NCBI GenBank assembly: GCA_934148845.1
Contig: CAKPDH010000001.1
Coordinates: forward strand, 22,586-86,585
Source: an uncultured Bacilli bacterium
GTDB taxonomy: Bacteria; Bacillota_I; Bacilli_A; RF39; UBA660
Direction of reading: 5' to 3'
DNA length: 64,000 nt
The position numbers and the translations under genes were made by a program. The notes beneath the pieces are model-generated. The model was given only the letters and a program-made list of their open reading frames with translations. It was not told the DNA's origin and searched no databases. This document shows positions 1 to 64,000 of this stretch, piece by piece. Numbering within the stretch: position 1 is the first letter of the stretch; each line of letters opens with the position of its first letter.

Positions 1-330
1 ACAAATTCATTCCATGTTCCAGTATATTATAATACCTCTATAAAACATAAGTTGGAAGTTGAAGCTCCATATCATGCTTTAACAAACGGTGGACATATAT
101 CATATATTGAATTTGATGGCAATACTGCTATGAATGTTGATGCTTTTATGAGCGTTATTAGAATGATGAAAGAACTTGGAATTGGGTATGGTGCTATTAA
201 TCATCCAGTAGATAGAGATCCTGTATGTGGATATGTTGGAGTTATTGGTGATGTTTGTCCAGGATGCGGACGTAGAGAATTTGATGCTATACCATTAGAA
301 GAGCTAAAAAATAGAAATTGTGGATGTTAG
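1..330 (+). CDS. nrdD: Anaerobic (class III) ribonucleoside-triphosphate reductase, C-terminal portion; 5' end outside window
   Basis: Frame 1 is open from nt 1 (TNSFHVPVYYNTS...). The tail INHPVDRDPVCGYVGVIGDVCPGCG is the Cys-rich Zn-ribbon region that precedes the glycyl-radical motif in NrdD. nrdG follows. The ORF stops at TAG 328-330, before any glycyl-radical motif. Confidence 0.75.
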   Translation, partial: TNSFHVPVYYNTSIKHKLEVEAPYHALTNGGHISYIEFDGNTAMNVDAFMSVIRMMKELGIGYGAINHPVDRDPVCGYVGVIGDVCPGCGRREFDAIPLEELKNRNCGC

Positions 331-340
331 GAGGAATAAA

Positions 341-517
341 ATGGAAAAGATGGTAGGAGAAGGCGTAGGCTTCGAAAGAATTAGAAGAGTAACTGGTTAT
401 TTAAGTGGAGATGTAAAACGCTTTAATAACGGAAAACGTGCAGAAGAAAAAGACCGTGTAAAACATACTGGAATAAAAGAAGTACTATCTAGTTGTAAAA
501 CAAAAGATGAAAATTAG
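341..517 (+). CDS. Separate small ORF carrying the NrdD glycyl-radical motif (58 aa)
   Basis: MEKMVGEGVGFERIRRVTGYLSGDVKRFNNGKRAEEKDRVKH matches the NrdD C-terminal signature RRxxGYL...FNxGKxxExxxRxxH. ATG 341 lies 7 nt after AGGAGGA (328-334). It is in the +1 frame relative to the nrdD body. It could instead be the 3' part of a frameshifted nrdD. Confidence 0.6.
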   Translation: MEKMVGEGVGFERIRRVTGYLSGDVKRFNNGKRAEEKDRVKHTGIKEVLSSCKTKDEN

Positions 518-1046
518 ACTTGCAGCTGATCTTCAACCTGACAGTATAGTGGATGGAATAGGAATAAGAACAGTTATATGGACTCAGGGATGTTCACATA
601 ATTGTAAATACTGCCATAACCCATCAACACATGATTTTAAAGGTGGAGAATTAGTCGATGTTGAAGATGTTATTATGAAAATATCTAGTATAAAAGGACA
701 GGATGGAATTACTTTTTCTGGTGGTGACCCTATGTTTCAACCTGCGCAATGTGCGTTTATAGCACGTATATCAAAAAAATTAGGTTTAAATATATGGGCT
801 TATACAGGTTTTACATATGAACAGTTAATTAATAGTAAAAATAAAGACATAATGGATTTTTTAAATAATATTGATGTATTAATAGATGGTAAATTTGAAA
901 TAGATAAAAAAAGTTTAGATTTAGAATTTAGAGGATCTAGTAATCAAAGAATAATTGATGTAAAAAAGTCTTTAGAAGAAAATAAAGTTATTTTATATAA
1001 TTTAAAAAGTAAAAAAGAAGACTTAAGAGAAGCTATTTATATATAG
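507..1046 (+). CDS. nrdG: Anaerobic ribonucleotide reductase activating protein (radical SAM)
   Basis: GIRTVIWTQGCSHNCKYCHNPSTH contains the CxxxCxxC radical-SAM cluster in the NrdG-type context. GGDP motif present. Position immediately after nrdD. Confidence 0.9.
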   Translation: MKIRLAADLQPDSIVDGIGIRTVIWTQGCSHNCKYCHNPSTHDFKGGELVDVEDVIMKISSIKGQDGITFSGGDPMFQPAQCAFIARISKKLGLNIWAYTGFTYEQLINSKNKDIMDFLNNIDVLIDGKFEIDKKSLDLEFRGSSNQRIIDVKKSLEENKVILYNLKSKKEDLREAIYI

Positions 1047-1057
1047 TTTCTTTTAAT

Positions 1058-1085
1058 TTGACAAAATAAAAAAATAAAGTATAAT
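1058..1085 (+). promoter_or_regulatory. Sigma-A-type promoter (TTGACA-16 nt-TATAAT)
   Basis: Perfect -35 TTGACA at 1058-1063 and perfect -10 TATAAT at 1080-1085, upstream of the AbrB-like gene. Confidence 0.5.
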
Positions 1086-1121
1086 ATCTACTTGGTGATT
1101 GAAATGTTTGGAGAAAAAGAT

Positions 1122-1496
1122 ATGTATGGAACATATACTATAAAAGTAGATAAAGGAAATAGGATTTGTATTCCAGCAAAAACTAAGGCAGAACCTGGAG
1201 AAGAATTTGTATTATCTGAAAGTAAGCTTATTGAAGGTGGAATAGATATACGTTCTATAGAAAATTTTAGCAAAGTATATATGAATTTTTTAGATGCAGA
1301 AATGAAAGCAGATAATGAAGAACAAATAAAAAAGATAAGAAAAGAAAAAGTTGAACTTTTAAGATCTGTAAGAAAAGTAGTTACAGCAGATGAAAATAGA
1401 AGAATTGTAGTAAGTGGTATATTTGAATCAGGAAATATTGATTTTCTTTGCTCTAAAGATTATGCAATATTAACAAAAAGTAAAGTTAAGAAATAA
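1122..1496 (+). CDS. Small protein with N-terminal AbrB/SpoVT/MraZ-like swapped-hairpin motif; putative DNA-binding regulator
   Basis: KVDKGNRICIPAKTK resembles the VDxxGRxxIPxxxR motif of AbrB/MazE/MraZ domains. ATG 1122 lies 8 nt after GGAG. The TTG at 1092 in the track would sit at or before the predicted transcript start. Confidence 0.45.
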   Translation: MYGTYTIKVDKGNRICIPAKTKAEPGEEFVLSESKLIEGGIDIRSIENFSKVYMNFLDAEMKADNEEQIKKIRKEKVELLRSVRKVVTADENRRIVVSGIFESGNIDFLCSKDYAILTKSKVKK

Positions 1497-1552
1497 TTAG
1501 TTTTATTTCTTTTAATTATGTGCTAAAATTATTATTGAAAAGGGTTGATTAT

Positions 1553-2023
1553 ATGATTAAAAATAGAAAAGATGTACTTTTTTTTGGGATAATATTTTTT
1601 ATTATAGATCAAAGTTTAAAATTAATTGTTAGTAAAAATATTATATTAGATAGTGGCTTTGAAATAATTAAGGATGTATTAAATATACATTTAGTGTATA
1701 ATACAGGTGCAGCGTTTAGTATACTTAGTGGAAATAGATTACTTTTAATTGCTATTTCTGTTTTAGCATTAATATTTTTTATTGTATTTTTATTTAATCA
1801 AAATAATGTTAAAGACTTAGAAGTATTTACATATTCTATGTTACTTGGAGGAATATTAGGTAATTTATTTGATAGAATATTTAGAGGATATGTGATAGAT
1901 TTTATTAGTTTTAAAATATTTGGATATTCATTTCCAATATTTAATTTTGCAGATATATGCATAGTTTTATCTTTAATAATATTAATTATAGAAAATTTAA
2001 AAGGAGATTTATGGAAAGAATAG
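1553..2023 (+). CDS. lspA: Lipoprotein signal peptidase (signal peptidase II)
   Basis: VYNTGAAFS and FNFADICIV motifs, four TM segments, size about 155 aa. ATG 1553 preferred over the upstream GTG. Confidence 0.85.
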   Translation: MIKNRKDVLFFGIIFFIIDQSLKLIVSKNIILDSGFEIIKDVLNIHLVYNTGAAFSILSGNRLLLIAISVLALIFFIVFLFNQNNVKDLEVFTYSMLLGGILGNLFDRIFRGYVIDFISFKIFGYSFPIFNFADICIVLSLIILIIENLKGDLWKE

Positions 2024-2907
2024 AAGTATTAGAGTCTAATATTCGTATAGATATATATTTAAGTCAAAGACTTGAATATAGTAGAAGCAAAATAGCTAAA
2101 ATGATTAAAGATGGTTTGATTTTAGTAAATGGCAAGAAAGTTAAAAATAGTTATATTTTAAATGTAAATGATAAACTAGAAATAGAAGAAGATGAAGTAA
2201 TAGAATCAGATATAGAACCCGAAGATATTAAACTTGATATTATTTATTCAGATGATGATGTTTTAGTTGTAAATAAGCCTAATGGTATGGTAGTTCATCC
2301 AGCTGTTGGTAATAATCATGGAACACTCGTAAATGCACTTTTATATCATTCGAAAAATTTAAGCACAGTAAATGGCTCTTTTAGGCCTGGTATTGTTCAT
2401 AGAATAGATGCATATACAACAGGGCTTCTTGTAGTTGCTAAAAATAATATAGCGCATGAAAAATTAGCTAAAGAGTTAAGCCTAAAAAAGACTAAGAGAA
2501 AATATATAGCCTTGGTATGGGGTGTTATAAAAGAGGATACTGCTACTATAGATGCACCAATAGGAAGAGATCCACTAGATAGAAAAAAAATGGCAGTAAC
2601 AAATATCAATAGTAGAGAAGCTATAACACATTTAAAAGTATTAAAAAGATTTAAGGATGCAACTTTAGTAGAATTACAACTTGAAACAGGAAGAACGCAT
2701 CAAATAAGAGTACATATGAATTATATAGGACATCCTATTGTTAATGATCCTGTATATGGTAAAAGAAAGCTTATTGATACAACAGGGCAATGTTTACATG
2801 CAAAAACAATTGGATTTACGCATCCAACGTTAAATAAGTATATGGAATTTTCTTGTGATATTCCTGATTGCTTCAAAAATATTTTAAAAAAATTCGAAGA
2901 AGAGTAA
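2011..2907 (+). CDS. rluD: 23S rRNA pseudouridine synthase, RluA/RluD family, with S4 domain
   Basis: HRIDAYTTGLLVVAKN catalytic Asp motif and GRTHQIRVH motif. N-terminal S4-like region. ATG 2011 after AAGGAG. Classic lspA-rluD pairing. Confidence 0.85.
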   Translation: MERIEVLESNIRIDIYLSQRLEYSRSKIAKMIKDGLILVNGKKVKNSYILNVNDKLEIEEDEVIESDIEPEDIKLDIIYSDDDVLVVNKPNGMVVHPAVGNNHGTLVNALLYHSKNLSTVNGSFRPGIVHRIDAYTTGLLVVAKNNIAHEKLAKELSLKKTKRKYIALVWGVIKEDTATIDAPIGRDPLDRKKMAVTNINSREAITHLKVLKRFKDATLVELQLETGRTHQIRVHMNYIGHPIVNDPVYGKRKLIDTTGQCLHAKTIGFTHPTLNKYMEFSCDIPDCFKNILKKFEEE

Positions 2908-2916
2908 TCTCTTCTT

Positions 2917-3132
2917 TTAATATGGTCTATAATATCCTGGATAAGGATAATAGTAATTATTTGGATAATAATAATTGTTAGAATAATATGGCTTATTATA
3001 GCCCCCACCATAAAAGAAAGGTGCAACAAGCCCACCAGTTACGCCACCTAGTAAAAATGGTCCTAAAAATCCACCTGCAATTCTTGAATCATTTGAATTA
3101 AAATTACTTGGAATTTGATTATAGTTATACAT
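2917..3132 (-). CDS. Small Gly/Tyr/Asn/Pro-rich protein (71 aa), unknown function
   Basis: On the minus strand, AAAGGAG lies 7 nt upstream of the ATG. Central glycine-zipper-like hydrophobic stretch GGFLGPFLLGGVTGGLVAPFFYGGG. C-terminal YYSNNYYYPNNYYYPYPGYYRPY. Confidence 0.5.
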   Translation of the reverse strand: MYNYNQIPSNFNSNDSRIAGGFLGPFLLGGVTGGLVAPFFYGGGYNKPYYSNNYYYPNNYYYPYPGYYRPY

Positions 3133-3183
3133 AATAATCTCCTTTCATGATATAATATGTAAGGAAGGAAAATAGGTGATAAA

Positions 3184-4281
3184 GTGGACTTAAGAATAAA
3201 ACAATTAAGTGATACTATTGTAAATTATTCTATAAAAGTAAAGAAAAATGATAGAGTATTAATACAATATGAAAGTGTATCTTGTAATCCATTAGTTAAA
3301 TGTTTAATTAATGATATTTACAAAAATGGTGGTATACCATTTACAAAGTTAATAGATTCAGAACTATCTTCATTAATACTTATGGGCGCAAATAGTAATA
3401 CTATAGATGAAATGGTAAAATTAAAAGAATATGAAGTAAATAATTTTGATTGTTATATTAGAATTTGCTATACAGAAAATGAGTATGAAGATTCAAAAAT
3501 TAACAAGGATATAAGAAGAGAATTAGGTAAAAAAAGCGAAAAATTAGATGATATTAGAATTAATAAAAGAAGGTGGGTATTATTAAATTATCCATCACAA
3601 ATAGATGCATATAAGGCTAAAATGAGATATGATGATTTTTATAATTATGCTCTTGATGTTATGAATGTAAATTACAAGTCTTTATCTGAATATATAGAAC
3701 CATTAAAAGCTTTAATGGAAAAAACAGATAAAGTAAGAATACTTGGTCCAAATACGGATTTAAAATTTAGTATTAAAGGAATGCCTGCAATACCTTGTTG
3801 TGGTACTTGCAATATACCAGATGGTGAACTTTACACAGCCCCAGTAAAGGATTCTGTAAATGGTATTATTACATATAATACTAAAAGTCCATATAATGGT
3901 AATGTGTTTAATAATATAAGTTTGGAATTTAAGAATGGAAAAATAATTAAAGCAACCACAACAGAACATAATGAATTATTAAATGAAATATTTGATACAG
4001 ATGAAGGAGCTAGATATGTAGGTGAGTTTTCTTTAGGATTTAATCCTAAAATAACAAGTCCGATGGGTGATATATTATATGATGAAAAAATAATGGGAAG
4101 TATTCATTTTACACCTGGTAGATGCTATGAGGATTGTAATAATGGTAATGTATCTAGTATTCATTGGGATTTAGTTCTTATTCAAACGTTAGAGTATGGC
4201 GGTGGAGAAATATATTTTGATGATGTTTTAATAAGAAAAGATGGAAAGTTTGTATTAGAAGAGTTAAAAAATTTAAATTAG
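3184..4281 (+). CDS. Aminopeptidase, M29 (AmpS/PepS, thermophilic metalloprotease) family
   Basis: Length 365 aa. N-terminal LSDTIVNYSIKVKKNDRVLI and the GELYTAPV, GSIHFTPG blocks are typical of M29 aminopeptidases. GTG start after AGGAAGGAAAATAGGTGA. Confidence 0.7.
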   Translation: MDLRIKQLSDTIVNYSIKVKKNDRVLIQYESVSCNPLVKCLINDIYKNGGIPFTKLIDSELSSLILMGANSNTIDEMVKLKEYEVNNFDCYIRICYTENEYEDSKINKDIRRELGKKSEKLDDIRINKRRWVLLNYPSQIDAYKAKMRYDDFYNYALDVMNVNYKSLSEYIEPLKALMEKTDKVRILGPNTDLKFSIKGMPAIPCCGTCNIPDGELYTAPVKDSVNGIITYNTKSPYNGNVFNNISLEFKNGKIIKATTTEHNELLNEIFDTDEGARYVGEFSLGFNPKITSPMGDILYDEKIMGSIHFTPGRCYEDCNNGNVSSIHWDLVLIQTLEYGGGEIYFDDVLIRKDGKFVLEELKNLN

Positions 4282-4323
4282 GAAATAAATAATAACTAAA
4301 ACATATAATTTTATAGGTGATTT

Positions 4324-5163
4324 ATGAAAAAGATATTTCAAATGATTGGCCTAGTTGTATTAACATGTTTTAGTTTTTTTATTACAGAAAAAACTACTAA
4401 TGTAGTAAATAATATGGATTCTATTATGATAGAAATAAAATCAAATAAAGATAAGTATAGAATAGAGTATGTGGATGCTAGTATTTCTAATAATAAAATA
4501 ATACCTGGAATAATGGGTAGAGAAGTAAATATTAATAAAAGTTATAAAAATATGAAACAAAACGGATATTATAGTGATAAATTATATGTATATAATTATA
4601 CTAAACCTAAAATAAGTTTAGATTCAAATAAAGATAAATATATAATAAAAGGAAATCCTAAAAAGAGAATGGTAAGCTTAATATTTAAAGTAGACTCAAA
4701 TACTTTTATAGATGACATAATATCTATATTAGATAATTATAATATAAAAGCAACATTTTTTATTAGTTATGATTATTTGATTAATAATGATGATAGGGTC
4801 ATTAATATAATAAAGGATGGACATAATGTGTCTCCACTTTTAGATGATTATAGTATTTCTAATTATGAATGGATGAATATGGTAATAAAAAAGGTTAATA
4901 AAGAAAAGCATGGATTTTGTTATAATGTTAATTATAATGATAGTAATTTAAATGAATGTGCACTTAAAAATAACTATACTATTGTTCCTGTAGAAATAAG
5001 TGAAAAAAATCCTTTTTCAGATGTTAAAGACAAGATAGAACCTGGATCACTTCTTTCATTTAATATTAATTCTTCACTAAAAAAAGAATTGTCTACTATA
5101 ATAATATATATTAGATCGAAAGGATATAATATAGCTAATTTAGAAGAAAATGTTATAGAATAA
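4324..5163 (+). CDS. Membrane-anchored polysaccharide-deacetylase-like protein with degenerate catalytic motifs
   Basis: N-terminal TM segment. The block MVSLIFKVDSNT...NIKATFFI...GHNVSPL aligns to the NodB motifs TFDDG / ATFF / GHEIGxH, but the Asp-Asp and second His are missing. Confidence 0.4.
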   Translation: MKKIFQMIGLVVLTCFSFFITEKTTNVVNNMDSIMIEIKSNKDKYRIEYVDASISNNKIIPGIMGREVNINKSYKNMKQNGYYSDKLYVYNYTKPKISLDSNKDKYIIKGNPKKRMVSLIFKVDSNTFIDDIISILDNYNIKATFFISYDYLINNDDRVINIIKDGHNVSPLLDDYSISNYEWMNMVIKKVNKEKHGFCYNVNYNDSNLNECALKNNYTIVPVEISEKNPFSDVKDKIEPGSLLSFNINSSLKKELSTIIIYIRSKGYNIANLEENVIE

Positions 5164-5199
5164 AAGATTGGAACTATTTAACTAAAGTTCCAATCTTTT
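5162..5199. terminator. 13-bp perfect inverted repeat between convergent genes (bidirectional terminator candidate)
   Basis: AAAAGATTGGAAC (5162-5174) and GTTCCAATCTTTT (5187-5199) with a 12-nt loop. The right arm overlaps the last codons of pyrH. Confidence 0.55.
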
Positions 5200-5869
5200 C
5201 ACCACTTATAGCTTTTAACAAGTTACCTTTTTTATTAACATTAAATACTAATATCGGAATATTATTGTCCATACATAATGAAGTAGCAGTAGAATCCATA
5301 ACATTTAATTTATTATTTAAAACATCTAAGTATGATATTTCTGAGTACATAGTAGCATTTTCATTTAGCTTAGGATCACTTGTATATATTCCATCTACAT
5401 TTGTAGCTTTTAAAATTATATCAGCATTAATCTCGGCTGCTCTTAGGGCTGCTGCTGTATCAGTTGAGAAAAAAGGCTTACCAGTCCCACAACCAAAAAT
5501 AACTATTCTATCTTTTTCTAAATGCCTTATGGCTCTATTTCTAATATAAAATTCTGCAATTTCTCGCATTTCAATTCCTGTTTGTACTCTTGACTCTATA
5601 TTTAATTGTGTAAATCCAGAATTAAGAGCTAAAGCATTCATTGTAGTAGCAAGCATACCAATGTGATCTGAAATACAAGAATCCATATTTTTATGAGTTC
5701 TTCCTCTCCAAATATTTCCACCGCCAACAACGATTGCAATTTCGACGCCTAATTTTTTGCATTCTTTGATTTCTTCACATATTTTTAAAACTGAATCAAA
5801 ATCAATACCTTTATTATCAAGTGAAAGTACTTCACCACTTAATTTAAGTAAAACTCTTTTATATTTCAT
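5174..5869 (-). CDS. pyrH: UMP kinase
   Basis: [23 protein letters not shown] and [11 protein letters not shown] motifs. Start taken at the Met preceded by GGAGG on the minus strand. Confidence 0.9.
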
Positions 5870-5961
5870 AAATACCTCCAATTTTATTTTATCAAAAAAA
5901 GTTATTTCAAACAATATCTAACTAAATTAAGACGTAAAATATAAAAAATAATTTAATAATA

Positions 5962-5990
5962 TTGACATAATTATTAAGTTGTGTTAGTAT
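5962..5990 (+). promoter_or_regulatory. Promoter for secE-nusG (TTGACA-17 nt-TGtTAGTAT, extended -10)
   Basis: TTGACA at 5962-5967, 17-nt spacer ending in TGT, -10 TAGTAT at 5985-5990. Confidence 0.5.
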
Positions 5991-6041
5991 TTAATTAGAC
6001 ACAGACGGTGTTTTTATTTTAAATAAATAGAAGGTGTATAT

Positions 6042-6221
6042 ATGAAAAGTATTGCAAGATTCTTTGTAAGTGTAAAAAAAGAAATGAAAAAAGTTAGATG
6101 GCCTAAAAAGAAAGAAATGATTACATTTTCTTTCGCAACTATATTAATTATTGGATTCTTTATGGTATATTTTTCTTGTATAGATGGTATACTTAGTGCG
6201 ATTGTGAAGGTGTTTAGTTAA
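6042..6221 (+). CDS. secE: Preprotein translocase subunit SecE (59 aa; absent from ORF track)
   Basis: Own translation: MKSIARFFVSVKKEMKKVRWPKKKEMITFSFATILIIGFFMVYFSCIDGILSAIVKVFS. It has the KxVxWP(S/T/K)xKE motif and a single TM. RBS GAAGGTG. The TAA overlaps the nusG ATG (TAATG). Confidence 0.85.
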   Translation: MKSIARFFVSVKKEMKKVRWPKKKEMITFSFATILIIGFFMVYFSCIDGILSAIVKVFS

Positions 6222-6754
6222 TGGAAAAAGAATGGTATGTTGTTAATACTTATTCAGGTCATGAGAATAAGGTAAAAGAAAAACTAGAAATGAGAGCCTC
6301 ATCCATGGGAATGGAAGACTATATCTTTCGTGTAGTTGTACCGTCACAAAAAGAAATAGTTGTAAAAAATGGCAAAGAAACAGAAAAAGATTCTAAAATG
6401 TTCCCAGGATATATTTTAGTTGAAATGATTATGACTGATGAAGCTTGGTTTGTTGTTCGTAATACTCCAGGTGTTACTGGATTTATAGGTTCAAGTGGTA
6501 AAGGAGCAAAACCATTCCCACTTACAAAAATGGAAGTTGATAAAATCCTTGGAAATATGGGAATGAGCAGAATTGATGTAGTTAATGAAATTAACGAAGG
6601 AGATACTGTTAAGGTAATAAGTGGTGCTTTTGCAAATATGTTTGGTAAAGTTAAACAAATTGATATGGCTAATCAAAAGATAGAAGTAGCGCTTGATTTA
6701 TTTGGACAAGAAACTATTGTTGAAGTATTATTTAATGAAATAGAAAAAGCATAA
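6221..6754 (+). CDS. nusG: Transcription termination/antitermination factor NusG
   Basis: WYVVNTYSGHENKV, FPGYILVEM and a KOW region (GDTVKVISGAFANMFGKV). Confidence 0.95.
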   Translation: MEKEWYVVNTYSGHENKVKEKLEMRASSMGMEDYIFRVVVPSQKEIVVKNGKETEKDSKMFPGYILVEMIMTDEAWFVVRNTPGVTGFIGSSGKGAKPFPLTKMEVDKILGNMGMSRIDVVNEINEGDTVKVISGAFANMFGKVKQIDMANQKIEVALDLFGQETIVEVLFNEIEKA

Positions 6755-6771
6755 TTAATAATATAGTAAAG

Positions 6772-6799
6772 AAAGACTATCATAAATTGTCTTTTTTTT
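6772..6799 (+). terminator. Rho-independent terminator candidate after nusG
   Basis: AAAGAC...GTCTTT stem followed by T8. Confidence 0.5.
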
Positions 6800-6821
6800 G
6801 TATAATTAATATGGTGAATTT

Positions 6822-8015
6822 ATGAAATTAAAGAATATAATTAAGTTTATAGTAATATTTATATTAATTATGCTTATTTTAATAATATCTTATAATATTT
6901 ATGAGAATTATAAAATAAAACATGCAAAGATACTAGTGGAACTTAATTCAGAATTAACTATACCATATAAAAGTGATGTGAAAGTATCGGATTTTATTAA
7001 AAGTATAAATGGAAAATATGATGATTTTAAAATTGATACTAGTAGTCTTGGAGTTAAAGAAATAAATCTTTCATACATTAATGATGATTCTATAAAAGTA
7101 TCATATAAATTTAATATTGAGGTTAAAGATGTAACCCCACCGTTTATAATGCTTTCAGATAATTATAGTGTTTATGTAAATAGTCCAGATACTCTTATAG
7201 ATGATATATTATGTGGTGATGATTTAACAGATGAGCCAAAATGTATAATAGAAGGATATTATGACCTAAATACTATTAGTAGTTATCCATTATCTTTTAT
7301 TGCGACTGATAATTATAATAATAAAACAGTAAAAAAATTTAATCTATTAGTAAAGCAAAAAGAAAATAAAAAAACTTATAATAATACTTATACTGATTTT
7401 AATGATGTATATAAAATACATAAAACTGATAAAACTAAGATAGGACTTGATATATCCAAATATCAGGGTAATATAGATTTTAATAAAATTAAATCTTTAG
7501 GAGTGTCTTTTGTTATGATTAGAGTTGGTACTAGAGATATTAATAATAATTTTGTATTAGATCCTAAATTTAAACAAAATATAGAAGGAGCTTTATCTGC
7601 CTCGTTAGATGTTGGTATATATTTTTATTCATATGCAAGCAACTTAGAAGAGGCAAGAGAAGATGCAAGATGGGTTATAAAAAATATAGAAGGTTATAAG
7701 ATAACATTACCTGTTGCATTTGACTGGGAAGATTTTAAATCGTTTAATAGTTATAAAGTAAGTTTTAATAAACTAACAAATATAGCTTATGCATATTTAG
7801 ATGAGCTTAAAACAAACGGATATGATGCTATGCTTTATGGTAGCAAGTATTATTTAGAATATATATGGCAAAATGATAAATATGATACTTGGCTTGCTCA
7901 TTATATAGATAAAACTACATATAAAGGAAAATATAAAATGTGGCAAATGTGTTCTAATGGTAAAATAGATGGAATAGATGGTTATGTAGACATAGATATT
8001 TTATATGAAAATTAA
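6822..8015 (+). CDS. Membrane-anchored GH25 muramidase (lysozyme) with N-terminal Ig-like (DUF5011-like) region
   Basis: N-terminal TM. DVTPPFI motif. GH25 blocks GLDISKYQGNIDFNKIKSLGVSFVMIRVG, DVGIYFYSYA, VAFDWE. Confidence 0.8.
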   Translation: MKLKNIIKFIVIFILIMLILIISYNIYENYKIKHAKILVELNSELTIPYKSDVKVSDFIKSINGKYDDFKIDTSSLGVKEINLSYINDDSIKVSYKFNIEVKDVTPPFIMLSDNYSVYVNSPDTLIDDILCGDDLTDEPKCIIEGYYDLNTISSYPLSFIATDNYNNKTVKKFNLLVKQKENKKTYNNTYTDFNDVYKIHKTDKTKIGLDISKYQGNIDFNKIKSLGVSFVMIRVGTRDINNNFVLDPKFKQNIEGALSASLDVGIYFYSYASNLEEAREDARWVIKNIEGYKITLPVAFDWEDFKSFNSYKVSFNKLTNIAYAYLDELKTNGYDAMLYGSKYYLEYIWQNDKYDTWLAHYIDKTTYKGKYKMWQMCSNGKIDGIDGYVDIDILYEN

Positions 8016-8025
8016 GGAGAATAAA

Positions 8026-8295
8026 ATGAAAAAATTAAAAATGATATTTATTACTATAGTACTTTTGTTAGCTTTTAACGTAAACACTGTGTTTGGCGTA
8101 GAAAATAATAAAAAGGAAATAATTTCAGAACAGGATATTAGGCAAGTTATATCTATAGAAGATAATTATAGTACGAAGATGGATAAAAAAACATTAATTA
8201 TAAAAATATCTTTAACGGTATTAGTTATATTAATAGTAACAATTATACTTATTTTTCTAAATAAGAAAAAAAATAAAAAAGTGTTTACAAAATAA
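8026..8295 (+). CDS. Small secreted/membrane protein (signal peptide plus C-terminal TM anchor), unknown function
   Basis: ATG 8026 after AAGGAGAA. N-terminal signal-like helix, C-terminal TM helix followed by a KKKNKK stop-transfer. Confidence 0.4.
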   Translation: MKKLKMIFITIVLLLAFNVNTVFGVENNKKEIISEQDIRQVISIEDNYSTKMDKKTLIIKISLTVLVILIVTIILIFLNKKKNKKVFTK

Positions 8296-8424
8296 AAAAA
8301 ATATGTTATATTTATAAGGCTATATGTTTATATAGTTTTTTGTGGGAGCTAATTGCTAGATTATTCTAGGAAGCGGAGCATTTGGACCACAACGAAAAGC
8401 GAAAATTAATAGGAGGTGTTTTTC

Positions 8425-8847
8425 GTGGCACAATTAGTAAAAGAAATTAAATTACAAATTCCAGCAGGAAAAGCAACACCAGCTCCTCCAGTAGGAACTG
8501 TATTAGGTCCAGCAGGAATTAATTTACAAGAATTCTGTACAAAATATAATGATGCAACTAAAGATAGAATTGGAGATATATTACCAGTAGTAATTTCTAT
8601 ATATGATGATAGAAGTTTTACATTCGTAATTAAAACTCCACCAACAGCATTCTTAATAAAGAAGATCTGTAATGTTAAAAAAGGTTCAACAAAAGGATCT
8701 AAGGAAATTGTCGGTACAATGAGTCAAGCTCAATTAAAAGAAATAGCTGAAATTAAATTACCAGATTTAAATTGCTATTCAATAGAAGAAGCTATGAGTA
8801 TTGTAAAAGGTACTGCCGAGAATATGGGCGTTAAGGTAGAAGAATAA
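8425..8847 (+). CDS. rplK: 50S ribosomal protein L11
   Basis: KLQIPAGKATPAPPVGTVLGPAGIN. GTG 8425 lies 8 nt after AGGAGG. Confidence 0.95.
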   Translation: MAQLVKEIKLQIPAGKATPAPPVGTVLGPAGINLQEFCTKYNDATKDRIGDILPVVISIYDDRSFTFVIKTPPTAFLIKKICNVKKGSTKGSKEIVGTMSQAQLKEIAEIKLPDLNCYSIEEAMSIVKGTAENMGVKVEE

Positions 8848-8933
8848 TTATATAATTAAATTGATATAATATTGACAAGAATTCCGCTTTTCATAGTCAA
8901 TAAATTATCAAAAAATAAATAAAGGAGGTAATT

Positions 8934-9629
8934 ATGAAAAGAGGAAAGAAATATTTAGAGGCTGCTAGTAAGGTAGAAAAAGGTAAAGCTTATTCTATAA
9001 CTGATGCAGTAAAATTATTAAAAGATACTAAAGTAGCTAACTTTGATGAATCAGTAGAATTAGTATTAAGATTAAATCTAGATACTAAAAAAGCTGATCA
9101 ACAATTAAGAGGAGCTACAGTTCTTCCAAATGGTATTGGAAAAACTAAGAAGGTTTTAGTAATTGCAAGAGGAGCAAAAGCTACTGAAGCGAAAGAGGCT
9201 CAAGCTGATTATGTTGGCGATGTTGATATGATAGATAAAATATCAAACGAAGGTTGGTTTGATTTTGATACTATGATAGCTACTCCAGATATGATGCCTG
9301 CTTTAGGTAAAATTGGACGTATTTTAGGACCTAAAGGTTTAATGCCAAATCCAAAGACTGGTACAGTTACTATGGATGTTGCTAAAGCTGTAAGTGATGT
9401 TAAAAAAGGTCGTGTTGAGTATAGAACTGATTCTTTTGGAAACGTTGCAGTATTAGTTGGTAAAGTGTCTTTTGATGAAGATAAATTAGTAGAAAACATA
9501 AGTTCTTTTGTATCATTGATTAATAAGACTAAACCTAGTGCAGTAAAAGGAAAATATATTTTAAATATAGCAATTTCAACTACAATGGGTCCTGGTATTA
9601 AAGTTGATGCAAATAGTTTTGAAAATTAG
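8934..9629 (+). CDS. rplA: 50S ribosomal protein L1
   Basis: MKRGKKY...FDESVEL...[10 protein letters not shown]...[15 protein letters not shown]. Confidence 0.95.
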
Positions 9630-9654
9630 TATTTACAAACATAATAAACTGTGA

Positions 9655-9769
9655 TATAATCAGTTTGTTGGAAAGATAGTACCGTAGACAGTAGGGGAGA
9701 AATCTTAATAATCCTACCGAGGAACTTGTTTATAAAGTTCAATTCCCTACGGTTAGTAGGGAATTTTTT
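9655..9769 (+). promoter_or_regulatory. rplJ (L10) leader with terminator/antiterminator architecture
   Basis: The hairpin TTCCCTAC-GGTTA-GTAGGGAA (9743-9763) followed by T6 sits 30 nt before rplJ. Upstream AGTAGGGGA (about 9690) could compete for the same CCCTAC arm. The location matches the L10-leader attenuator known in Firmicutes. Confidence 0.55.
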
Positions 9770-9798
9770 AATCGGTCTAAAAGATTAGGAGGTGTTTT

Positions 9799-10290
9799 AT
9801 GGCAAATCCAAAAATATTAGCTGGTAAGCAATCAATTATTGATGAAATAACTAATAATGTTAAAGAATCTAGTTCATTTATATTTTTAGATAATAATGGT
9901 CTAACTGTAAGTGAAACTATGGAACTTAGAAGAAAACTTAGAGAGTCTGATTCAGAGCTTAAAATCTATAAGAATACTTTAGTAGCACGTGCTTTAAAAG
10001 AATTAAATATAGATGTAGAAAGCGAACTTAATGGGCCAAAGGTTGTTGCTTTTGGTAAAGACATCATTGAACCAATTAAAATAGTTAATGATTTTTCTAA
10101 AAAACACGATAAACTTGTTATGAAGATTGGTATCGTAGATGGTAAGGTAACAGAATTAGATGAACTAAAGAAATTAGCAACTATTCCATCAAGAGAAGGT
10201 TTACTTACAATGTTTGCAAGTGGATTACTTGCTATTCCAAAAGACTTTGCAATTTGCTTAGATTTACATAGTAAAAATTTAGAAGGTTAA
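9799..10290 (+). CDS. rplJ: 50S ribosomal protein L10
   Basis: Position between rplA and rplL, size 163 aa, LRRKLRE...YKNTL motif. Confidence 0.9.
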   Translation: MANPKILAGKQSIIDEITNNVKESSSFIFLDNNGLTVSETMELRRKLRESDSELKIYKNTLVARALKELNIDVESELNGPKVVAFGKDIIEPIKIVNDFSKKHDKLVMKIGIVDGKVTELDELKKLATIPSREGLLTMFASGLLAIPKDFAICLDLHSKNLEG

Positions 10291-10316
10291 TTATATATTG
10301 AAAGGAGAGATAAATT

Positions 10317-10685
10317 ATGGCAAAATTAAGTGCAAAAGAAATTATTGATTCACTAAAAGAAATGACTCTTTTAGAGATTAAAGAAGTAGTAGATTTAATG
10401 AAAGAAGAATTTGGTGTTGATCCAAGTGCTGTAGCTGTAGCTGCACCAGTAGCAAGCGATGCTAAAGAAGAAGGACCAAGTACTGTTGATGTAGTACTTG
10501 CAAGTGCTGGTGGAAACAAAATCGCAGTTATTAAATTAATTAAAGAAATAACTGGATTAGGTTTAGGAGATTCTAAAGCTATAGCTGATAACGGTGGAGT
10601 TATTAAAGAAAAAGTTTCTGCAAGTGATGCTGAAGAAATGAAAGCTAAATTTGAAGAAGCTGGCGCTACTATTGAATTAAAATAA
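10317..10685 (+). CDS. rplL: 50S ribosomal protein L7/L12
   Basis: IIDSLKEMTLLEIKEVV..., Ala-rich hinge, C-terminal KAKFEEAGATIELK. Confidence 0.95.
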   Translation: MAKLSAKEIIDSLKEMTLLEIKEVVDLMKEEFGVDPSAVAVAAPVASDAKEEGPSTVDVVLASAGGNKIAVIKLIKEITGLGLGDSKAIADNGGVIKEKVSASDAEEMKAKFEEAGATIELK

Positions 10686-10773
10686 TTAATTTATAATGGT
10701 CTAAGCCTGTACTTTTATAGTATGGGCTTTCGACGTATCTTGATTATAATTAATTAGTAAGGAAAGTGATAAA

Positions 10774-11361
10774 ATGTCTTACTATTTTTCGGAAAATCCA
10801 GATGTAAAAAGCAAAGAGGTTACAACAAAGGCAGAAGTTTGTGGTAGCCTTTATGTGTTTAAAACAGATAATAATGTTTTCTCAAAAAAGGGACTAGATT
10901 ATGGTACAAGAATATTGCTTGAATCTTTAAATTATGAAGAAATCAAAGGTAATATATTAGATTTTGGATGTGGATATGGACCTATCGGTATAGTTGTAAG
11001 TTCGAAAACAAATTCTGATGTAGATATGGTTGATATAAATTTAAGAGCCCTTTTACTAGCACGTAAAAATGCAATGTTGAATAAAGTAAGTGTAAATATA
11101 TTTAAAAGTAATGTATATGAAAATGTGGACAAGAAATATGATTATATTATTACAAATCCACCTATTAGAGTGGGTAAAAAAATACTTTATGAAATACTTA
11201 TAGGAGCTAAGGATTATCTAAATGAAAAAGGTAAGCTTATCTTTGTTATAAACAAGGATCAAGGTGCTAAAAGTACAATGAGGGATTTAGGCGAATTTTA
11301 TAATGTTAAAATATTAAATAAAAGTGGAGGATTTTTCATTATAAGCTGTGAAAAATATTGA
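10774..11361 (+). CDS. Class I SAM-dependent methyltransferase, RsmC/YbxB-like (MTS domain)
   Basis: ILDFGCGYGPIG (SAM motif I) and ITNPPIRVGK (NPPF/I-type motif IV). Same position (rplL-X-rpoB) as B. subtilis ybxB. Confidence 0.75.
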   Translation: MSYYFSENPDVKSKEVTTKAEVCGSLYVFKTDNNVFSKKGLDYGTRILLESLNYEEIKGNILDFGCGYGPIGIVVSSKTNSDVDMVDINLRALLLARKNAMLNKVSVNIFKSNVYENVDKKYDYIITNPPIRVGKKILYEILIGAKDYLNEKGKLIFVINKDQGAKSTMRDLGEFYNVKILNKSGGFFIISCEKY

Positions 11362-11457
11362 CTTATTGAATGAATTCGTGTAAAATTATAAATTGGCGGC
11401 ATATATTATTCTGCTTAATATGTGTTTACTAGAAAATATAGTTTATGGGGTGAAAGA

Positions 11458-14400
11458 GTGGCTTATACAGTTAAAAAATTCGGTGATTACCGTGAGAGAA
11501 GAAGTTATGCAAAAACTAAAAATGCAATTGAATTAAACAATTTGTTGGAAATTCAAAAAAAGTCATATGATTGGTTTATGACTGAAGGTATAAAAGAAGT
11601 ATTCGATGATATCTTTCCAGTTGAAAGCTTTACTGGAAATTTGACATTAGAATTTGGAGATTATTCTTTTGAAGAGCCAAGATACTCAATTAAAGGTTGC
11701 AAAGACAGATATGCAACATATGCTGCACCTATAAAGGTACAAGCAAGACTTTTTAATCAAGAGTCAGGAGAGGTTAAAGAGCAAGATATATATTTAGGCG
11801 ATATGCCTATAATGACTGAAAGTGGTACATTTATAATCAATGGAGCAGAACGTGTTATTGTATCACAATTGGTTCGTTCACCAAGTGTTTATTTTTCACG
11901 TGAAATAGACAAGAAAAACGGAAAACATATTATTACATCTCAAATAATACCTACAAGAGGTACATGGCTTGAATTTGAGACAGATGCTAGAGATGCAATA
12001 TATTGTAGAATTGATAGAACTCGTAAAGTTCCAGTAACTACTTTACTTAGAGCTTTAGGACTTTCTAGTGACGCAGATATAATTGATTTATTTGGTGAAG
12101 ATGATTATTTAATGCGTACAATAGAAAAAGATGCAAATAAAAATACAGATGAGTCTTTAATAGATATACATTCTAAATTAAGACCTGGTGAACCTAGTAC
12201 TTTAGATAGTGCTAAAAATCAGTTAATATCTAGATTTTTTGATGCATTTAGATATGATTTAGCTCGTGTTGGACGTTATAAGTTTAATAGAAAACTAAAT
12301 GTAATTGACAGATTATATGATTGCGTACTTGCTGAGGATATTAAAGTAGATGGAGAACTTAAGTTTGAAAAAGGTACTTTAGTAACTAAGGAAGTATTAG
12401 AACAATTAAAACCTATTATGGAATCAGGATATGGAGTTCGTGAAGTTTTAATTAATGATGAATTAGATGCTTATAATAAGGTACAAATCGTTAAAGTATA
12501 TTCTAAAAAAAATAAAGAAAAAGTAATAAAAATTATAGGTAATGATCAAAATATTGATGTAAAAAGACTTACAATTTCAGATGTATATGCATCAGTGTCT
12601 TATTATTTAAATTTACATGAGGGTGTTGGATCTTATGATGAAATAGATCATTTATCTAATCGTCGTGTAAGACAAGTAGGAGAACTTTTACAAAATCAAT
12701 TTAGAGTCGGTGTATCTAGAATTGAAAGAGTAATTAGAGATAGAATGAGTACTCAAGAATTAGATGAGGTAACACCAAAGACTTTAATTAATATAAGACC
12801 TTTGACTGCAGCAATAAAAGAATTCTTTGGATCAAGTCAATTATCACAATTTATGGATCAAACGAATCCAGTTGCAGAGTTAGCTAATAAACGTCGTTTA
12901 AGTTCTCTTGGGCCTGGTGGACTTTCAAGGGATCGTGCTGGAATGGAAGTTCGTGACGTTAATCCGTCACATTATGGAAGACTTTGTCCAATTGAGTCTC
13001 CAGAAGGACCAAATATAGGACTTATTACATCGCTTGCAAGTTATGCAAGAGTAGATGATTATGGATTTATAATGACTCCATATAGAAAAGTAGAAAATGG
13101 TCATTTAACATCCAAAATAAAGTATATGACTGCAGATGAAGAATTAGATTATCATATATCTCAAGCTACTGTTAAATTAGATGAAAACGATAACTTTGTT
13201 GATTCAAGAGTACCAGTTCGTTTCCGTGGCGAAAATATTATGATAAATAGTAAAGATGTTGATTATATAGACGTATCAAGTCAACAAGTTGTATCTATAA
13301 CAACAGCTGGAATTCCATTCCTTGAACACGATGATGGTAAACGTGCTTTAATGGGTGCTAACATGCAACGTCAAGCTATTCCATTATTAAAATGTGAAGC
13401 TCCAATTGTAGGTACTGGTATTGAGGCTATAAGTGCAAGAGACAGTGGAGCCGTAATAATGGCTAAAGCAGATGGTATAGTAGATTATGCAGATTCAGAA
13501 AAAATATTAGTAAGAACTGTTGGTGGTGTAGATACATACTATTTAAATGGTTATGAAAGAAGTAATGCTGGTACTTGTTATCATCAAAGACCAATTGTAC
13601 ATGTAAATGATACTGTTAAAAAAGGTCAAGTTATTGCTGATGGACCAAGTACTGATTTAGGAGAAATGGCATTAGGTAGAAATGTTACAGTAGCATTTAT
13701 GAACTTTAACGGATATAACTATGAGGATGCTGTTATTCTAAATGAAAGATTAGTTAGAGATGATGTTTATACATCAATTCATATTCAAGATTATCAAATT
13801 GAATGTAGAGATACAAAATTAGGACCTGAAGAATTTACAAGAGATATTCCAAATGTTTCAGAAGAGGCTCGTAAAAATCTAGATGAAAATGGATTAATCA
13901 GAATTGGTACTGAGGTACATGATGATGATATTTTAGTTGGTAAAGTTACTCCAAAAGGTATGGCAGAGCTTACTAGTGAAGAAAAACTATTACATGCTAT
14001 ATTTGGAGAAAAAACACGTGAGGTAAGAGATACATCACTTCGTGTTCCACATGGTGGTGAAGGTATAGTACATGATATTAAGGTGTTTACTAAGGAAGAC
14101 ACAGATGAGCTTCCAGCAGGAGTATCTAAAATAATTCGTGTATATATAGCTCAAAAACGTAAAATAACAGTTGGAGATAAAATGGCAGGACGTCATGGTA
14201 ATAAAGGTGTTATTTCATTAATATTACCTTCAGAAGATATGCCATATCTAGCAGATGGTACCCCAGTTGACATACTACTTAATCCACTTGGAGTTCCAAG
14301 TCGTATGAACATTGGACAAATTCTAGAAATGCATTTAGGTATTGCAGCTAAAAAACTTGGTATCCACGTAGCAACTCCAGTATTTAGTGGTGCAAATAGA

Positions 14401-15135
14401 GAAGAAATAATAGATGCATTAAAAGAAGCTGGAATTGATGAGGATGGAAAAACAATACTTTACGATGGACGTACTGGTGAACCATTTGATAACCGTATAA
14501 GTGTAGGTGTTATGTATATGATTAAACTACACCACATGGTTGATGATAAACTACACGCAAGATCTACTGGACCATACAGTTTAGTAACACAACAACCTCT
14601 TGGAGGTAAAGCTCAATTTGGTGGTCAAAGATTTGGAGAAATGGAAGTTTGGGCATTATATGCTTATGGTGCTGCACATGTCTTACAAGAAATGATGACT
14701 ATTAAATCAGATGATGTTACAGGACGTGTTAAAGTTTATGAAGCTTTGGTAAAAGGACTTCCAATACCAAAATCAGGAATTCCAGAAAGCTTTAGAGTTT
14801 TAATTAAAGAATTCCAAGCATTAGGACTTGATATAACAGTTTTAAATGAACAAGGAAACTTTGTAGAGCTTAAAGACTTAGAAGAAGCAGATAAAGATGA
14901 AGGAATAGTATCAGAAAATACTGATAAAGTTAAATCAAAATTAGTAACTGAAGAATCTACTGAAGAATCATTAGAAGAATTTGAAGATAAATTAGATGAT
15001 GATTATGAAGAAAATGATAAAATAGAGTATGAAGATGAAAGCTTTGATGATGATGATATAGAAGATGATACTTACGATATGGATGAAATAGATAATATAG
15101 ATATTGATGATATTGAGGAAGGGGACGATGAATAA
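11458..15135 (+). CDS. rpoB: DNA-directed RNA polymerase subunit beta, with long acidic C-terminal tail
   Basis: Full-length RpoB motifs ([50 protein letters not shown]). GTG 11458 after GGGGTGAAAGA preferred over the upstream start in the track. Confidence 0.95.
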
Positions 15136-18100
15136 TGGATGTTAATAGTTTTGAAGGATTAAAAATTTCAATCGCCTCACCTGAGAAAATTCGTTCATGG
15201 TCATATGGTGAAGTAAAAAAAGCTGAAACAATTAATTATCGTACATTGAAACCTGAAAGAGACGGATTATATTGTGAAAAAATATTTGGTCCAACTAAAG
15301 ATTTTGAATGTGCTTGTGGTAAATATAAAAGATTAAGATATAAAAATATAATATGTGATAGATGTGGAGTTGAGGTAACTCGTTCTAAAGTACGTCGTGA
15401 GCGTATGGGACATATTGAGTTAGCAACTCCAGTATCCCATATTTGGTTTTTCAAAGGTGTTCCATCAAGAATGGGATTGGTTCTTGATATGTCACCAAGA
15501 GATCTAGAAGAAGTATTATACTTTGTAAGTTATGTAGTTCTAGATCCAGGAGATGCACCTCTTGAGAAGAAACAAACTATTTCTGATAAAGATTATCGCG
15601 CCTATTATGAAAAATATGGAAATAGTTTTAGAGTTGGTATGGGAGCAGAAGCAATTAAAGAATTGCTTGAGCAAGTAGACCTTGATAAAGAAGTAAATGA
15701 ATTAAAAGAAGAAATTGAAAACATAAAAGATTCACAAAGCCAAAAAAGAATTCGTTTAATAAAACGCTTAGATGTACTTAATGCATTTAAGGAATCTGGT
15801 AATCGTCCTGAATGGATGATACTAACTGCTTTACCTGTTATACCTCCTGAACTTAGACCAATGATTCAACTTGATGGTGGTAGATTTGCTACTTCAGATT
15901 TAAATGATTTATATAGACGTGTTATTAACCGTAATAATCGTCTAAAGAAATTAATGGAATTAGGAGCGCCATCAATAATAATACAAAATGAAAAACGTAT
16001 GCTACAAGAAGCTGTAGATGCTTTATTTGATAATGGTAGACGTGGTAGAAATATAACTGGTGCTGGTAATAGACCATTAAAATCACTAGCTAGTATGCTA
16101 AAAGGAAAACAAGGACGTTTCCGTCAAAATTTACTTGGAAAACGTGTAGATTATTCTGGACGTAGTGTTATCGTTGTTGGACCAAGTCTAAAAATGTATC
16201 AATGTGGTATACCAAAAGAAATGGCTTTAGAGTTATTTAAACCACATGTTATAAATGGATTAGTTCAAAAAGAAATAGCAAGTAATATAAAAGTAGCAAA
16301 ACGTATGATTGAAAACCAAGATCCTAAAGTATGGGATGTAGTTGAAGAAAAAATTAAGGAGCATCCTGTAATGTTAAACCGTGCTCCAACACTTCATAGA
16401 CTTGGTATTCAAGCATTTGAACCAAAATTAATTGAGGGAAGGTCAATACGTCTTCATCCCCTTGTATGTACTGCATTTAATGCGGATTTCGATGGAGACC
16501 AAATGGCAGTCCATGTACCTATTACAACAGAGGCTCAAGCAGAAGCAAGAATTCTTATGTTAGGTGCAAATAATATCTTAAAACCATCAGATGGTAAGCC
16601 AATCGTAACACCAGGACAGGATATGGTTTTAGGAAACTTCTATATAACAATAGAAAAAGCAGGATTACCTGGTGAAGGTAGAGTATTTAAAGATGCAAAC
16701 GAAGCATTAATGAGCTATGAAAGACGTGAAATCACTCTCCATACTAGAATTGCTCTTCCAGTAAGCTCATTTAGACATAAAATATTCTTAGATAAATATA
16801 AAGATAAATATTTAGTGACTACTCCAGGAAAACTTTTATTTAATGAAATATTCCCAGATACATTCCAATATATAGCTGAGGGAACTAGCGAGAATATTGA
16901 ATCTTGTACTCCTGAAAAATATTTTATTTCGAGAGGAGAAGACATTAAAGAAGCAATTAAAAAAATGCCTTTAACTGATGCATTTAATAAAGGAGTATTA
17001 TCTAAATTAATTGCTCAAATATATAAACGTTATCAAACTACTGAAACTTCAGTAATGCTAGATAAGTTAAAAGACTTAGGATTTAAGTATTCAACATTAT
17101 CTGGAATAAGTATAGCTATAAGCGATATTAAGGAATCTAAGAAAAAACCAGAGATAATAGCTAATAGTCAAGCTTTAGTAGATCAAGTAAATAAACAATT
17201 TAAGCGTGGTTTAATAACAGAAGATGAAAGATATCAAAAAGTTGTATCTATATGGACAGATACTAAAAAACAAATTACTTCTGAACTTGAATCTATGGTA
17301 AAAGAAGATAAAGATAATCCAATTTGTATTATGATGACTTCTAAGGCTCGTGGAGATATGGGTTCTTATACACAATTAGTTGGTATGAGAGGATTGTTCT
17401 CTAAGCCAAATGGTCAATCAGAAGAAATCCCAGTTATATCATCATTTAGTGAGGGTATTACAGTTTCTGAATTCTTCTTATCAACACATGGTACTCGTAA
17501 AGGTGCAGTTGATACAGCCTTAAAGACAGCAGATGCAGGATACTTAACTCGTCGTTTAGTTGATGTATCTCAAGATATAATCGTAAGGGAAATTGATTGT
17601 GGTACTGAAGCTGGAACTTTAGCAGAAGCATTTATTAATGATGCAGATGGTACTGTTATTGAATCATTACACGATCGTATTGTTGGTAGATTTACAAATA
17701 AAAAAATATTACATCCAGAAACAAAAGAAGTTATTTGTGATAGAAATGAATATATTACTGAACAATTAGCTGATAAAATAATTGCAGCAGGAATTACAAA
17801 AGTTCCTATTAGAACAGTTTTAACTTGTAGGACAGAACACGGTGTTTGTCAAAAATGTTATGGTAGAAACCTTGCAACTGGTCAAATAGTTGAAGAGGGC
17901 GAAGCTGTTGGTATTATGGCTGCTCAATCAATAGGAGAACCAGGTACACAGTTAACCATGAGAACATTTAATACAGGTGGAGTTGCTGGAGATGATATTA
18001 CTCAAGGTTTACCTCGTGTTCAAGAATTATTTGAAGCACGTAACCCTAAAGGTAAAGCAACAATTGCTGAAATTAATGGTGTAATAACTAAAATAGAAGA

Positions 18101-18770
18101 AGAAAACGGAAAATATATTGTATATATTAAAAATGATGTTGAAACACGTAAGCATGTAACTAATTACAGTGTTAAATTAAGTGTAGTAGAAGGCGAAGAA
18201 GTTAAAGCTGGTCAAAAATTAACACATGGAGCTATTAGTCCTAAAGAATTACTAGTTGTAACAGACCCAATTTCTACACAACAATATATTCTTTCTGAAA
18301 CGCAAAAAGTATATAGAAGTCAAGGTGTTGATATTTCAGATAAACACGTTGAAATAATCGCAAAACGTATGATTTCTAAGATCAAAATAATAAATTCTGG
18401 TGATTCATTATTCTTACCAGGTACAATGGTTAATATAAATAAATTTACTGATGTAAATAAAGAGTTAATTCTTGAAGGTAAGAGACCATCAACAGGTAGA
18501 CCAGTACTTCTTGGTATTACAAAAGCGTCTCTAGAAACTGATTCATTCTTATCAGCAGCTTCATTCCAAGAGACAACTCGTATCTTAACTGATGCTGCAA
18601 TTCATGGAAAAGTTGATAAGCTTGAAGGATTAAAAGAAAACGTTATATTAGGTAAATTAATACCTGCAGGAACAGGTGCTAAAAGATATAGAAAAGCAAC
18701 TTATGATTTAGAGCTTGAAGGATTAAAAGAAGAGCCACTTGAAGCACTTGAACAAGAATTATTAGATTAA
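15135..18770 (+). CDS. rpoC: DNA-directed RNA polymerase subunit beta'
   Basis: Zn finger [23 protein letters not shown], catalytic [12 protein letters not shown], trigger-loop and bridge-helix motifs. The ATG overlaps the rpoB TAA by 1 nt. Confidence 0.95.
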
Positions 18771-18780
18771 TTATAATAAA

Positions 18781-18810
18781 GAAATAAGGCTAACTTGCCT
18801 TATTTCTTTT
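18781..18810 (+). terminator. Rho-independent terminator after rpoC
   Basis: GAAATAAGGC-TAACTT-GCCTTATTTC, a perfect 10-bp stem followed by TTTT. Confidence 0.8.
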
Positions 18811-18855
18811 ATATTTATAATTTTTGTGTTAAAATTAATATAGAGGTGTAGTATT

Positions 18856-20799
18856 ATGAAGAAAGTTTTAATAAATTACTTAATAAATTTTATATTAATA
18901 TTCTTAATGGAGATATTATTTAAGGTATTAATAATTAATGTTTATAAAATTAAAAGTTTTATTGCTATAATGTTATATAGCTTATTTATTTCATCCATTA
19001 TAACTATTTTAACTAATATGTTTAGTAAAAAAGCAAATAATATACTTAGATATATAATATATATAATAATATACATGCTATTTGCTATACAGATTGTATT
19101 TAAAAATACATTTAAAGTGTTTTTTAGCTTATCGCTCCTTGGATTATCTGATCAAGTATTAAATTTTAAAAAAGATGTATTAAAAGCTATTACTAATAAT
19201 TTATTATATTTAATTATAATATTAATACCTATAATAATAGTATTAGTATTAAATAAAAAAATAGATTTAAATATATATATTAAAAAATTTAAATCTATAT
19301 TAATATTATTGGGTTTAGGTTTAATATCTATAGTATCATTAATAATATTTATAAATATAAATAATAAAGAATATATATCGTATTATTCATTATATTATAA
19401 AATTGATGAGAGAGATTTAAATATACAAAATTTTGGAGTATTAAATTCATATTATATAGATTTTAAAAGAACAATATTTGGCTTTAATGAAATAGTTTTA
19501 GATTACAAAGATAAAGCTGATAATGATAATTCACTTAAAGATAAAGTGATAAAAAATGCAGATATAAAGTATGAATATAATACGAGTGATTTAAACCTTG
19601 AATCACTTAATTCTACATTAAGTAAAAATGTATATAATTATATTAATAATAATACTGGTACATTAAAAAATAAATATACAGGAATGTTTAAAGATAAGAA
19701 TTTAATATTTATTGTAGCTGAATCATTTAATGAAATTGCAATAAGTGAAGAATTAACTCCAACTCTATACAAATTAACAAATAACGGATTTATATTTAAT
19801 AATTATTATACACCTAATTATTTAAGTACAATAGGAGGGGAATTTCAAGCTTTAACAGGTTTAATTCCAGATAAATCTATATTATATAAATGGAGAAGCG
19901 GTAATAATTATTTTGAATATGGAATAGCTAATGTTTTTAAAAATATGGGATATAAAACATATGCTTATCACAATAATTCAGGATACTTTCAAGATAGAAA
20001 TAAATATTTAAAAAGTTTAGGATTTGATAATTTTAAAGCTTGTTATTTAGGTTTAGATAATCTAATAAACTGTAAAAAATGGCCACAAAGTGATGTAGAA
20101 ATGATCGATGCAACAGTTAGTGATTATATAAATGATGATAAATTTATGACATATTATATGACTGTATCTGGACACTTTGGATATTCTTTTAGTGGAAATT
20201 CTATGGCTAGAAAAAATAAAGATAAGGTTATTAATTTAAATTATTCAGAGCCAGTAAAAGCATACATAGCAACACAAATAGAATTAGATAATAGTCTTAA
20301 ATTATTAATAGATAAATTAGAGGCTGCTAATATTCTTGATGACACTGTTATTGTTTTATTAGCTGATCATTATCCTTATGCACTAAGTATATCTGAAATA
20401 AATGAAATATCTAAATATGAAAGAGATTCAAATTTTGAAGTAAATCACAACAAATTAATAATATGGAATAATAAAATGGATAAAGTACAAATAGATAAAG
20501 TAAGCGCCTCACCTGATGTATTACCTACGGTTTATAATTTATTTGGCGTTAATTATGATTCAAGACTTTTTGCTGGTACTGATATTTTAAGTACTAGTGA
20601 AGGCTTAGCTATTTTTGGTAATAGATCTTGGATTACAAATAAGGGAAGATATAATTCTACAACAAATACATATCTAGGTCTAGATGTAAATGCAGATTCT
20701 GATTATATTAATAAAATTAATAGTATAGTAGCAAGTAAAATTAACTTTAGTAGAGAGGTAATAGAAAATAATTCTTATAGGATTATTTTCAATAAATAA
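18856..20799 (+). CDS. LtaS-family (sulfatase-domain) polyglycerolphosphate/lipoteichoic acid synthase-like membrane protein
   Basis: 647 aa. N-terminal block of about 5 TM helices. Extracellular sulfatase domain with LIFIVAESFN, TVSGHFGY, LADHYPY. Confidence 0.75.
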   Translation: MKKVLINYLINFILIFLMEILFKVLIINVYKIKSFIAIMLYSLFISSIITILTNMFSKKANNILRYIIYIIIYMLFAIQIVFKNTFKVFFSLSLLGLSDQVLNFKKDVLKAITNNLLYLIIILIPIIIVLVLNKKIDLNIYIKKFKSILILLGLGLISIVSLIIFININNKEYISYYSLYYKIDERDLNIQNFGVLNSYYIDFKRTIFGFNEIVLDYKDKADNDNSLKDKVIKNADIKYEYNTSDLNLESLNSTLSKNVYNYINNNTGTLKNKYTGMFKDKNLIFIVAESFNEIAISEELTPTLYKLTNNGFIFNNYYTPNYLSTIGGEFQALTGLIPDKSILYKWRSGNNYFEYGIANVFKNMGYKTYAYHNNSGYFQDRNKYLKSLGFDNFKACYLGLDNLINCKKWPQSDVEMIDATVSDYINDDKFMTYYMTVSGHFGYSFSGNSMARKNKDKVINLNYSEPVKAYIATQIELDNSLKLLIDKLEAANILDDTVIVLLADHYPYALSISEINEISKYERDSNFEVNHNKLIIWNNKMDKVQIDKVSASPDVLPTVYNLFGVNYDSRLFAGTDILSTSEGLAIFGNRSWITNKGRYNSTTNTYLGLDVNADSDYINKINSIVASKINFSREVIENNSYRIIFNK

Positions 20800-20804
20800 A
20801 TTTT

Positions 20805-21485
20805 ATGAAAAAAATTTTAATAATTGTTTTTATAACATTATGTATATCATTAGGTTTAATATATAACAAAAATATAGATAAAAACACTAATAAAAATAAT
20901 ATAGATAAAGTGGATAGTATAGATAGTATAGATGCTAATGTATTAAATAAACTTTTAAATATAATAAATCTTAATGATAAAGAAGGAATAAATAATTACA
21001 GTAATTATGATTTATTATTATTACTTAAAGATAATAATGGTAAAATATCTGACTTTTCATCAGATATAAAAAGAAAAATAATATTTTTATATGCATATAA
21101 GACTGAATTATTAGGACAATTAGAAGGAGAAGATTATTCTTATTGTAAAAATAATTTAAATTTTTGTTATACAATAAATAAGGCAGATGTGCTCCAAATA
21201 GCTAGTTTATATAATATTGATAATGTTTCTAGCTTATACAGTATAGAAGAAGAATATAATGATAATTATCTATATCAAATTGAAGAAAATAAAGTAATGG
21301 GTAAATATGAATATAAAATAGATTCATATTATGATTCTAATAAAACTGATATAATATTAAATATATCTTTAATAATAAAAGATATAGATGATATTAATAT
21401 AAAAGTGGGAGATTCTTATAAACTTAAATTATTATATAAAATAAAAAATAATGAATATTATTTAGATACCGTAGAAGAAATGTAA
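20805..21485 (+). CDS. Secreted or lipid-anchored hypothetical protein (226 aa)
   Basis: Long ORF with N-terminal signal/anchor (ITLCISLG). No recognisable domain. No clear SD. Confidence 0.45.
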   Translation: MKKILIIVFITLCISLGLIYNKNIDKNTNKNNIDKVDSIDSIDANVLNKLLNIINLNDKEGINNYSNYDLLLLLKDNNGKISDFSSDIKRKIIFLYAYKTELLGQLEGEDYSYCKNNLNFCYTINKADVLQIASLYNIDNVSSLYSIEEEYNDNYLYQIEENKVMGKYEYKIDSYYDSNKTDIILNISLIIKDIDDINIKVGDSYKLKLLYKIKNNEYYLDTVEEM

Positions 21486-21626
21486 GAGATTTAATTTAAT
21501 TGCTTTAAAAATATAATTGTAAAGAATAAAACTTGTCTTAGATAAAAAAATAATATCAATTTAAAACAACTTTCAAAGGAAAATCAAAAGAATTTTCTAG
21601 TAGTTATGTTAAATATAAAATAGCAT

Positions 21627-21655
21627 AAAACAACAACTTTTTTGGTTGTTGTTTT
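21627..21655. terminator. Bidirectional terminator between convergent genes
   Basis: AAAACAACAAC-TTTTTTG-GTTGTTGTTTT. An 11-bp stem flanked by A/T runs on both sides. Confidence 0.7.
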
Positions 21656-21704
21656 GTTAATATAACTTATAATAAAAAGATTGCTAACAAATATTTCAAG
21701 TTTA

Positions 21705-22640
21705 TTATCCCTTTTTGTATTTTATTCCTTGATATGAATTTCTTCTTTTTAATTCTTTATCTATATCATTTAATATAGTTACTTTTTTTATCAACCAGTT
21801 TGGTTCTATTAAATCATCTACTTTAGGATCTCCAGTAATTCTATTAACTACAATATCTTCCCTTAAATATTCTAATTGATCGCATACTATGTTGATATAA
21901 TCATCTCTAGATAAAATATCAAAATGTTCCTTATTATAAAGTTTTTCAAGCTCGGTATCTTTAAGAATCGATAGCATATGTATTTTTATTCCTTGTATAT
22001 CTAAATGACTTAAATATTTAACTGTATCAATCATCATATCCTTAGTTTCATATGGTAATCCATTTATTATATGTACTACTACATTAATGTTTTTTTCTCT
22101 TAATTTTTTTACCATGTTATAAAAACAATCAAGTGTATGACATCTATTTATAAGTTTAGATGTTTTTTCATGTATTGTTTGAAGTCCAAGTTCAATAGTT
22201 AAGTATGTTTTTTTTGATAACTCTTCTAAATAAAGTAAACATTCATCGGTAATTGAATCTGGCCTAGTTGCAATATTTAATCCAACAACATTATCAAGAG
22301 ATAGTATTTTTTCATATTTTTCTTTTAATACGTTTACTTTAGCATATGTATTTGTATTTGCTTGAAAATATCCAATATATTTAGCTTTTGGCCATTTTTT
22401 TAACATCATTTCTTTAACTTTATTAAATTGTGTTACTAAGTCATCTAAGACATTCCCACCATATTCACCACTACCACTTTTAGAACAATAAATACATCCT
22501 TTAGTTCCTACTTTACCATCTTTATTAGGACAAGTAAATCCAGCATTTAGACTTACTTTAAAAACTTTAGAATTAAATTTATGCTTATAAAAATAATCAA
22601 GAGTATAATATCTTTTATTTGAATCACTATATTTAAACAT
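21705..22640 (-). CDS. Radical SAM protein, TIGR01212 (YtqA/YhcC) family
   Basis: FTCPNKDGKVGTKGCIYCS is the characteristic CPN(R/K)DG...GCxYC cluster of this family. Start taken at MFKYSD. Confidence 0.75.
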   Translation of the reverse strand: MFKYSDSNKRYYTLDYFYKHKFNSKVFKVSLNAGFTCPNKDGKVGTKGCIYCSKSGSGEYGGNVLDDLVTQFNKVKEMMLKKWPKAKYIGYFQANTNTYAKVNVLKEKYEKILSLDNVVGLNIATRPDSITDECLLYLEELSKKTYLTIELGLQTIHEKTSKLINRCHTLDCFYNMVKKLREKNINVVVHIINGLPYETKDMMIDTVKYLSHLDIQGIKIHMLSILKDTELEKLYNKEHFDILSRDDYINIVCDQLEYLREDIVVNRITGDPKVDDLIEPNWLIKKVTILNDIDKELKRRNSYQGIKYKKG

Positions 22641-22756
22641 AAAATCACCAAAAATATTATACATTAATTATATAAATTTATAAAGATTTATATATAAATT
22701 TAAATATAGCTTTTTATGTCAGAATTTGTTAAAATAATAGTGGTGGTATAGAAAAT

Positions 22757-24040
22757 ATGAATATCAAAAAAATAGTATTATTTTTGTTTATAATAGTTAT
22801 ATCTCTATGTATTACCAGCTGTAGGGGAAACAATTTAACTAAAGAAGATAAACAAAGTAAAACTACAATATTAACAAGTGATATTGTATCTAAAATAAAT
22901 AAAGAATATATAGACGAAGATTTTATTAATTGGATTATAAAAAATTATAATGTGGATATAAATTATTTTAATGATTATCTAAGCAAAAATGAGTATGATG
23001 ATTTGATTTTTCATAAACTTACAGGATATTCCTTAAGAGTACTAACTGATAATTATAATAATTTATATGAAAATAAGAATAACATAGCATTTATAGATGA
23101 TACAAATGAAATTCTATTTGTTGGAGATGTATCTTTAGCTGATAATTGGTTTATAATGAAAGAATATGATAAAACTAAAAATATTGAGAGTATATTATCA
23201 CGCGATATTATATCAATGATGAATAGTTCATTTACTGTTGTAAATAATGAATTTACTATAAGTAATAGAGGTACAAAAATGCCAAACAAAATGTATACAT
23301 TTAGAGCTTCAAAAGATAGACTTAAACTGTATGAAGAAATGGGAGTTAATTTAGTGACACTAGCTAATAATCATGTATATGATTATGGTATAGATGCATT
23401 TAATGATACGCTTGATTATTTAGAAGAATATAATATTCCTTATATAGGTGCTGGAAGAAATTTAGAAGAAGCAAAAAAAATATATTATTTTATAATTAAC
23501 GGATATAAGGTTGCTTTTGTAAATGCAACACGTGCTGAAAAAAATATATTAACTCCAGGTGCTAGTGATAATAGTGGTGGGGTACTTAGATGTTATGATA
23601 CTACTATATTTAAAGAAGTAATAAAAGAGGCAAAAGAAAATAGTGATTATGTAATAGCTTTAGTTCACTATGGAAAAGAGTCATCCCATAAGTTAGAAGA
23701 TGTTCAAACAAAATCTTCTTATGAATATATAGATTCTGGAGCTGATGTTATAGTAGGAACACATGCACATGTGCTTCAAGGCATAGAATTTTATAAAAAC
23801 AAACCAATAATATATAATTTAGGAAATTTTATGTTTAATTGTGAAAAGGTCGATACTGGAATATTTAAAATAGTATTAAATGATGATGGTACTATGGATT
23901 ATTATTTTATTCCAGCACTTCAAGAAAACAATCATACTAAACTAGTAAGTGGTAGTGATAAAATTCGTATAATTAATGATATGAATGCATTTAGCGTTAA
24001 TGCATATATAGATAAAAATAATAAGATAGGAGAAAAATAA
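22757..24040 (+). CDS. CapA/PGA_cap-family metallophosphoesterase-like lipoprotein
   Basis: Lipobox LCITSC. LANNHVYDYG, LVHYGKE and GTHAHVLQG blocks are typical of CapA-family proteins. Confidence 0.7.
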   Translation: MNIKKIVLFLFIIVISLCITSCRGNNLTKEDKQSKTTILTSDIVSKINKEYIDEDFINWIIKNYNVDINYFNDYLSKNEYDDLIFHKLTGYSLRVLTDNYNNLYENKNNIAFIDDTNEILFVGDVSLADNWFIMKEYDKTKNIESILSRDIISMMNSSFTVVNNEFTISNRGTKMPNKMYTFRASKDRLKLYEEMGVNLVTLANNHVYDYGIDAFNDTLDYLEEYNIPYIGAGRNLEEAKKIYYFIINGYKVAFVNATRAEKNILTPGASDNSGGVLRCYDTTIFKEVIKEAKENSDYVIALVHYGKESSHKLEDVQTKSSYEYIDSGADVIVGTHAHVLQGIEFYKNKPIIYNLGNFMFNCEKVDTGIFKIVLNDDGTMDYYFIPALQENNHTKLVSGSDKIRIINDMNAFSVNAYIDKNNKIGEK

Positions 24041-24041
24041 T

Positions 24042-24419
24042 ATGAAAGCACTCACAATAAAACAGCCTTGGGCCTCTTTAATAATAGAAGGTTATAAGGA
24101 ATATGAATTTAGAAGTTGGAAGACAAATTATAGAGGAAGAATATATATACATGCTGGTCTTGGTATTGATTTAGATATGCTTGAAAGATTTGAATTATAT
24201 AATTTAAAATATCCTTCAGGAATTATAGGTGAAGCAACTCTTGTAGACTGTATTGAAGTTACAGAAGAATTTAATAATGAATTATTAAAGATTAATCCAA
24301 TTGTATATAGAAAAAGTAATTATAAACAAACCTATGCATGGAAACTTATAGATATAAAAAAGTATGATGTTTTGATACCTATTAAAGGAAAGTTAGGACT
24401 TTGGAATTATGATAATTAG
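24042..24419 (+). CDS. ASCH (PUA-like) domain protein
   Basis: MKALTIKQPWASLIIEGYKEYEFRSW is the typical ASCH N-terminal block. 125 aa. Confidence 0.7.
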   Translation: MKALTIKQPWASLIIEGYKEYEFRSWKTNYRGRIYIHAGLGIDLDMLERFELYNLKYPSGIIGEATLVDCIEVTEEFNNELLKINPIVYRKSNYKQTYAWKLIDIKKYDVLIPIKGKLGLWNYDN

Positions 24420-24858
24420 ATATGCAGAAGAAAAAGATATACCTAAATTAAATTATTTATTTGAATCATTGATAAAATATGAAGGTGAAAACTATATAGA
24501 GAATATTAATATGAATGTTAAGATAACTTTTTACTTCAATAGACATTTAAGTTGTAACGACGTTGTTTTAGTAGCTGTTATAAATAATATTATAGTAGGG
24601 TATATACATTCAATTATTGATTATGATAATAAAATAAAATTAAAGTTAGAGGCTAGTATTAATTCACTATATGTTATAAAGTCTTATAGAAATAATAAGA
24701 TAGGAACAAAGTTAGTAAGAGAAATGGAACAAGCTTTAAAATTAAAAAATGTTAAATATATTAATGTTTCAAATATTAAAAGCAATAATATAGCGAGAAC
24801 GTTTTATTATAAATTAGGATATAATGTAATAAACGAAACAAGAATAAAAAAAATATAA
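24409..24858 (+). CDS. GNAT-family N-acetyltransferase
   Basis: YVIKSYRNNKIGTKLV (acetyl-CoA binding Q/RxxGxG/A-like) and C-terminal FYYKLGY. 11-nt overlap with the ASCH gene. Confidence 0.7.
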   Translation: MIIRYAEEKDIPKLNYLFESLIKYEGENYIENINMNVKITFYFNRHLSCNDVVLVAVINNIIVGYIHSIIDYDNKIKLKLEASINSLYVIKSYRNNKIGTKLVREMEQALKLKNVKYINVSNIKSNNIARTFYYKLGYNVINETRIKKI

Positions 24859-24868
24859 GGGTGATAAT

Positions 24869-25567
24869 GTGTCTAATAAAGTAAGAAAAGCAATAGTTAT
24901 AAGTTTATACATAATATCTATTATAATACTTATATTTTGTATTAAAGTAAGACTTACACCAAATATATATCTTGATACACAAGTAAGGTTAATATTACTT
25001 TTTATCTTTTGTATACTTGTTTATACAAATGGATATATATTAGTATATAAACTTAATTATAGTAAAAAAATACTAAAATATAATTTAATTTTATATTTTC
25101 TTATATATATTATAACAATATGTACTTTAACCCTTTTTGATGAAATATATGGAAGAAATGGTTTGTCTGTTGTTATGTGGAATAAAGATACATTTAAGTA
25201 TTATATGAAATATTCTTTTAATATTGTTCCATTTAAAACAATTAAACTATTTACAAATGGATATATAAATGGATACGTAAGTTTAAAAAATTTTTCTATA
25301 AATATAATAGGTAATTTATGCGCTTTTATGCCATTTGGCATGTTTTTACCTTTAATATTTAAAAATATTAATAAATATTATAAATTTTTTATAGTAATGT
25401 GTTTTATAGTTTTGTGTATAGAAATATTACAGTTTATAACTATGTCTGGATCTTGTGATATAGATGATTTAATATTGAATGTATTTGGCGCAAGTATTAT
25501 ATATTTTATTTGTAAAATAAAATGTATAAATAAATTAATTAGGAAAGTGTTTTTATATGAAGAATAA
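24869..25567 (+). CDS. VanZ-like family membrane protein
   Basis: Multi-TM protein. NIIGNLCAFMPFG and GSCDIDDLILNVFGA motifs are typical of VanZ. Confidence 0.7.
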   Translation: MSNKVRKAIVISLYIISIIILIFCIKVRLTPNIYLDTQVRLILLFIFCILVYTNGYILVYKLNYSKKILKYNLILYFLIYIITICTLTLFDEIYGRNGLSVVMWNKDTFKYYMKYSFNIVPFKTIKLFTNGYINGYVSLKNFSINIIGNLCAFMPFGMFLPLIFKNINKYYKFFIVMCFIVLCIEILQFITMSGSCDIDDLILNVFGASIIYFICKIKCINKLIRKVFLYEE

Positions 25568-26156
25568 AAAATTATATTTAATTATATTTTTAGGTATCAT
25601 TTTTTCTATTATATCTTTTTTAGTTCTTAATAAAAAAGATATGTATATAGATAATTATATATATCAAATTATATCAGGTTGTAAATGTGATACATTAACT
25701 TATATAATTAAATTTATTACATATTTAGGTAGTGCTGTAGTAGTAATAAGTATAAATTTATTAATTTTAATTGTATTAAAGAATAAAAAATATGGTTTGT
25801 TTTTAGCTCTCGATTTAATATGTATAACAATATTTCAACTTGTTTTAAAAAATATATTTTGTAGAACTAGACCTGTTGGTATAGGTTTAATAGAGGAAGA
25901 TGGATATAGTTTTCCATCAGGACATACCTTGACTTCAGTATCTTTTTATGGACTTTTAATATATTATATATATAATTCAAATATAAATAAAAAATATAAA
26001 AAAATTTTAATTACATTATTAGTATCAACAATATTTTTAGTTGGCTTTAGTCGTATATATTTGGGTGTACATTATTTTACTGATGTTATTGGGGCTATTA
26101 GTTTTTCAATTATATATATAACTATATACATAAATATAATAAAAAAGTATATTTAA
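25557..26156 (+). CDS. PAP2-family phosphatase (BcrC/undecaprenyl-diphosphatase-like)
   Basis: Tripartite acid phosphatase motif: K..RTRP, PSGH, SRIYLGVHYFTDV. Confidence 0.8.
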   Translation: MKNKKLYLIIFLGIIFSIISFLVLNKKDMYIDNYIYQIISGCKCDTLTYIIKFITYLGSAVVVISINLLILIVLKNKKYGLFLALDLICITIFQLVLKNIFCRTRPVGIGLIEEDGYSFPSGHTLTSVSFYGLLIYYIYNSNINKKYKKILITLLVSTIFLVGFSRIYLGVHYFTDVIGAISFSIIYITIYINIIKKYI

Positions 26157-26255
26157 ATATATATGCATTTTTTAAAAAAGTGTATAATTAGTATAGATAG
26201 TAGGTGATGTGTAGGATAATAAATTTTAATATATTAAATAATGTAAGGAGGAAAT

Positions 26256-27842
26256 ATGGAAGAAAAAAAGAATAATAAAAAAATAAATAAAGTTTTAGTA
26301 ACAGTTATATTAATTTTATTATTAGCTATTATAGCTTTTAGCGTATATTTATATTTAAATAATAAAAAAGATACAAAAGTAGTTGATTGTAATAAAGAAA
26401 AGTATAAATCTGAATATAAAATGAGTGGTAATGGACTTGAAAATTTTGATTTATATTTCTTAAAACTAGAGAATAATAATAAAAATATGATATATAGTCC
26501 ATTATCAATTAAGTATGCATTATCAATGTTAAATGAAGGTGCAGCTTCAGATACAAAATTAGAGTTATCAAGTATATTGGGTAATTATAAAGGCAATAAA
26601 TATATAAATAATGCTAACATGTCTTTTGCAAATGCATTATTTGTTAGAGATACATTTAAGGAATCAATAAACAAAGAGTATATAGATAAAATAATGAGTA
26701 AATATAATGCAGAGGTTATATACGATTCATTTGCAAATGCTGATAATATAAATAATTGGATAAAAGAAAAGACTTTAAATTTAATACCTTCACTTATGGA
26801 TAATTCTATTGAAAAATTGAATTTTGCTCTTATAAATGCTCTTGGAATAAATATGGAATGGAATGAAAAATTTTTTGAAGAATACCGTAATTCTTTCTTA
26901 TATGGATATGTGTATGAAAACGCTTCAGTATATTCTATGGATGAAGTTTTAGCAAAAGAATTTGAAAATATAGCTTATGATATAGCAGGGCTTGAAGTTG
27001 CGGCAATATTTAATAATTATGATATAGTAAATGAATTAGGTGAAGATAAAATAAGAGCAACTGTTGGTGCAAAATTTAGAGAATATCTAAATGATCCAGA
27101 AACTGATGAGTTCTTTTTAAATGAATATTTAAATGGTGATAAAAGTGAAGAAAATATTAATAAAGTTATAAATGACTATTTAGATAAATATATAAATGAT
27201 ATTAATAAAAATTACAAGACTATGGGAAAATCTACTGACTTTTCTATATATGTAGATGATTCTGTAAAAGTATTTGCTAAAGATTTAAAGGAATATAACG
27301 GTACTAAATTACAATATATAGGTATTATGCCTAGAACTGAAAGTCTAAATTCATACATAAAAAATATAGATAAAGAAAATTTAGAAAAATTAGTTAGTAA
27401 TTTAAAAGAATTAAAAAATGAAAGTTTTAAAGATAAAGTAGTTACAAAAATTACAGGATACATACCAAGATTTAAATTTGAATATGATTTAAATTTAATG
27501 GAAGATTTAAAATCACTAGGTGTTAAAAGTGTATTTGATTCATCTAAGGCTAATTTAAGCGGTATTGGCAAAACTGGAATTTTTATAAATGATGTTAAAC
27601 ATAAATCAAATATAGAATTTACACAAGATGGAATAAAGGCATCAGCAGCTACAATTGTAGGAGGAAACGGATCAGCATCAGGATTATTTTATTATAGTTT
27701 TGATGTACCAATAGAAGAAATTGATATTACTTTTGATAGACCATATATGTTTATGATAAGAAATAAAAATACAGGTGAAATATGGTTTATGGGAAGCGTA
27801 TATGAACCACTTAAATGGACAAGTGATTTAGCAAATCATTAA
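26256..27842 (+). CDS. Serpin-family protease inhibitor with N-terminal membrane anchor
   Basis: SPLSIKYALSML near the N-terminus of the fold. Hinge-like DGIKASAAT. C-terminal FDRPYMFMIRNKNTGEIWFMGSVYEP serpin signature. TM helix at aa 13-33. Strong RBS AAGGAGG. Confidence 0.85.
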   Translation: MEEKKNNKKINKVLVTVILILLLAIIAFSVYLYLNNKKDTKVVDCNKEKYKSEYKMSGNGLENFDLYFLKLENNNKNMIYSPLSIKYALSMLNEGAASDTKLELSSILGNYKGNKYINNANMSFANALFVRDTFKESINKEYIDKIMSKYNAEVIYDSFANADNINNWIKEKTLNLIPSLMDNSIEKLNFALINALGINMEWNEKFFEEYRNSFLYGYVYENASVYSMDEVLAKEFENIAYDIAGLEVAAIFNNYDIVNELGEDKIRATVGAKFREYLNDPETDEFFLNEYLNGDKSEENINKVINDYLDKYINDINKNYKTMGKSTDFSIYVDDSVKVFAKDLKEYNGTKLQYIGIMPRTESLNSYIKNIDKENLEKLVSNLKELKNESFKDKVVTKITGYIPRFKFEYDLNLMEDLKSLGVKSVFDSSKANLSGIGKTGIFINDVKHKSNIEFTQDGIKASAATIVGGNGSASGLFYYSFDVPIEEIDITFDRPYMFMIRNKNTGEIWFMGSVYEPLKWTSDLANH

Positions 27843-27866
27843 AAAGTACAAAAAATGTACTTTTTT
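27841..27866 (+). terminator. Rho-independent terminator after serpin gene
   Basis: AAAAGTACA-AAAAA-TGTACTTTT followed by a T run. Confidence 0.65.
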
Positions 27867-27967
27867 TGTTATAATATTATTTGCAACCAAAATTCAACAA
27901 AAAACAACTAAAAATTGGTAGCTCGCAACCAGTTTATTTGGTTATAATTTGTTTGAAAGGAGAATTT

Positions 27968-29326
27968 ATGAACTTATCTGAAAATTTAAAAAAAATAAGA
28001 AAAGATAACAATTTATCACAAGAACAACTTGCAGAAAAATTAGGAGTATCAAGGCAATCTGTATCAAAATGGGAATCTAATTTAGCATATCCAGAAATGG
28101 ACAAAGTTTTACAACTTTGTAAAATATTTAATTTAAAAATAGATGAATTATTAAATCAAGATATAAAAGAAGTAAAAAGCAAAAAAGAAAAAAAGAATAA
28201 GATTAATATATATATGGATGACTTTTTATTGTTTATAACAAAAACACTTGATATGTTTACTAGTATGAAATTTAAGGAAAAAATAAAATGTATATTTGAA
28301 CAACTTCTAATAATAATTATTTTATTTCTACTATTTTTATTTATAGGTGTTATTGGAAATATATTTGTACAAAGAGTTATAGGTATATTACCTTTTTATT
28401 CATATCATATATATTCTTTAATAGATATGCTTTATAGTATATTTGCTTTAATATTTGGTGGTGTTATATTTGTACATATATTTAAAACTAGATATTTAGA
28501 TTATTATGTTATTATAAAGGATTCTAAAAATAGTATAGATGAAAATAAAACTTTAGATGAAAGTAAAAAAATAATTAATAAAAGCGAGGAAAAAATTATA
28601 ATAAGAGATCCTAACGATTCTAGTTATGGCTTTATAAAAGGATTACTTAAATGTGTATATGTATTAGTAAAGGTTTTTGTATTTTTAGTAGCACTGTTTT
28701 TTATATTTACTTTAATATTCTTATTAATTATGTTTGTTATGTCGTTTTTAATTATTAAATCAGGACTTACTTTTATAGGAATTATTATGGCTTTAATATC
28801 TTGTATAACTATTAATTTAATAATATTATATGTAATATATAATTTTATCTTTGATCATGTAATAACAAATAAAAATAAAATTGCTTTAATATTTATATCT
28901 TGTGTATTAATAATTGGTCTAGGCTTAGGTTTTATAATTACTAGTATTAAAGATTTTAATTTTGTAAGTGATGTAGATTCTAAATATTATATATCTGATA
29001 TAAATCACATTGATATGAATGATAATTTAATTATATATAATGAAGTTACATATATGGAAAAAAATATTAAAGATATAGAAATAGTATCAAGGCATTCTAA
29101 GTATTATAATTTAAATATTATAACTGATAGAAATTATGTTAATTTAATTTTAGATAGTAATTTTAATTTTTTAAGTAGCCTTAATGATTTTATAAATAAT
29201 TTAAATGATAAAAAAGTAGTTGATTATGGTATTTCAAAAATATATGTATATGCAAGAGCTGAAAATATAGAAAAGTTAAAGAAAAACAGAGATAATTATT
29301 TAAAGCAAAATAGTTATAATTTTTAA
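27968..29326 (+). CDS. XRE-family HTH protein fused to a multi-pass membrane domain
   Basis: LKKIRKDNNLSQEQLAEKLGVSRQSVSKWESNLAYPEMDKVLQLCKIF is a canonical Cro/C1 HTH, followed by at least 6 predicted TM helices and a C-terminal extracytoplasmic region. ATG 27968 after AAGGAGAA. Confidence 0.75.
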   Translation: MNLSENLKKIRKDNNLSQEQLAEKLGVSRQSVSKWESNLAYPEMDKVLQLCKIFNLKIDELLNQDIKEVKSKKEKKNKINIYMDDFLLFITKTLDMFTSMKFKEKIKCIFEQLLIIIILFLLFLFIGVIGNIFVQRVIGILPFYSYHIYSLIDMLYSIFALIFGGVIFVHIFKTRYLDYYVIIKDSKNSIDENKTLDESKKIINKSEEKIIIRDPNDSSYGFIKGLLKCVYVLVKVFVFLVALFFIFTLIFLLIMFVMSFLIIKSGLTFIGIIMALISCITINLIILYVIYNFIFDHVITNKNKIALIFISCVLIIGLGLGFIITSIKDFNFVSDVDSKYYISDINHIDMNDNLIIYNEVTYMEKNIKDIEIVSRHSKYYNLNIITDRNYVNLILDSNFNFLSSLNDFINNLNDKKVVDYGISKIYVYARAENIEKLKKNRDNYLKQNSYNF

Positions 29327-29330
29327 AAAG

Positions 29331-29353
29331 AAGTAATTAATATTACTTTTTTT
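29331..29353 (+). terminator. Weak AT-rich hairpin plus T-run after XRE-TM gene
   Basis: AAGTAAT-TAAT-ATTACTT followed by T5. Confidence 0.4.
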
Positions 29354-29409
29354 GTTTCTTTATAATTTTCATAAAATAATATTATTAATATTATATAGTG
29401 GAGGTAGAT

Positions 29410-29649
29410 ATGATAGAAAAATTAAAGTCTAGAAAATTTTGGGTAGCACTTCTTACTAACATAATATCAATAACTGTAGTATTTAAACAATATGGAGGAA
29501 CAGTTGGAATAATATCTGGAATAATAGGTACAGTTGCATCATCAGTTTGTTATATGATTGCTGAATGTAAGGTTGATGTGGCGCGTGCGAATGCAACTTA
29601 TCTTGAAGTCTCTAAACTCATACAGGAGTTAAAGAAAGGAGATAAATAG
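29410..29649 (+). CDS. Putative phage-type holin (79 aa, two TM, charged C-terminal tail)
   Basis: N-terminal KLKSRKFWVALL, as in Firmicute phage holins. Two hydrophobic helices. Lys/Glu-rich tail. RBS GGAGG. The stop abuts the ATG of the lysin (TAGATG). Confidence 0.55.
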   Translation: MIEKLKSRKFWVALLTNIISITVVFKQYGGTVGIISGIIGTVASSVCYMIAECKVDVARANATYLEVSKLIQELKKGDK

Positions 29650-30531
29650 ATGGAAAAGGCAGTATTATTAATGGATTATCTAAATGTAACTCAAAGAGGA
29701 GATAATAATTTTTCACATAAAGGTGATAAATCAATAGATCTAGCAGGAAAAGATTCAGGCATTGATAGTTTAAGAGCTCCATTTACAGGCACAATAAAAA
29801 AAATATCAGTTGATAATACAGTTTGGCTTGAAAGTAATGATGTAGTACTTTATGCAGATGGAACTAAAGATTATATGACTATTATGACAATTCATGATAA
29901 TAATATAAGTGATTTATATGTAGGAAAAGTAATAAGGCAAGGTGAAGTTTATTATAGTGAAGGTAGCACGGGATATGCAACAGGTAATCATATACATTTA
30001 TCAGTAGGAAAAGGTAAATTTACTGGTTCAGGGTGGCATAAAAATGCATATGGAACTTATATAATTAATAATCAGTATGAAGTATATAAAGCACTTTTTA
30101 TTTTAAACACAATGATTATAAAAAATAATGGGGGATATAATTTTAAAATTACTAAAGATTTAAAAGAAACTACTACTGATACTACTAATAATAATATTTA
30201 TACAGTAGTAAAAGGAGATAATTTAACTAAAATAGCTAAAAAATTTAATACATCAGTATCTGAAATAGTACAATTAAATAATATAAGAAATAAAAATCTT
30301 ATATATGTAGGTCAAAAGTTAAAAATAAAAGAAAACATTACATACTTTAAAAAATATACTGGTAGTTCTGTATCAATAGTAGATGCCTTAAAGTCTATTA
30401 ATGAAAAGTATACATTTGAATACAGAGAAAAAATAGCAAATAAAAATAATATAAATAATTATGTTGGAACGTCTACTCAAAATAAATTAATATTAAATTT
30501 ACTAAAAAAAGGTTCATTAATTAAACCTTAA
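29650..30531 (+). CDS. Endolysin-like M23 peptidase with LysM and C-terminal wall-binding-like module; no signal peptide
   Basis: [12 protein letters not shown] (HxxxD-type) and GNHIHLSVG (HxH) M23 motifs. LysM: [43 protein letters not shown]. The C-terminal IVDALKSIN...[20 protein letters not shown] repeat type is seen in phage lysins. Confidence 0.7.
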
Positions 30532-30532
30532 A

Positions 30533-31093
30533 TTAGTAAATAATATCTGGAAGTAATTGATTTAAATATTCAATTACTTTTTCTTTGCTATTAGCTTTAG
30601 GATTTTTTAAATAATCAATACCTACATTTATAACAGCTCCTATATAAAAACTTGATATAAAATCTACAGGTATATTTAAACTTTTTTCTTTGCTTAAATT
30701 TTCTTTTATTGAAGCATTTAATGTATTATAAATCATATCCATAACAATACTATTTTTATTATTATTTATAATCGCACTATATACATAAATATTTTCATCA
30801 ATATGATTAAGTAATATTTCTATCATTTTAATATAATATTCTTTAGTATTTTTAATGTTTTCATTTTCTTTTAATAAACTTTCAAGTTCTATTTTAAGAT
30901 CAGATATAAGTGAGTATAATAGTTCATACTTATCATTGAAATGTGCATAGAAAGTTGATCTATTTATAAGTGCATTTTCACATATATCAGATACTTTTAT
31001 TTCTTCAAAAGTTTTATTACCCATTAAATTTAACAAACTATTATATAAATTTTTCTTAGTTTTTACTACTCTTAAGTCTATCTTTTTCATCAA
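30533..31093 (-). CDS. TetR/AcrR-family transcriptional regulator
   Basis: N-terminal HTH block FEEIKVSDICENALINRSTFYAHFNDKYEL. 186 aa. Divergent from the MMPL gene. Confidence 0.85.
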   Translation of the reverse strand: MMKKIDLRVVKTKKNLYNSLLNLMGNKTFEEIKVSDICENALINRSTFYAHFNDKYELLYSLISDLKIELESLLKENENIKNTKEYYIKMIEILLNHIDENIYVYSAIINNNKNSIVMDMIYNTLNASIKENLSKEKSLNIPVDFISSFYIGAVINVGIDYLKNPKANSKEKVIEYLNQLLPDIIY

Positions 31094-31125
31094 ATCACCT
31101 TAATACTAATTATACTCAAAAAAAG

Positions 31126-31152
31126 ACTTTTGTAAATATAAACAACAAAAGT
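31126..31152. promoter_or_regulatory. Inverted repeat ACTTTTGT-N11-ACAAAAGT; candidate TetR operator
   Basis: Perfect 8-bp arms in the divergent tetR/MMPL intergenic region. Confidence 0.4.
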
Positions 31153-31267
31153 TGCTTATATAACGGTACATTTCACAAAAAATGTTGGATATTATACAAA
31201 ATAAAAAAAGTGTTAGTTAAATTTTAAAAAATATGGAATAAAATATTCACGTAAATGGAGGTATTTT

Positions 31268-33316
31268 ATGAGTAAAATTAGAAATTTTATAACTAATCAT
31301 AGTTTACTTATATTAATTATATCTATTTTGCTTTTAATTCCAGCAACAATTGGATATATTAATACTAAAATAAATTATGATATATTAGTATATTTACCTG
31401 ATAATATTGATACAATAAAGGGCGAAAATATACTAACTAATGACTTTAAAGTCGGATCTTATGCATTTGTTATTCTTGAAAATATGAGTGGTAGTGATGC
31501 ATTAAAGATTGAAAATAAAATTAAGAAAATAGATGGTATAAATGAAGTTTTAAGCATATACGATATACTTGGAACAACAATACCAGAATCTATGCTACCT
31601 AGTTCAATAAAAGATAAATTATATAAAGATAATACTACAATATTATTTACTACTATAGCTTCATCTTCTAGTAGTACAGAAGCATTAGATGCAATTGAAG
31701 AATTAAGAAGTGTAGTTAAAGATTCAACTAAAGTAAGTAGTATGAGCGCTATGGTATTAGATACAATGAATTTATCTAATAAAGAAGTATTTGCTTATGT
31801 ATTAATTGCTGTTATTTTCTGTTTAACAGTATTACTTATTACAACAGATTCATACTTAATACCATTTTTGCTTCTAATAAATATAGGAGTTGCAATTATA
31901 TATAATTTAGGTACTAATATATTTTTAGGTAATATTTCATATATTACAAAAGCTATAACAGCTATATTACAACTTGGAGTAACAATGGATTTTTCAATAT
32001 TTTTATATCACAAATATGAACAACATAAAAATACTATTAAAGATCCAAAGGAGGCTATGAGTTTAGCTATTAAGGATACTTTTAAGTCAGTAATAGGTTC
32101 AGCACTTACTACTGTAGCTGGCTTCTTAGCTCTTTGCTTTATGGAATTAACACTTGGACTTGATATTGGTATAGTAATGGCTAAAGGTGTAGTTTTTGGG
32201 TTTATAACAGTTTTAACTTTATTTCCATCTTTGTTATTAATATTTGATAAATATATTGATAAAACAAAACATAAAAACATATTTCCAAGTTTTAACAAAC
32301 TTAAAGAATTTGTAATAAAGAGACATAAATTAATATTACTAATATTTGCTTGTTTATTAGTTCCTGTAATTATTGGTAATAGTAGATATAAGGTATACTA
32401 TAAATTAGATGATTCTCTTCCAGATGATTTAGCATTTAAAGTTGCTAATAAACAGTTAAAAGAAAAATTTAATATAGTAACTCCATATATAATAATAGTA
32501 GATAAAAATATAGATAGTAATTCTTTAAATGAATTAACTACTGATTTAAAAAATATTGATGGTATAGATTTAGTTTTAGCACCTAGTTCATTGATAACCA
32601 AAGGAGTTGACTTTATATTTAATGATAATTTAAAATCACTAGTAAATAATTCAAAATATAATCTAGTATTAGTTAACTCAAAGTATGAATTAGCAAGTGA
32701 AGAATTAAATAATCAAATAAGTAAGTTAGAAAAAGTAGTAAAAAAATATGATAGTGGAGCACTTATAGCAGGTGAGGGACCGCTTATGAAAGATTTAGTA
32801 GAAATATCAGATCATGATTTTAAAATGGTTAATACAATATCTATAGTAGTTATATTTATTATAATGATGTTTGTTTTAAAATCATTCCCACTTGCGGTAC
32901 TCATTGTTACATTAATTGAATTTGCAATATTCTTTAATATGTCCATTGCTTATTATACTAATGTATCTTTACCATTTATATCATCAATAGTAGTAGGAAC
33001 AATCCAACTTGGGGCAACAATTGACTATGCTATATTGCTTTCTACAAAATATATTGAAGAGAGAAAAAATGAAAAAGATAAATATAAAGCTATGAAGAAA
33101 ACATTAAACACAACAGTAAGTTCAATAATTGTATCCGCACTTTGTTTCTTTGCAGCCACTGTAGGTGTATTTATATATACAAAAATAGATATGATAGGAT
33201 CTATATGTGAATTATTATCACGTGGTTCTATAATAAGTATGATATCAGTAATAACTATATTACCTAGTTTATTACTAGTATTTGATAAGTTATTTATAAA
33301 AAAGGAGGAAAAATAA
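31268..33316 (+). CDS. MMPL/RND-superfamily transporter (YdfJ-like)
   Basis: 682 aa. Two repeats of (TM + extracytoplasmic loop + 5 TM). LQLGVTMDFSIFLYHKY and IQLGATIDYAILLSTKY are the paired MMPL motifs. Confidence 0.75.
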   Translation: MSKIRNFITNHSLLILIISILLLIPATIGYINTKINYDILVYLPDNIDTIKGENILTNDFKVGSYAFVILENMSGSDALKIENKIKKIDGINEVLSIYDILGTTIPESMLPSSIKDKLYKDNTTILFTTIASSSSSTEALDAIEELRSVVKDSTKVSSMSAMVLDTMNLSNKEVFAYVLIAVIFCLTVLLITTDSYLIPFLLLINIGVAIIYNLGTNIFLGNISYITKAITAILQLGVTMDFSIFLYHKYEQHKNTIKDPKEAMSLAIKDTFKSVIGSALTTVAGFLALCFMELTLGLDIGIVMAKGVVFGFITVLTLFPSLLLIFDKYIDKTKHKNIFPSFNKLKEFVIKRHKLILLIFACLLVPVIIGNSRYKVYYKLDDSLPDDLAFKVANKQLKEKFNIVTPYIIIVDKNIDSNSLNELTTDLKNIDGIDLVLAPSSLITKGVDFIFNDNLKSLVNNSKYNLVLVNSKYELASEELNNQISKLEKVVKKYDSGALIAGEGPLMKDLVEISDHDFKMVNTISIVVIFIIMMFVLKSFPLAVLIVTLIEFAIFFNMSIAYYTNVSLPFISSIVVGTIQLGATIDYAILLSTKYIEERKNEKDKYKAMKKTLNTTVSSIIVSALCFFAATVGVFIYTKIDMIGSICELLSRGSIISMISVITILPSLLLVFDKLFIKKEEK

Positions 33317-33317
33317 T

Positions 33318-34790
33318 ATGAAAAAATTATATGTGTTATTTATAAGTTTAATTTTTCTACCATTTAATATATATGCATTAGAAAAACAAGAAACTGTATA
33401 TTCTAGTTTAAGTAGTAATGGTGAAGTTAAAAATGTAGTAGTAGTAAATCATCTAAAAAATCCTGATGTAGGAGATATAGAAGATTACTCTGAACTTGAG
33501 AAAATTGTTAATTTAAATGGAAATGAAAAATATACTTTTAACAATAATACTCTTTTATGGAAGAGTAGTGGTAATGATATTTTTTATAGAGGAGAGATAA
33601 ATAAGGTATTACCACTTCAAACTAAAATTACTTATTATTTAGATGGTAAATTAGTGGATTTAAAAGATTTAATAGGTAAAAAAGGTAATGTAAGTATAAA
33701 AATAAATTTAAGAAATTCTCTTAAAAATAATGTTAGAATTTATGGAAAAAATGAAACAATATATACTCCATTTGTTGTAACTTCTGTTATGTCTTTAGAT
33801 GAAAACTATAGTAATATAAGTGTAAGTCATGGTAAAGTAGTATCTAATGGAAATAGAAATTATGTAGTAGGTATAGCTTCTCCAGGATTAAGTGAATCAT
33901 TAAATTTAGATGATAATTTTGATAATATTACAGTAAGTTTTTATACTAAAAATTTTAATTTAGGTAATATATATTTATTATCTACTCCTAAATTTACAGA
34001 TTCTTTAGATGTAGATGTATTTGATAAAGCTAAAGAACTAACGAGTGGTATTACTTCTATTAAAACTAATATGGATACTATAGAAGAAAAAATAGGCTTA
34101 CTTTATGATGGTACAGAAAAATTAGATAATGGATTAAAATTAATGTTACAAAAACTAGATAAGGCTAAAGAATCACTTTCTAAATTAAAAAGTAATTCTA
34201 CTCTTTTAAATACTAATGTTGATAATATAATAGAAGAATTAGAAACACAAAAAAGTAATTTAGATATTTCTAAGTATAGTAAAGAAATAGAATCATTAAA
34301 AACATTGAAATCAAATAATACAAAGTATATAGAAATATTAAGTAAAGATGAAAATAATAAGTCTTTAGTAGAACTTCTTAAAGCTAATAATAATTCTATA
34401 GATAGAACTTTAAGTATATTTAATGAAATAAGCATAGAAGCAAATGCAACAATAAATAAATTAGAATTAGTAATTAAAAATTTAAAAGTAGCTACAACAA
34501 AATTTGATGCTGGAATTGATGAATTTATATTAAATATGGATGAATTAGGTACTAAAGTAAATACTCTAGTAGATGGAATATCTAGTATAAATGAAGGATC
34601 ATTAAAGCTTAAAATGGGTATCAGTGAAATTAATAATAAGGGTATTAATAAATTATATAATTATTCAAATTTAATTTCTTCGTACTCAAATAAGGCAGAA
34701 GCTATGGTAGATTTATCTAATAATTATAAAGGTTATTCTACTAATAATGCTAGTAAGACATTCTTTGTATCAGTTGTAAATATAAAATAA
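33318..34790 (+). CDS. Secreted YhgE/Pip-N-terminal-like protein with X-X-X-Leu-X-X-Gly heptad repeats (MMPL partner)
   Basis: Signal peptide. Repeated coiled segments such as LYDGTEKLDNGLKLM and LVDGISSINEGSLKLKMGISEI. Translationally coupled to the MMPL gene (TAATATG). Confidence 0.45.
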   Translation: MKKLYVLFISLIFLPFNIYALEKQETVYSSLSSNGEVKNVVVVNHLKNPDVGDIEDYSELEKIVNLNGNEKYTFNNNTLLWKSSGNDIFYRGEINKVLPLQTKITYYLDGKLVDLKDLIGKKGNVSIKINLRNSLKNNVRIYGKNETIYTPFVVTSVMSLDENYSNISVSHGKVVSNGNRNYVVGIASPGLSESLNLDDNFDNITVSFYTKNFNLGNIYLLSTPKFTDSLDVDVFDKAKELTSGITSIKTNMDTIEEKIGLLYDGTEKLDNGLKLMLQKLDKAKESLSKLKSNSTLLNTNVDNIIEELETQKSNLDISKYSKEIESLKTLKSNNTKYIEILSKDENNKSLVELLKANNNSIDRTLSIFNEISIEANATINKLELVIKNLKVATTKFDAGIDEFILNMDELGTKVNTLVDGISSINEGSLKLKMGISEINNKGINKLYNYSNLISSYSNKAEAMVDLSNNYKGYSTNNASKTFFVSVVNIK

Positions 34791-34801
34791 TTTTAAATAT
34801 T

Positions 34802-34830
34802 AAAAATGTAGATGAATTTCTACATTTTTT
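34802..34830 (+). terminator. Rho-independent terminator
   Basis: AAAAATGTAGA-TGAATT-TCTACATTTTT, an 11-bp stem plus T-run. Confidence 0.75.
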
Positions 34831-34905
34831 AAATTTATAAAATATAAATGTTAAGTTAATCCCAAATTCTATTAATTTTCATAAAATATGACGGAGGTAT
34901 ATATT

Positions 34906-36246
34906 ATGAAAATTAAAATTGATTCTAGAAAAGTAGTTCCTGGTGATACATTTATAGCCTTAAGAGGGGAAAATGATGATGGTCATAATTATGTATATGA
35001 TGCTATTAAAGCTGGAGCATCTACAGTTATAGTGGAAGAAGGATCATATACTGTAAATACAATTGTAGTTAATAATACAAAAGAATATTTAAAAGAATAT
35101 CTAGAAAATAATTACTATGATAATATTAAAAAATTAAAATTAATAGGTATGACTGGTACTAATGGTAAAACTACAACTTGTTTTCTTATATATCAAGCCT
35201 TAAATAAGTTAGGAATTAAATGTGCATATATAGGTACAATTGGATTTTATATAAATGATTTAAAAATTGATACTAATAATACTACTCCTAATTTATATGA
35301 ACTATATAATATGCTTTTAGAATGCGTCGATAATAATATTAAATATGTAGTTATGGAAGTAAGTAGTCAAGGTATATCTATGGGAAGAGTAGATACTTTA
35401 TCTTTTGATTATGTAATTTTTTCTAATTTAACACAAGATCACTTGGATTATCATAAAACTATGGAAAATTATTTAATTGAAAAGCAAAAATTATTTAAAA
35501 TGACTAGAGATGGTATTGCTATAGTAAATAATGATGATTCATATAAAGATTATTTTCTTTTAGATAATAATCGTAATATTACATATGGAGTTAGTGGAGA
35601 TTATAAATTTAATATAATTAGTTCAACTTTGAATGGAACTATATTTAAAGTAAATGATTATGAGTATTATACTAAATTAATTGGTAATTATAATATATAT
35701 AATATAACAGTAGTTATAGCGTTACTTAATTTATTAAATATAGATTATAATGATATAAAAGATATAATATCAAATTTAGAAATGCCGCCAGGTAGAATGG
35801 ATTTAATAAAATATAATAATAATTATATAATAATAGATTATGCTCATACACCTGATGCAGTATATAAAATAATAAATGAAGTAAGTAAACTAGAGCATAA
35901 TAAAATTATTACAATGATAGGTTGTGGAGGTAATAGAGATAAGAAAAAACGTCCTATAATGGGAAAGATTGCAACAGACAATTCTGATTATGTAATATTT
36001 ACAAATGATAATCCAAGATATGAAAATGGAATGAAAATAGTAAAAGATATGATTTGTAAACTTGACAAAAAAAATTACAAAGTTAAGTTAAACAGGCATA
36101 AAGCAATAGAATTTGGTATACAAATGTTATCAAAAGGTGATATACTATTATTACTAGGAAAAGGACATGAGAATTATCAAATTATAAAAAATAAAAGAAA
36201 AAAATTTAGTGATAAGGAAGTAGTCTTAAAATATATTAGGAGATGA
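34906..36246 (+). CDS. murE: UDP-N-acetylmuramoyl-L-alanyl-D-glutamate--2,6-diaminopimelate ligase (DNPR motif present)
   Basis: DSRKVVPGDTFIAL, P-loop GMTGTNGKTTT, TNLTQDHLDYH, PPGRMDL, IIDYAHTPDA, GCGGNRDKKKRP, FTNDNPRYE. ATG 34906 lies 8 nt after GGAGG. Confidence 0.85.
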   Translation: MKIKIDSRKVVPGDTFIALRGENDDGHNYVYDAIKAGASTVIVEEGSYTVNTIVVNNTKEYLKEYLENNYYDNIKKLKLIGMTGTNGKTTTCFLIYQALNKLGIKCAYIGTIGFYINDLKIDTNNTTPNLYELYNMLLECVDNNIKYVVMEVSSQGISMGRVDTLSFDYVIFSNLTQDHLDYHKTMENYLIEKQKLFKMTRDGIAIVNNDDSYKDYFLLDNNRNITYGVSGDYKFNIISSTLNGTIFKVNDYEYYTKLIGNYNIYNITVVIALLNLLNIDYNDIKDIISNLEMPPGRMDLIKYNNNYIIIDYAHTPDAVYKIINEVSKLEHNKIITMIGCGGNRDKKKRPIMGKIATDNSDYVIFTNDNPRYENGMKIVKDMICKLDKKNYKVKLNRHKAIEFGIQMLSKGDILLLLGKGHENYQIIKNKRKKFSDKEVVLKYIRR

Positions 36247-36250
36247 TATA

Positions 36251-37243
36251 GTGTATCAATTAACAAGAGGAGTTTTATCAATTATGATAGGTTTTATTAT
36301 ATCTATAGTAATTGGTATTATTCTAGTACCACTTTTAAAGAAGATAAAAGTTAGACAATCAATAAGTTCTTATTTAGCAAAAAAGCATAAAAATAAAGAA
36401 GGAACTCCTACGATGGGAGGATTAATATTTATACTATCTACTTTAATTGCAATAGTTATATTGTTATTAACAAAAAAAATACAATTTTCAACTAACTTAT
36501 TTATAGTATTGTTTGTATTTGTATCATATGCAATTTTAGGTTTTATAGATGATTTCTTAATTATTAAAAGGCATAACAATTTAGGACTTACTGAGTTTCA
36601 AAAACTAGCTGGTCAACTTGTAATTGCGCTTGTGTTTTTCTATATATATATGAAAAGTGGTGCAAGACCAGTACTTGAAATATACACATTTGGTATAGAA
36701 ATAAATATGGGCTGGTTTTATGGAATATTCCTTTTGTTTATGTTAGTTGCAAGTAGTAATGCAGTAAATATTACTGATGGCCTTGATGGACTTGCAGGTG
36801 GACTTTCTATGATTGCATTTTTAACATTCGCACTTATAAGTGCAAATTCAAAAGCAATACAAGGTACATCTGAAATATCAGTATTTTGCTTTGTATTAGT
36901 AGGAGCTTTAATAGGTTTTCTTGCATTTAATTCAAGGCCTGCTAAAGTATTTATGGGAGATACAGGTTCACTTTCCTTAGGTGCTACTTTAGCAACTATT
37001 GCAATTATTACAAAACACGAAATCACATTTATTGTTGTTTCACTTGTATTTATATTTGAAACTTTAGTTTGCCTAATTCAAATAATTAGTATGGTGTATT
37101 TTCACAAAAAAGTATTTTTAATGACACCATTTCACCATCATTTAGAAAAATTAGGATGGAATGAAAGAGATATAGTAGTTGTATTTTTATGCGTTGGACT
37201 TCTTCTTTCTATGGCAGCTATAGTGTTTGGAGTATGGTATTAA
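36251..37243 (+). CDS. mraY: Phospho-N-acetylmuramoyl-pentapeptide transferase
   Basis: KEGTPTMGG, NAVNITDGLDGLA, MGDTGSLSLGA, PFHHHLE motifs. GTG start. Confidence 0.95.
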   Translation: MYQLTRGVLSIMIGFIISIVIGIILVPLLKKIKVRQSISSYLAKKHKNKEGTPTMGGLIFILSTLIAIVILLLTKKIQFSTNLFIVLFVFVSYAILGFIDDFLIIKRHNNLGLTEFQKLAGQLVIALVFFYIYMKSGARPVLEIYTFGIEINMGWFYGIFLLFMLVASSNAVNITDGLDGLAGGLSMIAFLTFALISANSKAIQGTSEISVFCFVLVGALIGFLAFNSRPAKVFMGDTGSLSLGATLATIAIITKHEITFIVVSLVFIFETLVCLIQIISMVYFHKKVFLMTPFHHHLEKLGWNERDIVVVFLCVGLLLSMAAIVFGVWY

Positions 37244-37247
37244 TTTA

Positions 37248-37278
37248 ATATAGAAATTATTATTTCTATATTTTTTTT
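37248..37278 (+). terminator. Rho-independent terminator after mraY
   Basis: ATATAGAAAT-TATT-ATTTCTATAT followed by T8. Confidence 0.7.
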
Positions 37279-37360
37279 ATAATAATTTAAAAATATGATA
37301 AAATTTTTTAGTATAATTTACATTTTTCAATATAAATAGTATAATTAAATTGGTGATAAT

Positions 37361-38320
37361 ATGGATATAGATAATATAGTTGTAAAAAGAAATCCTAGAA
37401 TAGTATTTATGGGAACACCTGATTTTAGTGTTCCAGTACTTGATTTGTTAAATAAAACTTATGGTGTTAAAGCTGTAGTAACTCAACCTGATAAAGAAGT
37501 GGGGAGAAATGGTAAAATAGTATATTCCCCAGTAAAAAAATATGCAATGCTTAATAATATAGTTGTTATACAGTTAAATAAAATAAAAGATTCTTATGAT
37601 GAAGTTATATCACTTGATCCAGATCTAATTGTAACTTGTGCATATGGACAAATTCTTCCAAAAGAACTTCTTGATTATCCTAAGTTTGGATGTATCAATG
37701 TACATGCTTCTTTGCTTCCTAAATTAAGAGGTGGAGCACCTATACATAGGGCAATTATAAATGGATATAAAAAAACTGGTGTAACTATTATGTATATGGC
37801 AGAAGGTATGGATAATGGTGATATAATAAGTCAAAGTGAAGTAGATATTTTAGATACTGATACAACCTCAATACTTCATGATAAACTAAGTATACTAGGA
37901 AGTAAATTATTAATTTCAACATTACCTAGTATTTTGGATGGAACGTGCAAGAGAGTTAGTCAAAATGATAGTGAGGTTACTTTTGCTCCAATAATAAAAA
38001 AAGAAGATGAACATATAGATTTTTCTAAAACAAGTCTAGAAGTATATAATTTAATAAGAGGATTAAACAGTTTTCCTGGTGCATATTTTTATTTGAACGG
38101 TAAAAGAATTAAAGTGTTTGAATCTATCATAGGAAATGAGTATTATACTGATAAAATAAATGGTGAAATTGTAAAGTTATATAAAGATGGTATTGGAATT
38201 AAAACAAGTAATGGAGTAATAATATTAACAAATATTCAACCGGAAGGTAAACCACGTATGTCAGCTAAAGATTATATAAATGGATTAAAAGAAAACATAG
38301 TAGGAGAAATAGTCTCATAA
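37361..38320 (+). CDS. fmt: Methionyl-tRNA formyltransferase
   Basis: IVFMGTPDFSVPVL, INVHASLLPKLRGGAPIHRAI, C-terminal OB-like domain ending QPEGKPRMSAKDYINGL. Confidence 0.95.
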   Translation: MDIDNIVVKRNPRIVFMGTPDFSVPVLDLLNKTYGVKAVVTQPDKEVGRNGKIVYSPVKKYAMLNNIVVIQLNKIKDSYDEVISLDPDLIVTCAYGQILPKELLDYPKFGCINVHASLLPKLRGGAPIHRAIINGYKKTGVTIMYMAEGMDNGDIISQSEVDILDTDTTSILHDKLSILGSKLLISTLPSILDGTCKRVSQNDSEVTFAPIIKKEDEHIDFSKTSLEVYNLIRGLNSFPGAYFYLNGKRIKVFESIIGNEYYTDKINGEIVKLYKDGIGIKTSNGVIILTNIQPEGKPRMSAKDYINGLKENIVGEIVS

Positions 38321-38940
38321 TGAGTAAAATAAAAGATTTTTTTGGTAACCCTAAAAAAAGGGGAGTTGCAAGACTTACATTTTATTTTATATTCTTTGTT
38401 TTTGTATTTATTATACTTGGGAGTCAAAATAGTAAAAAAATAAGTTCTAATAATGATATTTTAAAAGATAATTACACAATAGATGATTATTTAAGTTATA
38501 ATTTTAATATTAATTATAATTACCTAGATCATACTGATAATATTAATGGTACATATTATAAAGGAAAAGCTATATTTAATTTTTTAAACTCAAGATATTA
38601 TTATGAAAATGATATAACATATATAATAGATAATGATTTATATTATATAAGTGACATACAATATAATGTAAGTGAAATATTTAAAATAGGTGAAATTTAT
38701 AATAATTTAATATTTGAATCAAAGACAGAATATAAAGATGGTAAGATTGTTAATTTTTATACATTTAATCCTCAAAGTGATAGATATAGTAGTTTAGAAG
38801 AAACTAAAATAGATAAATTTATAACTTTTATAAAACTTAATTTAAAAGATTCAAATTTAATTAGTATAGAAATAGAGTATAGCAATATTAATGATGTTAC
38901 TTTTGATTTTAATAAAGAAAATTATACATATAGAGAGTAG
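38320..38940 (+). CDS. Membrane-anchored hypothetical protein (206 aa)
   Basis: Its ATG overlaps the fmt TAA (TAATG). Single N-terminal TM. Asn/Tyr-rich ectodomain with no recognised motif. Confidence 0.5.
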   Translation: MSKIKDFFGNPKKRGVARLTFYFIFFVFVFIILGSQNSKKISSNNDILKDNYTIDDYLSYNFNINYNYLDHTDNINGTYYKGKAIFNFLNSRYYYENDITYIIDNDLYYISDIQYNVSEIFKIGEIYNNLIFESKTEYKDGKIVNFYTFNPQSDRYSSLEETKIDKFITFIKLNLKDSNLISIEIEYSNINDVTFDFNKENYTYRE

Positions 38941-38946
38941 GTATTT

Positions 38947-40320
38947 ATGATAAATATAAAGTCTGATTCTAGGAAGATAAATAGAGGAGATATATTTGTT
39001 GCCTTAAAAGGAATTAGTAGTAATGGTGAGGACTATGTAGATGAGGCTATTAAAAGAGGTGCATCTAAAATAGTAGTAGAAAGTGATAATAAATATTTAG
39101 TTGATACATTAAAAGTTAATGATACTAGAAAATATTTAAATGAATATTTAGATCATAATTATTCTAAAGTATTATCCGATATGAAAATAATTGGATTAAC
39201 AGGAACAAATGGTAAAACAACTACTTGTTATTTAGTATATCAAATATTAAACTTATTAGGATATAAATGTGGGTATATAGGTACAGTTGGATTTTATTTA
39301 GATAAAAAAATTTCATCATTACCAAATACTAGTCCTGATATATGTGAACTTTATGATATGATAACTACTTCTTATGAATTAGGATATAAATATATAGTTA
39401 TGGAAGCAAGTAGTCAAGGTCTTGATATGGGAAGATTTTCAAATATTAAATTTGATATAGCAGCATTTACTAATTTAACACAAGATCATCTTGATTATCA
39501 TAAGACATTTGAAAATTATGCAAAGGCTAAACAAATTTTATTTAAAAAGTTAAAGAATAATGGAATAAGTATTTTAAATAGTGATGATAAATATTATAAT
39601 TACTTTTTATATGGAAATATATTTTATTATGGATTAAATGGTAATGATTATAAAATATCAAATATAAAACTTGGATATAAAACAGAATTTGATATAACTA
39701 TAAATAACAAAATATATAATGTAGAATCTAATTTACTGGGTGAATATAATATATATAATTTAGTATGTGCGATAGCTATAGTTAATAAGCTTAATATAGA
39801 TATTGATTCTATAATTAGTACAATAAGAAAGATAACAACCCCACCAGGTAGAATGGATTTAGTTAGGTTTAAAGATAATCTGATAATAATAGATTATGCT
39901 CATACGCCAGATGCTATGAAAAACATATATGATACTGTAAACAAAATAAAGAAGGGAAATGTATATACAATATTTGGCTGTACAGGAGATAGAGATAGAA
40001 CTAAAAGACCTTTAATGCTTTCTTTAGCGCTTAATAATAGTATTTATTCTATAATTACAAGTGATGATTTACACAATGAAGAATTTGATAGTATAATAAA
40101 AGATATGTTTATCAATAATAAAAAAAATAATTATAGTATAGTAAAAGATAGAGCTGAAGCTATAAAAAATGGCATGTCACTTTTAAAACATAATGATATA
40201 TTATTATTATTAGGAAAAGGCCATGAAGAGTTTATAATAGTTAAAGATAAGAAAATACCTTTTAATGATAAAAATGAAGTTTTAAAGATAATAAACGAAA
40301 GTAAGAGTATAAAAATATAA
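38947..40320 (+). CDS. MurE-family Mur ligase paralog lacking the DNPR motif; substrate unknown
   Basis: Collinear with MurE-1: DSRKINRGDIFVAL, GLTGTNGKTTT, TNLTQDHLDYH, PPGRMDL, IIDYAHTPDA, GCTGDRDRTKRP. The position aligned to DNPR reads SDDLHNEE. Confidence 0.8.
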   Translation: MINIKSDSRKINRGDIFVALKGISSNGEDYVDEAIKRGASKIVVESDNKYLVDTLKVNDTRKYLNEYLDHNYSKVLSDMKIIGLTGTNGKTTTCYLVYQILNLLGYKCGYIGTVGFYLDKKISSLPNTSPDICELYDMITTSYELGYKYIVMEASSQGLDMGRFSNIKFDIAAFTNLTQDHLDYHKTFENYAKAKQILFKKLKNNGISILNSDDKYYNYFLYGNIFYYGLNGNDYKISNIKLGYKTEFDITINNKIYNVESNLLGEYNIYNLVCAIAIVNKLNIDIDSIISTIRKITTPPGRMDLVRFKDNLIIIDYAHTPDAMKNIYDTVNKIKKGNVYTIFGCTGDRDRTKRPLMLSLALNNSIYSIITSDDLHNEEFDSIIKDMFINNKKNNYSIVKDRAEAIKNGMSLLKHNDILLLLGKGHEEFIIVKDKKIPFNDKNEVLKIINESKSIKI

Positions 40321-40330
40321 GAATTAAATC

Positions 40331-40359
40331 TTGTATTTTTATTTTATTTAAGATACAAT
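40331..40359 (+). promoter_or_regulatory. Promoter candidate (TTGTAT-17 nt-TACAAT)
   Basis: -35 at 40331-40336, -10 at 40354-40359, 15 nt upstream of the next gene's start. Confidence 0.4.
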
Positions 40360-40374
40360 AATATAGGTGGTATT

Positions 40375-41982
40375 ATGAGTAAATATAGAAAGAAACAATT
40401 TATTACAGTAGGTATGCTTTTAGTAGCCATAGTAGGACTTTCAATAGGATTTTCAGCTTTATCAACTCTATTAAATATAGAGACAAATATAGCAGTAAAT
40501 CCAAATAAAGGCGAACTTGGAGTTATGTTTTCATCAAGTGAAACAAGTCTTAAAACAGATTCTATAAAGCCTATTACAAGTTCAAAAGTAGTAGATGCAA
40601 AAGATGCAATTATAGATAATAGTGGAACTCCAACAATAAAGAATTTAAGTGTAGCACTAACAAGTCCAGGTCAAAGTGCTACATATGAGTTTTATGCTAT
40701 GAATACAGGAAGTGTAACTGCATATTTAAATAGTATAAATTTTGGAGAAAAGAAATGTGAAGCAAATACAGGAACATCACAAGAAAGTGTAGATCTTGCG
40801 TGTAGTGGTATAAGGGTAAGTATAAAATTTGGAAGTGATATAACAGAATATACGGGAACAACTACATTAACAGGTCATCCGCTTCCAACTAATACAGTAG
40901 AAAAAGTAACTGTAACTATAATGTATGCAAAAGATGCAAGTGAAGCTGATGGTGGATTTAAAGTAAATTATGGAACTATTAGTGTAGGATATAATGCAAT
41001 AGATGGAGGGGAATCTTCTTCACCAGACACTAATGTATGTGAAAATATTACTGAAAAAAGCTTTGGCGCTTGTACATATAAGGATAATGATAGTTCAGGG
41101 ACTATTACTAAAGGTGATAACATTATATGTGGAACAGAAGAATTTATAGCATTATCAAGCCCATCAAATGGAAGAGTAACGATGATTACAAAATATAATC
41201 TTAATGTATCAACATCTGGTATAGAAGTTTATGCTGGAATTGATTCATCCGAAAAATATCCTTGTGCAGTTGAAGGATATCAAGATGAACATGTAAGAGG
41301 TGACTTAAATGAATATGATCCAGCTAATTTACCATATTTAAGACAATATATATTTAGATTTACGGACTTAGGATCAGGATCAGGTACAGGGTCTATGCCA
41401 TCAGCAGAAGTTGTATCAAAAACATCATGTGCTGGATCTAATTTTAGTGGATCAGGATGTCAAGATGAAATTGCATATTTTGGATATGGAATAGTACTAT
41501 TTTATGATATAGATGCAACACATGGATATTGGATTGATAGCGCTGATTCAACAAAATTAGATAGTAATTTCTGTACTAATGGTGATTGTACTTTAAAATA
41601 TCCATTAGATGTATATGATAAAGTAAATTCAAGTTCAAAAAGAGGAACACTTACAAAGACATTTATAGATTCTTATGCAGGAAAATTTAATGATTTAGTA
41701 ACTACTGCAGGCGCAACAGGTAGATTATTAAATTTAAAAGATTTAACTGATTTTGGGTGTACAATAATAGATCAATATGGCGGTTTTAGCTGTCCAAACG
41801 ATTTATATTCATTGACATCATTTTACACTGGGGTAGCAAGTGATTCTGACACACTTTATGGTTTTTATTTAGACAAAGATGGCTTTAATGGTAGCCGTTA
41901 TTCACCTATTAATTCAATAGAAAAATATGGTATACGACCTGTCTTAGAAATAAATGAATCAATAATTTCAAGTAGTAATTAA
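40375..41982 (+). CDS. Secreted or anchored 12-cysteine surface protein, unknown function
   Basis: N-terminal KKQFITVGMLLVAIVGLSIGFSAL anchor. 12 Cys arranged in close pairs. The C-terminus YGIRPVLEI resembles the GxRPV(I/L) ending of a domain common in Firmicute pilin-like/surface proteins. Confidence 0.6.
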   Translation: MSKYRKKQFITVGMLLVAIVGLSIGFSALSTLLNIETNIAVNPNKGELGVMFSSSETSLKTDSIKPITSSKVVDAKDAIIDNSGTPTIKNLSVALTSPGQSATYEFYAMNTGSVTAYLNSINFGEKKCEANTGTSQESVDLACSGIRVSIKFGSDITEYTGTTTLTGHPLPTNTVEKVTVTIMYAKDASEADGGFKVNYGTISVGYNAIDGGESSSPDTNVCENITEKSFGACTYKDNDSSGTITKGDNIICGTEEFIALSSPSNGRVTMITKYNLNVSTSGIEVYAGIDSSEKYPCAVEGYQDEHVRGDLNEYDPANLPYLRQYIFRFTDLGSGSGTGSMPSAEVVSKTSCAGSNFSGSGCQDEIAYFGYGIVLFYDIDATHGYWIDSADSTKLDSNFCTNGDCTLKYPLDVYDKVNSSSKRGTLTKTFIDSYAGKFNDLVTTAGATGRLLNLKDLTDFGCTIIDQYGGFSCPNDLYSLTSFYTGVASDSDTLYGFYLDKDGFNGSRYSPINSIEKYGIRPVLEINESIISSSN

Positions 41983-42004
41983 TGTAGATGATATCATCTA
42001 CATT
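41981..42004 (+). terminator. Perfect 24-nt palindrome overlapping the stop codon (hairpin; weak T tract)
   Basis: AATGTAGATGAT/ATCATCTACATT. It shares AATGTAGATGA with the terminator at 34802. Confidence 0.45.
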
Positions 42005-42025
42005 AATTGTATAGGAGTATGATTT

Positions 42026-43537
42026 ATGATAAAAAAAATATTAAAAATAATTACAAATATAATATTTATAATATCTCTTTTAGTTTTATTTGTATCAATA
42101 TATATTAATCATTTTTTTGAGGGAGTATCTTTTGAATTAATATTATATTCAATAGTAAATTTTAAAGGTACTAGCATATCTGTAATACTTAGAGGACTTA
42201 TATTTATTTCTTTAATTTTTATATCTTTATTTATATTTATAAAATTAATTAAATTATTATTAAAAAAAATAAAAATATATGATAAAGCTTTAAAAATAAT
42301 TACTAAAATAAAATATATATTAAAAATTCTTATAATAGTTATATCTTTAATTATTTCATATAAATTATTAAAAATAGATGACTTTTACAATATGCTTAGA
42401 AACAGCACTTCTATATATGAAGATTATTATGTTGATCCAAGAAAAGTCGAAATAAAATTTCCAAAAGATAAGCAAAACTTAATATATATATATTTAGAAT
42501 CTATGGAAATGACAGGGGCTAGTAAAAAAAATGGCGGCTTTGTTTCTAGATCTTATATTCCAAATCTTGAAAGTCTTGCTCTAAATAATATTAATTTTAG
42601 TAATACATCAAATTTAGGAGGAGCAATTTCAATATATGGAACAAATTATACTTCTTCTTCTTTGGTCGCACAAACATCTGGTGTACAGTTAAAAGTGTCT
42701 ATTGGATGGGCTAAATATAAACATTTTGGTAAATCACTTCCAGGTGTTAAAAATCTTGGAGATATATTAGAAGAAAATGGATACAAAAACTATTTTATAA
42801 TGGGATCTGATGCTGATTATGGTGGTAGAAAAGATTATTTTAGACATGGTAATTATAAAATGCTTGATTACTACTGGGCAATAGATGAAAAAAAGATTGA
42901 TAAGGATTATTATGTATGGTGGGGATATGAAGATAAAAAATTGTTTGAATATGCTAAAGAACAATTAAAAACTATATCAAAAAATGACGAGCCATTTAAT
43001 TTTACAATGTTAACGGTAGATACTCATTTTACTGATGGATATATGGATGATTCTTGTAGTGTTCATTTTAATAAAAAATATGCTGATGCTATATATTGTT
43101 CTGATTCTAAAGTAGGAGAATTTATAGATTGGGTAAAAAAGCAGGATTTTTATAAGAATACAACAATAATAATAACAGGTGATCATTTAACAAAACAAAG
43201 ATTTTTTTATAGAGATTCAAATACATATAAAAGAACTATTTACAATTCAATAATTAATTCAAGAATTGAACCTATAAATGAAAAGAATAGATTATTTACA
43301 CCTTTTGATATGTTTCCAACAACTCTAGCAAGTATAGGAGTTACTATAGAAAATGATAGACTTGGACTTGGTACTAATCTTTTTTCAAACAAGAAAACAT
43401 TAGCTGAAGTAATGGGAATAGAAAAGTTAGAAAATGAACTTAAGAAAAAATCATTTTATTATGATAATGTTTTATTAAAAGATCATTATTATAAAATGCA
43501 AGAAGTGAGTGATACAAATGAAAAAAAATCTAATTAA
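42026..43537 (+). CDS. LtaS/MdoB-like sulfatase-family membrane protein (phosphoglycerol-transferase-like), tandem copy 1
   Basis: N-terminal TM block. IYIYLESME, TVDTHF, IIITGDHL, DRLGLGTNLFS. Confidence 0.7.
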   Translation: MIKKILKIITNIIFIISLLVLFVSIYINHFFEGVSFELILYSIVNFKGTSISVILRGLIFISLIFISLFIFIKLIKLLLKKIKIYDKALKIITKIKYILKILIIVISLIISYKLLKIDDFYNMLRNSTSIYEDYYVDPRKVEIKFPKDKQNLIYIYLESMEMTGASKKNGGFVSRSYIPNLESLALNNINFSNTSNLGGAISIYGTNYTSSSLVAQTSGVQLKVSIGWAKYKHFGKSLPGVKNLGDILEENGYKNYFIMGSDADYGGRKDYFRHGNYKMLDYYWAIDEKKIDKDYYVWWGYEDKKLFEYAKEQLKTISKNDEPFNFTMLTVDTHFTDGYMDDSCSVHFNKKYADAIYCSDSKVGEFIDWVKKQDFYKNTTIIITGDHLTKQRFFYRDSNTYKRTIYNSIINSRIEPINEKNRLFTPFDMFPTTLASIGVTIENDRLGLGTNLFSNKKTLAEVMGIEKLENELKKKSFYYDNVLLKDHYYKMQEVSDTNEKKSN

Positions 43538-45023
43538 AAAAATATTATTAGCTATTTTTATACTAATGTGCTCAACATTTATTTTAGGCTCATTATTTGT
43601 AAAAAAATTATTTCCAGATGTTGCTTTTGAAGAATTATATTTTTATTTAACTAACGGAGTAGAAAGTTCAGATAATAGTTTATTTATTTTAGGTTTAAAA
43701 AATTGTTTAATATTAATTATAATTTCTTCTATTATAATATATTTTATAATTGATAAGATGTATATAACAAATATTATACTTAAAAAAAAGAAAAATTTAT
43801 TAAAGATTTTTAAAATAGTATATTTAAATTTGTTTCTTATTTTAAGCTTATATATATTAGCGTATAATTTAAATTTCTTTAAATATTTAAAGGACCAAAA
43901 TTCTATATCTGAATTAATAGAAAAAAGATATGTTGATCCTAAGAAAGTAGATGTTAAATTTCCTCTTAAAAAAAATTTAATAATGATTTATGTTGAATCT
44001 TTAGAAACATCACTTTTTACAAAAGAACAGGGCGGATATTGGGACTATAGTGTTATAGGTGAGTTATATGATCTTTTAAATGATTCTGATTCAACTGTAT
44101 TTTATCAAAGTAATAAAGCCCAATCTATGGAAATGCTTGATACAAGTGCTTGGACTACAGCATCAGTAGTTGCTAATTCTTCAGGATTACCATTTAAAAT
44201 ACCTATAAAAAGAAATTCATATCACTCAAGTAATTTTATGGATGGTGCTTATACACTTGGAGATTTATTAAAAGATAATGGTTATTATAATGAATTAATA
44301 TCATCAGCTCGTACTTCTTTTGGTGGAATAAAAGAATATTTTAAACGACATGGAAATTTTAAAATAATAGATATAAATTCTTATGCTAATTTTGATTTAC
44401 AAATAACCAAAGATGATATGTGTAAATGGGGATTTAACGATAAGTTTTTATTTGATAGTGCAAAAAAAAGATTAAATGTTATAAAAAATATGGATAAGCC
44501 ATTTAATTTAGTACTTCAAACTATTGATACACATTATGTTGATGGATATATAGGAAATTATTCTGTTAATAAATATGATACTAGATATGAAAATGTATAT
44601 GCTACAGAATCTAAATTAATTGTTAATTTTATAAATTGGGTTAAGAAGCAAGATTTTTATAAAGATACTACTATAGTTATAGTAGGGGATCATTTATCTA
44701 TGCAAACATCATATTTTGAATCTAGAGGTGCTAATAAGAGATATGTATATAATTGTTATATAAATTCAGCAATAGAAAAATCTAATACAAGTAATAGAAT
44801 ATATACTGCACTTGATACATATCCTACTGTACTTTCTAGTATAGGAGCTATAGTAGATGGTGATAGACTTGGTCTTGGTACTAATTTATTTTCAGATAAA
44901 AAGACATTAGCAGAAGAATACGGATTTGATAAATTAAATAAAGAATTAAATAAAAAATCTGTGTTTTACAATAAAAAGATCTTAAAAAAAGATTATGATG
45001 ATATGATAAAAGAAAAAAACTAG
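43518..45023 (+). CDS. LtaS/MdoB-like sulfatase-family membrane protein, tandem copy 2
   Basis: Collinear with copy 1 (VDPKKVDVKFP, IMIYVESLE, TIDTHY, WVKKQDFYKDTTIVIVGDHL, DRLGLGTNLFSDKKTLAE). ATG 43518 preferred. Confidence 0.7.
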   Translation: MKKNLIKKILLAIFILMCSTFILGSLFVKKLFPDVAFEELYFYLTNGVESSDNSLFILGLKNCLILIIISSIIIYFIIDKMYITNIILKKKKNLLKIFKIVYLNLFLILSLYILAYNLNFFKYLKDQNSISELIEKRYVDPKKVDVKFPLKKNLIMIYVESLETSLFTKEQGGYWDYSVIGELYDLLNDSDSTVFYQSNKAQSMEMLDTSAWTTASVVANSSGLPFKIPIKRNSYHSSNFMDGAYTLGDLLKDNGYYNELISSARTSFGGIKEYFKRHGNFKIIDINSYANFDLQITKDDMCKWGFNDKFLFDSAKKRLNVIKNMDKPFNLVLQTIDTHYVDGYIGNYSVNKYDTRYENVYATESKLIVNFINWVKKQDFYKDTTIVIVGDHLSMQTSYFESRGANKRYVYNCYINSAIEKSNTSNRIYTALDTYPTVLSSIGAIVDGDRLGLGTNLFSDKKTLAEEYGFDKLNKELNKKSVFYNKKILKKDYDDMIKEKN

Positions 45024-45042
45024 CAAATTTGCTAGTTTTTTT
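45014..45042 (+). terminator. Rho-independent terminator
   Basis: AAAAAACTAGCAAA/TTTGCTAGTTTTTT palindrome with T-run. Confidence 0.7.
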
Positions 45043-45065
45043 GTATAATTAAGAAGGTGATTAAA

Positions 45066-47213
45066 ATGACTGAATTACTTTCACCAGTTGGTAGTATGGA
45101 ATGTTTGATGGCTGCTATAAATGCAGGATGTGATGCAGTATACTTTGCTGGTAGAAATTTTGGAGCCCGTATGTTTGCTTCAAATTTTTCTGATGAAGAT
45201 ATAATAAAAGCTATAAATATTTGCCATTTATATGGAGTAAAGGCATACATAACAGTAAATACTCTTATATATGATAATGAAGTAGAAAGATTTTTGAAAT
45301 ATGTAGACTTTATTTATAAACAGGGTGCTGATGCTATTATTATGCAAGATATAGGAATGATAGACTTAGTAAGAAAAACATATCCAAATCTTGTAATACA
45401 TGTATCAACACAAGCACATATTCATAATTTAGAAGGCGTTAAGCTTATGGAAACTCTAGGAGTAAAAAGAGTAGTTTTAGCTCGCGAAACGCCTATAGAA
45501 CTTGTTAATGAAATAAAGAAAAATTCTAATATAGAGATAGAAGTTTTTGTACATGGCGCTCTTTGTATGAGTTATTCAGGCGAATGTTTAATGAGTGCTT
45601 TAATAGGTTCTAGAAGTGGAAATAGAGGTACTTGCGCACAGTGCTGTAGGCAAAAATATAGTTTAGAAGTAGATAATAAAATAGTATTAAAAGATAAATA
45701 TTTATTAAGTACAAAAGATTTAAATACTTTAAATTATATAAATAAACTTGTTAGTGCAAATATAGATAGTTTAAAAATAGAAGGAAGAATGAAAAGTAAA
45801 GAGTATGTATATCTTACGACAAGTATATATAGACTTGCTTTAGATAATTATAAAAAATATGGTAATACTAAAATTACAGAAGAAGATTTTATAAACTTAA
45901 AAAAAATATTTAATAGAGAATTTACAAAAGGATTTCTTTTTAATGAAGATAATGATTCTTTTACTAATATATATAGACCTAATCACATGGGAGTTAAAAT
46001 AGGTGAAGTAATTGATTATAAAAATAATGAGGCAATAATTAAATTGACTGATAATTTAAATATAAATGATGGTATTAGAATATTATCAGATTCTGATATA
46101 GGTTTTATTGTAACTAAGATGTATAAAGATTTAAAATCTATTAAGTCTGCTATTAAATCTGATATTATAAGAATTAAAACACCTAAAGTAAAAATAAAAT
46201 CAGATGTATTAAAAACTAGTGATTATTTACTTATAAATGATTTAAATAAAAAGATGAATATTAATAAAAAAATAAAAATTAATGGCGCTATTAATATAAG
46301 AAAAAATAGTCCTATAAAGTTTAGTATAAATGATTCTTCTAATTCTGTTTGTGTAGTAAGCGATTATATAGTAGAAGAATCTATTACATCAAAAATCACA
46401 AAAGAAAAAGTATTAAATCAAATAAATAGATTTGGTGATACTATATATGTACTTGAGAATTTAAACATAAAAATGGATGAAGATGTATTTATTCCAATAC
46501 AAGTTTTAAATGATTTAAGAAGAAAAGCAGTATTAGAATTAAATAATTTAAGAATGTATAAAAATAAATATATAAAGTCTAATTATAGTATAAGTGTAAA
46601 AGACTATAAAAGAGAAAATCTAAAAACATTATTAGTAAATGATTATGACTCTTTTATAAAAAATTATAATAAATATGATTTAATATATATAGATAAACTA
46701 GAATTATATAATAAAGTAAATGATAATAAATGTATACTTAAAATACCTAGAGTACAAGAACATCTAAAAGATTATAATATGAAACTTTTAGTAGGTGATC
46801 TTGGATCTTTATATAAATATAAAAATGTAGATACAGATTTTTCGCTTAATATAACTAATTCTTATTCAGTTGCTTATTTACATAGTATAGGTGTAAATAA
46901 AATAACTCTTTCATATGAATTAAATTATAAACAAGTTAAAAATTTAATAGAATGTTATAAAAGAAGATATAATAAAAAACCTAATGTTGAAGTTATAACA
47001 TCTGCCAGATGTGAAGCAATGGTATGTAAATATAATATGATAAAAAAATATAAAGGGAAAAATTTCTATCTAGTAGATAGATTTAACAATAAATATAAAT
47101 TAGTATATAAAGATAATCTTATGTATATATATGACTACAAAAGAATATTAAAAGATTATGATTATTATTCTATTGGAGTAAATTCAATTAGAACTAATAT
47201 GGAGGATTTATAG
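45066..47213 (+). CDS. Peptidase U32 family protein (long, fused form)
   Basis: ELLSPVGSMECLMAAINAGCDAVYFAG, VSTQ, LARE, and the Cys cluster CMSYSGECLMS...GNRGTCAQCCR, which is typical of U32/PrtC-like proteins. ATG 45066 after AAGGTGA. Confidence 0.8.
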   Translation: MTELLSPVGSMECLMAAINAGCDAVYFAGRNFGARMFASNFSDEDIIKAINICHLYGVKAYITVNTLIYDNEVERFLKYVDFIYKQGADAIIMQDIGMIDLVRKTYPNLVIHVSTQAHIHNLEGVKLMETLGVKRVVLARETPIELVNEIKKNSNIEIEVFVHGALCMSYSGECLMSALIGSRSGNRGTCAQCCRQKYSLEVDNKIVLKDKYLLSTKDLNTLNYINKLVSANIDSLKIEGRMKSKEYVYLTTSIYRLALDNYKKYGNTKITEEDFINLKKIFNREFTKGFLFNEDNDSFTNIYRPNHMGVKIGEVIDYKNNEAIIKLTDNLNINDGIRILSDSDIGFIVTKMYKDLKSIKSAIKSDIIRIKTPKVKIKSDVLKTSDYLLINDLNKKMNINKKIKINGAINIRKNSPIKFSINDSSNSVCVVSDYIVEESITSKITKEKVLNQINRFGDTIYVLENLNIKMDEDVFIPIQVLNDLRRKAVLELNNLRMYKNKYIKSNYSISVKDYKRENLKTLLVNDYDSFIKNYNKYDLIYIDKLELYNKVNDNKCILKIPRVQEHLKDYNMKLLVGDLGSLYKYKNVDTDFSLNITNSYSVAYLHSIGVNKITLSYELNYKQVKNLIECYKRRYNKKPNVEVITSARCEAMVCKYNMIKKYKGKNFYLVDRFNNKYKLVYKDNLMYIYDYKRILKDYDYYSIGVNSIRTNMEDL

Positions 47214-47632
47214 TGAATAAAGAAGTTTTAACATTAACAAAAAATGATATATTAGAATATATCAAATTTATAGAATCAGTATTTTTTTACACACCAGATA
47301 AAAAAGATATAGAAAAAATGCTAAAAGAAGAAAAAATATTAGTAATAAAAAATGAAAGTAAAATAATAGCGTCAATATCATTATCTTTAAGACATGATTA
47401 TATTAAAGGTAAAAAATACTATTATTTAAATTATTTTGGCGTATTAAAGACTTATAGAAGAATGGGATATGCTACAAGAATATTTGAGGAAGTAGAATCC
47501 TTAGTTAAAAAAAACAATATAAATTATATTGAACTAACAAGTGGAAATCAAAGAAAAAGTGCTCATTATTTTTATCAAAAAAATTTATTTAAAATAAAAG
47601 ACAGTACAGTTTTTATAAAAATATATGAGTAA
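47213..47632 (+). CDS. GNAT-family N-acetyltransferase
   Basis: FGVLKTYRRMGYATRIF acetyl-CoA motif. FYQKNLF near the C-terminus. The GTG start overlaps the U32 stop. Confidence 0.65.
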   Translation: MNKEVLTLTKNDILEYIKFIESVFFYTPDKKDIEKMLKEEKILVIKNESKIIASISLSLRHDYIKGKKYYYLNYFGVLKTYRRMGYATRIFEEVESLVKKNNINYIELTSGNQRKSAHYFYQKNLFKIKDSTVFIKIYE

Positions 47633-47696
47633 TTTCTAGGATTTTATTTAGTATAATGCATAAAAATATTATTATAACTAAAGGCATGATTATATT

Positions 47697-47721
47697 AAGA
47701 AGAATTTATCTTCTTTTTTTT
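47697..47721 (+). terminator. Rho-independent terminator
   Basis: AAGAAGA-ATTTA-TCTTCTT followed by T6. Confidence 0.6.
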
Positions 47722-47778
47722 GATTTTAAAAGGAAATATATAAAACGTATGGAATGATATTAATGAGGAGGTGATAAT

Positions 47779-49857
47779 ATTAAAAAATATCCATTTGTTT
47801 TGCAAGATGAATCTAAGGATTGTGGAGTTGCATGTCTTATGATGATAATTAAATATTATAAAGGTTACATAAATAAAAATGAATTACAAGATTTAACTAA
47901 GACAACTAAAGAAGGAACGACCGCATATAATTTAAAATTAGCATTAACTAATATTGGATTTAGTGTTAAAGGTGTTTCTTGTAAATTAGAAGATATTACT
48001 TGTAATAATATAATTTTACCCTGTATTGCAAATGTAACAATAAATAAGCTATATAAACATTTTGTTGTTATATATGAAATAAATTTTAAACACAAATATA
48101 TTATAGTAGCAGATCCTAAAGATAAGATTAAAAAAATAAAATATGAAGATTTTGATAAAATATTTAACGATGTATTATTAATATTCTTTCCAATAAAAAA
48201 ATTGCCAATAAATAAAAATATATCAAAACTTAATTTTTATAAAACATTAATCACACCCCATAAAAAAGAATTAATTAATATAATAATTTTATCTTTATTT
48301 GTAACTATTTTTTCAATTATAAATTCTTTTTATACACAAAATATGATTGATTCAATAAATAGTTATTCAATGTATTCTATAACTTATTTCTTTATTATAT
48401 TTTTAATTATTAATATTCTAAAAATTATAACAGAATATTTTAGAAATATTTCATTAACTTATATAAATCAAAAATTAGATCTTTTACTAACATTAGATAT
48501 TTTTAATAAAATTATCAAACTTCCTTATCACTATTACAAAAACAGAACAACAGGAGATATTGTATCTAGAGTAAATGATTTAGAAAATATTAGAAATATA
48601 ATTAGTAAAGTCGCGCTTTCTATATTTATAGATCTTCCACTTACTGTAATAGCTTTAATAGCAATCTTTATAATAAATAAAACATTGTTTATTATAGGAA
48701 TTATTATTTTGATTTTATATTATTTAATAATTATATTATTTAGAAGTACATTTAATGAATATATAATGAATTTAAAAATTAAAAATAGTGATACACTTTC
48801 ATATATGATAGAATCTATTAATAATTTCGAAAGTATAAAAGGAATACATATGGAAGATATTATATGTAATAAGCTTGAATGTAAATATGTATCATATTTA
48901 ACTAAATTAATAAAATACCAAAAACTATATTTTATTAAAGAATTATTAAAAGATTTAATAAATAATATAGGCTTTATTATTATAATATTTATTGGTTGCA
49001 TACTTGTTATAAATAATAAAATTAGTTTAGGTGGTTTATTTACATTTACGTCACTTTTATCATATTTTTTAGAACCAATTAAAAATATTATTAATTTAGA
49101 TACTAATATAAAGGATGCTAATATATCTTTAAAAAGATTACTTGAACTTATGGGTTATAGTAAAAAAGAAGATGGAATTGTAAATAAATTTACAAATGGA
49201 GACATTATTATTAGAAATTTAAATTATACTTTTGATGATAGAAACTATATTTTAAAAAAGATTAATTTACATATATTAAATAAATCTAAAATTATGATAA
49301 TAGGTAAAAGTGGAAGTGGAAAAAGTACATTATTTAAAATATTAATGAAATATTATAAAGTAAAAAATAATAAAATTTTTATTGGAGGTATAGATTTAAA
49401 TAAATATACAAAAAGTGCAATAAATAATAATATTATATATATAAGTCAAAATGAGACTTTATTTACAGATACATTAATTAATAATGTTAATTTTAATAAT
49501 AGTGATAGTTCTAAGGTTATAGATGTATTTAAAATGTGCTACGTTGATTCTATCTTTGACAAAAATTTAGGATATAATATTTTAATAGAAGAGGGCGGTT
49601 TTAATTTATCTGGAGGTGAAAAGCAAAGAGTTGTACTTGCAAGATCTCTATTACAACCGTTTAATATATTAATAATAGATGAGGCTTTAAATCAAGTAGA
49701 CATAAAAATGGAAAGGAAAATATTAAAAAATGTTTTTAATTATTTTAAAGATAAAACAATTATTGTAATATCTCATAGATTAGATAATGCAGATTTGTTT
49801 GATAAGCTAATAAAAATAGAAAATAAAATAGCAAAAGAGGTAATAATAAATGGATAG
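47779..49857 (+). CDS. Bacteriocin-processing ABC exporter with N-terminal C39 peptidase domain (ComA/LagD type); probable ATT start
   Basis: (I/M)KKYPFVLQDESKDCGVACLMMIIKYYKG (catalytic Cys), HFVVIYEI (His), six TM. Walker A GKSGSGKST, signature LSGGEKQRVVLAR, Walker B ILIIDEA. The conserved KYPFVLQ is encoded upstream of the first canonical start (TTG 47800). Confidence 0.85.
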   Translation: MKKYPFVLQDESKDCGVACLMMIIKYYKGYINKNELQDLTKTTKEGTTAYNLKLALTNIGFSVKGVSCKLEDITCNNIILPCIANVTINKLYKHFVVIYEINFKHKYIIVADPKDKIKKIKYEDFDKIFNDVLLIFFPIKKLPINKNISKLNFYKTLITPHKKELINIIILSLFVTIFSIINSFYTQNMIDSINSYSMYSITYFFIIFLIINILKIITEYFRNISLTYINQKLDLLLTLDIFNKIIKLPYHYYKNRTTGDIVSRVNDLENIRNIISKVALSIFIDLPLTVIALIAIFIINKTLFIIGIIILILYYLIIILFRSTFNEYIMNLKIKNSDTLSYMIESINNFESIKGIHMEDIICNKLECKYVSYLTKLIKYQKLYFIKELLKDLINNIGFIIIIFIGCILVINNKISLGGLFTFTSLLSYFLEPIKNIINLDTNIKDANISLKRLLELMGYSKKEDGIVNKFTNGDIIIRNLNYTFDDRNYILKKINLHILNKSKIMIIGKSGSGKSTLFKILMKYYKVKNNKIFIGGIDLNKYTKSAINNNIIYISQNETLFTDTLINNVNFNNSDSSKVIDVFKMCYVDSIFDKNLGYNILIEEGGFNLSGGEKQRVVLARSLLQPFNILIIDEALNQVDIKMERKILKNVFNYFKDKTIIVISHRLDNADLFDKLIKIENKIAKEVIING

Positions 49858-50272
49858 TATAGATATTTATAATAATAAAGCTTGTATAATTGAAAATAAA
49901 TATATATACTCTAAATATTTTGTTATTATATTAATTATTATATTTATTTTATTAATTATATTTTCATTTATTCCTTTTAATATTTATAAGAATTATGTTG
50001 GTAGTGTTATTATAGAAAATAATACTTCGTATATTAAAATAGAAACAAATTTAAGTGATTTTCCTATAAATAAAAATAATAAATTATATATATTAAAAGA
50101 TAAGTATAATTATGAAATAATAAAAATAGAAAACAATAATGTTATTTTAAAAGTTAACTTAAAAGATAATATAAGAATTAATAATAATATTTTGCTTTTA
50201 AACATCTTAACTAATAGGACAACCTTATTTGATATTTTAAAATATAAATTAAAGAAAGGATTATGCATATGA
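49850..50272 (+). CDS. Small single-TM accessory protein of the bacteriocin exporter (140 aa)
   Basis: The ATG overlaps the ABC gene's 3' end by 8 nt. One N-terminal TM plus a beta-rich ectodomain. It occupies the slot of the HlyD/LcnD-type accessory protein but is about one third of that size. Confidence 0.55.
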   Translation: MDSIDIYNNKACIIENKYIYSKYFVIILIIIFILLIIFSFIPFNIYKNYVGSVIIENNTSYIKIETNLSDFPINKNNKLYILKDKYNYEIIKIENNNVILKVNLKDNIRINNNILLLNILTNRTTLFDILKYKLKKGLCI

Positions 50273-50409
50273 GGGAATTAGAAGATAAAAAATTAAACCT
50301 TGTTGTAGGTGGTGGATTTAATATTGGAATAGGTATAGGAATAGTAGCTGGAATTACTTTTTTAATAGGTGTAATTGACGGCATAGTAAGACCACTTAAA
50401 TGTAATTAG
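50269..50409 (+). CDS. Double-glycine-leader bacteriocin precursor A (46 aa; not in ORF track)
   Basis: Own translation: MRELEDKKLNLVVGG-GFNIGIGIGIVAGITFLIGVIDGIVRPLKCN. The ATG overlaps the upstream TGA (ATGA). Leader has hydrophobic residues at -4/-7/-12 and GG at -2/-1. Confidence 0.75.
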   Translation: MRELEDKKLNLVVGGGFNIGIGIGIVAGITFLIGVIDGIVRPLKCN

Positions 50410-50415
50410 GATTAT

Positions 50416-50583
50416 ATGAGAGAACTTAAGAATAACGAATTATATATGATCAAAGGTGGAGGGAGTATATCAGCAGCATTTTTAAACGGTATAGCTCGTT
50501 CTATATCGACAATTGTAGATTTAGGAAGAAGCCTTGGATCAGCAATAAGAAGACTAATAAATGGAACGCTTTGCCCAATTTAA
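50416..50583 (+). CDS. Double-glycine-leader bacteriocin precursor B (55 aa; not in ORF track)
   Basis: Own translation: MRELKNNELYMIKGG-GSISAAFLNGIARSISTIVDLGRSLGSAIRRLINGTLCPI. Leader fits LxxxELxxIxGG. It starts 7 nt after precursor A. Confidence 0.75.
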   Translation: MRELKNNELYMIKGGGSISAAFLNGIARSISTIVDLGRSLGSAIRRLINGTLCPI

Positions 50584-50599
50584 AACTAAAAAAATAGCT

Positions 50600-50740
50600 A
50601 TGTTAATACTATTAATAATATTAATTCCAATTATTTTACCAATATTAAATTATACTATGTCATTTTTATTTGAAATAGGAAGAATTATTGGTACATATAT
50701 TAGAATAATTGAAAGTGGGAGTATATGTATCATTGGTTAA
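50600..50740 (+). CDS. Small hydrophobic ORF (46 aa), candidate immunity protein (not in ORF track)
   Basis: Own translation: MLILLIILIPIILPILNYTMSFLFEIGRIIGTYIRIIESGSICIIG. It lies directly downstream of the two precursors. No obvious SD. Confidence 0.4.
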   Translation: MLILLIILIPIILPILNYTMSFLFEIGRIIGTYIRIIESGSICIIG

Positions 50741-50827
50741 TACTAATTTAAAATAAAAATAAAAATATAAAATCTTTCCTTTTTCTATCAAAATAACAAT
50801 AATTTCGACAAAATAGTAAACTTTTTC

Positions 50828-50856
50828 TTGTATAATTGAAAATTAGGTGTTATAAT
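50828..50856 (+). promoter_or_regulatory. Promoter for rpsU-yqeY (TTGTAT-17 nt-TGtTATAAT)
   Basis: -35 at 50828-50833, extended -10 TGTTATAAT ending at 50856. Confidence 0.55.
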
Positions 50857-50885
50857 ACTGATAGATTTGTGAAAGGAGGGATTAT

Positions 50886-51080
50886 ATGTCAAAGGTAGTT
50901 GTAAGAAATGGAAATGTTGATGGTGCACTTCGTACTTTAAAACAAACTAACGCAAGAGACGGCCTCCTAAAAAAAGCTAGAGAAAGACAAGAAGGTTATA
51001 AAAAGCCAGGAGTTAGACGTAGAGAAAAAAAAGAAGAAGGAATCAAGAACACTAGAAAAAGACAAAAAAATAATTATTAA
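50886..51080 (+). CDS. rpsU: 30S ribosomal protein S21
   Basis: MSKVVVRNGNVDGALRTLKQ...EGYKKPGVRRREKK. RBS AAAGGAGGG. Confidence 0.9.
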   Translation: MSKVVVRNGNVDGALRTLKQTNARDGLLKKARERQEGYKKPGVRRREKKEEGIKNTRKRQKNNY

Positions 51081-51120
51081 TTAAGAGCGGTAATTACGCT
51101 CTTTAATTATAGGAGGATTT

Positions 51121-51564
51121 ATGAAAGAAAAATTAATGAATGATCTTGTAAATGCAATGAAAAATAAGGATAAAGAAACACTTGCTGTTTTAAGAATGCT
51201 AAAAGGAGCCATTCAACTTGAAGAAATAAATAATAAACATGAATTAACAGATTCTGAGTTTATTAGTGTTTTAAGTAAACAAATAAAGATGAGAAAAGAA
51301 TCCATTTTAGAATTTACAAAAGCAGGAAGAGAAGATTTGTTAAATCAAACGCAAAATGAAATTGAAATTTTAAGTAAATATATGCCAGAGCAATTAAAAG
51401 AAGAAGAAGTTCTAAAAATAATTGATGAAGTATTTTTAGCTGTTAAGCCAGAAAGTAATAAAGATATGGGAAAAGTTATGGGGCTTATAACTCCTAAATT
51501 AAAAGGCAAAGCAGATATGAGTTTTGTATCAAAAATAATTAGAGAAAGACTAAGCAATATGTAG
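51121..51564 (+). CDS. yqeY: GatB/YqeY domain protein
   Basis: LKEKLMNDLVNAMKNKDK...LRMLKGAIQ...GKVMGLITPKLKGKADM. Conserved rpsU-yqeY pairing. Confidence 0.85.
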   Translation: MKEKLMNDLVNAMKNKDKETLAVLRMLKGAIQLEEINNKHELTDSEFISVLSKQIKMRKESILEFTKAGREDLLNQTQNEIEILSKYMPEQLKEEEVLKIIDEVFLAVKPESNKDMGKVMGLITPKLKGKADMSFVSKIIRERLSNM

Positions 51565-51654
51565 AAAAAATATTAATTTATTTTTTCTTTTTATTTATAA
51601 AAAACTATATTTATTTATTAATTTATGGTATTATAATTACGTTGAGGTGAAAAA

Positions 51655-53124
51655 ATGAGGGAATTAACAGAACAAGAATTAGTTAGAAGACAAAAACTAG
51701 AAGAAATAAAGAATTATACTAATCCATATCCTGAAAAATTTGAAGTTACAAATACGTTATTACAAGCAAGAAATTTAGATGATGGAACACAAGATGTAAA
51801 AATTGCTGGACGTATTGTATTTATGAGAAAAATGGGTAAGTTAAGCTTTATGCGATTAAGAGACTTAGAGGCAGATATACAAGTTCAATTAAAAGCAGAT
51901 ATAACAAGTGAAAGTGATTATGATTTCTTTAAAAAGTTAGTAGACTTAGGAGATTTTATAGGAGCAACTGGAGAAATTATTACAACACAAACAGGCGAAA
52001 AAACATTGCTTGCTCATTCAATTAAATTTTTAGGTAAAGCATTAAAACCACTTCCAGAAAAATTTCACGGATTAAGTGATACTGAATTAAAATATCGTCA
52101 AAGGTATGTAGATTTAATATCAAATGAAGAGTCTAGAAAAGTATTTTTAGGTAGAAGTAAATTTTATGCGTTTCTTCATAAATTTTTAGGTGAAAATGGA
52201 TTTTTAGAAGTTGAGACTCCAATTATGCAAAATGCAGTATGTGGTGCGGCAGCACGACCATTTTATACACACCATAATGCACTTGATATGGATTTCAATT
52301 TAAGAATAGCTCCTGAAACATATTTAAAACAATGTATAGCGGGAGGATTTAATAAAGTTTATGAAGTTGCTAAATGCTTTAGAAATGAAGGAATGGATAC
52401 AGAGCATTTACAAGAATTTACTCAAGTAGAATGGTATGCTTCATATTGGAATTTTGAAGATAATATAAACTTTTATCAAAAATTTATTAAATCATTATTA
52501 CTAGAATTAGTTGGTACTACAACATTAGAATATAAAGGTAATACATTAGATTTTGGAAAAAAGAGCTGGGATAGAATTAACTATGTTGAAAGAATGAGAG
52601 AAATATTAGGATTTGATTTCTTAGACATTGAAGATCCATTAGATCTTAAAAATAAAATCGTTTTAAAAGGACTATTTACTTTAGAAGATTTAGAAGAGTA
52701 TAAATCAGTTAGTCAGATTATAGATTTTGTTTATAAAAAAACAATAAGAGAAAATATTATTCAGCCAACTATTATGTATAATTATCCAGCCTTCTTAATA
52801 CCACTTGCGCGTCGTAATGATAAAGATAGTAGAATTATAGATGTATTCCAAGTAGTAGCTTGTGGCACTGAACTTTGCAAGGCTTATTCAGAATTAGTAA
52901 ATCCAATTATTCAAAGGGAAAACTTTGAGGATCAATTAAAAGCAAAAGAACAAGGTGATGAAGAAACAATGGAAATCGATGAAGGATTTATGGGAGCTAT
53001 GGAACAAGGTATGCCTCCAATATCTGGACTTGGTTTTGGAATAGATAGATTAATGATGATAATATACAATCAAGCATCTATAAGAGATGTAGTATTATTC
53101 CCAATGATGAAAGATAAAAATTAA
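51655..53124 (+). CDS. lysS: Lysine--tRNA ligase (class II), with divergent motif-2 loop
   Basis: N-terminal ELTEQELVRRQKLEEIK...NPYPEKFE, OB-fold, LPEKFHGLSDTELKYRQRYVDL, ARPFYTHHNALDM, CFRNEG, MEQGMPPISGLGFGIDRLMM. Confidence 0.8.
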   Translation: MRELTEQELVRRQKLEEIKNYTNPYPEKFEVTNTLLQARNLDDGTQDVKIAGRIVFMRKMGKLSFMRLRDLEADIQVQLKADITSESDYDFFKKLVDLGDFIGATGEIITTQTGEKTLLAHSIKFLGKALKPLPEKFHGLSDTELKYRQRYVDLISNEESRKVFLGRSKFYAFLHKFLGENGFLEVETPIMQNAVCGAAARPFYTHHNALDMDFNLRIAPETYLKQCIAGGFNKVYEVAKCFRNEGMDTEHLQEFTQVEWYASYWNFEDNINFYQKFIKSLLLELVGTTTLEYKGNTLDFGKKSWDRINYVERMREILGFDFLDIEDPLDLKNKIVLKGLFTLEDLEEYKSVSQIIDFVYKKTIRENIIQPTIMYNYPAFLIPLARRNDKDSRIIDVFQVVACGTELCKAYSELVNPIIQRENFEDQLKAKEQGDEETMEIDEGFMGAMEQGMPPISGLGFGIDRLMMIIYNQASIRDVVLFPMMKDKN

Positions 53125-53657
53125 TGAATTTATATGTTGTAAGACATGGACAAACTCTTTGGAATGAAGAAGGCAAAGTACAAGGAACTATAGATATACC
53201 TCTTTCACTTTCAGGTGAGGAAAGTATTAGAGAGCTAAAACCTATAGTAGCTAGTTTAAATATAGATGAAGTTATTTCAAGTCCACTTATAAGAGCATAT
53301 GAAACGGCTCGTATAATAGCAGATAACAAATTTAAAATAGAAATTGATGATAGAATAAAAGAAAGAGATTGGGGACTAAATGAAGGGCTTAATGTTAACC
53401 TTGTAGATAGAAAAAAGTGTTGGAACATAAGAATAAATACAAATGATAATAATATAGAACCTGTAGTGGATTTTATGAATAGAGTGTCTAGTTTTATTGA
53501 GGATATAAAAGTCAAATATAAAGATAAAAATGTTTTAGTTGTAACTCACAGCGCAGTTAGTAGAGCAATTCATTATTTGTTAGGTAATATACCAGAAGAT
53601 ATGGATTTATCAAAAATAAATATACCTGATTTAAGAATAATAGAATATAAATTATAA
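53124..53657 (+). CDS. Histidine phosphatase (phosphoglycerate mutase superfamily) protein
   Basis: LYVVRHGQTLWNEEGKVQG (RHG motif) and VVTHSAV (second His). Confidence 0.8.
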   Translation: MNLYVVRHGQTLWNEEGKVQGTIDIPLSLSGEESIRELKPIVASLNIDEVISSPLIRAYETARIIADNKFKIEIDDRIKERDWGLNEGLNVNLVDRKKCWNIRINTNDNNIEPVVDFMNRVSSFIEDIKVKYKDKNVLVVTHSAVSRAIHYLLGNIPEDMDLSKINIPDLRIIEYKL

Positions 53658-53668
53658 AGGAGAGTATT

Positions 53669-54880
53669 ATGAAAATATTATGTGTTAATGCTGGATCATC
53701 ATCATTAAAATTTCAAATGTATGATATGCCAGATGAAAAAGTTTTAATTAGTGGTTATATAGAAAAAATAGGAAGCCAAGATTGCTTTTGGAATGTTAAA
53801 GTAAATGGTGAAAAAATAAGAAGTGAAAAATATTTAAAGAATCATACTGAAGCAGTAGAAGTCTTAATAGATGAATTATTTAAAAATAATATAGTTGAAT
53901 CATTAGATGAAATAAAAGCTGTTGGTCATCGTGTTTTACACGGTGGTGAGAAATATTCTGATTCAGTTCTTATAACTGATGAGGTAGTTAAAGATATAAA
54001 AGATTTAACTAAACTAGGTCCACTTCACCATCCTGGTAATTTAGCTGGAATCAAAGCTCTAAGGGAAGCTTTACCTAATGTACCAAATGTTGCAGTATTT
54101 GATACAGCTTTCCATCAAACAATGCCAAAACAAAATTATATATATCCAGTACCTTATGAATGGTATACTAAATATGGAGTTAGAAAATATGGATTTCATG
54201 GAACAAGTCATAAATATATAACTGGTGAAATGAAAAAACGTTTGGGTAAAGAAGATATAAATTTAATTATTTGTCATGTAGGTAGTGGGGCTAGTATAGC
54301 TTGTATTAAAGATGGAAAATGCTATGATACAACAATGGGACTTACACCTCTTGATGGATTAATGATGGGAACTCGTTCTGGTTCTATAGATCCTTCTATA
54401 TTAGAATATGTAATGAATGAATCAGGTAAGTCAATAGAAGAGATAACAAATGATTTAAATAAAAATAGTGGTTTAAAAGGTATAGCTGGTGTTGCTGATT
54501 GTCGTGATGTTGAAAAACTTGCGGAAGAAGATAATGATAATGCACTTCTTGCAATACAAATGTATACAGACAGAATAGCTAAATATATAGTTTCATATTA
54601 TCTTGAATTAAAAGGTGATGTAGATTCTATAGTATTTACAGCTGGTGTACTTGAAAATGGATCATATATGAGAAGACTTATAATAGAAAAATTATCTCCA
54701 TTAGGTATTACTTTAAATGAAGATATTAATAGTAAAATAGCTTCATTTAAAGATATTCACGAAGGTATAATAAGTGGTGCTGATTCTAAAATTAATGTAA
54801 TGGTATTACCTACAAATGAAGAAATTATGATAGTTAAAGATGCATTTAATATCGCACTTCATACAGAAGATAATAAGTAG
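53669..54880 (+). CDS. ackA: Acetate kinase
   Basis: ILCVNAGSSSLKFQ, GHRVLHGGE, AFDTAFHQTMP, YGFHGTSH, ICHVGSGASI, TMGLTPLDGLMMGTRSG. Confidence 0.95.
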   Translation: MKILCVNAGSSSLKFQMYDMPDEKVLISGYIEKIGSQDCFWNVKVNGEKIRSEKYLKNHTEAVEVLIDELFKNNIVESLDEIKAVGHRVLHGGEKYSDSVLITDEVVKDIKDLTKLGPLHHPGNLAGIKALREALPNVPNVAVFDTAFHQTMPKQNYIYPVPYEWYTKYGVRKYGFHGTSHKYITGEMKKRLGKEDINLIICHVGSGASIACIKDGKCYDTTMGLTPLDGLMMGTRSGSIDPSILEYVMNESGKSIEEITNDLNKNSGLKGIAGVADCRDVEKLAEEDNDNALLAIQMYTDRIAKYIVSYYLELKGDVDSIVFTAGVLENGSYMRRLIIEKLSPLGITLNEDINSKIASFKDIHEGIISGADSKINVMVLPTNEEIMIVKDAFNIALHTEDNK

Positions 54881-54965
54881 TAGTTATAAATAGGCTAAAG
54901 AGATGAATTATCTCTTTTTTCTTTCTTAAAAATAGTGTATAATTAAATTGTATTGTAGGTGAGTT

Positions 54966-55928
54966 ATGAATAAATTTAAACAAATATATAAAAAAATAAA
55001 AAAATATGATACTATTGTCATCGCACGTCATATAGGTGCAGATCCAGATGCACTTGGAAGTACATTAGGGCTTAAAGAATCAATAAAAGAAACTTTTAAA
55101 AATAAAAAGGTATATGTAGTTGGTGCCCCTGCATCCAAACATAAATATATAGGTACTCTTGATAAATTTACAGACGAGTTATATGATAATTCATTATTAA
55201 TAGTACTTGATACGCCTGATATTAAAAGAATAGATGGAGTAGATGTAAGTAAGTTTTCTTTTGTAATAAAAATAGATCATCATCCATTTATAGAGAAGTA
55301 TGCTTCAATAGAACTTATTGATACTAAGTCATCTAGTGCATCACAGCTTGTAATAGAGCTTATAAAAAATACTAAATTAAAATTAAATAAGTCTTGTGCT
55401 GAAAAGCTTTATATAGGAGTTATAGGGGATACTAATAGATTTTTATATTATTATACAACTCCTAAAACATTTGATTTAGTATCCTACATGATTAAAAAAA
55501 CTAATATAGATTTTACTAGTTTATATGAAAATATGTATTTAAGAAGTTTACATGATTTAAGATTTCAAAGCTATATAATAGATAATATTACTCTTACAGA
55601 GAATGGATTTGGATATATAAAAATAGATCAAGATATACTAGATCATTATAAAATAGATGCAGCAACTTCATCTAATATGGTAAATTTTTTAACATATATA
55701 GAAGATATGTATGCCTGGGCTATATTTACTTATGATAAATTAAATGATAATATAAGAGGCTCTATTAGATCAAGAGGACCTATTATTAATGAAGTAGCAA
55801 GTAATTATAATGGTGGTGGCCATATATATGCATCAGGTGTTAGAGTAGATAATTTTGATACTATAGATAGCCTTATAACTGATTTAGATAAAGTATGCAT
55901 GGAATATAAAGATAATAATAATTTATAG
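54966..55928 (+). CDS. nrnA: DHH-family oligoribonuclease / pAp phosphatase
   Basis: ARHIGADPDALGS, IDHHPF, DTNRF, GGGHIYASG motifs. Confidence 0.8.
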   Translation: MNKFKQIYKKIKKYDTIVIARHIGADPDALGSTLGLKESIKETFKNKKVYVVGAPASKHKYIGTLDKFTDELYDNSLLIVLDTPDIKRIDGVDVSKFSFVIKIDHHPFIEKYASIELIDTKSSSASQLVIELIKNTKLKLNKSCAEKLYIGVIGDTNRFLYYYTTPKTFDLVSYMIKKTNIDFTSLYENMYLRSLHDLRFQSYIIDNITLTENGFGYIKIDQDILDHYKIDAATSSNMVNFLTYIEDMYAWAIFTYDKLNDNIRGSIRSRGPIINEVASNYNGGGHIYASGVRVDNFDTIDSLITDLDKVCMEYKDNNNL

Positions 55929-55935
55929 GAGAATT

Positions 55936-57114
55936 ATGAAAAAGACAATAAAAGATTTTAATTTAAATAATAAGAAAGTAATAATAAGGGTAGATTTTAA
56001 TGTACCTATTAAAGATAATAAAATAGTTGATGATAATAGAATTTTAGCTAGTATAAAAACTATTAAATATGCTATTAGTAATAATGCTAAAGTAATTCTT
56101 ATGAGTCATTTAGGAAGAATAAAGAGTGTTGAAGATGAAAAAGCTAATTCACTTAAAATAGTTGTCCCTAGACTTAGTGAGCTATTAAATAAAGATGTTA
56201 TATTTTCATCTTCAACAAGAGGATCTATTTTAGAAGATAAAATATCAAAGTTAAATCCAGGTGATGTATTATTAATGGAAAATACTAGATATGAAGATTT
56301 AGATTTAAATCTTGAGTCTGGTAATGATAAGGATTTAGGTAAATATTGGGCATCTTTAGGAGATATATTTATAAATGATGCTTTTGGTACATCTCATAGA
56401 TCTCATGCATCTAATGTAGGTATTGCAACTAATTTACCTAGTGGTATAGGTTTTCTAATTGAGGAAGAATTATCTAAATTATCACTTGCACTTAATAATC
56501 CAAAAAGACCATATGCTTTAATACTCGGTGGTGCTAAAGTAAAGGATAAAATAGGTGTAATTAAAAATTTAGTAAATATTTGTGATTATATACTAATAGG
56601 TGGTGGTATGGCTTATACATTTTTAAAGGCAAAGGGAGAATGTATAGGATTATCTATGTTAGATGAAAGTTCAATTCCTTTTTGTACTCTTATGCTTAAA
56701 GAATATAAAGATAAAATAATCCTACCAGTAGATTCTTTAGTTAGTGAAAGTGTAGATGGTGATACTTATTTAAAGAAAAATCACGATTTTTCTTCTTATG
56801 ATATAGGGTATGATATAGGTATTAAAACTATAGAAAAATATATGGAAATATTAAGTAAATGTGATACAATAGTATGGAATGGACCTATGGGCATGTTTGA
56901 AAATTCAAAATATGCAAATGGTACAAAAAAACTTTTAGATTATTTAAGTAAACTAAAAAAAACAGTAATAATAGGTGGTGGAGATACTGCTAGTGCAGCC
57001 ATTAATTTTGGATATAAAGATTCGTTTACACATATATCAACAGGAGGTGGAGCATCATTAGAACTATTGGAGGGAAAAAAACTTCCTGGAATAGATATAA
57101 TTGATGATAAATAA
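55936..57114 (+). CDS. pgk: Phosphoglycerate kinase
   Basis: VIIRVDFNVP, DDNRI, MSHLGR, NDAFGTSHR, LGGAKVKDKI, STGGGASLELLEGK. Confidence 0.95.
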   Translation: MKKTIKDFNLNNKKVIIRVDFNVPIKDNKIVDDNRILASIKTIKYAISNNAKVILMSHLGRIKSVEDEKANSLKIVVPRLSELLNKDVIFSSSTRGSILEDKISKLNPGDVLLMENTRYEDLDLNLESGNDKDLGKYWASLGDIFINDAFGTSHRSHASNVGIATNLPSGIGFLIEEELSKLSLALNNPKRPYALILGGAKVKDKIGVIKNLVNICDYILIGGGMAYTFLKAKGECIGLSMLDESSIPFCTLMLKEYKDKIILPVDSLVSESVDGDTYLKKNHDFSSYDIGYDIGIKTIEKYMEILSKCDTIVWNGPMGMFENSKYANGTKKLLDYLSKLKKTVIIGGGDTASAAINFGYKDSFTHISTGGGASLELLEGKKLPGIDIIDDK

Positions 57115-57115
57115 T

Positions 57116-58120
57116 ATGAAAAAGAAAATATTAAATTATGTATTATTAGCTTTAGTAACAGCGCTTGTATTATATTTTTCATTAAAAGATAATTATAGGG
57201 AAATAATAAGTCAAATATTAACTATGAATATATGGTATTTATTATTAGCTTTTATATTACTTATTATTTTTTGGTTATTTAGAACATATCCTATGTATTC
57301 ATTTTGTAAAAAGATAAATAAAACATTTAAATATAGTGATGCATTTTTATTAACTTTACGTACACAATTTTTTAATGCTGTAACACCTTTTGCAACAGGC
57401 GGACAGCCATATCAAATATATTATATTAAAAAGTGTGGACTTAATTATGCTGAATCTACAAGTGTAGTACTTGAAAATTTTATAGTATATCAAATAGCTT
57501 TAGTATTACTAGGATTAATATCTTTATTTACTAATAAAATATTTCATATATTTAAAAATGTTTTATTATTACAGAAGCTTATAGCGCTTGGATTTATTAT
57601 TAATACACTTGTAATAGTTGTAATGTTTATTGTAGCTTTTTCTAAATCAATGAATAAAAAATTAATAAATTTTCAAATAAATTTATTAAGTAAGCTACAC
57701 TTAGTAAAAAATAGGGAAGAAACTTTAGAAAAATGGGATACTAATATAAATAATTTTCATAAGAGCGCTAAAATATTACTTAAAAATAAAAAATCATTTA
57801 TCATAAATATATTGTGTAATTTAGTTGCTCTTTCAAGTTTATATCTAATTCCACTTTTCATACTATATGCAATGGGTGATTTTAAAAGTGTTCAAGGACT
57901 TATTAGTATAGTTACAAGTGCATATATAATGATTATAGGCTCATTTGTACCTATCCCAGGAGCAACAGGTGGACTTGAATATGGATTTTTACAATTTTAT
58001 GGTAACTTTGTTAGTGGAAGTAAACTTAAAGCACTTATGCTAGTATGGAGATTTATAACTTATTATTTTGGTATGATAATAGGAGCTATAGCGCTTAATA
58101 TAAAGAGGGTGAAAAAATGA
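57116..58120 (+). CDS. UPF0104 / lysylphosphatidylglycerol-synthase-TM-region (flippase-like) family membrane protein
   Basis: About 8 TM. TPFATGGQPYQIYY and PIPGATGGLEYGF are characteristic of this family. Precedes a glycolipid GT4 gene. Confidence 0.6.
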   Translation: MKKKILNYVLLALVTALVLYFSLKDNYREIISQILTMNIWYLLLAFILLIIFWLFRTYPMYSFCKKINKTFKYSDAFLLTLRTQFFNAVTPFATGGQPYQIYYIKKCGLNYAESTSVVLENFIVYQIALVLLGLISLFTNKIFHIFKNVLLLQKLIALGFIINTLVIVVMFIVAFSKSMNKKLINFQINLLSKLHLVKNREETLEKWDTNINNFHKSAKILLKNKKSFIINILCNLVALSSLYLIPLFILYAMGDFKSVQGLISIVTSAYIMIIGSFVPIPGATGGLEYGFLQFYGNFVSGSKLKALMLVWRFITYYFGMIIGAIALNIKRVKK

Positions 58121-59355
58121 GAATAGGTATATTTACAGATACTTATCCTCCATATATAAATGGGGTTTCAACAAGTATTAAGATGCTTGAAAATGCTTTA
58201 AAGAAAAAAGGACATAAAGTTTTTATAGTAACAGTAAATCCAGAAGGCATGAATTATAGCTTTGAAAATAATGGCACATTAATAAGAATACCTGGTATAA
58301 AGACAGGAATATATGATTATAGATTGACTACAATATATCCAATAAGGGCAGTAAACAAAATAAAAGAATGGAATCTTGATATTATACATTCTCATACAGA
58401 ATTTGGTATAGGAACATTTGCCCGTGTTATAAGTAAACAATTCGATATACCAATAGTGCACACATATCATACAATGTATGAAGACTATGTACACTATATA
58501 ACTAAAGGATATTTTGATGGTGCTAGTAAAAAAATAGTAGAATATTTAACAAAATTTTATTGTGATAAAACAATAGAGGAGTTAATTGTACCAACTAAAA
58601 AGACATATGATTTATTTAAAAACAAGTATAAATATGATAGAAATGTACATATAATTCCAACAGGTATTGAAATAGAAAGATTTTATAAAGAAAAAATTAA
58701 CTTAGATAAAGTAAAAGAACTAAAAGAAAAACTTAAAATCAAAGATAGTGATGTAGTGATTCTTTTTGTAGGAAGAATTGCAGAAGAAAAGAGTATAGAT
58801 TTTTTAATAAATAATCATCCAAATATATTAAAATCAAATAAAAATGCAAAATTATTAATAGTAGGTGATGGTCCAGATTTAGAAAAATATAAAGAATTAG
58901 CTAAGAAAAATAAGATAAGTGATTATGTAATATTTACAGGGAAAGTTCCTTGGAATGAAGTACCTTTATATTACAATATAGCCTCTATTTTTACAACAGC
59001 GTCTCATACAGAAACTCAAGGACTTACTGTAATAGAAGCTATGGCATCTTCACTTCCTGTTGTAGCTCTTTTTGATGAAAGTTTTAGAAATGTTGTTGTT
59101 GAAACACTTACAGGCTATTTATTTAAAAATAAAAAAGAATATATAAAACAAATGATTGAACTTGTAAATAATAAGGAAAAGCGTATAAATATGGGTAATC
59201 AAGCACGTATTAACTCAGAGTCATATTCATCAAAATATTTTGCTGAAAGAGTTCTTGATGTATATAAATTGGCTCTTAAAGATAGACCATTAAAAAAAGA
59301 TAAAAGATTTTTTACTCGATTAAAAAATGCAGTAATAAAAGGATTTAAAAAATAG
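58117..59355 (+). CDS. GT4 glycosyltransferase, diacylglycerol glucosyltransferase-like (alMGS/CpoA-type)
   Basis: MRIGIFTDTYPPYINGVSTSI N-terminus. ETQGLTVIEAMASSLPVVA (EX7E region). Confidence 0.75.
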   Translation: MRIGIFTDTYPPYINGVSTSIKMLENALKKKGHKVFIVTVNPEGMNYSFENNGTLIRIPGIKTGIYDYRLTTIYPIRAVNKIKEWNLDIIHSHTEFGIGTFARVISKQFDIPIVHTYHTMYEDYVHYITKGYFDGASKKIVEYLTKFYCDKTIEELIVPTKKTYDLFKNKYKYDRNVHIIPTGIEIERFYKEKINLDKVKELKEKLKIKDSDVVILFVGRIAEEKSIDFLINNHPNILKSNKNAKLLIVGDGPDLEKYKELAKKNKISDYVIFTGKVPWNEVPLYYNIASIFTTASHTETQGLTVIEAMASSLPVVALFDESFRNVVVETLTGYLFKNKKEYIKQMIELVNNKEKRINMGNQARINSESYSSKYFAERVLDVYKLALKDRPLKKDKRFFTRLKNAVIKGFKK

Positions 59356-59396
59356 AAAAATGTAAAAAAACGTAAAAAAATATTGTTTAAACAATA

Positions 59397-59423
59397 TTCG
59401 ACAAAATATGACAAATATAGACA
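59397..59423 (+). promoter_or_regulatory. Three 10-bp-phased 0A-box-like repeats upstream of spo0A
   Basis: TTCGACAAAA / TATGACAAAT / ATAGACAAAA, with GACA at 59400, 59410 and 59420. The first is the exact complement of the TGTCGAA 0A box. Confidence 0.5.
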
Positions 59424-59495
59424 AAACTAGCTAAAATAAACTCTAGAAGCTTTAAGTTGTATGTAGTATAATCAATAATAGGAAAGAGGTATATT

Positions 59496-60254
59496 ATGGA
59501 CAAGGTTAAAGTTCTAATGATAGATGATAATAAAGAATTGATTGATGCAGTAAAAGAGTATTTTTCAAGTAGTAAACAAATAGAAATAGTTGATGTTGCC
59601 TATGATGGAGTAGAAGGTTTAAAAAAGATAGAAGAGTCTAGTTTTGATGTAGCAGTTTTAGATTTAATAATGCCAAATAAAGATGGACTTTATGTGTTAG
59701 AAGAAATGAAAAAGAAAAAACTTTCAAAAAAAATAATTGTTGCTACTAGCTATAATGCACAAGAAGTAATAAGGGAAGTTTCTGATTATGGAGTTTCTTA
59801 CTATATATTAAAACCTTTTGATTTTAATGATTTAGAAAAAAGAATATTAGATATATGTAATAAGAAAAAAGAAGGTAAAAATATAGATTTACATTATAAT
59901 AATTTACAAATAGCTATTACTAAAATATTACACGAATTAGGTATACCATCACATATAAAAGGATATCAATATATAAGAGATGGTGTAAGTCTAATATTTG
60001 AAAATCCAGAAATGATAGGTGGTATTACTAAAGAATTATATCCAGAACTTGCAGTTAAATTTGATACTACAGTATCAAGAGTAGAAAGAGCAATAAGACA
60101 TGCTATTGAGGTAAGTTGGAACAGAGGAAACTGGGATTTAATGGAAGAAATATTTGGTAATAGTGTAGATATAGATAAAGCTAAACCAACTAATTCAGAA
60201 TTTATAGTAACAGTTGCAGATAAGCTTAGATTGGATTACCATATGGTAAGATAA
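59496..60254 (+). CDS. spo0A: Sporulation master regulator Spo0A
   Basis: Receiver domain (DD...D56-like LDLIMP...K). C-terminal HIKGYQYIRDGV and SRVERAIRHAIEVSWNRGN, KPTNSEFI, which are diagnostic for Spo0A. Confidence 0.95.
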   Translation: MDKVKVLMIDDNKELIDAVKEYFSSSKQIEIVDVAYDGVEGLKKIEESSFDVAVLDLIMPNKDGLYVLEEMKKKKLSKKIIVATSYNAQEVIREVSDYGVSYYILKPFDFNDLEKRILDICNKKKEGKNIDLHYNNLQIAITKILHELGIPSHIKGYQYIRDGVSLIFENPEMIGGITKELYPELAVKFDTTVSRVERAIRHAIEVSWNRGNWDLMEEIFGNSVDIDKAKPTNSEFIVTVADKLRLDYHMVR

Positions 60255-60313
60255 TTAAGCTTTTTTAATTATTGCTATAAATTAACTAAAATGCTAGTAA
60301 AATTAAAAAAACT

Positions 60314-60342
60314 ATTGTATATAAACGAATTTTATGATAGAA
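60314..60342 (+). promoter_or_regulatory. Promoter for rplS (TTGTAT-17 nt-TGaTAGAAT)
   Basis: -35 at 60314-60319, extended -10 ending at 60342. Confidence 0.5.
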
Positions 60343-60401
60343 TTAATAACGTGATCCGCTGACTTGATTATGATCATAATTTAGATAAGGAGAGTGACAT
60401 T

Positions 60402-60755
60402 ATGAATTTAATAGAAAAGATTACTAAGAAACAAATAAGAACAGATATTCCTGAATTTAGATCTGGAGATACTATTAGAGTAGATATTAAAATAGATGAA
60501 ACTGATGCATCAGGAAATAAAAAAGTAAGAATTCAAGCATTTGAAGGAATAGTAATGGCTATTAAAGGATCTGGAGTAAGTAAAACATTTACAGTTAGAA
60601 AAATGTCTGGAAATGTAGGAACTGAAAAAACATTACCTGTCAATTCACCAAGAATTGATAAAATTACAGTAGTAAGAAAAGGTAAAGTTAGAAAAGCTAA
60701 ACCAACTTGGATTAGAAAGTCTTCAAAGACTCCAAAGATTAAAGAAAGAGTATAA
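60402..60755 (+). CDS. rplS: 50S ribosomal protein L19
   Basis: IPEFRSGDTIRV...RIQAFEGIVMAIKG...TFTVRK...GVEKTLPVNSPRIDKI pattern. Confidence 0.95.
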   Translation: MNLIEKITKKQIRTDIPEFRSGDTIRVDIKIDETDASGNKKVRIQAFEGIVMAIKGSGVSKTFTVRKMSGNVGTEKTLPVNSPRIDKITVVRKGKVRKAKPTWIRKSSKTPKIKERV

Positions 60756-60772
60756 GGCTTATGCCTTTTTTT
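60754..60772 (+). terminator. Short hairpin plus T-run after rplS (partial terminator/attenuator)
   Basis: AAGGC-TTAT-GCCTT followed by T7. lepB starts 14 nt later. Confidence 0.4.
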
Positions 60773-60785
60773 CTTAGGAGGAATT

Positions 60786-61289
60786 ATGAATAATAAAGTA
60801 AAAGAGATATTATCATATGTAATAATAATTATTGTAGTTGTGCTTTTTAGAACATTTATAGCAACACCAGTAAGAGTTGATGGAGATTCTATGGATGATA
60901 CTTTAAAAAATAATAATATATTAATTTTAAATAAGCTAGATAAGTCTTATAATAGATTCGATATAGTTGTAATAAAACGTGGTAGGTCTAAGTTAATCAA
61001 AAGAATAATAGGTCTTCCAGGTGAATATATAAAATATAAAAATAATGAATTATATATTAATAATAAAATTATAGATGATGTATCTATATCTAGGACTGGT
61101 GATTTTGATTTAAAAGAATTATATGATGTAGATATTATTCCACCCAATTATTATTTTGTAATGGGAGATAATAGGGGATTATCACTTGATAGTAGATATA
61201 ATCAAATAGGATTAATAAAAAAATCTGATATAGTTGGAACTGTGTCTATAAGAATATTTCCATTTAGTAAAATAGGCAAAATAAAGTAA
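60786..61289 (+). CDS. lepB: Signal peptidase I
   Basis: VDGDSMDDTL (catalytic Ser), KRIIGLPGE (Lys), GDNRGLSLDSR. Confidence 0.9.
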   Translation: MNNKVKEILSYVIIIIVVVLFRTFIATPVRVDGDSMDDTLKNNNILILNKLDKSYNRFDIVVIKRGRSKLIKRIIGLPGEYIKYKNNELYINNKIIDDVSISRTGDFDLKELYDVDIIPPNYYFVMGDNRGLSLDSRYNQIGLIKKSDIVGTVSIRIFPFSKIGKIK

Positions 61290-61306
61290 AGCGCAAACTT
61301 TACTTT

Positions 61307-61762
61307 TTATATGTTTAGAAAAAATATAGATACTATAAGTATGGTAGCAAATAAATTCCAAAATATGTAAGGAATTAAAAATTTTGCAGATTCTTTTTTT
61401 AATTCTTTAGATTCATAGTATAAAAATAATGAACTAATTAAAACTATTACTGTATCTATTAAAGCTAAAAATGGACTTTTTATTTTAAAAAATAAAAATG
61501 TAAATATTTGATTAGTAAAATAATTAATTAATAAAGTTTTATTATATGAAGGAATATCTTTATAATTATAATCTTTATATATTTTATATATACTTATAGA
61601 TATTAAAATATATAATATAGTCCATACTATTACAAATATTATACTTGAAGGAGCAAAAAAAGGTTTATTTAAGTTTTTATAAAAAATATTATCTGATTTA
61701 AATATAATACTACTTATAAACCAAGGTAAAAGAATTAAAAGAAATTTAAAAATTTTTTTCAT
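61307..61762 (-). CDS. TspO/MBR-family membrane protein
   Basis: Five TM. YKNLNKPFFAPSSIIFVIVWTILY, NYFTNQIFTFLFF and LIPYIFWNLFATILI match the TspO pattern (kP.w.Pp..F..vW..LY; N..W..lFF; PY..W..fA..L). Confidence 0.65.
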   Translation of the reverse strand: MKKIFKFLLILLPWFISSIIFKSDNIFYKNLNKPFFAPSSIIFVIVWTILYILISISIYKIYKDYNYKDIPSYNKTLLINYFTNQIFTFLFFKIKSPFLALIDTVIVLISSLFLYYESKELKKESAKFLIPYIFWNLFATILIVSIFFLNI

Positions 61763-61822
61763 GTTACACCTCTTTACATATTATGATAAATGTATTAAAA
61801 TATTAATAAATGGAGTGATAAA

Positions 61823-62986
61823 ATGAATGTTACTTTAAATAAAAATGATGAAGTAGTAATGAAACTTTTACATTATTTTATAACAAATAAAGGTTATAGT
61901 CCTGTTATATTACACGGCGCTAAAGATGAAATTTGGCTTGAAAATAGTGATGCAGAATATAAAATAATAAGAATAGTATCTAATTATATACATAATGATG
62001 AACAATTAAGTTTTGATATATTTAGAACTAAGCAAATATTAAAAAGAATAAAGAAAAAGATGTTTTCCATTAATATGAATACTCTTAGTATATTTGTTAA
62101 TTTAGGTGATAATGTAAATCTTAGGGATAAAGATTATGACAATATTAAATGTGCTTTAGTTAAAGACATTAATGATGTATCTAAGTATTCTTTTATAATA
62201 AATGAGTTTCCTAATATATTAGAAATAGAAAGAACTAATGAAGAAGGAATAGAGCTTTTTATAAAATTAACTGAAGATATAAATAAAAAGAATTATGAAG
62301 AAAGTAAGAAAGCAGAAGATGTATTTAGTAAAAAGACTCCTGTTATGACTTATATATTTATGGGAATATGTGCTATACTTTACATAATATCTTCATTATT
62401 ATCTAAAAATGTATTTAATATTAATCCAAATGTATTAGGACATTTTGGAGGATTGATAAATAGAAATACAATGGGTAGTAATTTAGAATTTTATAGATTA
62501 ATTACTTCTATATTTCTACATGGTGGCTTGATACATTTTATTTTAAATATGTATTCTTTATATATAATAGGTCCACAAATAGAAAGCTTTTATGGCAAGG
62601 TTAAATATAGTATTATATTTATTCTAAGTGGAGTAATAGGTAATTTACTTTCAATGTTATTTTTACAAGACAATGTGGTTAGTGTAGGTGCGAGTGGTGC
62701 AATTTTTGGACTTATGGGTGCTTTACTATATTTTGGATATCATTATAGAGTATATTTAAGTACTGTTATAAAAAGTCAAATAATACCTCTTATTGTAATT
62801 AATTTAGTTCTTGGATTTATGATTTCTGGCGTAAATAATATGGCACATGTAGGAGGATTAATAGGTGGAATATTACTTTCAATGTGTGTTGGTGTAAAGT
62901 ACAAAAGTGCAAAATCTGATATAATTAACGGTATTATTATGACTATTATATTTGTATCAAGTATTTTATATATGATTTTTAGATAA
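61823..62986 (+). CDS. Rhomboid-family intramembrane serine protease with about 170-aa N-terminal cytoplasmic domain
   Basis: FLHGGLIHFILNMYSL, GASGAIFGLMGA (catalytic Ser), AHVGGLIGG (catalytic His). Confidence 0.85.
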   Translation: MNVTLNKNDEVVMKLLHYFITNKGYSPVILHGAKDEIWLENSDAEYKIIRIVSNYIHNDEQLSFDIFRTKQILKRIKKKMFSINMNTLSIFVNLGDNVNLRDKDYDNIKCALVKDINDVSKYSFIINEFPNILEIERTNEEGIELFIKLTEDINKKNYEESKKAEDVFSKKTPVMTYIFMGICAILYIISSLLSKNVFNINPNVLGHFGGLINRNTMGSNLEFYRLITSIFLHGGLIHFILNMYSLYIIGPQIESFYGKVKYSIIFILSGVIGNLLSMLFLQDNVVSVGASGAIFGLMGALLYFGYHYRVYLSTVIKSQIIPLIVINLVLGFMISGVNNMAHVGGLIGGILLSMCVGVKYKSAKSDIINGIIMTIIFVSSILYMIFR

Positions 62987-63107
62987 ATTAAAAATAATAC
63001 TTGCAATTAATTAACAAATAATGTATATTATACATGTACTTATTTCTTGGTTGGGAAATTCTCCAATTTCTAACTAGGTATAAGCGTATTTTATGAAAGG
63101 AGATACT

Positions 63108-63377
63108 ATGGCTATTACAAAAGAAAGAAAAGCTGAACTTGTTAAGAAATTCGGTAAAGATAGTAATGATACTGGTAGTATTGAGGTACAAATAGCTATC
63201 TTAACTGATGAAATTAATGCATTGACTGAACATTTTAAAGTACATGCACAAGATAATCATTCTAAGCGTGGTTTACTTCATAAGGTTGGTCAAAGAAGAA
63301 GCTTACTAAATTATTTAGTTAAAAACGATGTTACAAGATATCGTAAAATTGTTAAAGATTTAGGATTAAGAAAATAA
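63108..63377 (+). CDS. rpsO: 30S ribosomal protein S15
   Basis: [16 protein letters not shown]...[37 protein letters not shown] 63108 after AAGGAGA. Confidence 0.95.
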
Positions 63378-63390
63378 TTATGAAAAACGT

Positions 63391-63419
63391 AGACACTTAT
63401 TTTAAGTGTCTTTATTTTT
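63391..63419 (+). terminator. Hairpin plus T-run between rpsO and pnp (terminator/processing site)
   Basis: AGACACTT-ATTTT-AAGTGTCT followed by TTATTTTT. Confidence 0.6.
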
Positions 63420-63431
63420 AAAGGAGGATAT

Positions 63432-64000
63432 ATGAAAAAAGTTTTTGAGTTAGATTTTAGGGGAAGAAAATTAGTTGTAGAAATAGGAGAATTAGCGAAG
63501 CAAGCACATGGCGCTGTATTAGTTAGGTATGGAGATACTGTAATTTTATCTACTGCAGTTGTAAGTAAGACAGCAAACGTTCTATCAGATTTCTTTCCTT
63601 TAATGGTTTTATATCAAGAAAAATTATATTCTGTTGGTAAAATACCAGGAGGATTTATTAAAAGAGAAGGAAGGCCTACAGATGCAGCAACACTTGCAGC
63701 ACGTATGATAGATAGACCTATGAGACCAATGTTTCCTGAAAATTTCAGAAATGAGGTGCAAATAGTAAATACAGTGTTATCTGTAGATCCAGATAATTCA
63801 CCAGAACTTACTGCTATGTTTGGATCATCACTTTCAACAAGTATATCAAAAATACCATTTGATGGACCAATTGCTGGTGTAAAAGTAGGAAGAGTAGATG
63901 GAAAGTTTATTATTAATCCTACTGTAGAGGAAGCAGAAAAATCAGATATAGATTTAACTGTTGCTGGAACAAAAGAAGCAATAAATATGGTTGAAGCAGG
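63432..64000 (+). CDS. pnp: Polyribonucleotide nucleotidyltransferase (PNPase), N-terminal part; 3' end outside window
   Basis: Own translation from ATG 63432 after AAGGAGG: [43 protein letters not shown]...[14 protein letters not shown]...R..DRP.RP.FP. The frame stays open to the window end. Confidence 0.9.

Follow-up and report, generated by a model that had tools for sequence, protein, structure and literature searches.

The question raised by this locus is whether two very short open reading frames downstream of a peptidase-containing ABC exporter encode a two-peptide (class IIb-like) bacteriocin, as the initial annotation of the 64,000-nucleotide stretch of DNA analysed here (the window) had suggested. 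We know of almost nothing on how uncultured gut Bacilli of this kind compete or communicate.

Both reading frames, termed PepA and PepB, are real genes. Orthologue profiles run against the whole 64-kb window had PepA (E 3.9e-18) and PepB (E 1.1e-19) as their sole matches, and public gene calls agree: they already include the exact window sequences, on 55 and 59 contigs, respectively. As first annotated, the two genes stand directly after the C39-ABC exporter and its accessory gene (ACC), and the start codon of PepA and the TGA that ends the preceding 140-aa gene overlap as ATGA. The gap in the ORF track to which they had been assigned does hold them, but also a third conserved gene that had been overlooked, ORF3 (Table 1).

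Table 1. Genes of the cassette and their positions in the window.
Feature	Position	Strand	Remarks
Exporter (PCAT)	47779..49857	+	Pfam C39, transmembrane and ATP-binding domains
ACC, 140-aa accessory membrane protein	49850..50272	+	Overlaps at start and stop
PepA precursor, 46 aa	50269..50409	+	Leader 50269-50313; mature part (about 31 aa) 50314-50406
PepB precursor, 55 aa	50416..50583	+	Leader 50416-50460; mature part (about 40 aa) 50461-50580
ORF3, 59 aa	50561..50740	+	Candidate immunity protein

The exporter stop and the ACC start overlap by 8 nt, PepA and PepB are separated by 6 nt on the same strand, and ORF3 starts inside the 3' end of PepB, with an overlap of 23 nt in the window and of 13 nt in most species. 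Because all five genes of 47779-50740 overlap or almost abut, they are probably co-transcribed as one operon. No RNA element was found near the cassette with Rfam and no terminator-like site in a cassette scan, and a promoter scan was uninformative in this AT-rich DNA (48 sites against 47 expected). For PepA, an alternative in-frame ATG at 50263 lies only 2 nt past the AGGA Shine–Dalgarno site; the ATG at 50269 lies 8 nt past it and gives the 15-aa leader of the family, making it the better start. The mechanical ORF of the exporter begins at TTG 47800, but the in-frame codons upstream encode a conserved KKYPFVLQ motif and are preceded by GGAGGTGA (47767-47774), so translation probably starts at ATT 47779.

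The exporter has an N-terminal C39 cysteine peptidase (Pfam Peptidase_C39, 1.8e-31), a six-helix transmembrane domain (ABC_membrane, 6e-41) and an ATP-binding domain (ABC_tran, 1.1e-23), and its QxxxxDCGxxC, His and [AG]DP catalytic motifs are conserved in orthologues. It scores higher on the general model TIGR01193 (bacteriocin_ABC; 424 bits, curated cut-off 523.85) than on Mycoplasma NF045998 (Mbov_0121 family peptidase-domain ABC transporter), which it matches over its full length at 291 bits (cut-off 500). It shares its domain architecture with PCAT1, the Clostridium thermocellum protein that serves as structural model for exporters with a peptidase domain. PCAT1 is not known to have a small accessory partner, and the mature cargos of the two systems are dissimilar; the precursors of the PCAT1 substrate CtA and of carnobacteriocin B2 gave weak matches to the PepA profile (E 0.39 and 0.58) that were confined to the leader region, and solved structures gave leader-level, non-significant matches only. 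An apparently truncated exporter in one locus (L006) was rejected as a case of decay, the truncation being a stretch of N where the scaffold has a gap.

ACC has one N-terminal membrane helix and a C-terminal helix, and its AlphaFold2 model (pLDDT 84.7) predicts a small extracytoplasmic beta-barrel; an ORF of 130–157 aa occupies this position in 56 species loci. Foldseek found no fold match in the PDB at E ≤ 1e-3. That ACC might be a truncated HlyD/LcnD-type protein was rejected, as it had no Pfam hit and its best Foldseek matches were generic F1-ATPase beta-barrels (E ~0.06). Likewise, a reading of the ACC TGA as tryptophan under genetic code 4 (...LCIWGN in some database entries) was discarded because code 11 leaves the long housekeeping ORFs unbroken and orthologues stop at the same position. 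Twelve of 26 ACC family members matched NCBIfam NF045999 (MAG1140 family) at E < 0.01 (best E 3.3e-9), with the window ACC itself at 12.6 bits (E 0.11), below the 35-bit cut-off; these profile scores point to a distant relationship, not to membership. By the NF045998 and NF045999 matches, cultured Mollicutes therefore have a similar module of exporter and small partner. We know of no bacteriocin role for that Mycoplasma pair; in the literature searched, two papers, a secretome study and a comparative-genomics study, mention Mbov_0121 once each, outside title and abstract. The ACC profile, searched toward mycoplasma loci, returned 98 matches that were unnamed or ‘hypothetical’ and mostly metagenomic, none of them labelled mycoplasma.

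The initial description of the peptides was accurate in its details. PepA (MRELEDKKLNLVVGG, leader; GFNIGIGIGIVAGITFLIGVIDGIVRPLKCN, mature) and PepB (MRELKNNELYMIKGG, leader; GSISAAFLNGIARSISTIVDLGRSLGSAIRRLINGTLCPI, mature) both have 15-aa leaders with hydrophobic residues at −4, −7 and −12 and Gly-Gly at −2/−1, although a further G after GG in both peptides leaves the point of cleavage uncertain by one residue. By hhalign, the leader profiles of PepA and PepB align at 96% probability, and TIGR01847 (bacteriocin_sig) matches orthologue leaders; between the mature parts no homology was detectable with hhalign.

Mature PepA is very hydrophobic (GRAVY 1.36), essentially a membrane helix, with nested GxxxG motifs, of which the conserved one is GVIDG, and a C-terminus reading RPLKCN. 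Among its homologues, 40 of which were found, G34xxxG38 is invariant in 41 sequences; in alignment A1, D37, L43 and K44 are also invariant and C45 is at least 90% conserved. Mature PepB is amphipathic, with four Arg, one Asp and a net charge of +3, and ends in Cys plus two residues. Its invariant core, DLGRSLGSAIRR, includes a GxxxG (GRSLG), and G37xxxG41 is invariant or at least 90% conserved. A search of 1.84 billion proteins gave 183 PepB representatives at E ≤ 1e-3. Known families match PepB through the leader alone and find nothing in its mature part.

Each mature peptide has exactly one Cys, which makes an intramolecular disulfide impossible. This Cys falls within the last six residues in 79/79 PepA orthologues, in 71/71 PepB orthologues and in 145/150 global relatives of PepB. 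Such conserved, near-C-terminal cysteines may form an intermolecular PepA–PepB disulfide, and the pairing would suggest a disulfide-linked two-peptide bacteriocin, of which our literature search found no published example. The producers are gut anaerobes living in a reducing habitat, unfavourable to disulfides, which counts against such a bond. Two Cys-less PepA variants (P0003 and P0004, ending ...DGLIKLK) were considered as natural alleles and rejected as disrupted genes: the L087 sequence shows no difference as far as GTAATTGACGG, beyond which it continues as unrelated DNA with a ParB_N gene, and the sole Cys-less PepA variants are genes truncated where foreign DNA joins.

Class IIb bacteriocins are encoded by adjacent genes in an operon with an immunity gene, carry N-terminal double-glycine leaders of 15–30 residues that are removed on export, have an ABC transporter of their own with a leader peptidase and an accessory protein, and contain GxxxG (or AxxxA/SxxxS) motifs that underlie a helix–helix model (PMC2850506). 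Of the features that can be tested at the sequence level, all but the immunity gene were found here, as the initial proposal of a two-peptide bacteriocin had anticipated, and for that gene there is a candidate. In the survey set of 80 species-representative genomes, one PepA is directly followed by one dissimilar PepB on the same strand in 80/80 loci; both have double-glycine leaders of the minimal length and a GxxxG in the mature part; and a leader-peptidase ABC exporter stands with an accessory, the latter of an unusually small type. As with lactococcin G, the peptide genes, the C39-ABC exporter and the accessory gene would all sit in one operon, and as with lactococcin G, plantaricin EF/JK and carnobacteriocin XY, adjacent dissimilar genes encode peptides with 15-aa GG leaders and GxxxG motifs. 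As in the class generally, one peptide (PepA) is hydrophobic and the other (PepB) cationic and amphipathic, and a gene for a small membrane protein comes next, in the immunity position. Killing by the pair is an inference throughout.

Profile searches place the PepA family closer to this class than the window copy by itself would. In all, 35 of 41 PepA homologues matched TIGR03949 (class IIb, lactobin A/cerein 7B family) at E < 0.01 and 29 of 41 matched PF10439 (Bacteriocin_IIc); among those individually tested, six of ten exceeded the 21.5-bit cut-off of TIGR03949, scoring 22.9–36.7 bits. The alignments run from PepA residues 2–38 over model positions 2–44 of 45, covering the leader and the Gly-rich mature region, so that the family as a whole appears related to TIGR03949 beyond the leader; the near-invariant tail DG[IFY][VI]RPLKCN lies outside the model. 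Window PepA gave no hit to TIGR03949 or other bacteriocin models even at E ≤ 10, and PepB matched TIGR03949 and PF10439 through its leader alone, in line with the earlier remark that the window sequences resemble no named family.

In ORF3 a basic N-terminus leads into a single membrane helix, and the C-terminal domain resembles mature PepB. This domain aligns with mature PepB at 95.5% probability (E 1.5e-8, hhalign), sharing a GxxxG[ST]xIR core and an aligned Cys; hhalign found no match of ORF3 to PepA. Within the window, the ORF3 and PepB HMMs match each other reciprocally (2.2e-5 and 3.5e-5). The motif GxxxG[ST]xx[RH] occurs in 61/68 ORF3 frames and in 3/7,927 background frames; selection bias for the motif was ruled out, since the frames were defined by position only. 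On this profile evidence ORF3 is a membrane-anchored paralogue of mature PepB. The duplication is old, as same-genome PepB–ORF3 pairs are no more alike than cross-genome pairs (permutation p 0.58), a result that also led us to reject concerted evolution of the two.

Its position and size make ORF3 the likely immunity protein of the cassette. Short immunity proteins of two-peptide bacteriocins include CbnZ (42 aa), BrcI (53), EnkIaz (52) and AbpIM (55), a size range that ORF3 fits, and CbnZ has one membrane helix oriented N-in/C-out (PMC6957408). The same orientation is predicted for ORF3, the charges flanking its helix (+3 on the N flank, +1 on the C flank) giving an N-in bias. ORF3 was recognised in 61–65/80 loci, in the position expected of an immunity gene, and was missing or unrecognisable in 12–15/80 loci that keep PepA and PepB; it is therefore not the sole self-protection everywhere.

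In several respects the cassette is unlike class IIb systems. Its candidate immunity protein is paralogous to the second peptide, an arrangement of which a non-exhaustive literature search found no report; each peptide has exactly one conserved Cys; and its accessory has 140 aa and a predicted small beta-barrel, whereas the usual LcnD/ComB-type accessories are far larger (~450 aa). It also lacks three-component regulatory genes, and it is syntenic and slow-evolving across a clade instead of strain-variable.

[quoted passage not shown] The exporter would cut PepA and PepB after Gly-Gly and export them, aided by the single-pass accessory. Once outside, PepA as a hydrophobic helix and PepB as an amphipathic, cationic one could pack through GVIDG and GRSLG into a membrane-penetrating helix pair, perhaps stabilised by a disulfide between the two cysteines, and so permeabilise target cells; docking on a conserved membrane protein possibly precedes this step. 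ORF3 would expose its PepB-like domain at the outside of the producer membrane and act there as a decoy, either binding arriving PepA as a partner instead of PepB or filling the PepB docking site. More speculatively, and with rather low probability, the system might be either a Cys-linked heterodimer with mimicry immunity, in which ORF3 captures PepA or blocks the PepB site, or a conserved, non-antagonistic complex of the core genome. In the former case ORF3 may bind PepA by the GxxxG face that would serve PepB, together with the aligned Cys; either goes beyond the class IIb bacteriocins described so far.

The distribution of the cassette bears on whether the peptides are weapons. All carriers are metagenome-assembled genomes of uncultured gut or digester Bacilli/‘Tenericutes’, from human, rabbit, deer, chicken and digester samples, and we presume that they belong to an RF39-like group; many of the records are labelled ‘Tenericutes’ or ‘Mollicutes’. 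The cassette lies just upstream of rpsU–yqeY in most loci, with one copy per genome in 80/80 species, and the divergence of the exporter tracks that of flanking housekeeping genes (rho ~0.48). A tblastn search of 72,556 plasmids and 50,697 phage records found neither PepA nor PepB at E ≤ 1. The cassette is probably ancestral to this clade of gut Bacilli, passed on mostly by vertical descent in its place beside rpsU. Compared with the window copy, orthologues have a median identity of 64% in mature PepA and of 68% in ribosomal protein S21, so that the mature peptide is about as conserved as S21; the identity reaches 82% over the last 17 residues of PepA and is 40% in the leader. Bacteriocins are usually variably present, and their mature part is usually less conserved than the leader. 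Clade-wide synteny, S21-like conservation of mature PepA and flanks in the window that are without regulators are thus atypical for a bacteriocin.

These features would suit exported peptides that are not weapons but form a lineage-specific, conserved heterodimer at the membrane or cell surface, which ORF3 might join as an anchored third subunit; it would act in the physiology of the producer itself, for example in membrane homeostasis, ion leak control, cell–cell contact or host interaction. Fixed position and copy number, an exporter evolving with its housekeeping neighbours, purifying selection on mature PepA equal to that on S21 and the lack of regulator genes in the window's flanks all agree with such a role, as do the resemblance of exporter and accessory to the mycoplasma pair and the status of PepB and ORF3 as old paralogues whose consensus sequences have stayed distinct, as expected of subunits in one complex. 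We nevertheless regard it as a possible but doubtful explanation: a curated class IIb bacteriocin family includes orthologues of PepA, the architecture of a bacteriocin operon is matched point by point, and the loss of ORF3 with the peptides kept fits a protective accessory better than an obligate subunit. The cassette is, moreover, disrupted by foreign DNA in at least one strain and hence non-essential.

A narrower alternative concerns ORF3, which might be a third bacteriocin-like component, either a PepB-like peptide released by a signal peptidase-type cut or a membrane receptor or export chaperone. Its homology to mature PepB would allow this, and its basic N-terminus with the hydrophobic segment could be a Sec-type signal sequence. 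We think this unlikely: there is no conserved small-residue cleavage motif past the hydrophobic segment, which has the length and hydropathy of a membrane helix (median 2.66 over 19 residues), the gene is dispensable in some lineages, and known short immunity proteins provide the closer fit in position and size.

That either peptide, or the pair, acts as a ComC/BlpC-type quorum-sensing pheromone and not as a toxin is highly improbable. Pheromones do use the same leader type and exporter class, and PepB has a weak match to ComC (PF03047), but at 12.2 bits this is below the 20.4-bit cut-off and is confined to residues 3–16, in the leader. No histidine kinase or response regulator was found in the window's flanks or in same-species loci, and GxxxG peptides of 31 and 40 aa that are hydrophobic or amphipathic, PepA being essentially a membrane helix, are unlike short, unstructured pheromones.

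That the small ORFs are chance frames without a product, as the frequency of short ORFs in a genome of 25% G+C and the lack of a curated model matching window PepA might suggest, is effectively refuted by conservation: the three ORFs keep their sequence, order, spacing and overlap in 61–80 species with 30–67% exporter identity, their profiles match the window at E 1e-18 to 1e-20, and Shine–Dalgarno sites precede them at proper spacing.

The cassette thus offers a concrete product that can be synthesised, two peptides of 31 and 40 residues, encoded in at least 80 species. If the bacteriocin reading, and with it killing, is true, an entire clade would possess it as a conserved ‘public’ weapon, and it would be a source of narrow-spectrum peptides against gut Firmicutes. 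The anchored, PepB-like ORF3 suggests a simple form of immunity by mimicry, of which we found no published example; nor did we find literature on the PepA/PepB family or on bacteriocins of RF39 type. New here is ORF3 itself, a third cassette gene with a PepB-homologous domain. Current profile libraries miss both ORF3 and window PepA, and gene callers, too, often leave ORF3 out and cut off the catalytic N-terminus of the exporter.

Both peptide sequences proposed in the initial annotation match the + strand translation of 50269–50583 of the window exactly, and the reported ATGA overlap is there too, the PepA ATG sharing bases with the TGA stop of the upstream gene for the accessory membrane protein ACC. 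A second in-frame ATG at 50263 lies 2 nt past the AGGA ribosome-binding site, against 8 nt for 50269; this spacing, and the 15-aa leaders of orthologues, make 50269 the better PepA start. Both peptides carry the described leader pattern (Gly-Gly at −2/−1, hydrophobic residues at −4, −7 and −12), with the typical Glu at −8 also present in PepB, and since both read GG|G the cleavage site is ambiguous by one residue. The exact PepA and PepB sequences had previously been called as genes in 55 and 59 public contigs, respectively, and orthologue-built profiles searched against the whole 64-kb window matched only PepA (E 3.9e-18) and PepB (E 1.1e-19). As judged from sequence, the two are real genes. 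They share one reading frame, with TAG plus two codons between them; a database protein of a more divergent relative, from the PepB-relative search (P0285, 101 aa; …FVIGFLSGLVRPYPC…HGG…DLGRSFGSAFRR…C), is an in-frame PepA-like/PepB-like fusion or read-through.

Features of the cassette and its downstream neighbours, with median identity of homologues to the window's copy
Feature	Position	Strand	Length	Median identity	Remark
Exporter (C39-ABC)	from TTG 47800			45%	mechanical ORF start
ACC			140 aa	31%	start overlapped by exporter stop
PepA	50269–50409	+	46 aa	mature 64% (last 17 residues 82%); leader 40%	
PepB	50416–50583	+	55 aa	mature 47.5%; leader 47%	
ORF3	50561–50740		59 aa	30%	overlaps PepB end by 23 nt
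S21				68%	
YqeY				59%	

The exporter matched Peptidase_C39 (1.8e-31), ABC_membrane (6e-41) and ABC_tran (1.1e-23), and scored 424 bits against TIGR01193 (‘peptide cleavage/export ABC transporter’), under the cut-off of 523.85. Public gene calls use a later ATG start, giving 672 aa, with which the catalytic Cys would be lost. In frame 5′ of the TTG, and directly behind GGAGGTGA, the codons read KKYPFVLQ, a sequence that orthologues keep at their N-terminus, so that translation probably begins at ATT 47779. The conserved exporter N-terminus KKYPFVLQDESKDCG, catalytic Cys included, is encoded within 47767–47842, 5′ of every ATG. Across species the catalytic motifs are kept, namely QDESKDCGVAC (Cys), KHFVVIY (His) and ADP (Asp).

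In the AlphaFold2 model of ACC (pLDDT 84.7), a small beta-barrel sits between an N-terminal membrane helix and a C-terminal helix. The protein has no family in Pfam and no significant fold match in the PDB. Twelve of 26 ACC orthologues matched NCBIfam NF045999 (‘MAG1140 family protein’, best E 3.3e-9) and the exporter scored 291 bits against the partner model NF045998 (‘Mbov_0121 family peptidase domain-containing ABC transporter’), which points to distant relatives of this export module in cultured mycoplasmas. Two database versions of ACC (P0014 and P0015) read through TGA under genetic code 4 (…LCIWGN, 143 aa; equivalent to 49850–50281 of the window), a code evidently applied by some pipelines to ‘Tenericutes’-labelled contigs. 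Code 4 was ruled out, as the long ORFs of the window (25% G+C, standard code) are intact under code 11, with TGA stops in only 3 of 53.

The two peptide genes placed in the ORF-track gap by the initial annotation stood, but a third small gene after PepB, ORF3, had been missed; in most species it overlaps PepB by 13 nt. Frames set by position only (open across the PepB stop and at least 90 nt further) were present in 68 of 80 loci, and GxxxG[ST]xx[RH] occurred in 61 of these 68 versus 3 of 7,927 other 30–90-aa frames. ORF3 matched no Pfam or NCBIfam model. Its N-terminus is basic and is followed by a hydrophobic segment of 19 residues (median hydropathy 2.66) and then by a tail of ~24 residues at the C-terminus. 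The N-terminal flank is more positive than the C-terminal one (+3 and +1; 38 of 52 sequences have N > C), and an N-in, C-out topology is accordingly predicted by the positive-inside rule. The tail aligned with mature PepB by hhalign (probability 95.5%, E 1.5e-8, 30 columns), Cys with Cys; no match emerged between PepA and ORF3 or between the two mature peptides. Profile matches within the window were reciprocal (PepB profile to ORF3, 2.2e-5; ORF3 profile to PepB, 3.5e-5). Both have the core hydrophobic-x-G-x-x-x-G-[ST]-x-I-R; where PepB has its polar positions (Ser, Ala, second Arg, Asp), ORF3 has aromatic or aliphatic residues, and a Cys falls among the last six residues in 40 of the 52 ORF3 sequences. 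Same-genome PepB/ORF3 pairs were no more similar than cross-genome pairs (p 0.58), so the duplication is old. ORF3, absent or unrecognisable in 12–15 loci (chiefly one divergent subgroup), thus appears to be a membrane-anchored PepB paralogue at the immunity position.

The C-terminal half of mature PepA is near-invariant (AG[IV]xF[LI]IGVIDG[IFY][VI]RPLKCN), with G34, G38, D37, L43 and K44 invariant among 41 sequences, as is the PepB core [DE][LIV]GRSLG[ST]AIRR, with Cys53 invariant; each mature peptide keeps one GxxxG (GVIDG and GRSLG, respectively). The single Cys per mature peptide described for the window extends to orthologues (65 of 71 PepA, 70 of 71 PepB), and a Cys lies among the last six residues in 79/79 PepA orthologues (found with a search pattern lacking a Cys requirement), 71/71 PepB orthologues and 145/150 global PepB relatives. 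The only Cys-less PepA variants, P0003 and P0004, are genes cut short where foreign DNA with a ParB_N gene begins. At such a junction, found in one strain or more of this species (L087 3100–4900, Logan SRR29133710 contig; also P0004), the DNA is identical to the window through PepA codon 38 and then unrelated, encoding a ParB_N-domain protein, with PepB and ORF3 absent there; likely causes are a mobile element inserted into the cassette, a rearrangement within it, or a chimeric assembly. Median identities thus put the evolutionary rate of mature PepA near that of a ribosomal protein and below that of its own leader, which is unusual for a bacteriocin.

A search of the protein collection gave 40 PepA homologues, and a genome scan found a relative in 152 species-representative genomes, from which the 80 loci compared here were fetched. 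All host genomes were uncultured MAGs labelled Bacilli, Bacillota, Tenericutes or Mollicutes, a few with doubtful Muribaculaceae labels, from human, rabbit, roe-deer, chicken and digester samples; the clade is presumably RF39-type gut Bacilli. Eight loci from MAGs titled ‘uncultured Muribaculaceae bacterium’ (co-assembly bins; L023, L031, L034, L043, L046, L056, L058 and L059) have PepA–PepB behind a related exporter, most with rpsU–yqeY just downstream as in Bacilli MAGs, and their labels are probably wrong.

Profile searches found exactly one PepA and one PepB, adjacent on the same strand, in 80/80 loci and a homologous C39-ABC exporter upstream in 79/80; an ORF of 130–157 aa occupied the ACC position in 56. 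The two peptides, unrelated to each other, are obligatorily paired. The gap between them, usually ~10–20 nt, is ~0.7–1.2 kb in two species (L048 2229–2924, L049 6138–7360), an insertion between the two genes. In the window the cassette is followed by rpsU (PF01165, 43 bits), yqeY, lysS and other housekeeping genes, with no histidine kinase or response regulator in its flanks. The fetched flank included rpsU in 56/80 loci, several of the others being cut off by contig ends, and in most of these 56 rpsU–yqeY lay directly downstream, even where the exporter was only 30–50% identical to the window's. Exporter divergence correlated with that of S21 and YqeY (Spearman 0.49 and 0.47, p<0.001), less tightly than S21 with YqeY (0.79), and searches of known plasmids and phages turned up no copy. 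These patterns are most simply explained by an ancestral cassette that was passed on mainly by vertical descent and kept its site.

TIGR03949 (class IIb bacteriocin, lactobin A/cerein 7B family) was matched by 35 of 41 PepA homologues, with alignments that run through the leader into the mature region, as far as about residue 38, and its cut-off of 21.5 bits was exceeded by 6 of 10 tested; 29 of 41 matched PF10439. The window's own PepA gave no TIGR03949 match even at E≤10 and matches no named model. The family is related to TIGR03949, but this copy falls outside formal membership and would remain unannotated. PepB matched nothing beyond its leader, and its family is small (183 representatives at E≤1e-3 among 1.84 billion proteins). 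The candidate system resembles class IIb two-peptide bacteriocins in its sequence-level traits, with ORF3 as the candidate immunity gene, which supports the initial assignment.

[quoted passage not shown] The exporter and ACC would cleave both peptides after Gly-Gly and export them. The hydrophobic PepA helix (GRAVY 1.36) could then pack on the amphipathic +3 PepB helix via GxxxG motifs, as proposed for class IIb bacteriocins (PMC2850506), and permeabilise target membranes, possibly via a conserved membrane-protein receptor, which, if it exists, would account for the strong constraint on the mature sequences. ORF3 may protect the producer as a decoy that resembles PepB and is displayed on the outside of its membrane. 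Immunity proteins of two-peptide bacteriocins can be short single helices (CbnZ, 42 aa, N-in/C-out) or similarly short (BrcI 53, EnkIaz 52, AbpIM 55; PMC6957408); we found no report of any of these four resembling its own peptide. The putative intermolecular PepA–PepB disulfide suggested in the initial annotation is compatible with one Cys per peptide and with the alignment of the ORF3 Cys. The reducing gut habitat disfavours disulfides.

It is possible, though doubtful, that the exported pair instead serves the producer's own needs, whether or not ORF3 takes part, as the fixed position, the single copy in every species examined, conservation at ribosomal-protein level, the lack of a regulator and the mycoplasma-related export module would suggest; the class IIb family match of PepA orthologues, the loss of ORF3 in some lineages and the disrupted cassette in one strain argue otherwise. 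Less likely still is a pheromone role, as no kinase or regulator accompanies the genes, the match to ComC is confined to the leader and under cut-off, and both mature peptides are long and of membrane-like character. Conservation rules out chance ORFs.

We found no literature on the PepA/PepB family. New elements of the bacteriocin-like system are the PepB family, an anchored ORF3 that resembles PepB, the pairing of single cysteines, a small accessory protein of MAG1140-like type and synteny across the clade; its interest would be higher were a disulfide-linked heterodimer, mimicry-based immunity or a non-antagonistic core function true.

Elsewhere in the window, a ribosomal protein L10 leader at 9664–9778 (+; RF00557, 73.3 bits) was the sole Rfam family at gathering threshold. 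At 42023–45023 (+), a sulfatase-domain membrane protein gene (43509–45023, PF00884) is immediately preceded by a region, from ~42023, that is 43% identical to its product; the two resemble paralogues in tandem. After them come U32 peptidase and GNAT genes, which flank the cassette only in close relatives.
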